From: Kondoa subrosea
Lineage: Eukaryota
Length of the DNA: 64,000 nt
Assembly (NCBI GenBank): GCA_039545335.1
Contig: BCIN01000002.1
Coordinates: forward strand, 124,001-188,000
Reading direction: 5' to 3'
Shown: in pieces, positions 1 through 64,000 of the stretch
Position numbering within the stretch: position 1 is the first letter of the stretch
How the letters are laid out: each line of letters starts with the position of its first letter
Notes under the pieces: generated by a model
Told to the model about the DNA's origin: nothing
The model's input: only the letters and a program-made list of their open reading frames with translations
The model's database searches: none
Position numbers and translations under genes: made by a program

Positions 1-722
1 CTGAGACTACCTCTTGCGAAATAGTCACCATTATCTCTTCTCACACAGGAATTGTAGCACTGGAGAGACTCAGCAAGGAACAGAGGAAGGCCAAAAAGAC
101 CCTTACTAAATCACCAGTGGTGAGAGCAACTGTGTTCTGTGCGGGACAAATCTGAGTGGTGATGCCAGCGGTAGCTTGTTGATAGTTCAATTCGCCCGAA
201 TCGCCGTCATATTCGCAGTAAACTGTATCTACTGACCCACCGCTAGCGGCTGTGCATCATCGTTTGGTCAATGCTTGTTGCCATGTGTCAGCTGGGTTTC
301 GCGTACCAGGATTCAGTCGCTGGTAGACACATAGGACCAGGTTATGTTTGTTGGGGGTCTCGGCAGCGTATTTCTCCGCGGCTTCAAACGACTCTGTGAA
401 CGACAGGAATCAACTAACTATCGTCGAACACCGGAAGCAAACAAACGCGCAAAATCTTGGCCAATATCGGGGCATAGAATATATTGGCTGGTGGTCATTG
501 TAGGAACAGCAGATGAGCCGGCTTGTCTGGCAGTCAAACGTCTTGTGCCACTTCGAATAGCAGCGGTGTCGACCTGCACAATTTCATTTGACGATGCAAG
601 GAAGACGATTGAAGTAACCATACCTGACGCTTTGCAATGACATGGGCAACATCGTCAGTTGATAAAGCATTGCTGAAGATGGCCACGTTTGTGAGAACGG
701 CGAAAAGAAAAGAGAAATGCAT
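1..722 (-). CDS. Secreted cysteine-containing hypothetical protein, multi-exon, 3' end beyond the window
   Basis: Signal-peptide-like start MHFSFLFAVLTNVAIFSNA at 722, then KR. GT-AG introns join exons ...VLCVYQRLNP, ...TVYCEYDGDSGELNYQQ...QICPAQ, CYNSCVRR; the frame runs off the window edge. Confidence 0.6.
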
Positions 723-1077
723 AGTATTAGTAAAGAAAGTGGATGCTGTGTGAGCGTGATGTATATAGAGGAAAACTAGTTTAGCTGTGGAACGAAGAAG
801 AACGGACGACAAGCCTCGACGGGATGTGAGGAGCACGATGCTTCGACAAAACAACCTTGAGCAATCATGGGTCTAACGAGAAACGCGCCAAGGCGGGAAA
901 GTGTTCTTAAAGGTCGAATATAGTTTGAAGCTATCTCCTCGCTTCACAACAAATCCATCTAGGTTGAGGCCGGCCCAAGCTGTGCGATTCGCATTGAAGG
1001 CAGCCGTCAGAGACATTCTTGAAAAAATTCTGGATGTCGTCGTGTGCGGAGCTGAACTTGCATTTGGGGCACGTAGC

Positions 1078-2021
1078 CTAAATCCATTGAGTCAGAACGG
1101 ACTCTACTTGATGAGATGAGAAGCCGACATTACTTACAGCTGGAGTTGTATGATTCCCTCCAAGTATCGCCGCGTGTTGGTTTCTGGTCGGACGCGGACT
1201 TGGGAGTTCACCAGGTCTGATTCCATTCCAATTGTGGATATAATGAAAAGCTTGCGGATTTTCGACTTTGTGGTAACCTCGAAGATTATGCTCAGGGTGG
1301 TAGTTGTCCGGATTGAATTTAGGATGATACCCAGTGGACGCAAAAACCTGGTATCCAAACTCATTGCTTTTAGCATGGTGAAGGTGAGGATTATGTAGAG
1401 GATGAAAAGCAGTCTTGTTCATAGACGGATGGAAAGCCTCTGGGTTTTTGAGTGGATGGAAACCTTCTCTGTTCAAAACTGGGTGATATTATGTTGAGCG
1501 TGTACTGGATGATACCCCGTAGGGTTGTCTGGTCGCCATAAATCAGGGTCAAATCAGCAAGTTCTTTCCAATTGATATTGGGATTGAAGTCAGGATGAAA
1601 AGCCACTTTGTTCAATTTTGGGTGGTATCCTTGAGGGTTCTTCTCTGGATGAAATTCATTTGCGTTATACGTTGGATGGAAGTTGTATGGGGAATGAATA
1701 GCATGGTAGCCTTTTAGATTATCTGGCCGCCAAGCATATGGATCTTGAAGCTCGATCTTCTTGTAATATTCATGTTGAAGCCTCATCTGAGGCTCCTCTG
1801 CTGCCATTCGATCTGGTGAGCGAACGAGTTTAGAGAATCTGCCATCTTCTGCTCGAATAGAATGAATAGAATGGTCACCGAAGGCGAAGGGAAGAGAATC
1901 TTGCATAAAGATAAGTCTATTACTCTCCAAAACCGTGGATGAAGGAGGGTAAAAGCTCGATGAGAAGATCTCTTCGTAATGGCAAATGAGAAGAAAGGGA
2001 CAGCTGGAGAAAATAACTCAT
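1078..2021 (-). pseudogene. His/Pro/Asn-rich 9-aa repeat protein (x[FY]HPxxNxx), frameshifted: pseudogene or assembly indels
   Basis: About 14 repeat units spread over three reading frames. Frame breaks near 1995, 1552 and 1488 have no GT-AG intron to rescue them. The 3' end is uncertain because a possible gtaagt donor lies near 1137. Confidence 0.55.
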
Positions 2022-2352
2022 GAAGGAGTGATGAATGCTCAATGCGAAGATAAAGCTATTAGCTGAGATGCTAAGGAGATTTTCACAATAGCGGGAGTGC
2101 GAGAGAAGTGACTCGGAGCTGTACAAAATCTGGCCTCAGCCTAGTGAAAGCACAGACAGAAGAAAAGGAATGAAGTCAGCAATATACGAGCAGATACAGA
2201 TCTAGACAGGCTTCGGCTCACTACGTAGGCGATTGAGGAAGAGACTTGGAAAACAAAATCCTGTAACTTACAAAATTTGAAGGCACGTCATGGGAAATTC
2301 AAGGCTTCTTTCTTCGCCAACAATATCCCTCCAGCCCTCACAATAATCAACA

Positions 2353-2843
2353 ATGGCAACACTAATAGGCTCCTTCGTCCAGCTCTTCACCACAATTCTT
2401 GTTCGTTCAAGCGACGGTTGTTTTCGCTCGGACTCTTTGAGCTGACATTTCATGCTAGGCTCTCTTCGGAAAGCTCTTCAAAGACTTCCTCGGTCTCTTC
2501 ACTGGCATCCTTGCCTTCTTCCTCGGTCTTGGTAACGCTTTCATTACTTTCGTGCTACGTGAGTCTTTTTACACGTCAGGCTGCAATGAGAGCACGAGCT
2601 CATGTGTGCTGTAGAGAACACTCTTCTACTTCTTCTTGTTGGTGGTGGATATGCTGGTCAGTCGAAATCTCACATTCGGTATTTGTTCTTGCTAACCTCA
2701 TCACTGAATTGACAGGCTGGATCTACAGTAAGCCTCAAAGTTTATTGACTTGGAAGTAGATTGAACGTGTTTTTATAGTTCAACAACAGAATGCATCAAA
2801 GACTCGTGCAGGAAATGTACCGGCGGTCAAGAAGAGCACTTGA
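2353..2843 (+). CDS. Small hydrophobic membrane protein (~88 aa, 5 exons)
   Basis: Four canonical GT-AG introns give MATLIGSFVQLFTTILALFGKLFKDFLGLFTGILAFFLGLGNAFITFVLQNTLLLLLVGGGYAGWIYIQQQNASK...KKST*. Not in the ORF track. Confidence 0.7.
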
Positions 2844-2962
2844 GTTGTCATAGCGTAAAATTCAAGGAATTAGGTCAAAGGCGCACAACAATTGTACATA
2901 ACTAATATGGAAGCATGCAAGGAAAGCCAAGCTTCGATCCCACAAGCAATTTGCAAAGGGTT

Positions 2963-4706
2963 TCAGTCAGTCGGCATATACATTCTCATGTGTCTATCTA
3001 TCAAATCCCCGATCTTCATCCTATTCAACATCTGTTCTTCTATGTCTGCTCTCTGTTATACTGTCAGCTTTGACCCAATTTTGACGTGCACACTCACCAA
3101 AGCGAACTGCACTCCTCTGCTCAACATACTGAACAGCTCTTTGTAAGGCTCATCAATCTTGAAGACTCCTCTTCCAGTCAATGCTGCATTTACCATCTTC
3201 TTGATCGTCTGATTCGTGCCTCAGCTGCTGTCCCGCTTTACAGGCGACCCAAAAACTCACAGCTTTATTCGCCTCCTTGATCGAGCCATCAGCAGGTTGT
3301 ACGCTCACACTTCTTCTCATCGCAGGTATCGTAGGACTTCTAACAAAAGGTAAATCAGGTAATTCATCAGGATATTGATCCAATTCTTCTTCCTCTTGTT
3401 CCATTTTCACTGGAATCGTAGTTTCTTCCATTTTCGCATCTTCTTCCTCTCTTTCTGCTATCGTCATATCTACAGGAGGAGGAGGAGATGTTCTCATTCG
3501 TTTACCTGCTCTACCTCTTCCGGGTGTGGGAGGAGCTCTTTTCGTCCCTCCAATCCCAGAAGAAGAAGTAGAAGAGGGTTTCGGTTGAGCAGCAAAAGGA
3601 TTACGCGCTGAGATTGTTGGTTTACTAGGTTTGGAGGCAAAGATCGCTGCTGAGCTCGATCGGGAGAAAGGACGAGAAGCTGTTGGGCCAGAAGAAGAAG
3701 AAGAAGAGGTTTTGGTAGTGTTATTGAGTGATAAGACTGGTTGAGAAGCTGAACGACGTAGTTTTTGCGCAAAGAGAGATTCTAGTGACCAGGTTCGAAT
3801 CTAATATATGAATTACAGCACTGAACGTACCTCTTGGTAAAGGATCATCTGGTCGAGGTGGTCTGACTTTGGCTTGAATCTTACGTCGAGCCAAGCGCAG
3901 TACCAAAGCAGCTGGATTATCTGTAGAAACTGAAGCGTAAAGAATGATGTCCATGGAAGCATCGACCGAGTCTGGAATTCCGCGCTCAGTGAAACTTGAG
4001 CGAAGCAAAAGCCTAGACATCTACCTATCGCTTCGCCCAATGTGAAGAGTAGACCTCGAGGTGACTTTCCATCAGAGTCGACCTACCTGATCCATCAATA
4101 ATGTATTGACATACGGAGATCAAACGCACCTCATCGAGACAAAAGCGCCCTTCGAACCATCTTTTCGTAGCAAGACATCTCTCATCCAGATAGACACGAA
4201 CGTCCATTTCTTCGGAAGCAGCTTGATCGATCTCTACCTTCTCTTTACCCTTCTTGAGCAATTCAAAGCGACTTTTTGTTCCTCTTGAACCTTTGGAAGC
4301 GCTTGGGGTAGCTGTGGTAGCCAGATCTACGGTTCTTTGGACTACTAGATCTTTATGCCGAAGCATCTCGAGATCTAGAAAGAGATCTGTAGCGGTGTTG
4401 GAAGTAGCATGAGGTGAGAATGGGTCTTCAACTTGAGGAGTAGAAGAAGAAGAAATTGTACGCAAAAGACTGGGTCGTTGAGTTGATGAAGAAGACTCTG
4501 TTGAGACAGGTAGATGTGCTACAAAGGCAATGCCTGAGAATTCTCAACTTCAGCATTCGCGCACGAAATTGGGTGACGCGAAACTTGGTCTCACCGTGTA
4601 ATTTGGTTCCTTCCACTGATAGACTGCCTCTCCAGAGTAGTCTGCAGTCATTTGGCTTGCTTTTGACGCGTGAAGCAGACGAGAAAGGCCCATCTTGTTG
4701 TGACAT
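2963..4706 (-). CDS. Sld7 C-terminal domain-containing protein
   Basis: N-terminal RLLWRGSL, central RPPRPDDP motif, and spliced C-terminus IKEANKATIKKMVNAALTGRGV...YKELFSMLSRGVQFALR...IDRHMRMY resemble basidiomycete Sld7_C proteins. Confidence 0.7.
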
Positions 4707-5019
4707 CGATCACTTGTGCTGTTCCCTCACACCAAGGTTTGACCCAGAACCAACTGTGCTATTCCACTATACCCTGTATTGATGCATCGAGTTCCCGACA
4801 GTACACGCTGATGTTCTGGCTTTGCCCTGCTCTCCGTCGATGGAAGGTTTGAGTTGACTTCTAATTCCATTCAAAAGTTTTTGCTATCTATTGTCTCGAG
4901 GTCTTCCTTATCTGCTTAAGTTTCGCTATCTTGTACTTTGTGCCATCTCATCTGGCTGCGTTGTCTTGACTATGTCATTCCGATGATGTCTTTCGATTAT
5001 CTGCTTTGCGCTTCATGTC

Positions 5020-6354
5020 ATGGCTGCACCTATACCGATCGAACTGGCTTCTGATGGAAGCGGTATGACTGCTTCATACACTAAACGATCAGCGCCAGTC
5101 TTGATATGGTCAATTGCCTTAATCCTGATTGGTCTCTTTTTGCTCGCTTATACAAAACGGGGTTGGAGATTGACAACTGGCACTGGATTAGGCTTAATCT
5201 GCGCTTTGGGTGTATGGGGAATATTGGTACGTTGCACCTGTCTCTTTGCGAACGGAGCTATGCTGACATTGAAAAATAAGATTGATGCTATGCCTGCCAA
5301 TCGAGTCTATGGCGATTCTGTTCTGGTTTCTGATACGATCATCGCAATAGTCACTATCGCTAGCTTCTTATCAGGCGGCATCATAGGCATGGTTTGGCTT
5401 TGGCCAGTCGGTATCGTCTGCATTGGCGCCAGCGGTGGCTTTGCTTTCGCTCTCAGTATATGTTTGATGGTGGAAGATGCTATCTTTGTGCAAGATTGGG
5501 CAAGATTCGTCTTCATCGCGTGAGTACTGATCGTGATCTCGCATGTTGGCTGATCGCGAGGCAGAGTCTGTTCCGTTGTTGGCATAATATTAGTCATTGT
5601 GCTGCTCAATTATGCTATTATACTGCTGGTGAGTGCTATGAACATGGATGTATTCGATCTGACGCATTAACAGGGCGCAATATCTGGATCTTTCTGCTTA
5701 TTTCTCGCAATCGATATCTTATCAAACGAAGAGAATGGGTTGTCGCTTGGCTTGAGGTATATCTTGGATCAGAATCATTCTCATCAAGCCGTGAGTCACA
5801 CACTTGATTACTTGCAAACAATCGAGTGATATTTTCCCCATAGGGCTTGAGTTCGTATTCCCCTCGAGTTTCCTCTCGAATCTTCCTAGGTCTTATGTGG
5901 GCTCTCGCGTAAGCTTCAGCTCAATACACATTTCTAGACTAATGATATCTTTAGTCTGATCGCATCTGCTGCCCAGTTCTATCTCTTTCCAGGCAAATTT
6001 ATTCCTGGAGGCAAACATACTCGACCAATTCCTCGTGCCAAGAAAGCAACAAGGAGAGTCAGCACAATCTCTGCAGCTCCTTCAACAGTTATCATTCCTA
6101 TTTCGCGTCTTGAAGAAGGGGAAGATGAAAATCAAGATCTTGAATCCATTACTTCGCACAACTCGGATACCAGTGTTTCGCCATCGGCGTTCTCGAATAT
6201 CACGCAGCAAGTTAGATCCCAATGGGCTGGAGCGTTGAGTCAATACAGCAATATGACGGATCTCGCTTCAAGGAGAAGTAGTATCATGAGACCTTGGCGT
6301 GTGCAAGATGAACAAATACCGCCGCTGCCGCGATTACGAGTGATGAACGAGTAG
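5020..6354 (+). CDS. DUF4203 (TM7S3/TMEM198-like) multi-pass membrane protein
   Basis: Several TM helices. Motifs LIGLFLLAYTKRGWR, CIGASGGFAFAL and GAISGSFCLFLAID appear after splicing. An in-frame upstream ATG at 4972 is blocked by TGA. The 3' end is approximate. Confidence 0.7.
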
Positions 6355-6507
6355 GGGTCAACGCGCATGGGAGAGTCTGGTCTAAACAATACGGCTAGTA
6401 ATGCAAGACGATAATATCAATAACGAAAATAACGAATATAGATGCTATGATGCCTAGAAATCAATGCAATGAATGTAATGCGGAAATGCTGGAATTAGTG
6501 ATATGCT

Positions 6508-8765
6508 TTATGCGGAGACGGACAGGAAGGCATTCACTGGCGAATGCTGAGCATGTAATGCCATATGATGTAACAGAAGCTTACATAGGATGCTTTTCAA
6601 GTCCACTAGAAGCAACATTAAGCGAGTCAGCAGCGTATGTAGTCAGACAGCTCACAAATGTTTTCTGCTTTGTGTTTCTGCTGATCGGCACTGACTGCCA
6701 TAATGCGATCGAGAGAGTTTTGATTGACGAAATCACAAGCTATGGCATAATCAGGACCGATCCTAATCACTAAGGCGCAGACATACCTATTTTGATGCAA
6801 CGATGGAGATTGCAGACTTGATGCAAAGCATGAGCGGGAACAACGACCATATCGCCGACTCGCTGATATATTTCGTAGCTCTTGATCCCGAAAGATGCTA
6901 ATATCTGACGATCATTTTCATTAAGGTAGCAATGGGATTCCCAAAGCGGATCATCTGCTGTTCTACGATATACTTCATATGATTGAGAAGAATTGAGACT
7001 GAGATAGGCTTTACGATAAAGATAGCTTCGGATAGCTGCTGTATGTTCAGGCCGGAAGAGATGCCATAGGGCGGCTGGTTCTTCTTGCTCCGCATCTGAC
7101 CAAACCGCAAGGTTGACCGCATCGCTGACATCGCAGTGAATGCGAGTGGTACCTCTGCTATTGGGGTCGCCAGGATGAGCGACATAAATCTTAGGTCCAA
7201 TATCAGGCTTGTTGCGAGAATGGGAGACGAGGTTGAAGATGCCATTTGGATGTAGATATCGCGAGACAGGTAAAGCTTGAACGAAGTCGGCAAACAGATC
7301 TGGTCGAGCTTGAGCTAGTGTTTGGTTGATCGGCCAGTCCTACAGTATTGATCAGGGATATCAAGACCACCGAAACACTAGCTGACCTTTAATCGCCAGG
7401 CGATCTTGCTTTTGCCTTTAGAAAGGTTGTCAAAGAATTCACTTAGCTCGACGCGCTTTGAAGGTAATCGCCCGTCGATCAGTTCACTACCCTCGATGGT
7501 GACGAATTCATCGCTTTTGAAGCAATCAGGATGCCAAGACAAGCACAGCTCTTCTGCGACGTTCTGGATAACAAAAGGGTTACCATCGAGTAGCGAAAGG
7601 AAAAGAGAAGAGTTGGTCTGGTGCTTTGGTAAAGATCGGAGTCCGTAAGTAAGTGAAGTTCCTTCCGAATGCTGAACTTGATCAAAGTTGGCAATCTGGA
7701 TCACCGGAATGTTGAATTGACGGCGAGCTGTTGCAAGCATTTGCAGCCAGTCTTGCAGCTGATCTTCAGTGACCGAGGTAACTCTGATCAAAACATCTTC
7801 TGGCTCATAAGTACAAGGACAACTTCCGTCTGACAAAGCTGGATCGATCTTCGAAGTCGAGCAAGCTGCATTGGTGCAGTCAACACAATAGTCTCTGATG
7901 ATAAATTCAGAAAGACAAAGATTCTCTTTAGCGTTTGACGTACCTTCCACACATCACACAAAAGTAGGAAGAGATGAAAATGGAAGTTTGACAAGAATCG
8001 CAATAGACTCGATGGTCAACGCTCGTGCGATGAGCAAGAATAGCTTGTGACGGAGTTCGGATATGATCAAGAGCTTGCTTGATAAGGTGTACAAGTCTTG
8101 GGCTGACAAACGATCTGATAATATCGGCTGATTTGCGCTGAACTGGCTGAACAACAAAACCATCGTATGGGGCACAAGCTGAGGCTGGACTACCGAATGA
8201 GACGCAAGGCGCGTCAAGTGCAGAGATGTTGCTGCTTTCGAAACATCTGAAGTCGACAAAACAGCAATCTTTGCTTGATCCTTCTTCGCAGCTGCAAGTT
8301 TATTCAGATGATGTAGCTTAGCGATCACTACAATAGTATGACTCACCAATGACACATGCCAAAGCAAGCCAACAGCTTCATCGATAACTCTAAGCAAACG
8401 ACAGGTTGTAAAGTATGGAGCTCCGCTTGTTGAAGTGACAAAGCCGACATTGTATCTGCTGGAGGTGACGAGGCAGATAGAGACAGGACGTCCAAATCCA
8501 TAAGAACGCCAGAGGATTCGCGCTTCAATGTCCCATCTTTTCGACAGGAGGTCTTTTCTCTCAAGACTGGTAATGGCTCAAGCAGCAGGACTGTAGGCAA
8601 GCAGTTAGCATGCACAGAGTAAGATCTTTGAAGCTCACTGTTTGGGCGACGCGAGGATAGCTTTGGTCTTTTGTTCATATCTTCAGGGTTGATGGATTCC
8701 GTTCTATTTCGCTTTCTTCGAGACTGACGTGAGATGCTACGTATAGGTGAACTGGCTATATTCAT
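6508..8765 (-). CDS. KDM3/JMJD1-like JmjC histone demethylase with zinc finger
   Basis: Zinc finger CDSCQTSIFISSYFCVMCG|RDYCVDC. JmjC motifs LK|DWP, PDIGPKIY, GTTRIHCDVSDAVN (HxD) and VPAHALHQVCNLHRCIKI|ACDFV. Confidence 0.85.
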
Positions 8766-9059
8766 GTTGTATATAGTATAGAGCTTCGAAACTTGCTCCA
8801 CAAGATGTGATTGGTTGTAAAGGGCATTCGTGGTCTGAAACGAAAGATGAATTTGAGGAATTCAAATTGAAGTTGTGGCCATGTACGCAAAAGATGCCTT
8901 TTGGTAGAGATTTCAGACGCATGGAAAGAGGTGTCAGACCTGGAAAGTACGCGTTGGCTTTCAATTCGAGCGGACACAAAGCAAGAAACACACCTCCTTT
9001 GAAATGCCCTTCGAAGCAAACCCAAAGCAGGACACCTATTCTTATCATACTTCTGTCCC

Positions 9060-10197
9060 TCACACTTCATATTCAGTTTGCCAATCCAATTTACGTCCGT
9101 TGAGCGTGACGCTTGTCAGCTCTGATGGCTCATCGGCTTTCTCTTCTTCTCGTATAGACTTGAACCACAGTACAATCTCTTCGTCCTTCAGTTCCGAACC
9201 CTCAATAGCTATCTCCTCGAATGCTTCAAAGTGTTTACCTAAACTCTTGAACAATCCTCTTTGAATGTACTTGTTATTCCACTGAATACCATGGATCTCC
9301 AACACCTCTATACTGGTATGATTGCGGCATCGCTGAAGTAGAAGGAACAGATCTGGGTGCCGTTCGATATTGATAGATTGAGTGGTTTTGCTAACTCGTC
9401 CGCAAAAGAACGGAATGGAAGAAGAGTAGTTGAGAATATTGACAGTGAGGTGTTTAAGATTTGAGAAGGGATGTGTCGCTGAACAGAGAAATTGAGCCAA
9501 CCGACGCCCGGAAAGTTTTGATGCACATAGAGAAATAGTCAGGTATTGTAATATTGCTTGCGAAGATATCAGTAAAGTTTGGAGATCCCTTTTGTTGACC
9601 AGAAGCATGTCTAAATTGAGTGTATGCAGACGCAGCTGCACTGAGGGGAATATTGATGTTTCAGGATACAGAGCTCGAAGATTTCTGATGACCAGCGAAT
9701 TCAATATATGGGCCTGCGGTAGTATAGCACTGATAATACGCTTGAGACCTAGACGAGAAACATGCTGGGAATCAATCGAGCAGCTACATCCGGTCAAGTA
9801 TAGTTCGATCAGAGCAGAATAATCGATATTTGCCGGGACAGATGGTAGAGTATGCTTGCGGTGTATAATAATTTCCAATCTTGTTATTAACTCCTTGATA
9901 CCTTGCAAGCTGTACAGAGGTGCCAAGGTGGTTTCTGACTTGATGCATTGTAAACCGAAAGAAACAGTGTAAATTTCTGAACAATCTTCCGTCACTACTC
10001 TGACAGCACCTGTAACTTGTCAGCCCAAATGTAGCTGTCCAACTGAACTCACCTAGCTCAATTGCATCTCGCTTGAAACGCAATTTGAGTGATCCAAGCT
10101 GATCGGATGCTGTCCATCCATGCAATTGACTATCAGCAGTCTCGAGAGGTAGCGCTTCGACCCAGAATTCTAATCAGATCACTTTAGCTTCTTGCAT
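9060..10197 (-). CDS. Hypothetical leucine-rich (LRR/RNI-like) protein
   Basis: A 311-aa terminal ORF with LxxLxL patterns (LHTLNLD, LQYLTIS, LKHLTVN, IEVLEIH). Two upstream introns link it to ATG 10197. Confidence 0.6.
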
Positions 10198-10526
10198 GAA
10201 TGTTTACTTTTTCTCCACCTTCTGGCTCTGCATCTGACGGAGCTCTGACAGGTTGAAATGTCTTGCTACCGCATGTAATATGGTACTGCGAGGACTGGTG
10301 CCGTCTCATCTGGAAACATGGGAATGGTGGATGTGATTCAAAACAAGAAGTATACATATATACAGGTGTGGTATGATGCTTGGATACGACGCCTTCGCGT
10401 GTTATGATCTAGCTCTTGTCGTGGCTGGTAGTGTATGGATTTTGCTCCATGACGATTCTTCAATGATCTTCATCATCTTCGTAAGCGTTTTTGCATAGGT
10501 TCTAGGTTGTAGGCTCTGTTCCTTGC

Positions 10527-10845
10527 TTATTCCTTGGAGCTAAAGGACAGCAGGTATCAGCTTAGCTACATGGTACGCCGACAGAAAACATACGATGTAT
10601 TTGAACCTCCAAGTAAACTACTGCCAACCCCAATAGCTCCCAAAGCTAGCACAGTATTGATCGCATACTCTATCAAGATTGATCAGCTCCTTCCTGCTTC
10701 TAATCTAATTGCCCTTACTGCCATATCTTGCCATACCTGTCGCAGCTTGAATTTTACCTGCTCCCGGTACAGCATTAATCATCTTTGATGCAGCTTTGTA
10801 TTTTACATAGGCTGATCCAGCATTTTTGAGTAATCTAGGAATCAT
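10527..10845 (-). CDS. Small basic protein (~71 aa) with one hydrophobic segment
   Basis: Two GT-AG introns give MIPRLLKNAGSAYVKYK...GKYAINTVLALGAIGVGSSLLGGSNTSSKE*. Confidence 0.5.
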
Positions 10846-11161
10846 TGTTGTTTCTTGATGGGTTGTTGAAGAAGAACAAAGAGAGGTTAGGAAATCGTCG
10901 ACACTTACAGGAACGCGCCGGATATTTACCATGTCTCGCGGCGCGTCATTAGCAAAACAAGGTCAAAAGCATTCGCGATGGCAGAAAGCACTGCACTGGA
11001 GCATACGTGTGAAGAATCCGTGAAGGCATGTAGAGAAGTAGACAGATCCTCAAGAATAGCGAAGAAATGAACTGAAGATGAAGGATTCTGGGTGACGCAC
11101 AGCCAAGGTTATATCATGCAAGGTGATCATACGCATACTCAGAGACCCATTTCTTCATTCT

Positions 11162-12463
11162 TCAGCTTACTTCTTTTCCCGCCAAAACGCCTTCAGGTAC
11201 ATTTGTCAGAGTAGTGGTCTGAGCCGCTCTTTCGAGTCGTTGTGCAGCTTTGATGTCCTTGACTGAAGCGATCATAGGGATATCATCGTCGTCAAGGACG
11301 AGGGAACCTGAAATATTCCTGACCACGTCGACTTCCTCTGGTGAATCTTTGGCCGCTTCTTCGGCTGTATCTTCAGGTGGGAAAAAGAGTGGAACAAGTT
11401 CTTTGTAGACCTATATTACTTATTAGTCTTGGCATATGCACTCTTCTCATGTATTTACCTTGACATCCTTTTCCAAGAAGATACAGAACAAGACGAAATC
11501 AATCTATACCAGACTAGTTAATCACTGGTCTGTAATGTTTCAATTTCTCTCACGCTTTCTCCCTCTGTAGAGCCCAGGAATTTTCGGACTGTATCTAAGC
11601 CGATCAGTGCTGCCTCTCGACTATGAAACAGATTAGTACTGGAAATGATTTCAAGGCATAGCCTCACTTTGGGTAGCCATAGATGCCAGTCGAGATGCAA
11701 TTGAAGGCCTGTTATCGTGTCTTAGCTGTGCGGTCGGTCAAAATAGCACGACAGACTTACTATCGATTTTAAACCGTTCCCCACAGCAACTTGCAGACAT
11801 CGTTCATAGCAGCTCCGTAGACTGATGATGTATATATAAGTTCAAACATACAAGCATAGAAATCATTTTCGACTCACTTCTCTGCATCCTCTGGTTCATC
11901 ATGAAAGACAGGCTAAGCAGAAACTAAGCTTTCATCATGGAGAAAGAAAAGTAATACTTACACCAACTGTATGAATGATGTGACGAGCAGGAAGGTTGTA
12001 GCCTTTCGTGATCTTCGCATCTCCTGTATCACAGCCTTTCAACCCTCTGCATTCATCTTTCAACTCTGGACCAGCAGCAGAATGAATGGCTGCCACAGAT
12101 CAGTTTCAGCCCAGCTGACGCTTGGAAGCCTACCTCCGTCGACGCCTAAAACAAGCGAGTCAGCGGATTGACACAATCTTAGCAAGATACTGACCTCCCC
12201 CGCCTAGCAAACTCCTGTTCGCAGCATTGACGATACTATCCAGCTCAAGCTTGGTGATATCGCCTATCATGATCCAAGAGTCAGCATGCAAGCTCGTGTA
12301 CGTATCAGTCATCTGCTTGACCTTTCCAAACTCCCACTCGTTCATTCAGCTCTGCAGAGTGGAAGAAAGACGCTTGATCGTCAGCTGCAGCGAGCCAATC
12401 GTTGGCATACAGCTGAGTAACGGTGAAGTCTTGTTTCAAGTTGCCGAGCGTGATGATAGCCAT
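11162..12463 (-). CDS. Macrodomain ADP-ribose glycohydrolase / O-acetyl-ADP-ribose deacetylase (MacroD-like)
   Basis: Spliced motifs [60 protein letters not shown] and [13 protein letters not shown]. Confidence 0.92.
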
Positions 12464-12725
12464 TGCTGTATCTTCGATTTGTGCGCTGATGTGTAAGACA
12501 GTGGGTATATACTAGCTGTCTGTGTATACCGTTAATGTATGCAAGGCCTGGTACAATCGTTTGTTGACAAGATGGTGCTCCAAAATGCAATCGCGCTAGA
12601 GACCCTTCCAGCGAGACAAAGATCTTGTCTCGCCTGATTACCTAGCTTGCTAATATAGATGCCCTTGTCGACCCTCCAATTGCATCAATTGCAGATGTTG
12701 CGAAGTTGCTGATGTAATTAGTGAG

Positions 12726-14644
12726 CTATGCCGACCCCTTCCGCGAGATGTACAGCCCGATGACCTTGACCAGCAAGAACTCATCTACCGAAGATAAACC
12801 GCCAAGCTTTGAAGCTCGTCAGCGCTTTCAAAGCGAGAATACAAGGTACGTACCTTGTCGCGACAAATCGCTTCCCAATCTGGGATAGACAGCTTCTTGA
12901 TCTCCTCTTCTGACCTCAAACCCAATCCAGATAGAACACCAGCCGTTTGACCTAGACCAGGATTTAAGCCTTCCAAGAATCTAACCAAAGCCACTTGTTC
13001 ATCACTAAATGGTACATGTCTGTTCTTTCCTGTAGTTTGATGTTGGAAAGCAGCTTGAAGTGATTGATAGATTGCTCCTTTTACTGGAATCCGAGATGGT
13101 CTGATTACATGAAATGAAGCAGGTGGTTCAGGTAAAGCGAGATGAGCGAAAGAGGAATCGTTTCCCATGTATTCATCTTCCGAATCGGTAGCTTCTACAT
13201 TGAGTTTCTTGGCTGGTGTCTTTGCCCATGCCTGTTTGTAGTGAATCAGTATGTATGCTCGTAAAAAAGGATGTCGCTTACTAGACCGCAGTTGACGCAG
13301 AGGAGCTTTCGACCACCAGGACCACCTCGCCAAGCTGTCAGATGAAGAAACGCCTCAGCTATAATCATAGCAAAGTCACGTCAATCACTGACCTAAATCG
13401 CCCTCGACGGCGCACATCTCGCAGCTCAACCCTTTTGTAGGCGGTGGATGAACAACGGCAGGGGAAGCTCTTCTAGCTGGATGAATAGGAAGTGATCTCA
13501 ATACCGGCAAATTGAGCTGATGGGTGTAAGAAGGATAATCGAAATCATAAGGTCGAATGACTGAAGCCAATTTCATGTCTGCGGCTTCTAGCAAGACGGA
13601 GAACCCATCTTGTGCTTCTTTTTGTGCTAATTCTGTGTTGATTATATGCATCAAAGGTGTTTCTCTGATTGATCATCAGCAAGAGATCGACTTCAGACTC
13701 AATTGGAAAAAGGTATACCTGGCGTATGATATAGGTGGATCACAGAATTGACAGATGTAAGGACGAGGAACTACTTCTTCACTCTGATAGCCAATGCAAG
13801 GTCCATGCTGCCCTGTACATGGACAAGCTTGAGTGTCGAAACAGGACGACCGCAAGTGAGCCTTACAAGTATGACATTTATCGCAAGCGCACATGAAACC
13901 AAACTCTTGCTCAAATTCACAGACGCATCGAATGACTTCAGGCGGTTCTTCGACTTCAGGTTCAACCGATTGCTCTAAAGCAGACTGATATGCAGGTTCC
14001 AGAGATGCACGAGCTGGAGTATTTGCTTGAGGTTGTTCCAACACTTGATTAACAGGTGTTCCTTGACGTGCTACCGGATCAACCTTGCGACGCTTGCTGC
14101 TCCGAGAAGAAGTAGCTGGTATTTCAGGCGAATCTCTTTTTCTCGGATTTGTCGGTCTCAGAGATGCCATATGCTCTGCTTCTTCTCGACATAGTTCATC
14201 CCTTGCAGCTTGATTGGCTGGAGTGAGACCACCGACGAGAGTCATAGGGCAGGTCTGCCAATGATGTGATCCGTCAACTTTGCTGAAAGCCTTGCCAACA
14301 TTGGGAACAGTGAATGCTGCATGATTTTCAGCAGACAGTACTAGACATAGATTGAAACAAACCGTCAGTGACTCTGCCATCGCATTTGGTGCCTGTGTAT
14401 GCAGATGTTAGACAAGGCTGATATGAAGTATCGCTGTCGGAGCTTACACCAATAGCTATATAACTTGGTTTCGAACTCGTTTGCTGGGTTCTCAGGTACT
14501 TCTGTCCTCTTGATGGCCCAATTGTTGCGAACACAAAAGCGTTTCTGGTACTTCGAGTTCAGCTAGCCATCAAACAGAATGTGAATGACTAACCTTTGCA
14601 GAACCCTTCTTCGCTGCTGCACTGCCTTTGAGTCCACCCGCCAT
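12726..14644 (-). CDS. PHD-finger and GATA-type zinc-finger protein
   Basis: PHD IRCVC...MCACDKCHT..QHGPCIG...YICQFC. Spliced GATA CEMCAVEGDLAWRGGPGGRKLLCVNCGL. The start codon is tentative. Confidence 0.75.
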
Positions 14645-15820
14645 CAGTTAAGATGCTAGAAAGACAAATGCTTTGACCAGGTCGAAAGTCGGATCCTATG
14701 TATCCAAGATTCGGACCTCAGCACTAATTTCCAGCTCGTCCGAGCTGTATGCACTGACTTTCGCAGCTATTGAGCTACCTGAAAGTCCGGAGTATAGAGC
14801 TCTTCTGTCGGAATCGTTGTTTGGATCCAACAGCTTACTCGACGTCGAACTGCGATGTCGTTCTCGAGATAGCTCTAGATCTGTGTTGCTTTACGCAGTC
14901 TGCTACAGCGCAAGATACTTCTGTGGTTCTTGTCGTCGCAGAACTCAAATATGTCGCCTTGATCTGTCGTTTGTGCTTTCCATGCCTCTCAGACTCAGAT
15001 GAGGTGGCTTCTTCTTGTTCAGTTCCCATGTCTACTGAGATGAATATGCTGCCCTGCGCGCTTCTGAAAATTTCTAGCATTGTTGGCAGCTGTCCAGAAC
15101 CGCCCGGCTGTCTTTTTCTTTGCATCATCTGTACTACAGCGCTTGCAGCCGTACATCACTGCATATACTGCTCTGCTTTCTGCTTATGACCAGTGCATCT
15201 CTGTTTTCAACTGATTCCTATCCTCATTCTTTTCACCGATCAATCTGCACCATCCTGAATGTTACTCTTGAGGTTATAAGACCTCATATCTCGCTCAAAC
15301 CATTACCTGGCTTCGGCTGCTTTCGCTTTGCCTAAGGAAGTATCACGTCGACCGATACATGGAAATTCGGTGATCAGAGCATCCCATCGTAGCATATGAG
15401 ATCTTTGCTTTCGGTTCCATTCTCAGTGCAGTACTCACTGCTGCTTACCATGCTACAGCATCTCGTCGAAGCTGTTTTCTCAGTCGTAGCAGTTGCTCTC
15501 GTGCTTCGGTCAGTCTTGCTTATTTTGATGGAAAGAACAAAGCTTATACTTGTATTCAGGTGGTGGACTTGTTACAATTCCTCTTGAGGCACAGAATTTT
15601 ATGATAGTGGAAGTGTATATCCACATCTTTACGTTTATGAATGTGAGTTGCACTGTTTCGCTGTCTCACTCCCTAACAGACCGGTTACGAGTATTGATGG
15701 GGTTTAAGTGTCAAGCGTATGATCTACGGGTTTGACAAGCACCATACTGTTTCTTGACTGCCCGCTCGGAAATTGCAATAGGATTCCTCTGCTCTTATCC
15801 ACCAACAGTCTGTTGCCCAA

Positions 15821-17022
15821 ATGCCCCGAGATCGTAGTCCTGTGGCGTCTAGCAGCAGGCGCTACGATGATCGAGATTCGCGTCCTCGAGATCGTTCTCG
15901 TTCACCAGATAGAAGAGATAGAAAACATGATGACTATCACCGCTCGTCGAGAAGGGATCATTCAGCTAGCGTATCTAGCTCTGGGTCAGACACTGGAAGG
16001 AACAGAAAGAGCCATAGATCTAGCAGAGACGAGGAAAGCAGAGAAGAACGTAAAGCTAGAAAACAGGCAAAGCGCGAACGCAGGGCTCAGAAGGAGGCAA
16101 AGGTTCGTCGAGGTCGTCATCGGTCGCTACATGTCCTATGCTGACTTCCTTAATGAACAGAGAGCTGCCAAAGATGAGAAACGGAAGGCTAAGCTCGGTG
16201 TAGCGACGGAGGTCAGTCTGTATCTCGGCTATAGCAGCGTAGTGAGTTGACGATTGTCTACAGTATGGCCGCTATGGTATTCTGACAGATGCAGAGTAAG
16301 ATCCTTCACCTTCCGTACAGTTATGCTGCTCAATCAAATAGCTTCTTTACAAAAGATGTGAGTCAACCTCTGGTCGCCCTGGCGGCTTAAACTGACATTC
16401 ATGGACAGGCGGAATTCAGAACTTGGCTGGTAGAAGAGAAGAAGATCAATGTAGAAACTATCCCTACAGCTAAAGCGAAAGAGCTGTTTCGCGTTTTTGC
16501 TGAAGATTTCAGTTCGTTTCTTCCTCTGCATCAACACTACTTCCGTGCTCATTCATCATTCAGATACTTGTACTCTACCTCACGAGAAATACTATGCTTT
16601 GGAAGAGTACGAAAACCGTATGCGAAGAGTTAGAATGGGAGAAGATGTACCCAAAGATACAGGTTATGATCCTAGAGCAGACGAAGAAGCTGCTCGAGCA
16701 TCTTTCAGGAAAGGCGCTTCTCTCAAAGAGCAACCAGCTTCGATACTATCTAAAGAACAACTGGTATGTTTGACCATTTATATGATTGACTCCAATCTCA
16801 TGCAACTCGGCAGCTGGAATTGCAGCGAGTTCAGAGAGAAAGAGTTGAGAGTTCCAAGATGGTAAGTGCTGTGCTGAGCTTTTCGGAATTAAGCTAAATA
16901 GCCTTGCAGAAGCGACTTGGAATGGAAGTCAAAGAAAGCGTAAGTCCGATGTCCTTCTTCAGATGAAGCTCACTAATTTCTGCATTGTTTGATCGTCACA
17001 GAAAGGCGTGCGTTATGAATGA
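15821..17022 (+). CDS. Conserved Arg/Ser/Asp-rich nuclear protein (YGxYGI...EFxxWL...HEKYY family)
   Basis: RS/RD-rich N-terminus. Spliced YGRYGILTDADFFTKDAEFRTWLVEEKKIN...EDFNTCTLPHEKYY...KRLGMEVKESKGVRYE*. Confidence 0.8.
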
Positions 17023-17077
17023 ACCAGTTCAGGAGCTATCTATGTACAATTGTGCAATCTACATTTTGGTCCATTTA

Positions 17078-18434
17078 CTATTCATACACCATTTCCAATA
17101 TTTCTAATACCTTTTCTTTGTGCAAAGTGATAGGGTTAGTCTGTACCCAACGATCATGCATACTGTTGCTAGCCAAATCACCCAATTGATCCCTCTTGAT
17201 TCCAAATTCTTTCAATGTTCTAGGCATTCCTAATGTTCTAAAAAGCACATCTAGAATATCACCTAAATCCTCGTCTTCCGTCTCTTGTGAATGTAGGATA
17301 GCGACGACTTCAGGAATGGATTTCAGTATAGAAATGACTTGACTCTGTTGAACTTCATTTTTGATTTTATTGTATTTACTGACTGCTGGCAAGAGAATAC
17401 AAGATGTTTCGCCGTGTCCTACACCAAGAGGACCTAGTTGGCTAAATTCCGTAATTCAGAAACTCGAACGAAGCACAGTGTGACACCAGACTTACTGGCC
17501 TAAGCGAAAGAGGTCAGCAAAACAATGATTACTACGAGGTCTATATAACGTACCTATTCCATGGGATGCGCCTAGGGGCACACCACGACTGCAAGCCGAC
17601 ATTGCATCAATCACGCCCAACTGAGTTTGATGTCTTGCTTTCTGATCAGATGGATCTTGATGAGTCTTGAGTAAACCAGGTAAGAGTAATTTCAAGCCTC
17701 TTTCTGCATCTTTATTGGATTCAGAGTCTGGTTTGATAGAGCAGACCGTCTCTACGCAGTGATCTATAGCTCTCACACCAGCTGAAGATCGATATTAGAC
17801 TATCTCGCGATTGTACTTGTATTCCTAGTGCAAACTTACTTGAAAGCCATACAGATTGAGGAGTGGTTTTGCTTAATTCTTCTGAGAGTATAACAAGTCT
17901 TGGACCAACACAAGGAGAACCAAAAGAGTATTTGCGTGAGTTGTATGACCCTCCAGCAAAGTTCGAGTATTCTCCACCTGATAAAGAAGTAGGTATTGCT
18001 ATAATAGGGATCTTGGAAGGTTGAGGATCTCGATGTTGACCCGCAGAAGTCAGATTCAGCAAGTCTTCCAGAGTTTTCGTATTGTTTGCTAAAGCGAAAG
18101 AGATAATCTTGGCTGCATCCGTCAAACTTCCAGCTCCTAGAGTAATGATCACATCGATCTTCTTGTCTCTGGCATCTTGAATTGCTTTCAAGACTTCTTG
18201 AAGCTGAGTATGAGGCTTCAAGCCAACTTTGATACCGACTATACGATCGCCTAGCGCTTCTTGCAGATTTTGAACATGAGATGTGTTTCTGGCCAATGTT
18301 CCAGATGCCAATACGAAAGCTCGTGTGATTGCAAGACGGTCGAGTGCATTCGAGCATGCTCGAGTGAAAGGAAGACCGTAAGAGATCTCAGGTAGAACTC
18401 TGTCCTGGAAAGCAGGTCTCAGAGTTTCACTCAT
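17078..18434 (-). CDS. Iron-containing alcohol dehydrogenase family protein
   Basis: TLGAGSLTDAAK, IPTSLSGGE, GVRAIDHCVE and iron-ligand motif GASHGIGHQLGPLGVGHGETS after splicing. Confidence 0.9.
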
Positions 18435-18609
18435 GGCTCGATTTTCAGTCCAGATGGCGCCGGGCTCTGACAGACAGTGGTTATACAGCCTGGAGGATGA
18501 TATAGACTAGCGGCTGCTTGGAAATGACCTGACACTTTGGGGCAGATTGTATTTTCTTGTTTCCAAACAAGCGCGTTGTATAGATACCCTAATTCTGCGT
18601 ATACGGGAC

Positions 18610-21600
18610 ATGTCAAGCGTGTCCGGCTTCTCTGCCTATGCGAACAACAGTCCAGCGGGCAATGCTGGGCCTTCAAGGTTGCAGCAACAACAAGCTGCGA
18701 ATTCTCGTTATGCACCTCAGCAATATTCGCAGCAGCCCTATAGCAATCTAGCTCCTGCAAGACCTCCTCCTCAGCAGCAACAGCAGCAGCAATCTCAATC
18801 GCATGCCGGTCCTCCAGTGGGTTCACCTCAGGAAATTGAAAACTCGAGAAACACAGCTAGGCAGCATTACTTGGAGCTCTCTGCCTACTTAAATGGCAAA
18901 GACCTATCTAATGCTCGATCTAGTGCTCGAGAGAAACTAACTCGTATGTCAAAGGCCTCTTCAATAACAAATCCGTTCGCTTCTCATGTCTATGCTTCTT
19001 GACTGCCATAGGGCTCACGCGCCAGCAATTTCTTGAACTCTCGGTTGACGTTTACGACGAATTGATACGAAGGAAGAAAGAGGATATGTCTGTTCAAGAT
19101 ACTCAAGAACCATACTTGTATTCTCAACCTTCTTTCCATCCGAAAAGGAATCAAGCTAGACAGAAATTAGCTACCTTGGCTACTTCGAGATACAAGGATT
19201 TAGCTTCGGATGTCTATTTTGAGTTGGAGCGAAGGTACCCTGAATTCAGAGAAGAGAATCAACAAGCCGTTTCGTCTCACATCAATGCTTATGCCTCCTC
19301 TTCTTCACAATCTCAACAACAACAGCAACATACTAAACAACCTTCACTCAATGCTGCTTCATCTTCAGCAGCTAATGAAATACTCGTACCCAACAAATCA
19401 ACTATAGTAGAAGAAGACGTTCCACCTCGTCCATCTACTTCTAATCGCTACTCAAATTCAAACGATTCTTCTCCTCAGCAAAGAACTTTTTCACCTCCTC
19501 CTGCTCCTTTCCGAGAACGATCTGATTCCAGACAAGGTTATGGAACACAACAAAGAGCATCTGATGCGAGTACGAGTGTAGCTTCCAAATTCTTGCAAGG
19601 GTATTCAGAGAAACAGCATGATGAGGAAATGGAGAAGCTTAAATCGGAGTACGAATACAAGTTGACGACTCTGCAAAATAGGATTAGTGGGTTAGAAAGA
19701 GAGAAAGAGGATTTGGAGCGCAAGAATGATCGATTGCAAGATCTGGAAGAAGAGCTTAAAGAATCTTCGCATGTCAGTGTTTGCTTCAATAAATCGAATC
19801 AAAGATGATGCTCATGATGATTGTAGAGAAATGAAGATCAAGTGAAACAAATACAGCAATTACAAGATGAGGTTCATGATCTACAAACTCAGAATCAACA
19901 AGCGCGATCTCAGCAATCAGCTTCAGAAGCCAACAACGAAGAGTTGTCACAACTTCGGCACGCTCAGCAGCTGTCAAGACAACAAGCGGACGACAGTGCT
20001 CAGATTGTGGATGAGCTGCGGAACGAAGTCAAAAGTTTGCTAGAAGAATTGAGTGCGCTTAATACGAAACATGAAGATGTCGAGCAGGAAAGGCAAAGAG
20101 AACAAGACAGTCATCGAGAAGAGATGGCAAACATGGAAGTCGTACGGAAAAAGTACGAGCAAGCAAAGACAGAACTGCGGAACATGAAAGGTGCGCATTT
20201 GTATCTTGATTTCATTGTCGAATGTCGTCTCATTGCGTTTCAGCAACATCGCAACTTTTCGTTCAAGCACCACCAAGGCAGGATTTCATGCCTCCCACAG
20301 AAGATGGAGCAATTGCAGATATACATATAACGACTTTCCAATCGGCTGTAGATGCGCTTCTACAGGCCGCACGATCACACGTACCGACATCTGTCTTGAA
20401 AGCGACCAATGCAATAGTTGAAGCCGTTACTCGCTTTGACGAGGATGTACAGACTTTCGAAACAAGATCAGCGGCATTGCTCAACGAAAACGAACGATCT
20501 CAGCTTCAAGGTCTGAAAGCACGTTGTAATGCGACTCTCAGCAACCTTATCACCGCGGCCAAGAATCATGCGGCAAGTCAAGGCCTCAGTCCTGTCTCAC
20601 TGCTAGACGCTGCTGCTTCCCACTTGACCTCAACAATTGTCGATATGATCAAGCTGTTGAAAGTCCGCAAAGCTCATCCCTCTGAACTTACTCGCAATAA
20701 TACGGAGCAATCTGTACGGTCCTTAGCTGCTAGTCAAACGTCTGCCTCTTCTCCGCCTCAATCAGCTCAACCTATGCAGAAACAACCGAGTCTCTCTTCC
20801 AATACTCGAGTACCATACACGAATGGTATCTCCACTCAACCTGCTTCGCAATACCGAAATCCTCCAGTACTACAACAGCAGCAACGCTCAACGCCAGACG
20901 ATTACTCTTATCGGAACAACGGCTACGAAGCAGAACGGAGTCCAATCACACCTACTTCTGAACAAAATCAACAGCAACCTACTTCCGCTTCTTACAATAG
21001 TCAATGGCTTCCTGCCCAAAATCAACGATACGAAGAGTCTCCGCCTTCGTCTGCAAATAGACAGCGGAATATTACTCAATCTTCTCATGATGACTCGCCG
21101 CCTTCCAATAGAGTGTTTGATTCGCCTGTGAGGGAAGAAAGAGATGGTTCAATAGAGCAAGGTGCAGTAGATGAAGCAGATTGGCAAGAATTCAGGGTGC
21201 AATCAATGGCTATCGGTTTAGTTTAATACTGATCCTCGTGCTTTGATATGCACAGGCCTACCTGGAAAACCAGACTGAAGCGATAGTACACTCAATTCAG
21301 TCCCTTCTTTCTGCAATACGGAACGGAGCTCAAGGCGTCCAGCTAGAAGAACATCTTACTGAGATAGTCACCATCGTCTCGAGTATCGTAGCTATTTCAA
21401 GGGACAACTTACCCGAAGAATTCCATCAACAAGGAGATGAGATCTTGGCCGATTTAGCTGGAAACTGCGATAAACTCAGTGAATTGCAAGGCACGACTGG
21501 AGCAGGGACCTTCTCAAGACCGACAAAGCAAGCCGTTTCCGCAGCTTCGTTTGCGATTGCCAGATCACTAAAACAGCTAAAGTGAGACATCTCGTTTGTA

Positions 21601-21672
21601 CTCAGCGGTCTCAGTCTAATGCTTTTGTCTAGTCTTCTTCTGGCCGATGACGAAGCAGACGATTTGCGATGA
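18610..21672 (+). CDS. SPA2: Spa2/GIT-like polarisome scaffold protein
   Basis: Two SHD repeats (AREKLTRLTRQQFLELSVDVYDELIRR; ARQKLATLATSRYKDLASDVYFELERRYP), a coiled coil, GLSPVSLLDAAASHL, and a C-terminal YLENQTEAIVHSIQSLLSAIR domain. Confidence 0.9.
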
Positions 21673-21820
21673 GATGAACAACATGAACAAAGTAATTGTT
21701 ATACGGAACAAAGATATCCTATAGAACAACACTGTAATTTTCCACCCCTATACTTCATGTATGTACCAAAAGGATATATAGAGAGCTACTTGTAATGCAG
21801 TAGGATCCAATGCTTGCGAT

Positions 21821-22990
21821 TTACGCTGTTGCTGTTCGACCAAGCCGGGTCTTGTGTGCCCGCAAAAAGCCAAGAATGAAGAGTAACTCGATACGTTCTT
21901 TGAAGAGAAGGGTAATGCCTTGACTGAAGAAAGTCTTGAGGATTTGTACTGAGAAAAGCAGATGATAGATGAGCCGTGAGCGGCGAGTAGCTATGCATAA
22001 ACATACCTTGTAAACCGGTGTATAATCCTTTCAGTCCATATCGACCGTAAACCTTCTGTAAGCAATCTGTTGCAGACGTATACTGTCTCTTGCCCGAGGA
22101 CGATCTACTTTGGAGTCGAGTCTTTGCCAGAATTAGGGGATAAGTTAGAGCTGCCGCGATGCCACCAGCAGATGCGCTCGTTAGGAAAGTTACGAGCACA
22201 GGGGGATGCTCTCTTTTGGATTTAGGTAGAAGCAACGTTTTCAACAATGCGAAGATGTACATTGTAAGTGATGGCATCAAGGAAAGCATCGCAGCTGATT
22301 TGTAGCCACTCCAAAAACTACCTCAAATATGAGCCATCGCTTTCAGCATACAAGTTTCCGATGATTTGCTTACCCTCTCCACCCTCTCTCAGCTATTATA
22401 TCATTGCAAATCTGAGCAATTGAATTCTCGCCAGGTTCCTCGTCCTCCGAATCGCTATCCTCGTCAGCCTTTGCTGGTGCTTTACCTCTTGCGTTGGCTG
22501 AAACTTTGTTTGCATGGGAAGAAGTACTTTGCTGTCGTACTGTAATCTGAGAAATGGGTGTGACAACTAGTTTGGCTATCATTCCAGCTAGAGAACCCAA
22601 AGCGATTTCTTCCCATGCAGAAAAGGTCTTTGCTTTCGATGTTCTCCGTGCTGCCCATGCTTTGTGTAAAGTAGAATGCGAGAGGAAGAAGAGGAAATTG
22701 GCTATGACCCATACAATTCACATGAGCGCGGGATCCCCACAATGTCAGTCATTTCTTTTGGACTGACAGAGTAGTGTAGAGAGTGTATCACTGCCTAGTC
22801 CATCATATAGAGATAAGAAGCCAGTCTCGCTAACGATTCGCTTGAAGGCAATGAACAGGTTATCATAACCTCGCCTGGTCTGCGTTCTTGTGCAGATGAG
22901 GTCGAGAGGATAGGTTGCGGTGTTTGAGATTGCGCTGGCTGCTGCTCCAGCCAAAGCCACAACCAAAGGACTCGCTTCTGTCGATGACAT
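21821..22990 (-). CDS. ANT1: Mitochondrial carrier family, peroxisomal adenine nucleotide transporter-like
   Basis: Three carrier repeats: YPLDLICTRTQ, TPISQITVRQQ and YPLILAKTRLQ; also GLKGLYTGL. Confidence 0.8.
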
Positions 22991-23691
22991 CGATGCCTTT
23001 ATCTGGTGAAGCCTTCGCAATTGGGTATATAGGCACGGTCGTTATTCCTGCTAGCTTTGAGAGGAACAGGATATGTTCAGCTTTCGCGAGAAGCTGAAGA
23101 TGTCGGTTGCTAAGAGAAGAGCCTTTCATTCAGTCAGAGCAACTTAGTCTGTTATCTTAACACGCTGTTTCGGTACTCGCAGTCAGAAGACAGAATACAG
23201 AGCCGTTTTATCAGTCATATTGGATCCCATAGAGACTCTGACGCGCTCAAATGAAAGATTACGTAATGTGCTGACCTCAAAGCGTCGGACCTATTGCTAC
23301 AGAGAGCGAACTGTTCAGCACTGAGGACAAATGGAATGTGAGCAATGCTCTCTCTGGAAGAAGGATGATGAACAAACCTCGTAGACGCAGGACAGTTTGC
23401 TTGTGTCGTTAGCGATTGACACTGCTTTATCGTACCAATCTGTTCTCATCAATCAGCACAATCCATAGAGCGGATACGAGAAGTTTGCTCTATCTTGCAC
23501 GTAACAGCTGCTTGCGCAGAATCATCCAGTGACCTGAACTTGATCGGTATTGGCAGTTCGACCAAGGCACGAAAAAGGCTTAGGAACGGTCAGTCCAACG
23601 CGCAATCTTCTTGCAACGACAAGCTGATATACTTCGAGATGGATGCTTTTCTCCCTTGCTCTTCCTTGTCTAAATTCATTGAACAATCCTC

Positions 23692-24130
23692 ATGTCAAAC
23701 AAACGTCAACGAGAAGATTCCGGTATATCCATCGAATCAAGCAAAAGATCGCGTTCTCCAGACATCCAGTCACTGCAAGAACAAAGCATTCGAAATCTTC
23801 TACTCGTAGCAATGTTCAAACATCCAGAAATCAGTTCTTGGTTGGAAGATTGTCGACCATCGCCTTTTGATGGCATTCATGCAGATGACTTGCGTAAAGT
23901 GTTGCATATGGCAGTCAAAAAGTGGGAGGATGTTGCGGGTCATGTTCAAGCGGAGTTAGGCGCAAGGGATGAGTCAAATAGGTGCTAGGGTTGATTGGAT
24001 AAGGGAGAAGTATTGATGGTTTCATTGTCATAGCACTCACACTATATATGAGGAGCAAGTGGTAGTAAAGCGGAGTGCGAGCCATTGCCAGGCATACTGT
24101 ATCGTAGCAATTAAAGAAGCGATATGAAAG
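23692..24130 (+). CDS. Hypothetical protein; 3' structure unresolved
   Basis: 98-aa first ORF with an NLS-like start (MSNKRQRED...KRSRSP) and a plausible downstream intron. No recognisable domain. Confidence 0.4.
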
Positions 24131-24488
24131 AAAGCAGGCGAAGCGATCGTATCGTCTCGCACTTGGATTTTGGCCAATCAGAGCAGGAAGATAGTGAACT
24201 CGAGCAAAGTGACACAGATCTTGACTCAGCATCAGTCGGACTTGCGATAGTCTCGCTGAAAAATGCAGGACATGATGTAACAGCAGACAGCCTATAGTGC
24301 GAGACCAAGCTGAGAAAATCAGATAAGCTGGCGCAGTAATGGGCACGTGAAAGAGTAAATAAGCTCTTCCGTTCCCCACAGCGAAAAGCAAGACAGAGAG
24401 ACAAATACAAACCCGCCAGATTGTGCGAGACAAATTTGCGAATAAGGTTGATCCAGGGCAACCATTAGCAAATATACCCAAATGAACT

Positions 24489-27400
24489 ATGGCTGACGAT
24501 GATACCATCACCTTATCGACCATTCTTGGGGCGGCATGGGGTGGCCAAAGAAGAGCGACTTCGCCCCCCTCGAGTCCCAATGCTGTAAAGAGAGGTCCTG
24601 CAACACGCAACGCTCTGCGCAGTCCACCTCGCTTGAAACTGGAACTACCTGACAAGAGGACCAGCAAAGCTACAGATTGGTCACGTTCTTCATATGCGGA
24701 GGCAAGTCAAGCGAACAAATCTCCTACTAGTCCCACCTCTCAGCCGCCTTCACCCCTTGCTGAACCTGTTCATTCCTTTCAGGGTGGTCCTGTGCACTCT
24801 TTTCATGGACCGCCAGCTTCAGATGGCTTCTTTTATTCTGGCACTACCCAACTTAGGAAACAGTCAATTGCAGAGCACAACACTATCCCTTACTTTCCAT
24901 CTCGCTCTTCTCCTCTTGCTTCGCCAGATTCGCCTAATCGCAATTCTCCCACTGCCAGCTATTTCACAGCCCGAGGCGAAAACGCTACACCACCGCGTAG
25001 TCCAAGAACCCCGCCTAGATCCCCAATGGCTCGTCCGTCGCCTTTACAACGAAACAATAGCGGCAATAGCATAAGACTGCATCGCCGTATGTCTTCGAAA
25101 GATCGCGTGAATTATTTCGATCCCTCAAGTCCTCCTACAATTTTGCCCAGAAAGTCTTCTGTCCAGTACACGGACGAGTCGCCTCGTTTGGAGCCTAGGC
25201 GGTCTTCCTTGTTGCATTCAGAAAACTCACCCCGCCTATCCCAAAGAACCTCTTCTTTGCCGTTTTCAGATAATGCACCCAGAAGTCCGCCTTTACAATT
25301 CACAGAGGAAGAGAGTCTTGCTTCTTCCAGCGATTCGGCTCCTTCATCAAGAAGGCGTCGAAGTAGACCATCTCTCTCTATCCCGCCCAAGCAAGAAAAG
25401 GTGTTGCCATTGACGCCCGAAGAATCAGAAAGTATAGCGCTAGCAGAAGCAAAGGTCAAATTAGCAATGAAACGACAAAGGTCTATCAAAGAGCTTGTTA
25501 CAACGGAATGGACTTATGCTCAAGATTTGGCAATCATACGAGATGTCTACCTAGCTAGAGCAGAAGGGACAAGCATTGAAGTAATCATAGGAAAGATATC
25601 CGCAGCTGGATGGGCCCCGCCTGCAACACCTCATACAGTACATGAAGACTTTCAGCAATACCTTTCTCCAGCCTCATCTGCAACCTCAAATACGTCTGTA
25701 AATAAGCCGCAAATCGTTTCTCTGTCTGCTACTACCTCAAATTCGTCAACAAACGCCTCATCAAAGAGACATCGGTCAACATCTTCCGTTTCATCCAAGA
25801 AATCTGCTCAAGAAGTATTGCCGCACCTATCTCCTTTCTTTGAACTAAAGCAAACCTTCACTTCTCCCATCATGATACGAGAAGCTTCGCAACAATCAAA
25901 TGTCTCTTCAGCATCCACTTCCGTACCTTCTTCTATTCCTGAAACATCTATGTCTGCATCGGATGTTAAAGCCATATTCCTCAACATTACCGAAATCGCT
26001 ACTTTCGCTTCCGCCTTTTCTGGACTTCTAGACGCTGCAGCAACTCCTGACTCAAGTTCAGATAAGATCGGAGAAGCTTTCTTGGAAATGTTGCCCCGGA
26101 TCCAATCGCTTTATCAGATCTATTGCGCGAGACATGGAGCTGCTTTAGTTCGCTTGGAAGAATTGGAGTCTAGTGGGAAATTGGACGACTATACTAGAGA
26201 GATGAGCGAGTTGACTAAAGGGTTGACCCAAAGTTGGAACTTGAATGCTTTGTTGATCAAACCTGTTCAAAGATGTGCGTTGTTCCCATTTTTGGCGCAA
26301 GATTTGAATTTGATTGTTAATGTCGCCTAGGTCTTAAATACCCTCTACTACTAGAAGCCATTCTTTCTTGTACTCCAGAAGACCACCCAGATCGCAAAAC
26401 CCTGCAGGTCGCCCTAACTCGAATGTTGCAAGTTGCTCAAGAAATGAATGAAGCAAAGAAACGCAGCGAATTGATCTCTCGAATTGTCAATATCCCATCC
26501 AACAAGACTCGCAAAGCACCTGCAGCTTCTTCTTCTGCTTCTTCTAAACAAACGACCGAATCTACCGCTCGCCGACCTTTGTTCAGTTCGCGGAGAAGTC
26601 GATCAGCGAGCAATGTGAAACCAGAAGATATGCCCCGTAGAGTCTCAGCTCCTTCAGCCGTTCCACAGGTACCTTCCACCTTCTCGCAAAGTTTAAGCAA
26701 GAAGATAGGTCGATCAAGTCAGAAATTCAAGCAAGCAGCTGGTTTTCGATCTGATGTGCCTTTGGATCCTACTTTACTCAATCAACTCTGTGCTTCTTTT
26801 GAACTTCAATTTGAATCGCTCAAAAGATTTCATGAAGAAGTCTTTTCGTGGAGCGCGAGTTTGGGAACTGTGCTGAAACGACAAAGAAGCTTGACAGCAA
26901 CTTGGGTGGGTGTATATAAACCTCTAGAGGATGAGGTAGAAGTGAGAGGTGGCATGCTGGATGTGTTGCTCATATATGATAAGCTGCTCAAGCATTGTCA
27001 CAACACTATTTGGCAAGATATGGTCAGCCGTTTTCTCTCGCCCTTGTCATTGTATACTGACATCTTCTGCAGTGCACTCAAATTGATCGGCAAATTATAC
27101 CAAACGTGGAGACTCTGCTTGAACAATTCGATAAACCGAAACTGCTCATATATAAGAGATCGCTGAAGCTGTTGGATCATCAAAGAGCTCGCAAAGTCTC
27201 AGCAGAATCCAGCTCTGCCTTCAATGATTATCATTCGCTGTCTCTTGTTCTTACGGACGAACTGCCTATCTTTCTGTCCTCCATCCTTCAGGCATTCGAT
27301 ATCGTGGTAGTAGCTTTGGCGCAACTTCAGTCTGCTACCTTCCGAAAATTCAATGAGGTGTTTGAAGACTTCAAGAAGTCCGCCTTTGTCGATCTGGAGC

Positions 27401-28089
27401 CTGGCAGTTCGACAATAACACATTTCTGGAATCAGTATTCAAGCTTTGCAGATATTCTTGAGGGCTTCACCTCGACATCTCCTAGTAAGCCGGTGCTCTG
27501 TTCTGGAAATTATACCATTGCTCATGCTGCGGTAGATCGGGTCTCCGCTATAACCAATTCACCAGACATTGGCAGGAGAGGGTCAGCATCAACAACCGCT
27601 AGTTCTCTACGAGCCGAACGACCCTCTCGCTCAAGAACATCTTCCACCAATTCTCTACGATCAGCAGCTTCTTCTGCATTGGGTCTATCTCCCGTTTCTC
27701 CTCGCCCTCGGTCCAATACAATTGGCGCTTCTACCGCCAAGAGACAGGCATCAGGCAATATTGATACTAGTAATCGCGATAGCGTGGCTTCCGAAGCCGC
27801 ATCTTTCCAATCTTTCCAGTTCTCAGCGAAAGCTTCAAATTCTTCTTCATCGCCACCAGATGAAGATGGTTTGGAAAAGCTTCCAGTATTATATCAAGCT
27901 GTGTCAATTACGGAAAGCAAAACAGAAGGAGAACGTCAAGGCTATCCATTACTAATTTCGTCGCCTGGGGAGGAACTGGCTATACTATACGAAGAGAAAG
28001 AGACGGAAGAGCAATGGCTCTTTGCACGAGCTCTCACACGAAACAAAGTTGGGTTTATAAGGTCTGCATCAGTAATTACGTTACGATAA
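24489..28089 (+). CDS. RhoGEF (DH) + BAR-like + SH3-like protein (Gef1/DNMBP-like architecture)
   Basis: DH motifs KRQRSIKELVTTEWTYAQDL and LLIKPVQRCLKYPLLL. Helical region LIYKRSLKLLDH...LTDELPIFL. C-terminal SH3-like segment GEELAIL...EQWLFAR...VGFIRSASV. Confidence 0.85.
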
Positions 28090-28166
28090 GGTTGTAAAAA
28101 GGAAAAGGTAATCATGTTTGAAATATACACAGCGCTATTGTACAGTAACGATAGAGATAGGTGAAA

Positions 28167-30983
28167 TTATACACTTATATCCAGCACTGATTTACCACCG
28201 CGAAGGTCGCTAGCGCTGGGCATCTTACCTCTGATGTCGAAAACTCGAAAATCAGTAATCGCTCGTTCGTCCATTAAGATGCTTACGCTCGCATCAATTC
28301 CGAGACTTGAGTCACTACCGGATCATAGCCCATGCTAGCAGCAGCTAGGACTTGTTCGCCCTCTGCAAAACCGTATATTGTTAGCATACGATGGACCTTA
28401 GGTGCAAAAGCTCACTTGTGTAGAAGGCTGCAAACTTGAGGTCTTCTAGTGACCCTTGAATGATAACATCGTCACTAAAAAGTGTTAGCAGAAGATTAGT
28501 GCATCAATGGTGGAACGCTTACTAGTCGGTTGCATGTCCAGCATATCTTTGTAAGGTTAAATAAACATCAGGTCCATTAGACTAGACAGCCTGCGAAAAA
28601 CTGACCTCAATTGAGAGCCCTGGATATTCCCATATTAGCATAAAACGACATCAGAGGGAGAAAAATACCATTGCAGACCAGAAGTAAGGTACTGAAGGCA
28701 CGCAACGGAGCATCAGCACCAGCGGCGAAGGCAAACATGTATCGCACTAACCTTTAGTATACTCTGTAGGATGTCCGGCAATGTGATTGGCTGCAGCTCG
28801 TCCAACTATAAGATAAGAAACCGCGTCAGGTCTGAATGCATTTGAAGCGCCTATGCTGGACTCACGATTTTGGGCAACTAAAGAATCACAAGGCATCAGT
28901 TTTGAAAAAGTATGCCAAAGGAAAAAGCGAAGTACCATTCCAGTGCTCGACTGAATCAAGTATCAGCAATTGATAGCCAAAAAATCTTGTCGAGCACTTA
29001 CTTCGTCCGGAAGTTTCGGTTCCTGGGTGAATGAAGCGAGCAATCTACGGTCTCGCTTCAGACGTAGCCCATTACTGGCGGCAGACAATCGAACTCACAT
29101 CACCAACAGCATAGATGTCTTTCTCGTTTTTCACCAATGTATCCTGACCAACGTCAATGCCTCCATCTTTCTGAACATCAAAGGAGTCTTTCAAGAACGC
29201 GGTAGCTGGCTTGACACCAACAGCACAGATCAAGACCTAGCGCAATAGTCAGCTACGAAATGCATGCTAGACTCATGGCGAACATCAGCTTGAATAGTTG
29301 AGCCGTTCTCGAGATCAACAGAACCAACGCGAGACGGATCTTTCTCTATACAGGTGGACATGTGAGTCGATTATATTTGTTATTGAGGCTGGACTTACCA
29401 GAAGGATTGATTTTCTTGACTGAACCTTCGCCAATGACGAATTTGATGCCTTTGTCCGTGTAAGACTTCACTAGACGCTGCGCTACCTTTTCTCCAAGAA
29501 CAGGCTTGACAGCTATGCGCGAAGATATCATAGATCAGCCAAGGCTGAATCCTGATCTATCTCCACGTACGATAGGCGGGTTCAATGATAGTAACAGCTG
29601 CTACTTTGCCAACTAATCCGTTAGCAGCTTCCATACCAATGAAAGATCCGCCAACTGATAACGACAAGGCATAAGAATGAAAGCAAGTCACTCAGTCTCT
29701 TAGCTTACTAATGACTAGATGCTTGCTCTTGTCATCGCCGATATCTGTGTTAATATAAGATGGGACACGACCCGATCTTTGTGGACGAACCTTTGCTAAT
29801 ATTCTGAGCATGTGTAATATCACGAAGCTTGTGAACGCCTTCGAGCTTGAATCTGCCTAGAAGTATGAATATCTTTGATCTGGTAACCAGAAAGAACTAT
29901 ACTGACCCTTCGATAGGTAGATCATTAGGGGAAGCGCCAACTGCTAACACCAGCTTATCGTAGCCCAACTCGGAACCGTCGGCAAGCTTGACAACTTTCT
30001 TCTGCTTGTCGACACCAGAAGCAGTCTTTTGCTGCACTGTGATATTCATCTCTTTCAATTGATCTTCAGAGCGAAGTTCGATCTTCTTTGGATCGGTGAT
30101 GAAAGCTTTGGATAACTTGGTTCGGTCGAGTGGAAGATTGTTCTCTTTGGTAAGGATAGTGACTGATCCTTCATAGCCAGCCTGTCCGAAGAAGATTACT
30201 GATGAGTCTCAGACAGACACATTCAGATCTTGACAGACTTGACGTAATCCTTCTGCGCAAGCCAATCCGGCGGCTGAGACTTCTATCAGCTACTTTCAGT
30301 GACATGATATAACTCAAACTGACCACCACCACCAACAATAACGACTCCCTTATCAGCATCTTTCTTTCCTTTAGTCTTGATAGGCTGTCTCACGCCTTTC
30401 TTCAACTCATCAACTGAAGCTTCAACATAGATCGCATCGTCTTCCACGCTGACTTTGTACTTGGTCAACGAATCTAAAGCTGGGGCACTACGGCGAATCA
30501 AGAAGCAAAGGTATTAGCAAACAGAGTAATCTTATTGCTGAGGGAATTCTCGGCATACTCTTCGATATCGCCTGTGTTGGCATTGAAGCAAGCTCCCTGA
30601 AGCTGAAATCAGTGCATGCCTATCGCGAGTCAGAGAAAAGGACTTGCATGCCATGGACAAGTGACTGTGAGGGTTTGCATTAGCTTCGGACAGAACTTGA
30701 CGTAGACAATTGCTCCTTACGTCTTCCGTCTGAAGTCAAAACACCCTTGACCAAAGGAGCGCCGTAATGAGTGCCTGCCGTCAGAAGGTAAGACACCCTC
30801 GACCAAAGGAGCGCTGGAATGAGTACATTTTGGAGCTAAAGCGCTCAATTGTCCATTGGTTTTCAACAACAAAACTTTATGATCGCCAACATCGACTTCC
30901 TCCTTGAAGCCATCTTTTATGGATGAGGCAGTATGGGAAGCGATCTTGTATTTCTGTGAAGTAGAAGAAGAGGTAGTCGCCAT
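28167..30983 (-). CDS. Rieske + FAD/NAD(P) oxidoreductase (AIF3/Nfrl-like apoptosis-inducing-factor homolog), highly multi-exonic
   Basis: Spliced Rieske [67 protein letters not shown]. Confidence 0.92.
30723..30826 (-). repeat. 52-nt imperfect tandem duplication; the upstream copy (30775-30826) functions as a GT-AG intron
   Basis: gtactcattccagcgctcctttggtcgagggtgtcttaccttctgacggcag versus gcactcattacggcgctcctttggtcaagggtgttttgacttcagacggaag: 43/52 identical. Confidence 0.9.
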
Positions 30984-31656
30984 TTTGGCTTGATTCATAA
31001 GGTTTGCCATGGTTCGTGTAGCTGTTACATTTCATTGATCAGTATGTTGATCTTCGATTTAGCAGTTACAAAGGATAAGCGCAGCACAGAAACCCAGACC
31101 GGACAGAGGCATGTATCACAGGACAAGGGAGCGAGTCAGTCCGAATATGACGAACATGAAGATGCAGTTGTTCCCATTTGATGGAGCACAGCATCACCAG
31201 TAGGCCGCATATAGTACTGCAGTGGATGACAGGCGATCCTAGGCAAAAGCAGCCAGAATACAACGCATTCGATCGAGTTTCAATCCAACTTCGCGATGAC
31301 AAATGGACTTGCGAAGCTGGACAGAATCATTGTAGAGCGCTAACGCTTACGTTGTATGTATCTTGCAGCAGGTCGAAACGCGCTGAGCATAAACTGTTGA
31401 TAGTGCAAGGATAAGATGATCGAGCCAATCAGTGACGAAGCATTTGGTGAATTCCTTACATAATCCTGAACTGCTTTACATACATACATACAGCTGTACA
31501 ATTACACGACTTATTCACAGCCTAAGCTCTTACATCCCTTGATACAAACGAATTCGAAGTGAACGTGTTACAAACGTCTGTCCTATTATAGAAACTGAGC
31601 GATGTGGATCAGCGTCTGCATACAGAGCAGAGAAGAGACCGACATAACATCATTCT

Positions 31657-32521
31657 TCAACCTGGAACAGGTTTCTCCTTGAGCAATCTAGTAGGCGTGC
31701 CCGGATCAACGGAAAGAAAAGCAGTGATATCGAATACGTGGGTCTTCTCTTCTTGACATAATTTGGATGCATCCATTTCTTTCAGCAGGATTTCAGCGAG
31801 TGTATCATATTCCTCTTGAGTCCAAAGAAGATTAAATTGTAGCTGTAACCACATCTATTCCCAGGAATTCACAGATGAATATTTCAGTCGAGTGCTTACC
31901 TGAACTAGGAGCTCTACTTCCAGACCTAATAATTCTTCCAATGTTACTCCACCGACTTTAGCTACTCGCTGTTCCAATATCAGACAAATGCAATACCGCT
32001 AATAGGAGAAATAAATTACCGATTGCGGTATCCAGGCATCCGAGATAAACTGTCATATCTACGGGTCAAGCTTATCTCCTACCAGAAGAGCCAACCAAAA
32101 GACTGACCTTGCTAGCAACCAACAATCCACTCAAAACCAATCTATGAATCGTAAATTCGCATACCCTAGGTCGATCATGATGTTTCTTGTTGTTGTTCGG
32201 ACTTGCCAAACTAGCAAAACAACTCTTCCCACCTTCTCCATCTCTTTCATTATTCATAGCTATTCTCCTGATATAAACACAAGACAAGAATAAAGCATCT
32301 CTTCTAGCAGGTAACCATTTTGCTAATCTCGTAAAATAAGCAACCAGATTAGGTAGAGCTTGTAGATCTTTAGCGTGGAAACGTGTCAAAGGACCTTTTT
32401 CTTCTTGCGATGTATGAGCGATAAGGGAAGTGAGTAAAGAAGCTAAGAGTCGAGCAAGATCTTCTGGTGTAGATTGAAAGAGCCTGACGTAAGGATCTGT
32501 TATGTTTGAAGGTTGCTGCAT
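31657..32521 (-). CDS. Pho80/Pcl-family cyclin
   Basis: LVAYFTRLAKW, LSCVYIRRI, FTIHRLVLSGLLVASK|FISD and AKVGGVTLEELLGLEVELL. Confidence 0.85.
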
Positions 32522-32834
32522 ATCGCTAGGAGCTAGCCAAAGGAGTCGCTCGATTTCAGCTTCGTGACAGTACGGCCCTAGTATCAGATGTTGATCCAAA
32601 GCTTGTCCGTGCTTCACCAGACTTGCCTTGTCCAGAGAAAGTGATAGACGTTTCAGAATTAGTGATATTTAGCCGATGGGCGCAAGAAGCCAATGCAGCC
32701 TCAAGTGGCAGCCTAGCGCGGCCACTGTGAGCCCTTTTGTAGCAGACAACAAAATGAAGAAGCTCTTGATTAACACGAATGTCGTGGGAACAGGAAGAGG
32801 AGCACTCTTCGACTCAAACAACCCACTTTGAAAT

Positions 32835-34150
32835 ATGTACGGCAATAATCAAGGCTACAACGGACAGCAACAGTGAGCGATCAAGTCTGAGAACAGATGG
32901 CTCAGGCTCTGATAAAGGGCGTCCGTTCAGATACGGGCAGCAAGCGCCGAACCAATATGGAAATCAGCAATATGGAAACCAGCAATACGGAGCTCCTCCG
33001 CCTCAGCAAGGATATCAGCAGCAAGGATATCAGCAACAGGGTCCTCCAGGAGTCAGTCTGCGCTACAAATGGTGCAGAATTGTGTGTCTTATACTTTACG
33101 TAATCGCACAGGGTTATCAGCAAGGCGGCTATCAATCCCAGGGCGGATATCAGCAGCAGCAAGGAGGTAGAGGTCCCTCTTCTCAGCCAGTATGTCTTCT
33201 TCTGAAGGCTCGTTGTTGTATTCGAATCTTTACACTCGGAAGCAGGTAGACCCAGAAATCGCTCAATGGTTTCAGACGTGAGTGAAGCTCGGATTACCGC
33301 AGTTAGATGCGTTGATTGACTGTGTTGAAAACTCACAGTGTCGACCGAGATGGATCAGGTAAGCTTTGACCTCTAGCCAAGCTCAAGTCGTACTCCGTTC
33401 ATGCTTGAACAGGCGTCATCAATGTGGACGAACTAAGGGCAGCTCTTCGGAACGGTGACTGGAGCGAGTTCGATATCGAGTGCGACGTTTGCTATTATCA
33501 CTGTCGATAAGTTCAACTGAGATGTTGTTGCGCTGCACAGTACTGTCAAACTCTTGATGTCCATGTTCGATACGGATCGTACAGGAAGTATCAACATGCA
33601 AGAATTCGCAGGGGTTTGGAAATGTTCGTTTCTTTCCAAAATACAAGTGATGAGCTGAAAATTGCATGAAGACATCAATCAATGGAAGGGGGTCTTTTCC
33701 CACTTTGATCGCGATCGATCAGGTAGTATCGAGGGAAGGGAATTGGGTGACGCGATGGCAGCTTTTGGTTTCCCTTTAAACCCGCAACTCATAATGCAAC
33801 TACAAAAGAAATATGGTCAGTCCACCTTTCTTTGGAACTAAACAAGGTAAGGAGCTGAATCTGATGAATTAAGTTCAATCAGGTACTACACCTCAACGGA
33901 ATCAAGGTGGTGCCGGTGGTTTCGCTCCTCCTGTTCAAGGAGGAGGAGATGCAGTTACTTTTGATCGATTCATTCAATGCTGTGTTGCAGTCAAAAGCTT
34001 GACTGAAGCTTTCAGGAAAGCAGAGTGAGTTTTTCTCAATCTTTCCGTTCTGAATTTGTTGATAGCGAGAAATTCAATAGCCCTCAAGGAAGAGGAAGTG
34101 CTACTCTTACATACGATCAATTCATGTCTATGATCTTAGCGGCTCCTTAG
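32835..34150 (+). CDS. PEF1: Penta-EF-hand calcium-binding protein (peflin/ALG-2-like)
   Basis: G/Y/Q/P-rich N-terminus; EF hands VDRDGSGVINVDEL, FDTDRTGSINMQEF and FDRDRSGSIEGREL; VTFDRFIQCCV; LTYDQFMSMIL. Confidence 0.9.
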
Positions 34151-34472
34151 AAGATGAGAATGGGTTGCGTTGGCAAGGCATTGAAAATCGTTACATATAC
34201 CTAGTATGAGTTGATCACGCGATTGTTTCGCGCCAATGTTTGAGTAGCTGTACTGCAATTGCTCAGTCACTGGCATCCAGCTATTCTGTGTATCCCGTGT
34301 TTGTTTTCTCGGCAAAATCTTGCCGCGCTGCTTAAAGGAGGCCTGTGCATGCTCTTGTCAGGAAGCCAGCATCTCTCTCACACTTTCAACGTCGTTCGTT
34401 TCACAACAACACTCCCAAGGACTCACGACCTCCTCCTCGGTCTGTATACCTTTATATAACGCAACATAAACA

Positions 34473-35918
34473 ATGCGCTCCTCTTTATTGACCTCGCTTT
34501 GCTTGGTCGCCTACGTTTCTGCATCCTCAAGAGATTTCACTCGACGGCATAAACGTGCTTCGATTAGTCTTGATCTGGATCTCAACTTAGGCAGCAGCGA
34601 CAGCACAAAGTCCAAGTGCGATGTATCTACTTTTCAATTAGACGTACCCGGAGCTGGTGATGGTCAGTGCATATCTCCAGCAACAGCTATTGGACTGTAT
34701 GCTGAGCCTATGACTCAGTGGATCCTGTATCTGGAGAAGTGTTGAATTGGATCGCTTTAGGGTTAGGAGCAGTTCAGTATTTATGCAAGGAAGACAATTC
34801 TTGGTCACCTACTGGTTCTCGTGGTTCGCTTTACGATGCTAGTTGTACTTATAGTCCAACATCACCTACATTCTTGGGCTTGACTACGGAAGTATTGAAA
34901 TTGCTCCCTGGCAAAACACAATCTGTGCGTCTCTTTCGTCTCCTAGTCCATTAGTGGACTTAGGTTGATCTATGATGTACAGATCATTGGTTCAGCTCTT
35001 GCCAAACTCACTGGGCTGACCACCCCTTCACTTGGTACTTTCTACCTGCACGAAGATCAACAGAAGTTTGATTTCCGCAAACGTCGCGGCGGACCTTTAT
35101 CCAACTCTGGTGAAGATGGTTACGTTGTCACCAAATTATCAGCAGAACAAGATGCACCTGTTTCTTCTTACGATATACCATGGGAAAAGATGGTCAATGC
35201 CGGTTCAGGCAATTTGGCGCATTCAGTTTTCAGAGTCTCAACTTCTGGTGGCATGCCCAATGCTTTAACTTGCAAAAAGGGTGAAACTCTATCGGTCCCT
35301 TTTGCAGCTCAGTTTTGGTTCTATTCCGCTACAAAAGGAAACAAAGTCGTCACTGGAGAAGTTTTGAATACGGATGATAAATCTCAACCGAAACATTGCG
35401 ATGTTGATCCACCTAGGAAAGAATTGGAAAGGGAATTGGCAGTTTTAGTCAATGCGGTCATTTATGGTGATTCGAGGGAAGATTGCGGTACTACGGATGA
35501 ATGTTCTTCTAAATGCTTAGCAGATGAGAGTGAGGATTTCCCAATGTTTCATGATGAATTAAGGAAACTGACACGCGAAAATTTGCTAGAATGCGAAGGT
35601 TTCATTCTTTCTACTGAAGATAAGATCGGTCACACTAAAGCTGGCGTAACTTCCAACGAGATGATATACTCTCCGGTCTTCAACAGTGGTGTAGTCAGAG
35701 CTATCAATGGTACTCAATATATCGGTCTGCCTTTCCCTCTTCCAAACTTGTAAACCTTGGCTGATTAGCTACAAAGATCGATTCGGCACGGTTCTTCCTT
35801 GCCCCAATGGTCAGTAGTGTTAATACTGCTGTGTTAAAGCCAGTACTAATAGGTCCTCCCAAAAGGTCAAATCTCGAGCGCTTCTGGTACTGGATGTGTT
35901 GCTCCTATTTGCAAATGA
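34473..35918 (+). CDS. Secreted DUF3455-domain protein with C-terminal Cys-containing extension
   Basis: Signal peptide MRSSLLTSLCLVAYVSA; IALGLGAVQYLC; DIPWEKM; VFRVSTSGGMP..C; VPFAAQFWFY. Confidence 0.75.
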
Positions 35919-36632
35919 TGAGGCTAGTTCGATGATATTCAATTGTGCGTCCACTCTCTCTTTGAGCCTTCAGAAGCTGAAAGCAAGAGTTGGCTCACAG
36001 AGCAATCGGTCTGGTATCGATTGGGCAAGAGGGCGTATAACTTCGTAATTTCATTGCAATGGACATTATATATGATTATATAGCTACCTTATGAAAAGCC
36101 CGTACTGAGCGTTCTCACTGCGGTCAATGATGACTTCATTGAACAAACGCGTCGATCCATCCCGCTTTCACGCGACTCCAACGCGGATCCAACGAATTTC
36201 TTCGGCTTGTTGTGTTTTTTTGCGCCAAGTTACACCGCATATATAGACGACCTGGGCTTCAGATACTACCACCACTCGTTCTCAGTTGACTTTCGTTCTC
36301 GTTTCCTCTCGTTAAGTTTTCACCTTTCCGCTCTTTGGTGAGTTGCCTTTTGGATGGCTTATGCGCCCACTGCTGTACGGATATGAAGCTCATGCTTTGT
36401 GCTTTTCCATTACCTTTCAATCAGTTCGGCTGACTAGTCTATGTAAGTGCGAGCCTTCCAATGCGCTCGGATACATAGACTCATGCTTCTAAATGTCTCC
36501 TTTTTCTCTCTTCGTTTCTGCTCTTCTCCTTGTCAACACACACCAACAGCACTCCACAATTTGGGTCAAAACAACGACCACTTACTGTCTTTTCCAACTT
36601 CAATTCTCTATTAACAACATACAGTATATACA

Positions 36633-39142
36633 ATGAGGATTTCAGCTCAATTATTGGCTTTGGCCATCGCTTCTTTCTCTACACTTTCAGAAGCTCGCAT
36701 GCAAAGAGAATCCGCTCATCGTCAATTGGCACGCAAAGTTGCTAAGCGTGAGTTTTCCATATTGTCGAACTTCAAATGAGGTCAATGCTGATATTTTGTT
36801 GAAGGAGGAGGAGTGGCATACAGTGCTTTGATGTACTGGGGTCCTCAGAACAACGAAGCTGGGTCAGTCTCTGATGTATCATATATTTAAGAGAAACTCA
36901 AGATGAAAGCGAACAGTGCTTGCGGTGAAATTCACTCTGATGATCAGCCACTGGTTGGCTTGCAGACTGCTATGTTCGGTCAAGGTAATGAATGCGGCAA
37001 GTCAGTAAAACCTCTTTCTTGCAATTCTAGACCAAAGCTGAATTAGGTCTCAGATTCGTTGAAATTCGAAACACTGCAAACAACAAGACTGTTACTGCTC
37101 CCGTAAGTGCTTGATGAAGTTGCTCATTTGAGCTGTTATTCATTTGGGTTGCTTACAGGTCTACGACTCATGCGCTGGTTGCCAAGATTCGAACGATCTC
37201 GTTTCCTCTATCTATACTTTCCAAGGTCTAGGCGGAAACTTAGATGATGGTGTTCTCAATGTCGTCTGGACTTTCGTTGATGCTCCAGCCAAGAAGACAG
37301 AAGAGAAGAAAATCGCTGCTGCACCTGCTAAAGTTGAATCGCAATCTAAAGCCATGAAGAAAGTAGCTGCTAAACCTGCTGCTGTTGAAGAAGAGAAAGC
37401 CCCAATGGACCACAAAGCTACTGAACCTGTTCTCAAAAAAGCTCCCGAAGATGGTTGCGAAGAAAACGATGCACCAGCCGAGAAGGTTGCTGAACCTAAA
37501 GCTGAAGAGAAAGTTGAAGAATCACCTGCTGCTGCTAAAGCACCTGAACCTTCTCCTTCTCCTGATCTCACAGCAAATGCCCGAGTAGCTATGAAAGCAC
37601 CTGAAACACAAGAAGACGCTGCTCCTGCTCCTTCTCCTTCTCCAGCTGATACGCCTGCTCCATCCGCTGAAGGTTTCAAAATGACTCATAATCTTAGAGG
37701 ACAAGAGCTTCTCAACTTCTTCAACATGGAAACCGCTTCTGGAGATAATGGTGGTTTCGCCAACTGGGTCAGCGATGGTTCTCTTCAATATGTCAATGCT
37801 CAAGGCAACGTCGTTCTGGCTACCGATGATACTCAAGTAGTTGATTCTCGCAAGGTTGGCTCTCAATTCTCTACCTCCCGAGAGCTTATTGACGAAATTG
37901 AATAGACTACTCGAGCTGTTTCGAAAGAGACTTTCAACAAGGTGAAATCTTCTTTCCTCATAGATTGGAAGATTGGTCAGTCGCTGACAACGATGTCTAG
38001 GGTCTCTTCATTTCTCAAATTACGCATATGCCTTCTACATATGGTTCTTGGCCATCTGTGAGTTTCATGTGCGATTCGCTGCCGATAACGGCATTGAGCT
38101 GAACGTATGATCACAGTTCTGGCTTGTTGGAGATGATTGGCCAAACCACGGTGAAATCGATATGTAAGTTGAAGTAAAGCCTACAGTCAGCCATGTTCTG
38201 ATCGGTTCTTAATTCAACTTACAGCTTGGAAGGTGTTGGTAGCTTCACGCACAATGCTGCTTCAGTGCACACCGGTCCTGGATGCTCTATGCCTGCCAAC
38301 GTCCTGTCGCAGACAACATCCAAATTCATGATGAACGGACCTCAGCAAACCAATTGCGACGCTGATGCTACCAGTGAGTATGATTTCAGGTAAATTTTGA
38401 TTGATGTGCTCACACAAGAGCACCGCGTTCAGACACTCAAGGATGTGGTCTTCGTGACCAGACTCCCAATACTTTGTACGCTTCAGTCTTACAGCTAACC
38501 TTTCTTCTGCTTACAACTCGATATAGCGGTCCTGGCTTCAACAACGTTGGCGGAGCTTACGTAGCTGTTCATATCACCGATGACTGTCAGTCACCATGGT
38601 CAAGCAACACATACGGATAGCTGATGTTCTAATATAGTCGTCAAGGTTTTCCAATGGTCTGGTGATTCTGCTCCAGCAGATGTCAAGAACGGCTCACCTG
38701 CACCAAGCACCTGGGACAAGCCATCGCTCTACTTGCCAAACACTTCTTGCGACATCGGACAACACTTCCAAAACCTTCAGCTAGTCTTGCGAGTTTTTTT
38801 TTCTTTGGAGGAATTGCTCGATCACAATGCTAATTTATGTGCGACAGCTCCACTAACATCTGTGGTCAATGGCCAGCCGATCTCTGGTGAGTCTTTGAGA
38901 GCCTTGTATGATATGAACACTGTTCTAACATCGCCTCAACTTGCAGGAACTCGGACGTCTCATATGCCGGTCAAATGCAGTCATCTGCGCAAGCTACTGG
39001 TACCGATGTGAGCTTGAGCGTCGTATCTATCTCTGCATTGTACTAATGCTCGTTGTAGTCTTGCTACGACTACGCTCACACACAAGGCAAAGCGTTCGGC
39101 GATGCATTCTTCGAAATCGCTTCCATTTCAATCTTCTCATAA
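36633..39142 (+). CDS. Secreted RlpA-like DPBB (loosenin/expansin-like) domain fused to GH16 (fungal Lam16-type) glucanase
   Basis: Signal peptide; GACG...CGK...VYDSCAGC..NDL...F..L...DDGVLNVVW (DPBB); A/E/K/P-rich linker; GSWPSFWL, WPNHGEIDILEG (ExDxxE), GPGFNNVGG, ICGQW. Confidence 0.88.
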
Positions 39143-39446
39143 GTCATCTGGAAAAGAAGATTATATAACACCTCCTTCAGCACTTTGTGGAGCTGGTCTT
39201 TCTGAAGTTTGCTGGAAGAGGGCAAGTACAGTATTTATTTAAAGGCAAGCTAATCTAGATTATAGCTTTAGTATCAAGTCAATGTATCCTTCGTTAAGCA
39301 TCGCATATGTATAAAGTTCTATCGTTACTTTCCTCTCCGACCCTCGCGACCTTTCGTGAATTGACGACAACAATAATGATATAATGCAACGGTGTCTAAA
39401 ACAGATCTTGATGTATAACAGAGTGTCCTTTTCCCCCTCTACACCA

Positions 39447-40688
39447 CTAAAGCACTCCTTTATGTATCGGTCCTGGCGCGCGGTAAGGCGGCGGATCTTC
39501 TTCTTGAAATTCAGCATCTTGTGCTTGAATACGGCTGAAAAGTCTATTAGTCTAACCGAAGGTTCTGCAGGATCAATCTCGCTGACCTAGATGAAGCACG
39601 TCCTGAGGTGCGATCAGATGCTTGATTACTCCTTAGACCACTTAGACCAAAAGAAGCGAGATCGTGAGGATCAGGATCTGCTGCTGCGTTGTTATCCGAA
39701 AAAGGATCTTGATGTGATACGCTGGACAAAGGTGTTACTGGCGGTGTAGAAAGATAAGTAGAAGAAGGGATAGGAAGTAAAGGATAAGTCGTTATAGGTA
39801 CTGGTTTGGTGTAATCTTCTTCAGACAGACTGTTTCCACCTATGGAAATTCTGTTCTGTCTCCTCCTTCTCTTTTTCCGCCTGAGGAGTATCCAAACTAG
39901 CACAAGGAGCGAGACTCCGACTGCCGCGGCTACGACTCCGCCTAAGATGGACCATTTTGTAGTACTTGACGACGATGGTGCTGATGGATCGGTTATTTGA
40001 AATTCGATGAAGTCGATGGCTCTACGAGTACACATACTCAGCATTAGTTATGATTCGATGTATGCAGAAAGAGCTTACAAAGTTTTGCCTTCTTGTGCTG
40101 TTGTGTTCCCGATATTGGTAAGGGTTACTATATGATGCTGGAGAGGAAGAAGAGGAGTTGAGTAAGTGATCAGAGGACTGGTCGTCGATGTTTGTGTGCC
40201 GTCTATTGACAAAAGAACGATTCAAGAGACAGGTCCGGTTGCGTGGAAGGCCGATGTTACTTACTTAAGTTGAGACTCGCATATGCACTATGCGCTCCGA
40301 AGTCTGTTCCATCGACTAGACCGCAACGAGCATCAGACATTGTACAAGTGATGCATAAATATAGTGGACATACTGTCTATCCTAAAACTGCCCTAGTAGC
40401 TCACCGAATAAGCCAGCAGAACCGCTACAATATCTCTACAAGCTCACAAGATCGATATTCTGGACAGTACTGGTCAGATATCGATGATAGAGATGCTTTA
40501 AAGATCTAATGACTGACCTGATCTGCCCAGAGCGAAAACGCAGAGAAAGTGAAGTCAAACGAGACTTGAGCACCAATGATTGCTGTCTCAGTTATCCTTC
40601 CTCCGCTGTAGTAGCTTTCATAGGCAAAAGACCAGCCAGGACTATATCTCAGACCATTGTTGTCGTCTTGCCAAGTCACGTTCGCCAT
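39447..40688 (-). CDS. Single-pass membrane protein with beta-rich ectodomain and cytoplasmic PPPY motif
   Basis: N-terminal DDxxxxLRYSPGW motif; TM ILGGVVAAAVGVSLLVLVWILL followed by RRKKRRR; spliced tail EEDPPPY. Confidence 0.7.
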
Positions 40689-40999
40689 AGGAAAGCTCCT
40701 CTTTCCTATTTCTCTTCAGATGTAATACCGGAGTATGACCATATTTGGTAGCCTCTGTACTCTCAGTTGTAGTCCGTGATAGAAAAAAGATCAAACCAAA
40801 AAAAACGACCCGAGCGAGACAGGGCGTGAGCATTGAGTAACATTAATAATGAATTTCGAGATTGTGAGCCATGCTAGGGCCAATCAGTAAGCTCAAATGT
40901 GTGTCCTCTGCGCAGAAATACACGTATAATTTCGCGACAGTGTATTACATAAGCAAGAGGCGCGGTCAAGACGCGTCCTAATCCTCTCAAAGACTTCAC

Positions 41000-42260
41000 T
41001 TACAGGCTGTACCAATACCTGCGGAGGGCAACATACTTGATTGATAGCGAAGTTGACGAAACTTGTGTCAAATAAGGTGAGGCTGAAAAAAAAGAGGACT
41101 TGGAGAAAAGTCGTAAAGAATTAGCGAGAGGTATACTGGACCATGCTTAATGCTTGAACGAGTACTGCGAAGACAGGGCTGTTGGCTGATCCCCGCATAT
41201 ACGTAAGATACCTCATAGCCAAATAAGTACGAGGAACACAAAACAGTAAGATAAAGGGAAGAAAAGAAAGTATAAAAAGACGTTTTTTAGGAAGCGCTTG
41301 AGAACAAGGCTATCTAAGAGGGGTATACCATAGCAGAGGTCAGGTGTGTAAGCCCGGCGAACCGGTTGTTACCGCACTCTAAGCGTCCCGGCTGCACAAA
41401 TGGGTATCATCGGGGACTTTTTAGGATATAAGTTGTCAAGAATGAGAGAAGAAGGAAGAAAAAGAAATCAGACTTTTGATGTCCTTCGCCACGCAAGGAT
41501 TTGCAAAAGCAGCCTAGAGAAGGCTTGACACGATTCTGACTACCTAGATGAACTTCACTCGTAGCAGGCCGGACCGCGTGGAAACACGCGTAAATACGCG
41601 CTACAAGAATTACAAACGCTCCTCAGGGTACTTTGAGAGCATTCGAAGGCATCAACCTACAGAAAGTGAGAGCGAGAACTAAGCGAGATCATCCCGACAA
41701 TTCATGAATATCGCTGAGCAACAGCGCAGAATCAAGAAGATCAGGTGCTGGCAAGAGAAAGCAGGCTTGAATAGGGAACAGATAGCACCACCAAATACGG
41801 TCAAATCGAGTGAATATAGCAACGATCATTCTTTGCAAGCATAAAACTGTCCGCTCAACCTAAATGACTCCTTGACAATCCCTTGAAGCTCATCCATAAC
41901 AGTCTTTGCCAACTTCACACTCATCGCATTACGCACAAGACAATCGATTATCATGAACATGCATTTCCGTGAAGAAAGCGCGTCTCCAATCAATTGCCAG
42001 CACCTAACACAACATTTCGGAAACCAACAAAGACCGGCTAAGCTTGCAGAGAAGGAAAACCAGAAGAGATGCAAAAAGTTGAGCAAAATTTCTTTTGATC
42101 TGAGGAAGCGGAACGCCGCTAAGCCCACGCCTTTTGGAGACTCGAGCAAAGAGGAACTTGAGCTGCCTCTTTTGATTGCTGCAAACCTCCGAGAAGGAAT
42201 ACAGCTATCCACTAATGAGAAAGAAAAGACACTTTGGTGAAATTTCCCTGTGGTCATCCG
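41000..42260 (-). ncRNA. Candidate long structured non-coding RNA (identity unknown)
   Basis: No credible CDS. A series of stems with G-U pairs that work on the minus strand, separated by U-rich linkers (see findings). Boundaries are approximate. Confidence 0.35.
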
Positions 42261-42386
42261 CAAGGCACGTGACTGATAGCACAAAATTTACAAACAAGCT
42301 TGCACTGTTTTGAGACAAAAAGAGCCTTCAATCTTGACGCGAAACTTGCATGAGCTCTGGAGCAGCAGAGCGGTATACCCTAATAG

Positions 42387-45212
42387 ATGAGTGATGTTAC
42401 CCGTCTGAGCGTAAAAGTGTCCTACACGCTGGTTCCTTCACCTCAAGTCTTTTATGCGCGCATTCGTCAACCGATTCCAGTGACCAAAGAAGAGCCAGAC
42501 TCGAGTTTTGCTCAAGTCTCACTAAAAGCATGCCTCTCTGCCATTTGTAAATCGCGTCCGGAACTGGTCTTGGACTTGAACAACTTGGATTACTCTATCG
42601 CTTCCTTGGATTATCAAGAGACTCAATATGCTAGAGCTTGCAAAGCTGAGGATCAAGCTAAAGGTCTCTTTGTCTCGCCTATCAAGACAAACGGAACGGA
42701 CAAAGTTTGGGAAGGCAAGGGTCTGCTTTCTTGGGCATTGCAATCAACAGACGACGCAGATGGCGAACTCATTGTAGGCAAAGTGGATAGCAGAAGCTCT
42801 TCGTTGGAAGTCTGTCTGCAACTGACAGAGGTTCGTGATCCGGCTCTTTACGCGTTCGAGAGTTGGAAGTTCACCAATTGCAAACAGCGCAAGGCTGTCT
42901 CGAAGCCTTCTTTTCTCGACTCCCTCTATTCTTCGTCAGCTTCGTCAGCGTTCCCAGCTTCTGCATCTCCAGCTTCAGCAAACGGTCTCTCGCCATCATG
43001 CTTTGACGATTCATTAGCAGCTGCTTCAGCAACAAGCGCTTCTTCTTGGCCAGACCAACAGCCGCTCAAAGCAGATGTGATGATCAACGTCATACAGCCT
43101 ACACCTGTCCGTCCAGAACCGGGTACCAGTAGACCGATTTCGCCTTCATCTTCTTCACCCGCAGCTACCGCAGCAAACAACGCGAAGCGAGCTTTATCTG
43201 CGCCGCTCAACTCTCCTCTGCTATCCGTATCTGAAGAAGCAACAAGCACGACAAATGCAGGAAATCCACAACATGCTCAAGCTCTAGCAATGATGCAACA
43301 AATCATTCCCCAGTATTTGGCAAACCCAGAACAGTATTCGGCAGTCATGCCTTTTATTCAGACTATCGCTTCTTACCTTGCTCAACCTCAATCGCCTTCA
43401 ACAGCTGCTCAAATCAACATGCCAATGATGGACAATCTCATGGCTCTGGTAGCTTCTCAACGACTATCTTCTGCTCCTTCTTCATCTTCTGCTTTACCTC
43501 AGCCTCAAGCATCAACTTCTGGTACTACGACAAAATCAGATTCCCTTAGATCTTCAAAGAGGAAAAGAGATTCTTCTGCACCACCTTCTTCTTCTGCTGT
43601 AGTAGATCAAGAACTTCAACCTGAAAAGAAAGGAAAGAAGGGTAAAGGCAAAGCAAAAGCTGCAGATTCTTCAGCAACATCGAAACCTGACGTCCCTGGA
43701 CAAGATGAAGAACCGAAGATGAAGTATGATCCTATTGGTTGTACCAATTGTGCGACGCATTATGCTACTCTGTGGAGAAAGAGTAAGAAGGATCCAAAAG
43801 ATCGATTATGTAACGGTACGTTTCGGTTTCTTCTATTGCTGTTTTACGGCTTGAAATGACGCGAATTGTACAGCCTGCGGTGTATACTTTAATCGCCTTG
43901 GTGTACATCGGCCTCCTGACGGTTTCACTAATCAACGAATCCCAGCTGCACCAACGAACGGGACAAGAGCTTCTTCAGCTTCTCTCACTCCCACTCTACC
44001 TGCTCTCGATGCTTTCTCTGCCGCTTCGACAGCTATGAAGCCTTCCATGACCTCTCCACCTCGAAGACCAGCGATGGACGAAGTTCGCAGATCGCCTCGA
44101 AGGCATACTATTGCGGCTTCTTCGCCTGTCCGACCTTCTATCCCAAATTTCGTCACTACAGATAGTCCCGGTACTGCTCTGAATCGGATAATGTCCGACG
44201 CAGTAGGATCGACAGAAGTGGTGGATCAGCCAAAGAAGAAACGAATCAAAGCACAACCTACATCTTCTAAACGAGCCAAAGATGAGATTCGATCCGATCA
44301 TTTTAATGACGACTTCTTCAAACACAGTTCTTTCCCCTCTTCAAATGCTTTAGGACCAGCTACTTCTGCTTCGATGGCTTCTTCCTCTATGTTTTCTGAA
44401 CCTTGGCAGCCTCAATCTGATGTCTTTAACGCTCTGACATCCGAAATGGATCCTCTACAACCTCGAAAGAAATCTTCTTCTTCACCTAGACGAACCCTTT
44501 CCTCTAGCAGTGGATTAGAACCAGCCTTTGATTTCAATGCTCTGTTCAGTGATGCGGATTGGTCAGCAGATAATCAAGCAATGGACACGAATGCATTGTT
44601 TTCGGATGCAACCACAAGTCATCAGCAATCTTTTCGTCAAGCTGTTACTATAAACAAAGGAAAAGATGTTTTCCCTGATATCCCACCTTCTTCACCACCT
44701 TTCAAACATCTTTTACCTCATTCTACTACTACAGCTTCAGAATCTGGTGAATCTCCAGATGCTTTGACGCCTATAAGTAATCCAACAACTTCTTCCGTTA
44801 CAGCAGCAGGAGGAGAAGGAAGTAATGTAGTTTGGTCAGAAGAAGCTGTAGCTGCTTTACATCATGCTTGGACTCAAGAGAACCCGAATTTGGATTTCAC
44901 AGGCTTGGGTTTCGATTTATCTGGATTGATGAATGGTGATGCTTCTTCTTCGAATCAAGGAGGAGAAGGTGGACAGCAAGCTACTTTGCAAGATTTGTTG
45001 GCTGGTTTAAGTAATGGTTTGAGTCCTGCTTCTAATGTTGGTACTCCGCCTGTGGTAACTCAAGGGCTGGATGTTGGGTTGGTCAAGAATGTGGATGCGC
45101 AGACCGCTATGGGTGAGTCTGAAGTTGATCTTTTGGTTTTGCAAATACTGACTGGTGACCAAAACAAACAGATATTTGGGATCAAGAAGTCAAAGCTCGA
45201 TTCAACATGTAG
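42387..45212 (+). CDS. Ams2/Spt21 N-terminal domain + GATA zinc-finger transcription factor
   Basis: VKVSYTL...AQVSLKACLSAICKSRPELV...DYSI.SLDY.E...VWEGKGLLSWAL (Ams2/Spt21-N-like); GATA CTNCATHYATLWRK...LCN|ACGVYF. Confidence 0.82.
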
Positions 45213-45598
45213 CGAGAGCAGTACAATAGAGGGCAATACGACTAGTAGGGTGGTGTGCAAAGTTTGTAATCGTTTGAAGAAGCAGCAAAAGCAAAGAAAA
45301 GCAGTGATTTGTAACAGTATAGGACTTGAAATTCGTTTAGCAGTAAAAGAGTATTCGTGCATGCAAGATTTGTATTCCATTAAGACTTCTTAATTACTCG
45401 ATAAAGGGACTTCGCCATACTCAGAAAGCTGTCTCATAGAGAGCTGAATCATGCAAAGCTGTGTCATCTCCTGTGCATAACAACAAGCCGAAATCTGATT
45501 GCCAAGATTTGAATTCTCTACGGGCACAAGTTGACATCATCACTACCAAAAAAGTGTACGTTGAAAGCTCACTGATATAGGCATAGGCTCATCATCCC

Positions 45599-46613
45599 TT
45601 ACTTGGCGGTTTTCTCCTCCTTCTGTGCCAACCTAGAGCAAAGCTTCTTGTGATCATACTCCTTCCAATCCTGTCGCTGACATTCAGTAGAGCAGTACAT
45701 CTACATGAAGTTGTCAGTGAGACAGAGGCGCAAAAGAAGTGAGAGTATTGACCTGTTGTCGACAACCAGAGCATTTCTTGTACTCCTTGCGATCTAAAGT
45801 TCCTTCACCTGGTACGATTTCGCTTTGATATCGACCGCAAATACAAGTGAAGGAGCTTGTTGCTCCATACATCTTGATATTTATATCCTCGAGCGATTGA
45901 TCCATGAATTTATGTACTTGTAAAACTCGTTCTTCGGTATTAGGGATCAAAGAGATTCTTCGGAATGCGGCAAATTGAGGCTCGTTGATGTAACATTGTA
46001 AGAGTACTCGAAGTTTGACAGATTCTAGACCGGCTGTAATGTACTTTTCGAAAGCTTCTGGATTGGCAAAAGCACGCAAATCGGCAGAATCTTGAGCACG
46101 ACGTGGTTTTCGCAAAGTATTGACGTGTTCTAGGATATTGATGTTGCTGACAAGGAAAGGTATCAGACCAAAGAATTCCACTTCGACATCCCAAGGCTTT
46201 CCCTCCGGTCTCAACCAGTTCTCATTGTAGCGCAAAATACAAGTGATGTATGCATCGACAGCTTGACTGCGCATTTCCAATGGACACCCCTTGAGGTATT
46301 CTGATAAGTTGAGATACCTGCTCACTAAATTTTTGGCGACTCGAGTCGTAGAGGTGACTTTCGCGATAGCCAAATGTTTGACAGCGCTCAACACAGCACC
46401 AGGAGCTGAAGATGTAACCATACGATAAAGCGGCTCCAGACCAACCCATTTGTTGTGACCATCGGCCAGGACAACTTGCTGGATTTCAGTAGCGATAGCG
46501 TCCAATTCCTTCCAATTCCCAGTCTCCAAGCACTCTACTACGCTTGCGCGCTTCTCTCTCATCAGCTTCATGCATCCGGACGATAAAATTCCGCGGTCTC
46601 TAGGTGAACTCAT
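45599..46613 (-). CDS. MYND-type zinc-finger protein
   Basis: CICG...KKCSGCRQ|...YCSTECQRQDWKEYDHKKLC. Confidence 0.8.
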
Positions 46614-46807
46614 GTTTGATGCAGCGATAGAATGAAGGGGTATACAGCTGTCGAGATATCGAGTCGAGGCGACAAAGGTATACAGCCTGATCAACAGCTG
46701 ATGTTGTATATCTCAATGCAATGCGCTGGTGGTTTGGGTCGAGGAGCAGAATTTAATAGAGCACCTTTGTACTCTCAACAACAAGCTCAACAACAAGCGC
46801 ATGATAA

Positions 46808-47602
46808 TCAGAAAGCTGTATCGTCTCCTGTACATAACGTTGAGCTGTAGTCTTGCTGCAAATACTGGACTGACCTGCTGTTCCACCTTCGCGCAGAGCC
46901 TCAATTTCCCTTCGACTGCAAGATGATGATATGAGTACTGCCAAGGAAGAGTGTGTGCGCTTAAAGCTTACTCGTCGGTCCCTGGCCTCGCGTAAGTCTC
47001 GCGAGGTGGTACTTTCTCGACGTTGTAATGTATATGGCCAGTGTTTCCAGGTGCGGCTATTACATAAGATCAGCCAGAAACGTATACCGCTTGACGAAAA
47101 CTTACAAGGATCAGGCAGAGGTCGACCGTGCGGATTCATATCGCTTCCATCATCCTTGAAACCTAGAGTACGTGAGAGTTGAACATTTGTACTTTTACGC
47201 TTTGCAAAGAAACAAATAGGCCGCACCTAGGTTATCTTCTTCCGTTACGCCCCGATCATGATGAGAGGTATGATGAGCTGCTTCGTCCAAAGATTCTCGA
47301 GGAGCGTAAGAAGAGAGACCAGCTCCAGATGTTTGACCTTGATCTGTGCGACATTAATCATTGCATAAGCCAAGACAGGCTAAGCCAATGAGCATGTACG
47401 CACTATCGTTCGTTATTCCTTGATGGCCATAAGAATCCTGTTGAGCTTCTGCGGCATCTTCTGCTGGTCTATGTTTCTCGCCGACCTGTCCTTCGCCCCG
47501 AGGTCTTAGCTAGCTTATAGCTTAGGCCATCGGACGACGGACGATATGTTTGTCCCCTTCATGCTTGAGAAAGTCGTTGACTTTATGTATCAACCCAGAC
47601 AT
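46808..47602 (-). CDS. Small hydrophilic (hydrophilin-like) protein; either ends at 47245 or continues via an apparent -1 frameshift
   Basis: MSGLIHKVNDFLKHEGDKHI|VGEKHRPAEDAAEAQQDSYGHQG...HHD. Downstream exons GVTEEDNL|GFKDDGSDMNPHGRPLPDP|SAPG...GDDTAF* have canonical introns. Confidence 0.5.
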
Positions 47603-47806
47603 TCTTGTCTATGTTGAATCTATTCCTGAATGTCCAACAGACGTGACTCTGAGCTTCCAGCTGCAAATGAAGGGTAGACATACAGTATCAGAGTAGACGT
47701 AGAGCAGCTTGCGTACCCAAATTCAGAAGGATACAGTTAGTGAAGAACCGTCGCGTCATTCGAAAATCCCAAACATAATAACATTGTCCATAGTGTGCAG
47801 TACAAC

Positions 47807-50800
47807 TCAACGCAATTCCCTCATCAAATACTTCACAGAAACAATCAACGACAACCCAAAAACAGCAATCCAAGCGAACTATTTCTCAGATCAGCGCAAA
47901 TTTGAAGCTGAGCAATGAAGACATACGATAACTAGCACATCTCTATAATACGCGTCCGGATGGAAACCAAAGAGCGTTTGCATAATCAGCGAAGCAGAAA
48001 CCTCAATCTGAACTCCCGAAAGTGTATCTTTGATGGGCAGACCAGAATTGACCTCATTGACAGCTACAAGCCTCTCAGTCAGGATGAGGCATGCTGAACT
48101 CCGAAAAGAGCGTACCTAAAGCTTCTAACGCATACTTGAGAGGACATAGCCATTGCAGCCAACGCAGAACAGGTGGAATCTTGTTGAGATTGACAAAGAA
48201 ACCAGCGAAAGCCATTTGAAACAGACACATAATAGCTGAGAAGAGTACAGCCACTCCAATAGACTTGATCAAGGTTGCCAAGAGTAGATTGAAGAGAGTT
48301 GCTGCAATACTATATTCGACGCAGATCAAGAGGAACTTGAAGAACCTCGCAGCTGATGGACTGAGGCCAACCATCCAGTAAGGGATCGTCCTATTAGAAT
48401 GCTTTCAATGAAGGGAATAAACAGAGACTGGAAGACCCACGAGACTATTATGGTTGGTATTCTGTCAAGGCAATGATCAGTCATCCTCCCAGCAACTGGC
48501 AATCTATACTCACATTCTCAAAGGGATAATATCGAATAGTATTCGCGAAAACAGCCATGCCGAAGGTGAATAGTACGAAGCGGCTCTTTCTCTGACGAAA
48601 AGAGGTCGCAATCCACCGAAATTGGCCAGTGCAGACAGCGAGGAGAATGCCAGCAGAGAACCAAGGAAGAAGAGTGAGCCAATCCGGTTCTGTTCGCCAG
48701 ATAGTCCTGAGAATCAGCCAAAGCAGGTTCAAGTATCAATATACGAACCTGGAAGCCGCCGATAGACAAATCCGTCTTAAAGTATAAACCACCCAAGAAA
48801 ATACCCAATGCAATAGCTACTGCAACATGTGCCAACAACAGACTCTTGTCTCGCATCAAGCTTTGCAATTCTCGACCGCTGAGTATTTCAAGCTGCGTCA
48901 ACACGCCAGTGACAGGTTGATGTCGTCGATGAGCTTGACCCGAGGGAGGGAAAGGTGTTTCTGGTGATTTGGCAAGGGTGTGGAGGGAATTTTGTGATTC
49001 TCGGCCAGCTTTGCTTTGGTCCGAGCTGGTCTTCGATAAACTGTTTTGAGGTTCAATAAAGATAGGTGCTGGTCTCTTCTCTCCAGGTAAAGAAGCGATT
49101 TCGAGCAGATGGTCAGCCATGTTGAAATCAGCAGGCAGAGGAAGTCCTTGCTCTCTGAATGTTTCTTCAGCAGACGATGCAGGACCAAAGTATACCTGAT
49201 GACCGCCTTCTGCTAATACACTGACAAGATCGAAAGCGTGATAAATACGAGAAGAAGGTTGATGTATAGTAGCGATTATTGTCGTCCTCGCGCGTTCGAA
49301 GTGCGTGTGTTCTTCGGCTACATCGCTTTCGCCTTTTGCCAAATCTCGAAGCACTTCAACGACGCGCAGAGCAGAAACAGAGTCCAAACCTGGCAATGGA
49401 ATGAGCGACAACACGGCAAGAAGCGAAGAGGGACTAACCAGAAGTAGGTTCATCAAGAATCAATATAGACGGCTGCGCCATGAGCTCAAGACCAATGCTG
49501 AGTCTTCGTCTTTCGCCTCCACTGATACCCCTTCGTTCAGTTGAGCCAATCCGAGAGTCTGCGATTCGAGTCAAGCCGAGTTGCCCCAGTACTTCCTCTA
49601 CGCGTTGTCTGTACAAGAAATCAGAATCTGCCAGCCTAGCTATAGCGGCAAATCAATAGACTTGCCTTTTGCTTTCCGTCGCTATGGACTCCGGCATCTT
49701 AAGTTCAGCAGCGAACATGAGCGCCTCGCGAACGGCTGTATATACATGTTGTAAGCCCCGTTTTTAGGATCGAAGAGAGAGCTCACTTGAATTAGGAGGC
49801 AAGATATCTTCTTGATCAACATAGCCGATTGTAGCTTTCGATGAGCTCATTTCAAAGTGATGCTCCTCTGAAACATCCAGTAGAGAAACTGAACCGCTGA
49901 CTGTGCCGACTTTACGTTTGCCCGCAAGAATGTCAACGAGAGTGCTGTGTTGCTTATCAGCATACGGCAATTCGATTGAAACAGAATGGTCACCTCTTTC
50001 CCGCTCCTGTATACGGCAACTCATCACTAATGAGAAATGTTTCGCAGGGAGCGAGATTCGTACTGACCTGAAGCACCAATGACAGCTAGCATACTGCCGC
50101 AGGGTACTTGACCAGAGACCGAGTCCAATACTCTTACACCACTTCCGTTTCTTGTGTAAGCCTTCTCTAGCGATCCATTCGTGGTAGGGACGATTTCCCT
50201 TCTCCTCAGCCGCAACAAAGGAGACGTAGTAGATGGTAAAGTGTAAGAAACATCATGCCATGCTAGTCCAACTTGCTTCGTGCTTCCTATTCTGGCACCA
50301 ATAGCTCTTCTTGCCTTATTTTGCTTGATCTTGCCCAACACGAGTAGCGCCAAAACGGCCAAAGCAATCACTCCCAGAACAACTAATCCACCAATAACAC
50401 CTCCGCTCAATCCGTCTCCTTTGTTTGATGCTATAGTAGGATCCAAGCGATCAATTACTCCTTGTCTCACACATTCGCCTGAACGACAACCGGTCAATGC
50501 TAGACCAGAAGCACCGAATAAACCGTTCAGAACTGCTTGCTTGAAATCGCACGAAGTAGTGTTTGTAGCGCAAGTGACATCCAAGGGTCCTTTAAGAGTA
50601 TTGATAACTGGTGTTAGATTCAGTCCAGAACCGCCACAAAAATCTCTTCCATCTATGCATGTACAAGATAAGGTTTCGCAATTGTAATCGACTGAAGATT
50701 GATCCGAGGAGTAAGATTGAGTGCATGTTGAAGCTTGACAGTAGAATTGCTCTAATGGTGGAGAAGAAGTGTTTGGCTGATAGAAAGCTTGAGCGAGCAG

Positions 50801-51378
50801 AGTTCCTGGATCGCCAAAAGGATAAGAAAGGGATATATTGGGTTGTACCGTCTTTTGGATGGCTAGAGTACTTGCTCCAGGCCAAATGGAAGTGAGTTGA
50901 GAGTTGTTGACGTCGCAATTGACAAAGCCCTGACTGTAGACGTAGGGATTTGTATTGCAGACCATAGTAGTGTTATCGATATTAACATTGGACAGGCTTG
51001 AAGAATCGGTAGACAATGTTGCTTGAGTCCCGCCAGGAGCAGAGGAACAAGATTGCGCAGTTGTGCAAACTATCAGAAAGAATTTAGCTAACCTTCCATT
51101 TGCGAGGATTGCTTCTTCAGAGACTCACTATTACATCCTACACCTTCAAATCCACTAGCGCATTGGGAAGCACAACTAGTCGAACCGGTATTCAAGGGAG
51201 CTCTGGTGTTCGGATCGAGCAAAGGATTTCCACAAGTCAATTCAGAGCAATCTGTACCTCCGAATTGAGGTGGACATTGGCAAGAACTACCCGATACGAC
51301 ACCATAGTTGAGACAGGTTTGAGCTTTGACACCAGTCAAAGCCAATAAACTGATATAAATCCAGAATAGAGCTTGCAT
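47807..51378 (-). CDS. ADP1: ABCG half-transporter with N-terminal EGF-like Cys-rich lumenal domain (ADP1-like)
   Basis: Signal peptide; [12 protein letters not shown]; Walker A GASGAGKST; signature ISGGERRR; Walker [22 protein letters not shown]2 membrane domain. Confidence 0.92.
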
Positions 51379-51761
51379 TGTGTTTTTATTTTGGCTTGTC
51401 CGTATACAGATAGAGGATAGACAGCTGAAGGGAAGCCGAGAGTCGCTTCGATCCGCTGAGTCTTGCTGGCAGCGCAGATTTCGGGTCTACCAAATTTCAC
51501 GGAGTTCTATTCAAGTTACAACCTGCTGCGACACGCTCTATATCCGACACAAGGGTATCGACGACAGCTCAGTCGAGCTTTGGGTATTTTCGATCTTCAC
51601 GTTCACTGTTTGCAAACAACCTTGGCTGAGAGACAAAACCTTGAGTGGAGATCGACCTTGGAGCGGGGTCCACGGTGGAAACATTGTTATGCTATATATG
51701 CCAGGTATGTTATTATGCTGAATTTATACAATGTTATGTTCCAAATCACAACTCTTGCATC

Positions 51762-54321
51762 TTATGCGTGCAACCTTGTTTCCACATTGTTTCGATGATT
51801 ACGATTCTTGACATGAATATCAAAGTTGGCCAGTGATTCGCCCGGTCCAGGAACATAGAGTTTACCAGGACAGTCCAAACATTTGATTCGATATTCATCA
51901 GGTGCGTTGGGATCGGTTTTCGCTCGGGGAATAATTTCGTAACGATCCGTCGGTCTTTCTTGTCGTAAAGCATTCATAGCATCTCTTAGCCAAGCCGGAA
52001 GCTATTCAATCACAACTTTCAGCTGTTCATTCCAGTAGACGAGAAAGAGCAACTCACATCTACCAATCGAGAATGCAAAGCGGAAGCAGCAGGCGGTGGT
52101 GGTTTCATATTCTTTCGACTAAACTCTTGCGTCGCTGCTGCTGCCGGAACAGGAGAAGCAGGACTAGCTGAACTATCTCTTTTTTTGACCACTAGAACTT
52201 GTGATTTTATTTCAGGTGAAGATTGTTTGATGATGAGTTTACGTGAAGAAGGAATAGGTCCAGCATCAGCTCTCTTCTTTGCCAGTTCGTCTGCTTTTTG
52301 GAAACCTCTGTGTCGTTCTGGATCTGTAGTGTATTCACAAGGTCTATTCTTCCTAAATCGAAGCCAATATTTGCCTAGTTCCAATTCCGATCAGCTCGTT
52401 TACCAATCGAGAAAGTAGAGAATTGCTCACCACATTCGCTACATAACGTCTTCTCACCCGATGGACCTCTTCTTCGACCCGGAACAACACCTTCAGGGCC
52501 ACCACAATTTGCGCAATGAAACTTGCCGTCAATATAGCAAACGTGTTGGTTGACTTCTTCAGGAGGAGGGTAAATCTTCTCTACTGGAGGCGGTTTGGTT
52601 GCAGTCGCTTTGGCTAATTTCCCATCATTCAATTCTTCCGGATCTTTGACTGGTTTATATCTTGGTTCCGTTGAGTGCGTTTGGTCCGGTCTGAATAATA
52701 TAGGATATGGTTGAGCAATTTCAGGTTGAGCAGGAATATATACTGGCTCATTGTCTTTGTTGGTAGTTAAAGTTGGCGGTAAATCACCAGGTCGAGGTAA
52801 GATGGTTCGATTAGTTTTCAGAGGTTCTCGATCCGGTAAAGTAACTCTTTGTCTTCCCTTTGTCTGTCTTCTCTTAGCTCTAGCTGTTCGATCTCTAGAT
52901 ATCTCGAACTGCGCCAATTCATCCTGTGACAATCTTTCTAATCGAGGTGTGAATTTATGGACCGTGTTTGCAGGTCGAACAGAGGCTGAAGCTTCACCTA
53001 GTGGAGGTAAGAAAGCAGGTTTGAGATCATCGCTATTGATAGGTCCACCTGGAATATGTTGGACCAGACTGAGCGATCGTGTATGTGCATCGATTTGTTC
53101 TCGTATCGAATGGGCAATAGCTGTAATGAAGTCTCCTGGTAGCCCCAGATCTATAGCGAGCTGCTGTGAGACTTCTTCAGGCGAATTGCGAGGGTCCGAG
53201 AGATCCCATTCGAGCTGATCTGCTAAATTCAATGTTCCGAGCGTGATGTCCAATTTGATGAGAATTCGAAGTTCTTCATGAATCGCTGGAGCTTTGATAT
53301 TTACAGTCGCGAAAGATTGGGAATCAGTTTGAGTTTCAGTATAAGGTGTATCCAGCTTGATTCGTTTCGCATCCTTTTCGCAATCTTCCCGGGAAAGGGA
53401 ATACACATTGTTCTCCCAAATGAAGGTTCTCGCATCTTGTATCTGCTCTTTGATCTGATTGGCTATGTCAATAACGAAGACATTCTGAACGCTTTGCGGT
53501 AAATGATAGTCTGCAACCATATGTCGAGAGAAGCCGCCTGGATCTGACAACTCATCTGTTATCCAAATCAGACACATGCGCATCTTCATCTCTGAAAAAG
53601 CAAAATTACCTCTAAGATTCCATGTAAAGGTATCCCGAATCTTGAAAGTATCATGTTCCGCATCAATACGAATCGGTATAAGCCATTCGTCTTCCTCCGC
53701 AATCTGTTGCCAAAGCGCTTTATCCCTTGCAGTGACCAAACCACCTCTCAATATGCCTTTCTTTCCACCAATCAGTTCAGCTTGACATTGATTAGCAAGT
53801 TTGGGTTGAAACATTTGAGAGCCTGCTTGAATAGCTTTAGGGTGACTTATTGAATTTGGACCCAACCAATCCATCATAGGTCTACCGTAAGAATCCAATC
53901 CTTGATCAGCGTTGGCCTTCATTGCATCCAACTTGCGCTTGAGATCATTTCTCTGCCTTGAAAGCACCTTGTCGTAATCCTGATCTTGCTGCATAAGGTG
54001 AAGCAACTGTTTCTGCTGTTGCGCAGAGAGAGGTTCAGGCAGAGAATCCTGTTCAGTCAAAGGAACAAAGGAAGTTGTAGAAGCCAAGACTGGCACTTTG
54101 AAGCTTTCTCGCGTATAACCAGTCAATGATTCCTCCAAAGTAGGTTTCACTTGAGGCATTCTACCGAAATCCACAACTCGCTGAACAATTTGCTCGTGCG
54201 TTAGGTTGGTCTGATTCATCAATCTATCCAACTCTGCTGCTATTCGAGGATTGTTGGATAGCGCTGCTGCTCGCAGTCGCTCCAGACTGGGCAGAGCGCG
54301 AGTATTGGAAGTGCCGCTCAT
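51762..54321 (-). CDS. SNF5: SWI/SNF subunit Snf5 with GATA-like finger and C-terminal zinc-finger-like domain
   Basis: LIPIRIDAEHDTFKIRDTFTWNL and LRILIKLDITLGTLNLADQLEWDL (SNF5 repeats); CANCG...RRGPSGEKTLCSEC; RIKCLDCPGKLY...FDIHVKNRNH. Confidence 0.88.
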
Positions 54322-54532
54322 GTGTGTTCGACGTGCATGAGCAACAAAAGAAGGTCATTCTCCAACAACTGTGTCTAGTGTGATTCTTCCTGGCTTAGCA
54401 TCCCTCGACGCAAGCCGCTGCAAGAACCGAGTGAGAAAGTTGGCAAGCGTAATACAGCACCTTAGGAATACAAGAAATTACAAGCGCTACAAACAACTCG
54501 TTTTACATTTGATCTCAGTCTCTTGCTCACAT

Positions 54533-55278
54533 CTACGAATCGTATGGTGGAGGCGGAATGTCAGAGCTTTCAGAATCCTCATCGCTGCAAAGCAGAGTTG
54601 AGAAATGGACAGCAGAGACTATGCTAAAGGCTCACTCTGCTGAGGTCTCGTCGCCTGCCAATGCCAACCTTTGTTCTCTCTGTCGCTCAATCATGTCATC
54701 CACTCCTTCGCCTGCCTCTACAGTCCATCCCTTGGCCGTTTGCTTTAAGCGCAGGAGTGCCTTGTCAGTATGCCTAGCGTAGAACAGACTGCCCTGACAG
54801 AAAGGTAAGAACGAGTGCATCAGAGCTGCCCGCAAACAACTTACAGAGCAGGGCGCGTTGAAGTGGAATGTTTGCAGAATCGCTGTCGATGCATACTCAT
54901 CGTTGAGACGCTTCGGGCAGGCATTCGGTTACTCACTATGTAACTTCAACAGCTATCCTCAGTACGATTCAGTTTACATTCTAAGAAGGTCATAAGTCAA
55001 TTTGACTCGCCTTCTGATCGTCTGCAGACATGTCCCAAGCATCCGAGCCATCAAATGATAGGTTCCGTTTCGCCCAACTGTTATTGGTTTCCCAAAACAG
55101 ATCTCTCAGTGTGGTGCCCTTAATAGCTACTCCTCTGATGGTATATCTATCTTTCTTGGGGTTATATAGATAAGTATTCATGGTTCAAGACAAGAAGGAA
55201 TGCTGATCAACAATGTTCGACTTACGTAAGCTTAAAAGGATAGACCCTTTTGGCTTCTTTATGGCACATGCCTGGCAT
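54533..55278 (-). CDS. Small multi-exon hypothetical protein ending in a PPPY motif
   Basis: Splicing (including one GC donor) gives ...LRDLFWETNNSWAKRNLSFDGSDAWD...LFYARHTDKALLRLKQTAKGW...DIPPPPYDS*. Confidence 0.5.
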
Positions 55279-55373
55279 CGGCAAAGCAATCTCACACTGT
55301 CGTGCTTTTCGTAATACAGCGGAAGCGGACTGTTTAATGCATCAAGCAATTTATAGTACAAGGTGTGAGCAAA

Positions 55374-56502
55374 TTACAACGCAATACGGCTGTATATATA
55401 ACATAGAAGAACACCTAGTAACATACCCGCCGGAAAACTTGAGAGAATTGACTGCAAGCGGTTTGAAACAGTAAGAGGTTTGACATCGTACGCCGAGAAA
55501 GGATGTTGGAGAGGTTGTCCTTCCGCTAGAGTGCCCAATTTCGATCCAACTCCAGGCTGCACATGTGTTGGTCAAGACTTAGAATTCGAGAGCTGAGAAC
55601 GTACCAGTCCATCTATCGATTTACCATTCTTTAATGCCCTGTCATAACAGAATCAGAAAGGAGTAACGCGACATTCAGAACAGAGGACAGCTCACCAATA
55701 ATGTATCATCCCTTTACTGGTACCTTTCTCCTCTTCATCTGCTTCTTCCCGCTTCTCTGCCCAATCCCGTAGTATCATTCGATCTGCTTTGTAGTCGAAG
55801 TAAGGTATCTGTCCGTTCCCAATGAGTGATGTTTTCTGCCAACCAGTCAGTAACATACCGAGAAGCCACCTGAGCAAGCATAGAGGTGAGAAAAGCAAAC
55901 CGCAGGAAGCTACCAAAGATTAAACTCACATGAGGTCCCGACTTAAGCAACCGTATTGTGAGTATGAAATTCAGGTGGCTTCCAGAGTTGATATAGTTTA
56001 CCTTTGTGTATGTCCAACTTTATGATTGCACGTATTCCGGGATAATCCCTCATTTCCGCAACAGGTAAGATCGCTTCAAATTCAGGCGTACCACGCAACA
56101 GCGGTAGACCTCGAGCAAAGAGTCGGACTATCTTTGGTGGACCTTCGAAAGCAATAAACATGATGGTGATGCGTTGATTCTCCCACAAATGAGCAATAGT
56201 CTCGCTTGTCTATTGTACTGATCAGTCTCAATCACCAAGAGTATGGAGAAGGGACATGTACGGAACCGGAGAGATCATAGTATAGAGCAGAACGAGGGCC
56301 AGTCAGGCGAAAATAGCTATGTCCCTTTGCAGACACATTGACATGACCATCGGGACTTTAGGATAGCAAGAATAAGATATTGCATGAAGATCAATAGAGT
56401 CAGAGAAGCGGACTGGAGAGGAGCTGTCGCTACAAAGAAGATCTTGCATGATTCGATGAACTCGGCCTCTTTTGACTCGACACTATCGAAGAATAGGCCC
56501 AT
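55374..56502 (-). CDS. Pyridoxamine 5'-phosphate oxidase-like FMN-binding protein with C-terminal TM
   Basis: IFFVATAPL..DGHVNVSAKG, YYDLSGS.SETIAHLWENQRITIMFIAFEGPPKIVRLF, VGTSCGFSIPYF, SIDGLPG. Confidence 0.88.
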
Positions 56503-57530
56503 TCGTGCAGGTATCACTTGCAAGGATATATGCTATGGCCTGCCGCAGCAGATCCTTACCAGTCACTGTTTGCTGAAAACCAGATGAGTCTTCTTCTGAA
56601 ACTGCGAGCAAGTCAATTCGTGCAAGGTAAATGTCGCTGTTGTGCCCTGTCATCTCTCTGTATACCCTTTCCCTCTCTCGAGATATGATGCTATACTGTA
56701 AAAGGTCAGACTCTTCGCGCTCAAGTTGTACCAAAATATATCTTGAGCGTGTCTGTTGTTTGGAAACGACTGCCTTGGTGCTCTTTTCTTGCACTACACG
56801 GATCTTGGTACTTTTGGTTGGGACAAGAATTCGTCGGCAGTCATGGCAACTTTGGATGGAAGTGTGCTCTTATATTCTCGAAGTCGGATTTACCTATCAC
56901 AGCTTTCAGAGGTCGATTGTAAAAGGCGAGAATTGATGAAACACACAAAGCAAAGGTTCTCTTATGTCCTTTGTTTTGGCTTCCTAATTTGGCTGTATTC
57001 GATAATGCTTCATTCGAATTATCAGTATAAGGCGGAAGCAAACATATTTTCTCTCTCATCTTCTTCCCGATTATCAAGGCCGAGCTCAACTTCTTCAAGC
57101 TTTATAGTAGTCTTTCGAGTGGAAATAACAGCAGAAAGGATCTTCAAAACTGTTTCAATTCGGGTCACATTATATTCGCTCGCTAAACAGCAGACTTCAA
57201 GCCAAAGTCTCACTGTGCTTGTAATTTCAAATGTCTGCGAGGATGTGTAGCGCAAATTTCAAGGAGCATGTTCTGAAGTCCTGGTTCGCAAGGCTGCCGC
57301 GCTCTTGTCGATCCAGTACAAAGATCTGCAAAGGAAACCAAACGACTGTTGCAACAGAGCATCAGAAATGGCGACGAACTTTTCCCTGACAACATTGCTT
57401 TAGAAATGATTGCTCGGGGCTGATCTCTTTTTGCTTCTGACCAGAATTTATCTTGTTCAAGTACACAATGCTGATACATGATTCTGTTATTGACAGTCTT
57501 TTCTCGGATGTGCTCAATAGCTGAATCAAG

Positions 57531-59189
57531 ATGACATCCTTTGCTCCTATAGCAACACTCCTTGGCTGGACTTTCCTACCTCGCTTCTTTTCCGGTTGGG
57601 TATTGAAAACCTTTTATACGGCCTCCCCTTCTGCCAAACCTAAAACACCAGAACAAGCTTCGAATCATGCTCGAGCAGCTCATCTCTTTGTCGTTGGCAT
57701 TTACCTTTTATACACCTTACACAGCTCGTATGCTGCTTTAGTGGATGAACAAAATTTCTACAGCATTCTCAACGTTTCTATTCCTTCTCCTACTGTTCAA
57801 GCTGAAATATGGGATAGACAAATGAAATTGCGTTGGCGAAGTTTAGCAAAACAATGGCACCCTGATAAATTGAAATCCGATTCCAGCGATAGTTTGAAAG
57901 CTTCTTACGAACAACGTTATGTGAATATGAGAAGAGCTTATGAAACTTTATCGGATCCTGCTAAGAAATTTGCTTACGATCGATTTGGTTGGGCTTTGGT
58001 TGAAGGTTGTGGGAAACAATGCATTACTCATAAAGATTATCTCATCAAGGGTTTGCAATCTGCTTTGGCTTTCTATGTGGCTACTCTGGTCGTCTTCGTC
58101 GGGTTATCAGTAGTTCGAAGAGGAGAGTTTGGGACATATGTAAGTCTGATCAGTTTGAGGTTCTCCAGCAGCTGAACAGTACCATAGTGGCGATATGTTT
58201 CATTTATCATCATGTTCGCAATCGAATTTCAAGTACTTACACAACCAGAATCTTATGAATCTTTGGCATCCACTCTTCCCTTTTTATCAAATTTCACTAC
58301 TTCCGAACATCTTTTGCTCTTACATCAACTCTTTCTTACTTTCAACTGTGCTATCTCTCAAATCGGTCCTGCTCTTTTCCCTTCCGCCCCTCAAACATTA
58401 AGTCGCGAAGAACAGATTGAACAAGATCTGGCCCAAATCATGCCTTACATGAATGAATTGACTAAAGCTTCCAATGCTACTGCAAGAGAAGCAGATCGGC
58501 TATTCAAACAAGGTGTTCAAACAGTCGTGGCTGGTGCAGTCAATGATCTTCCGATAGATGAAAGTGAGCAGAAAGCAGAGGAAGTAGTAGAACAAATCAA
58601 AGCGGCGATGATGAATTCAGTGTGCGATTTGACTGTAAGAAACACGCCGGAAGGTCAAGAGATTTGGCAAAGGGTAGTCAGCGACAGACGAAATGGCATT
58701 GCGGTGAAAGAGGAGGAAGAAGACGATACCTTGTCGGTCCAATCTGATGAACAAGGGGAGAATAAGTCTGTCAAGACGGAAGAAGAGCCGCTCGGCAAGC
58801 TAGAAAAGCGATCTGCAGATTCGATTGAGAGCATTCCACCTCTGCTGGAAAGCACCGCTACTCCACAAGCTCAGGTGGAAGAAGTTCACTCGTCAGAAGC
58901 CTCAGCCATGCCAACGGACCGCTCCTTCGAGCCAGCTACCGAAGTGCCGATACTTAAACATTCTTTGGTCACACAGCAAAAAGCATCAGCTAACACAGCA
59001 GCATTCGATCGATCAACAGGGCATCAAGTTGAAGAGCAACCCAACGATACTCCAATGCAGGTCGAGACCGACACAGACGCCTCGCTCACCGAAAAAGCCA
59101 ATTCCGGTGGATCTTCTCCTGTCTTAGTCGAGCGTCAAGATCTCCAGGATATCTTACGGGCAGATGAGGAGAAAAAGGATACTGCATGA
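57531..59189 (+). CDS. Membrane-associated DnaJ-domain protein
   Basis: NFYSILNV...WRSLAKQWHPDK...RRAYETLSDPAKKFAYDRFG, flanked by TM segments. Confidence 0.88.
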
Positions 59190-59233
59190 ATTCTGTAATA
59201 CTTGGAACCATATGTACTTTGTGCAATCTAGCA

Positions 59234-62200
59234 TCATATTCGGCAATCCTCGCACTCTTTATCGCTATGCAGCCTGGGCAGATCGCTTGGATCGAGCAAC
59301 AGCTCAGCAACTTCTCTTGCGTCTCCATCAAATTCATCAGCTTTCGTCGAAGTCATAGCGACCTCGTCTTCTTGCTCCAGTGCTGGTTGCTCTTTGTCTG
59401 AAACAAAGAGAGATTGCTTGCTGGTTGCTTTAGTCTCAACTATACGCGCTTCGACAGAAGCGGCGATAAGCTATATCACGGAACACAATTCAGCATTTGT
59501 CAATCCGTTCGTGAGCAATCGACAAACATATTGAAAAACATCGGTTTCCTGAGTCTGACCGATCCTATGAACTCGACCTACAGCTTGAAGTTCTATGGCT
59601 GAGTTTAAGAGTGGCTCAAAGAATATGACATATTGAGCTGCAACGAGATTTAGACCGGCAGCTTGAGATTTGGCATGCAAGACAAAAACTGCAGCATCGG
59701 GATCTGTCGCGAAAGAAATGACTGCTTTGCTTCGAGGTCCTTTGTCCAGTCGAACATAGCCAACACCAGCTTCTTTTAGGGCGAGCATGCATACTTCTAG
59801 CCCTGCAGACCAAGCAGAGAAAAGAAGGATTTTGGCATCGTGCTTGGTTTGTCGAATCGAAACGATGTGTTTGACTATACAGAGACTATTGAGTGCGATA
59901 ATGCGAAGAGATGTGAATGCTTGCCGATCGTATCAATCTTAACGCCAACTTCTCTTGAACCGTGCTGAGTGGCTTGAATCTTTACAACTTCTTCGTCTGA
60001 CATGTAGTTTAAGCCATTAGATTCGTTCGGTTTTATATCATTTGATGTGTCTTCGAGCTGTCGGACCTTCTCCGTCTTCAATTGACCGCTTGAGCGGACT
60101 GTCGACCAGGCTGTTCATTGAACGACGGTAACAGAATAGTAAAACTGCTCACTTTTGAAATAGCTGTCGTTCGGAATCTTGCTCTTACACAAGGGACAGG
60201 TTCTGCTGTTTTTCAGCCATTGCGACAGACAAGCTCGGCAAAAGATGTGACCACAGTGTGTTAGAACGCCTGCATATAGGCTGAGCGAGCAAACGGTTGC
60301 ATTGCATGAGACTCACCTTGGTTAGTGATGGCATCGTCACATATTGTGCAAGGTGCTGTAGCGGCAGATTCGGCTGCAAGATGTTTGAGCTGTCACAAAT
60401 CAGTTCCGACTATTACATTACTCTAGCAATGCTCACATAGCTGCCGTGCGAACTGAAAGCTTTTGCAGCGGCTGTATTGGTCGCTGCATCCAAACAGATA
60501 TAAGTAGGGAGTGGCCGCAGTGAACGGGAATTTTAACCTTCTTCGACTGTACATCTCTTGATCTCGCCTAGAAAAGTTTTTGCTTTGTTGTTTTCTTTGT
60601 CATTCGTCATATCAAAATCTTGCTAAGCAATAGTCGACAATAGCATCAGCATGAACGGGCAGAGAAACAAGATTGCTTACGACTGAATCAGAGATCGACT
60701 GCAAGCGAGCGAAGTACTGGAATCTCGCTGTCGACAGTGGTCCGAAATCTCGAGCCAGCTCGGTCTCTAGGGACCCACAAGCATCTATAATCTCTAAAAT
60801 CAGGGCAAAAAAGAATCGGTTAGGCGACCAATCACTGCATACCTTCGGCGGCATATAGCTAAAATACCCTTTAGTAAATGCACACAAATTGTACTGATCA
60901 AGACGCACAGCTCTTTCTACAGAAGCGCGAACCTCCACCGATAATTCAGCATCGAGTAGAATTGGCTTTATAGTCTTGAGCGAAGGACCTTTCGAAGCCA
61001 AGCGAAGCTCCAGCAATTGCAGGAATAGATTTTCACCAGGATCTTCCGAGTTAAGTACGATAGAAGAAGCGCCATTCAGCAATTTTTGAAAAGTGACTTT
61101 GCCATTGGCTCTCAATCTTGTACCCAAAGCGCTCGTGAACTCGTCAGCGAGAACCGGCCGACGACCAGAAAGAATTTCCCGGACATCGGCTCTACGACAA
61201 AGTCAGCGAGTTGAATAATTCTGATTGAGAGGAACACAGACAGGGCTTGTCTGTAGAAATCGAGATGAAGATCAATCTTTTCTTGCTGAGCCGCTTGATT
61301 TGAGTAGTCATCCGTCTCTTCCTGCAGGTCTTCTTCAGCTTTCAATGACCGACAGAGCATACTGAGAAGATCTTCTCGCCAAGCTATCAAGAGCTTAGAA
61401 AGTCTGCCAAGCTGTTTGATAGCATTGAAGAGATTTTTGGAACTTTTGCAAGAAGATAGAACAGAGGCAGGTGTCTAGCTGTACCATCATACACAAGCTC
61501 CTGGTATAGGACCGAAACGCACCAGTAAGCGATCCAGTTGCTTAGCCATATCTTGCCTTTGGGACTCGTTGCGAGCTACTGCGGACTCAACAGCATCTTT
61601 TTCGTTTGCTAGCATCTGATGTCGCACTTGAGCGCATTCAAAACGGTAAGAAACATTCGTACCTTGTTCCTCAGGACTTCAGCTTCTTCATATGTAGCGG
61701 CTTCAGCCTCGCTGTTGCTCGAGCCAATAGTAAAGAGTGCGTTGCCTTTATAGAACAATGCAGAGTGGAGTAGAAGACAGGTCTCATAAAGTCCAGGTTT
61801 CGCCTATGCGGTTTCGTGAGCTCAGCAAGTCGATATGGAGATGGCAAACAGACTGACTATAGCTGGTGTACCGACGATCTGCTCTGACGCTTCAGGCTTG
61901 AGCGCCTCGATATCGCTGACGACATGTTTCAGTTCCGCTATTGCTTGATCGAAGATAGTGACAGAGCGTTCGAGACCTTCGCAATCTTCCTTGAAATGGA
62001 TTTGAGATGACACTCAATTAACAAGGTAAATGTTAACTTACCCGATCTCTAGAAGTAAGATGCCCTCTTACGATCATATGGCCAAGTTTTGCCCTAAGAG
62101 CAGAATGCTGTTGACTTCTATTCTCTTTGATCATTTGCGCGAGCGTCTCCTGAAGAGTCATGATCTGCTTTGGACCGCCTAAATTGAACTCAGCATGCTG

Positions 62201-64000
62201 CCACAGGAACGAAAAGAAAGATTACCTGTTTCTGAAACGATTGGTGGTAAACTGCAAGTCTGGCGTAGTCGGGTCAACCAAGACATCTACAATAAGGTCT
62301 TAAATCAGTCTTGCCACAGAAGATGATGAAAAAGCTTACCATCTTTTGTCTACTTATGTGTAGATCGGCGTCCGCTGTAGCGTCTTTGAGCATTTTGCCT
62401 GATAGATCCATCAGAGCTTGATTATATTGATCTGAGCAGACATCAGCGTGTAAATCGGCAATCTGAGTTGAAAGCCATACCAACATATCGCAAGCGCTCA
62501 ACCGGATCATGCTTGACTCGGACCAAATGAAAGCGTTGTTTCGGTACGCTTAATTGCTCTGCAACTGAAGCTTTCGTCGTTCTAATACAGAGTTGCTGTA
62601 AAAGTTGGCATAGGATATATTGATTCTTGACCAGGAGAAGTTGATCGAAGAGCAGCTTTTCTTGATGTTCTGGCCAAATTTGGAGAAATCGTAAAAGAGG
62701 TCGTAGTTCCTGCAAAGAACTGGAAATCGGTGTGCCCGACATAGCCCAAGAATACTTGCGGTACAAGGTTGACGCAACTTCCTGTCCATCTCGTCAGCTC
62801 AAAAGCAGGTTAAGGAATGCAATAACTTGCCGAAACTTGGGATGCTGAACTACCCATCATTTGCACCTCGTCCATACCTTCCAGATAAATGAGCATTGAG
62901 GCATAAGGTGAAGTAGCAGATAGCTCACAAACTCGCAACCAGTCAGCTTGACAAAGTGGACTCCTCTTCAAAGTTGATTTGCCTGACCGCAGCTGCCTTC
63001 CAGGTTGCGGTCTGACATAGAAGACTACAACCATACATTAGCGGTTGGAAAATCGCTCACTATATGACTCTGCATTCACCTTCCTTCGATAAGATATCAA
63101 AAGAGCATAACACGACATCGTGATCTCTATTCCAGTCAAGAACCGAAACATCTTCTTTAGTCTTGTTCATGCCCTATATCAAGCCAAATCAGACGCGGGA
63201 AAGTTCCAAACACAATGCTAATACCTGATAAACATGGATTCGGAGGCTTGGAGCATGCCTAGCGAATTCAGCACACCATTGATTGAGAATAGCTGGAGGA
63301 CAAAGAATCAGAGTGAGAGAAGTAGGTTGAACATCCATTTCAAGCCGATTGTCTCTATAAGTTGGTAGCAGATATCTATTAGGTTGACGATCTTCTTGAC
63401 TACATCAGGATCCGTAATCACCATCAAATTGTAGGTTACTCACGAAGACATATTAAGGATATCATTTCTACAGTCTTGCCAAGACCCATTTCTTCAAGCA
63501 GCATTCCTTTTCCAGTAATACTTTCAGGTTTCGAAAGCTTAATATCGCCGGATAGCGAATTAAGCCATACTTGATGCGGCACTTCATCAATCATAGGGAT
63601 CTCATCTAATTGTTGCCAAAGCGGATTATCAGGTTGAGGAGCAAGAGGATGGTGATGACCTTCTTTAGCTAACATCCAAGACACCGAAGCACTTTGAAAG
63701 GGAAGAAGAGTGCAATCGGGCATGTCTGCACAATGGATTGTTTGTTCCGATTGCGCAGGTTGCGGTAAGAGATGATAGAACGCTGGTATAGGGAGGGGAC
63801 GTGGCTCATCTTCTTCGATAATAGAAGACGGAAAGAGTAGACCGAGTAGTCTAGATCGCTGATGGTGATGCTTATACTGGAATTTGCTAGCCGACAGAAA
63901 TGATTGAGGTACATCGATATACACATCGACTTTGAGACCGTTGCTGTGGATTATTGAGCCAACGAGTCTGGACTCCAGGGTCACCGCTAGATCTTTCGTT
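59234..64000 (-). CDS. SNF2-family helicase/RING E3 ligase (SHPRH/Irc20-like), 5' end beyond the window
   Basis: Motif I LLEEMGLGKT; MDEVQ; WAMSGTP; RING CTIC...CGHIFCRAC...CPLC; helicase-C AAGLNL...EP...QAVGRVHRIGQ. Confidence 0.9.

Follow-up and report, generated by a model that had tools for sequence, protein, structure and literature searches.

The sequence analysed here lies on the minus strand of a 64-kb stretch of DNA (referred to as the window), within a gene predicted to encode an AIF-like (AIFM3-like) Rieske/FAD-dependent oxidoreductase. The gene model was obtained by spliced alignment of the ortholog P0002 and contains 23 introns, the second of which coincides exactly with the first unit of a tandem repeat. 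The two units are called copy 1 and copy 2 in the order in which they are transcribed. The features relevant to the analysis are as follows.

31390-28170, minus strand: whole coding sequence of the AIF-like Rieske/FAD oxidoreductase, 24 exons and 23 introns, 1695 nt, 565 aa; TAA stop at 28169-28167
30827..31021, minus strand: exon 2, 195 nt, whose last base is the first base of the Cys codon
30826-30775, minus strand: copy 1, a candidate 52-nt U2-type intron (intron 2, phase 1) with 5' site GTACTC and 3' site CAG, placed by the spliced alignment and a site-pair test
30784-30780, minus strand: CTGAC branch-point motif, the only NTRAY-like motif in copy 1, with 6 nt between the branch A and the intron end
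30721..30774, minus strand: exon 3, 54 nt, made up of copy 2 and 2 further nt
30774-30723, minus strand: copy 2, 52 nt at the start of exon 3, carrying the remainder of the Cys codon and Thr-His-Tyr-Gly through Asp-Gly-Arg of the Rieske box
30665..30720, minus strand: intron 3, 56 nt (GTAAGG...CTAAT...CAG), beginning 2 nt past the end of copy 2
30597..30647, minus strand: intron 4, 51 nt and of the GC-AG type (GCAAGT...CAG), separating His from Gly in the second Rieske box and lying between their codons

The identity of the gene product is predicted from P0002, for which the precomputed Pfam domains PF00355, PF07992, PF00070 and PF14759 could be read, and both the CxH and the CxxH box of the Rieske domain are present in the spliced model. 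In this family the Rieske boxes precede pyridine-nucleotide-disulfide oxidoreductase and Reductase_C domains. Proteins of this kind appear in the sources under the names 'Apoptosis-inducing factor 1' or 'Rieske domain-containing protein'. The close relatives, L001 to L003, are cDNA-like contigs. Between the window protein and the ORF of L001, to which P0002 belongs, amino acid identity is 87.8%, with dN 0.081, dS 1.79 and dN/dS about 0.05. The 1695 nt coding sequence runs without a stop or frameshift, and all 22 other introns retain GT/GC-AG ends. Copy 1 aside, the gene is intact and under strong purifying selection. Some of its exons are only 12-17 nt long, and its splice sites vary, with a 5' site of GTACTT in intron 16 and GTATTT in intron 19, one intron ending in AAG and one of the GC-AG type. 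The lineage is very intron-rich.

On the minus strand, copies 1 and 2 have the same base at 43 of 52 positions (83% identity, 17% divergence) and align from end to end without a gap, which reproduces the coordinates and the exact register given in a preliminary description of this DNA. Outside the copies the match stops at once, with mismatches of 30827 against 30775 and of 30774 against 30722, so that the duplicated unit is exactly 52 nt. Tandem Repeats Finder reports a period of 52, 1.9 copies, 85% matches and a score of 149, and a second repeat search (find_repeats) recovered the same pair. It is the sole tandem repeat in the 64 kb with a period above 15. The nine differences fall at unit positions 2, 10, 12, 27, 35, 38, 39, 44 and 50; read in the exon frame, five are synonymous, as had been claimed, and four are replacements.

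Similarity was assessed by a window-wide, annotation-free offset scan and by a test of the gene's 23 introns against their flanks. At least 70% identity was found at one place only among 2,619,121 position-by-offset tests (offsets 40-80, whole 64-kb window). At offset 52, which equals the length of the intron, the window averages 13.3 matches (SD 3.3), and the binomial probability of at least 43 matches in 52 at p=0.27 is 8e-17. Copy 1 aligns to the downstream exon with a Smith-Waterman z-score of 23.1; for the remaining 22 introns neither flank gives more than 2.9. Chance similarity between the copies is excluded, and the segment is indeed a tandem duplicate of the adjoining coding sequence. 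An intron-against-flank comparison had been proposed for the genome; for the 23 introns of this gene and the 64-kb window, copy 1 alone stands out. When the 23 introns were compared with one another, the highest score was 19, both for the introns and for their shuffles. An introner-like element was considered and rejected, since the gene's introns resemble one another no more than shuffles do and the segment derives from the neighbouring exon rather than from a mobile family. Neither Rfam nor tRNA scanning of the window gave a match.

Logan contigs rebuilt from two sequencing runs span 30300-31300 with 0 differences and 0 gaps, at word depths of 143.8 and 55.1. Both runs come from one sample, possibly the source of this DNA. 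The preliminary description had asked whether reads would collapse the repeat to a single copy; in the read-derived contigs of these two runs from one sample both copies are kept unchanged.

Copy 1 begins with GT (30826-30825) and ends with AG (30776-30775), its last three bases being CAG, and it contains CTGAC; at the corresponding places copy 2 has GC, AAG and TCAGAC. These letters are as previously described. Its 52 nt sit within the 46-71 nt spanned by introns 2-23. The distance from branch A to intron end is 10-22 nt in most other introns of the gene, and the 6 nt of copy 1 lie at the short extreme. In leave-one-out scoring the 5' site reaches 3.5 bits, third lowest of 23 (range 2.7-9.8), and the 3' site 1.4 bits, second lowest (range 1.1-7.0). 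Exonic decoys score as high or higher in 7 of 74 cases for GT and in 40 of 107 for AG. The splice signals of copy 1 are weak, though still inside the range of the gene, near its bottom. GC content is exon-like, 0.56 vs 0.44 in the other introns.

When the 52 nt are kept the reading frame is lost, and when they are removed it is restored. Around the site 92 GT/GC-AG pairs were tried, 30 of which leave an in-frame, stop-free product. Excision of copy 1 scores best of the 92 (261, with the runner-up at 248) and is the sole pair yielding both the ortholog length and the Rieske box, which bears out the earlier proposal that removal restores the first Rieske ligand box and retention causes a frameshift. 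In this region the spliced model matches orthologs P0002 and P0001 in length, as a precise gain would leave it. GT...AG ends, a branch motif, length and strength within range and restoration of the frame make copy 1 a candidate U2-type intron. Translational bypass or programmed frameshifting was set aside in view of the GT...AG ends and the 22 other spliceosomal introns of the gene. AGGT is absent from both copies, nor can the parent exon's codons produce it at either breakpoint. The left breakpoint carries the GT, and the AG falls where the two copies meet. The suggestion that no pre-existing AGGT was required holds on these grounds.

The two copies appear to have evolved differently. The 17-residue translation of copy 2 is identical to that of L001/P0002, with no replacement. 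The four replacement-type differences are Tyr>Ser, Gly>Ser, Lys>Glu and Thr>Pro; at all of them the three relatives side with copy 2, and two of the four fall on residues invariant in A1. All four replacements arose in copy 1. The contrast of 4 vs 0 is marginal in a one-sided Fisher test (P = 0.058, with an estimated 38 or so replacement sites per copy). The pattern indicates that copy 1 evolves under relaxed constraint and copy 2 is conserved. Neutral decay of the gene was simulated at the minimal rate of copy 1 (5/52 = 0.096 per site). The probability of finding no stop was 0.0015, and that of finding all 88 splice-dinucleotide bases intact was 1.4e-4. Because the intact state of the rest of the gene is very unlikely under neutral decay since the duplication, the segment would have to leave the mRNA.

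The copies are separated by a Jukes-Cantor distance of 0.20, whereas dS to the closest relatives known is 1.8-2.0. The duplication would be later than the split from the nearest relatives sampled. The intron had been called young; relative to those distances it is, although at 17% divergence it is not brand new. Synonymous sites are saturated at dS 1.8-2.0, so the splice-signal differences at positions 2, 44 and 50 cannot be polarised. The same applies to the earlier derivation of the GT from a TGT Cys codon, since this codon is TGC in the two nearest relatives and TGT in the third.

Intron positions were compared with distant homologs, ignoring alignments below residue 40 and dropping 8 of 77 loci with an N-terminal alignment score <280. 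An intron at residue 80 phase 1 occurs in 0 of 44 distant genomic loci (37 distinct); the gene's other 22 positions are likewise shared by none, so that copy 1 is not singled out. A full-length search with P0002 gave no closer annotated relatives than P0001-P0003, and the best named matches have at most 50% identity (Planoprotostelium, Protomyces and Savitreella); Lipomyces is at 49%. An Atlas look-up of the SNF5-like ORF leaned weakly to Ascomycota (score 0.93), so the basidiomycete setting assumed in the preliminary description is tentative. A protein search for genomic ORF fragments of close relatives, using the read-through ORF 30717-31031 at near lengths, returned no matches.

We propose, with a probability of roughly 0.8, that copy 1 is a short U2-type intron born by tandem duplication of a coding exon and now spliced out. 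Within a coding exon of this AIF-like gene, a 52-bp segment was duplicated in tandem; it starts at base two of the Cys codon in the first Rieske box and ends with the AG of an Arg codon 17 codons on. The upstream copy would then be treated as a normal short U2-type intron and excised from the pre-mRNA, with the GT at the left duplication breakpoint as 5' splice site, CTGAC inherited from Ser-Asp codons as branch point and the CAG where the two copies join as 3' splice site. Splicing of exon 2, with its terminal Cys-codon base, onto copy 2 would exactly rebuild the original coding sequence. Removal by the spliceosome is what the frame and conservation data point to, and copy 1 may have been spliceable at birth or soon afterwards.

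Should the duplication be real and yet unspliced, a frameshift would follow the first Rieske box, and the locus would be a young pseudogene or would yield a truncated product only. The signals of copy 1, among the weakest of the gene and often equalled by exonic decoys, would fit such a state. However, all 24 exons are intact and conserved (dN/dS about 0.05), the simulated probabilities of 0.0015 and 1.4e-4 tell against neutral decay, and the replacements are divided four to none between copy 1 and copy 2, which together make this improbable. Slightly less credible still is the excision of some other segment of 52 nt or nearly so, for instance the removal of copy 2 (GC at 30774 to AAG at 30723), or a mixture of sites giving alternative products. 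Excision of 30774-30723 (GCACTC...AAG) is in frame and stop-free and scores 236, that of 30814-30775 (GCGCTC...CAG, 40 nt) is likewise in frame and stop-free and scores 248, and one GC donor and one AAG acceptor are found elsewhere in the gene. Such products would nevertheless turn the invariant Tyr-Gly into Ser-Ser or carry inserted residues; the ends of copy 2 score 1.0 and -0.2 bits vs 3.5 and 1.4 for copy 1; and it is copy 2, not copy 1, that is still identical in protein sequence to the relatives.

The origin of the segment could also be read otherwise, as an older intron at this position into which local conversion or duplication later wrote exon sequence, replacing its interior. In an intron-rich lineage in which 0 of 23 positions are common to distant homologs, many old positions could have escaped sampling. 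Against this, the similarity covers every base of the intron at an offset of one intron length and ends at both edges; a single tandem duplication predicts such edges, whereas overwriting would produce them only by coincidence, and we give this history a slim chance. A false tandem copy introduced during assembly or sequencing is scarcely conceivable: assembly errors can make tandem copies and the runs may be the source of the assembly, but the copies differ at 9 of 52 positions and two separately rebuilt contigs (depth 143.8 and 55.1) agree with the sequence, with 0 differences and 0 gaps. Birth of copy 1 by duplication of the coding exon, followed by its splicing, is the reading we prefer.

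Tandem duplication is a known route to new introns that is seldom caught. Gained introns with a known source sequence amount to 2 of 62 in the report on fission yeast (PMC3629103) and to one in that on Neurospora (PMC4317165). At the present locus parent and daughter adjoin and are still 83% alike, making it readable which former codons became branch point and splice sites. The pair also allows one to ask whether synonymous changes (TGC for TGT, TCA for TCT, GGA for GGC) silenced the exon's counterparts of these sites and to gauge the drift rate of a new intron. Where introns are short, it seems that a duplicate made of coding sequence alone can act as an intron despite lacking AGGT and having very weak signals. 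A wider and rather doubtful extension is that small frame-shifting coding duplications with latent, low-information signals are a recurrent source of the introns of about 50 nt in this gene, the 52-nt element being the one gain caught before its origin decayed. If so, the copies would form a natural 'before and after' pair, from which the substitutions that establish a new intron and shut off the corresponding exonic sites could be read.

Cases of intron gain by tandem duplication have been described from vertebrates, fission yeast, Neurospora and potato. The preliminary description, in which clear natural examples were said to be few, overstated their rarity: a 2012 review tabulates 188 events, with one in vivo demonstration described there (PMC3443670), and fungal cases have been published (PMC3629103, PMC4317165). 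Introner-like elements and transposon-derived introns, as reported, likewise account for lineage-specific intron gain (PMC4974935; see also PMC9860276); unlike introner-like elements, copy 1 has the adjacent exon as its source, and the gene's 23 introns share no similarity with one another above that of shuffles.

The closest general precedent is Rogers' model of tandem genomic duplication, re-enacted in vivo for vertebrate ATP2A1 (Hellsten et al. 2011, PMC3265369). As described for that system, the duplicated coding segment would furnish all splice signals, former codons becoming branch point and pyrimidines, and excision of one unit would rebuild the coding sequence. In the model and in ATP2A1 an AGGT lies inside the duplicate, whereas here AGGT is absent and the intron is exactly one copy. 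The ATP2A1 gain is reported as more than 420 My old, its duplication being deduced, while the present copies are still 83% identical. Splicing was demonstrated experimentally for ATP2A1 and is deduced from sequence here.

The fission-yeast gains SPOG_01682 and SOCG_00815 (Zhu & Niu 2013, PMC3629103) are also fungal, with introns resembling the neighbouring exon, non-identical units and, as reported, AGGC in place of a canonical AGGT. Those introns extend over multiple units of an in-frame array of 24-nt repeats and are supported by ESTs (PMC3629103), in contrast to the single frame-shifting 52-nt unit described here, in which one copy equals the intron and which is known from DNA alone. Intron NCU09740T0-2 of Neurospora tetrasperma, interpreted as a gain by tandem duplication (Sun et al. 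2015, PMC4317165), is similarly a fungal intron significantly similar to an adjacent exon. It is reported as 614 bp long and 100% identical to the 5' exon, hence very recent as well as long, whereas copy 1 measures 52 nt, is 83% identical to the 3' exon and would be old enough for copy-specific selection to have left a trace. For an intron gain in potato RdRp, the authors argue that the model should be widened with respect to the origin of splice signals (Ma et al. 2016, PMC4974935). Both that case and ours are tandem duplications outside the AGGT rule. The potato duplicate, as described, took in a portion of a pre-existing intron, whose branch site, pyrimidine tract and 3' site it put to use again (PMC4974935), while the duplicate in the present gene is purely coding.

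The 52 nt at 30826–30775 of the minus strand (copy 1) and the adjoining 52 nt at 30774–30723 (copy 2), both within a gene for an AIF-like Rieske/FAD oxidoreductase, are identical at 43/52 positions without gaps. The bases immediately outside the copies do not match, which fixes the duplicated unit at exactly 52 nt. Copy 1 opens with GT, closes with CAG and holds CTGAC at 30784–30780, while copy 2 has GC, AAG and TCAGAC at the equivalent places; coordinates and letters thus bear out the preliminary description of a copy in exact register that carries intron signals. Tandem Repeats Finder gives period 52, 1.9 copies, 85% matches and a score of 149, and a separate repeat search recovers the same pair, the sole tandem repeat with a period >15 in the 64 kb. 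The likeness is far above chance (binomial P = 8e-17), this being the only site with ≥70% identity among 2,619,121 position-by-offset tests (whole window, offsets 40–80). A false assembly duplicate is ruled out, since contigs rebuilt from two sequencing runs of a single sample (perhaps the one behind this assembly) agree over 30300–31300 with 0 differences and 0 gaps (word depths 143.8 and 55.1) and the copies differ at 9 positions.

A protein search with a 103-aa exon query gave three close relatives, P0001, P0002 and P0003 (nucleotide contigs L002, L001 and L003, respectively), with precomputed Pfam domains Rieske, Pyr_redox_2 and Reductase_C. More distant homologs are named 'Apoptosis-inducing factor 1' or 'Rieske domain-containing protein' by their sources. 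The gene model comes from splice-aware alignment of P0002 against the window with our own dynamic-programming script:

31390–28170, minus strand: CDS of the AIF-like gene, 24 exons and 23 introns
30648–30664, minus strand: exon of 17 nt
30597–30647, minus strand: intron 4, GC-AG (GCAAGT...CAG), phase 0, after the His codon of the second Rieske box
28936–28950, minus strand: exon of 15 nt
28866–28877, minus strand: exon of 12 nt
28606–28619, minus strand: exon of 14 nt
28547–28605, minus strand: intron 20, apparent AAG end instead of YAG, by homology only

The CDS of 1695 nt (565 aa) is free of stops and frameshifts, with TAA directly after it. Intron 1 measures 329 nt and introns 2–23 46–71 nt; among the latter, intron 2 is the candidate (52 nt, phase 1), which splits the Cys codon of the first Rieske CxH box. 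With 23 introns per 1695 nt the gene is extremely fragmented, and 13/23 are in phase 1; distant genomic homologs have 1–3 reliable introns each. A GT-AG intron lies 4 nt downstream of the intron 4 place in 41/44 of these homologs, in phase 1 and in the next-but-one codon, which may reflect intron sliding or replacement. The 5' end of L001 (1–128) diverges from P0002 just upstream of residues Ile-Gln-Pro-Pro, for which retention of the first intron or an alternative start may account; window intron 1 is about two codons from that place.

Every GT/GC-AG pair around the site (92 in all) was scored against the ortholog, and 30 of them kept the frame without a stop. Excision of copy 1 scored highest (261; runner-up 248) and alone gave the ortholog's length and an unaltered Rieske box, and the frame is lost if nothing is excised, as had been claimed beforehand. 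The window protein is 87.8% identical to the L001 ORF (dN 0.081, dS 1.79), and the CDS differs from L002 by dN 0.111 and dS 2.01. If function had been lost at the duplication, then at a rate equal to the minimal per-site change in copy 1 (5/52 = 0.096) an open frame would survive in only 0.15% of simulated CDSs, and the other 22 introns would have a probability of 1.4e-4 of keeping every one of their 88 splice-dinucleotide bases. That the gene is intact implies that its mRNA loses the 52 nt, an indirect argument for splicing but the chief one.

The splice signals of copy 1 are poor. Its 5' site (3.5 bits) is third lowest and its 3' site (1.4 bits) second lowest of 23, exonic decoys score as well at 7/74 GT and 40/107 AG, and 6 nt separate the branch A from the intron end. 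GC content is 0.56 in copy 1 vs 0.44 in the other introns. Precedents occur within the gene, where other introns have GTACTT or GTATTT as donor, one ends in AAG and one is of the GC-AG type.

Differences between the copies were polarised with the nucleotides of L001–L003. Wherever the difference is of the replacement type (unit positions 10, 12, 27 and 39) the three relatives match copy 2, and in copy 1 a Tyr-Gly invariant in the protein alignment would become Ser-Ser, with Lys>Glu and Thr>Pro in addition. Position 35 is apparently derived in copy 1 as well; position 38 is ambiguous, with the copy 1 base in L001, the closest relative, and a third base in L002 and L003. The 17 residues of copy 2 are identical to those of P0002. 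Together with the outgroup pattern, this identity indicates that copy 1 is drifting like non-coding DNA and copy 2 is held by selection, although the 4 vs 0 contrast by itself is marginal (Fisher P = 0.058, taking our estimate of ~38 replacement sites per copy). A Jukes-Cantor distance of 0.197 separates the copies, compared with a dS of 1.8–2.0 to the nearest relatives. If copy 1 is neutral, the duplication would be roughly ten times younger than those splits; it is young in relative terms, though not brand new.

L001–L003 are cDNA-like (mRNA-sized or merged convergent transcripts) and lack introns at every one of the 22 + 2 positions where the window has them in the AIF-like and neighbouring RhoGEF genes. 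L011, L032, L050, L052, L054 and L058, contigs of the same accession series, lack the intron present in 41/44 genomic contigs. Intron absence in L001–L003 therefore gives no direct test. None of 44 distant genomic loci (37 distinct) has an intron at residue 80, phase 1, a result that does not single out the candidate because these loci share no intron position at all with the 23 of the window.

AGGT is absent from both copies, and under the genetic code neither breakpoint could read AGGT, given the parent codons there (Lys-Cys-Thr at the left end, Gly-Arg at the right end). Since the left breakpoint supplies GT and the copy junction AG, at a spacing of 50 nt in the parent exon, the intron is exactly one copy. 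Read in the exon frame, all three signal-making differences (unit positions 2, 44 and 50) are synonymous. GT, CTGAC and CAG may have been gained by copy 1, or may have been present in both copies from the outset and then erased in copy 2 by synonymous change; saturation of synonymous sites blocks a choice. The other introns of the gene resemble neither their flanks (17–39% identity; z ≤2.9) nor another intron.

The surroundings include:

24486–28083, plus strand: RhoGEF-domain gene, convergent to the AIF-like gene
27023–27072 and 27485–27535, plus strand: the only 2 RhoGEF gene introns in its last 1.7 kb
32953–33035, plus strand: two adjacent arrays of 15-nt tandem repeats (2.6 and 2.1 copies)

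The stop codons of the two genes are ~85 nt apart, and the same convergent pair occurs on L001, with the RhoGEF gene at 1883–3514, minus strand. The intron count in the last 1.7 kb of the RhoGEF gene is far below that of the AIF-like gene. The 15-nt arrays lie beside or inside a cyclin-domain gene region. Domains of other ORFs (JmjC, Fe-ADH, GIT_SHD, mitochondrial carrier, cyclin, SNF5, DnaJ, helicase_C, ABC2) are typical of a fungal nuclear region. Window GC content is 0.452; tRNA and Rfam scans over the whole window gave no match.

The reading of a young intron from tandem duplication was supported in every test run, and we put at about 0.8 the probability that a 52-nt coding duplicate is now excised as an intron. 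That new introns can arise through tandem genomic duplication is well established: the Rogers model is cited in PMC4974935 and PMC3443670, the ATP2A1 gain was re-enacted in vivo (PMC3265369), and Table 1 of a 2012 review lists 188 events, Cryptococcus among the species (PMC3443670). Fission yeast is credited with two cases at AGGC sites (PMC3629103) and Neurospora with one (PMC4317165), and a potato case already argued for a wider AGGT rule (PMC4974935). The mechanism is thus already known, and the candidate adds one case to it. Unlike the AGGT-based cases it involves no AGGT, and it is notable for a minimal, purely coding unit, an intron exactly coextensive with one copy, and a legible divergence between the two copies.
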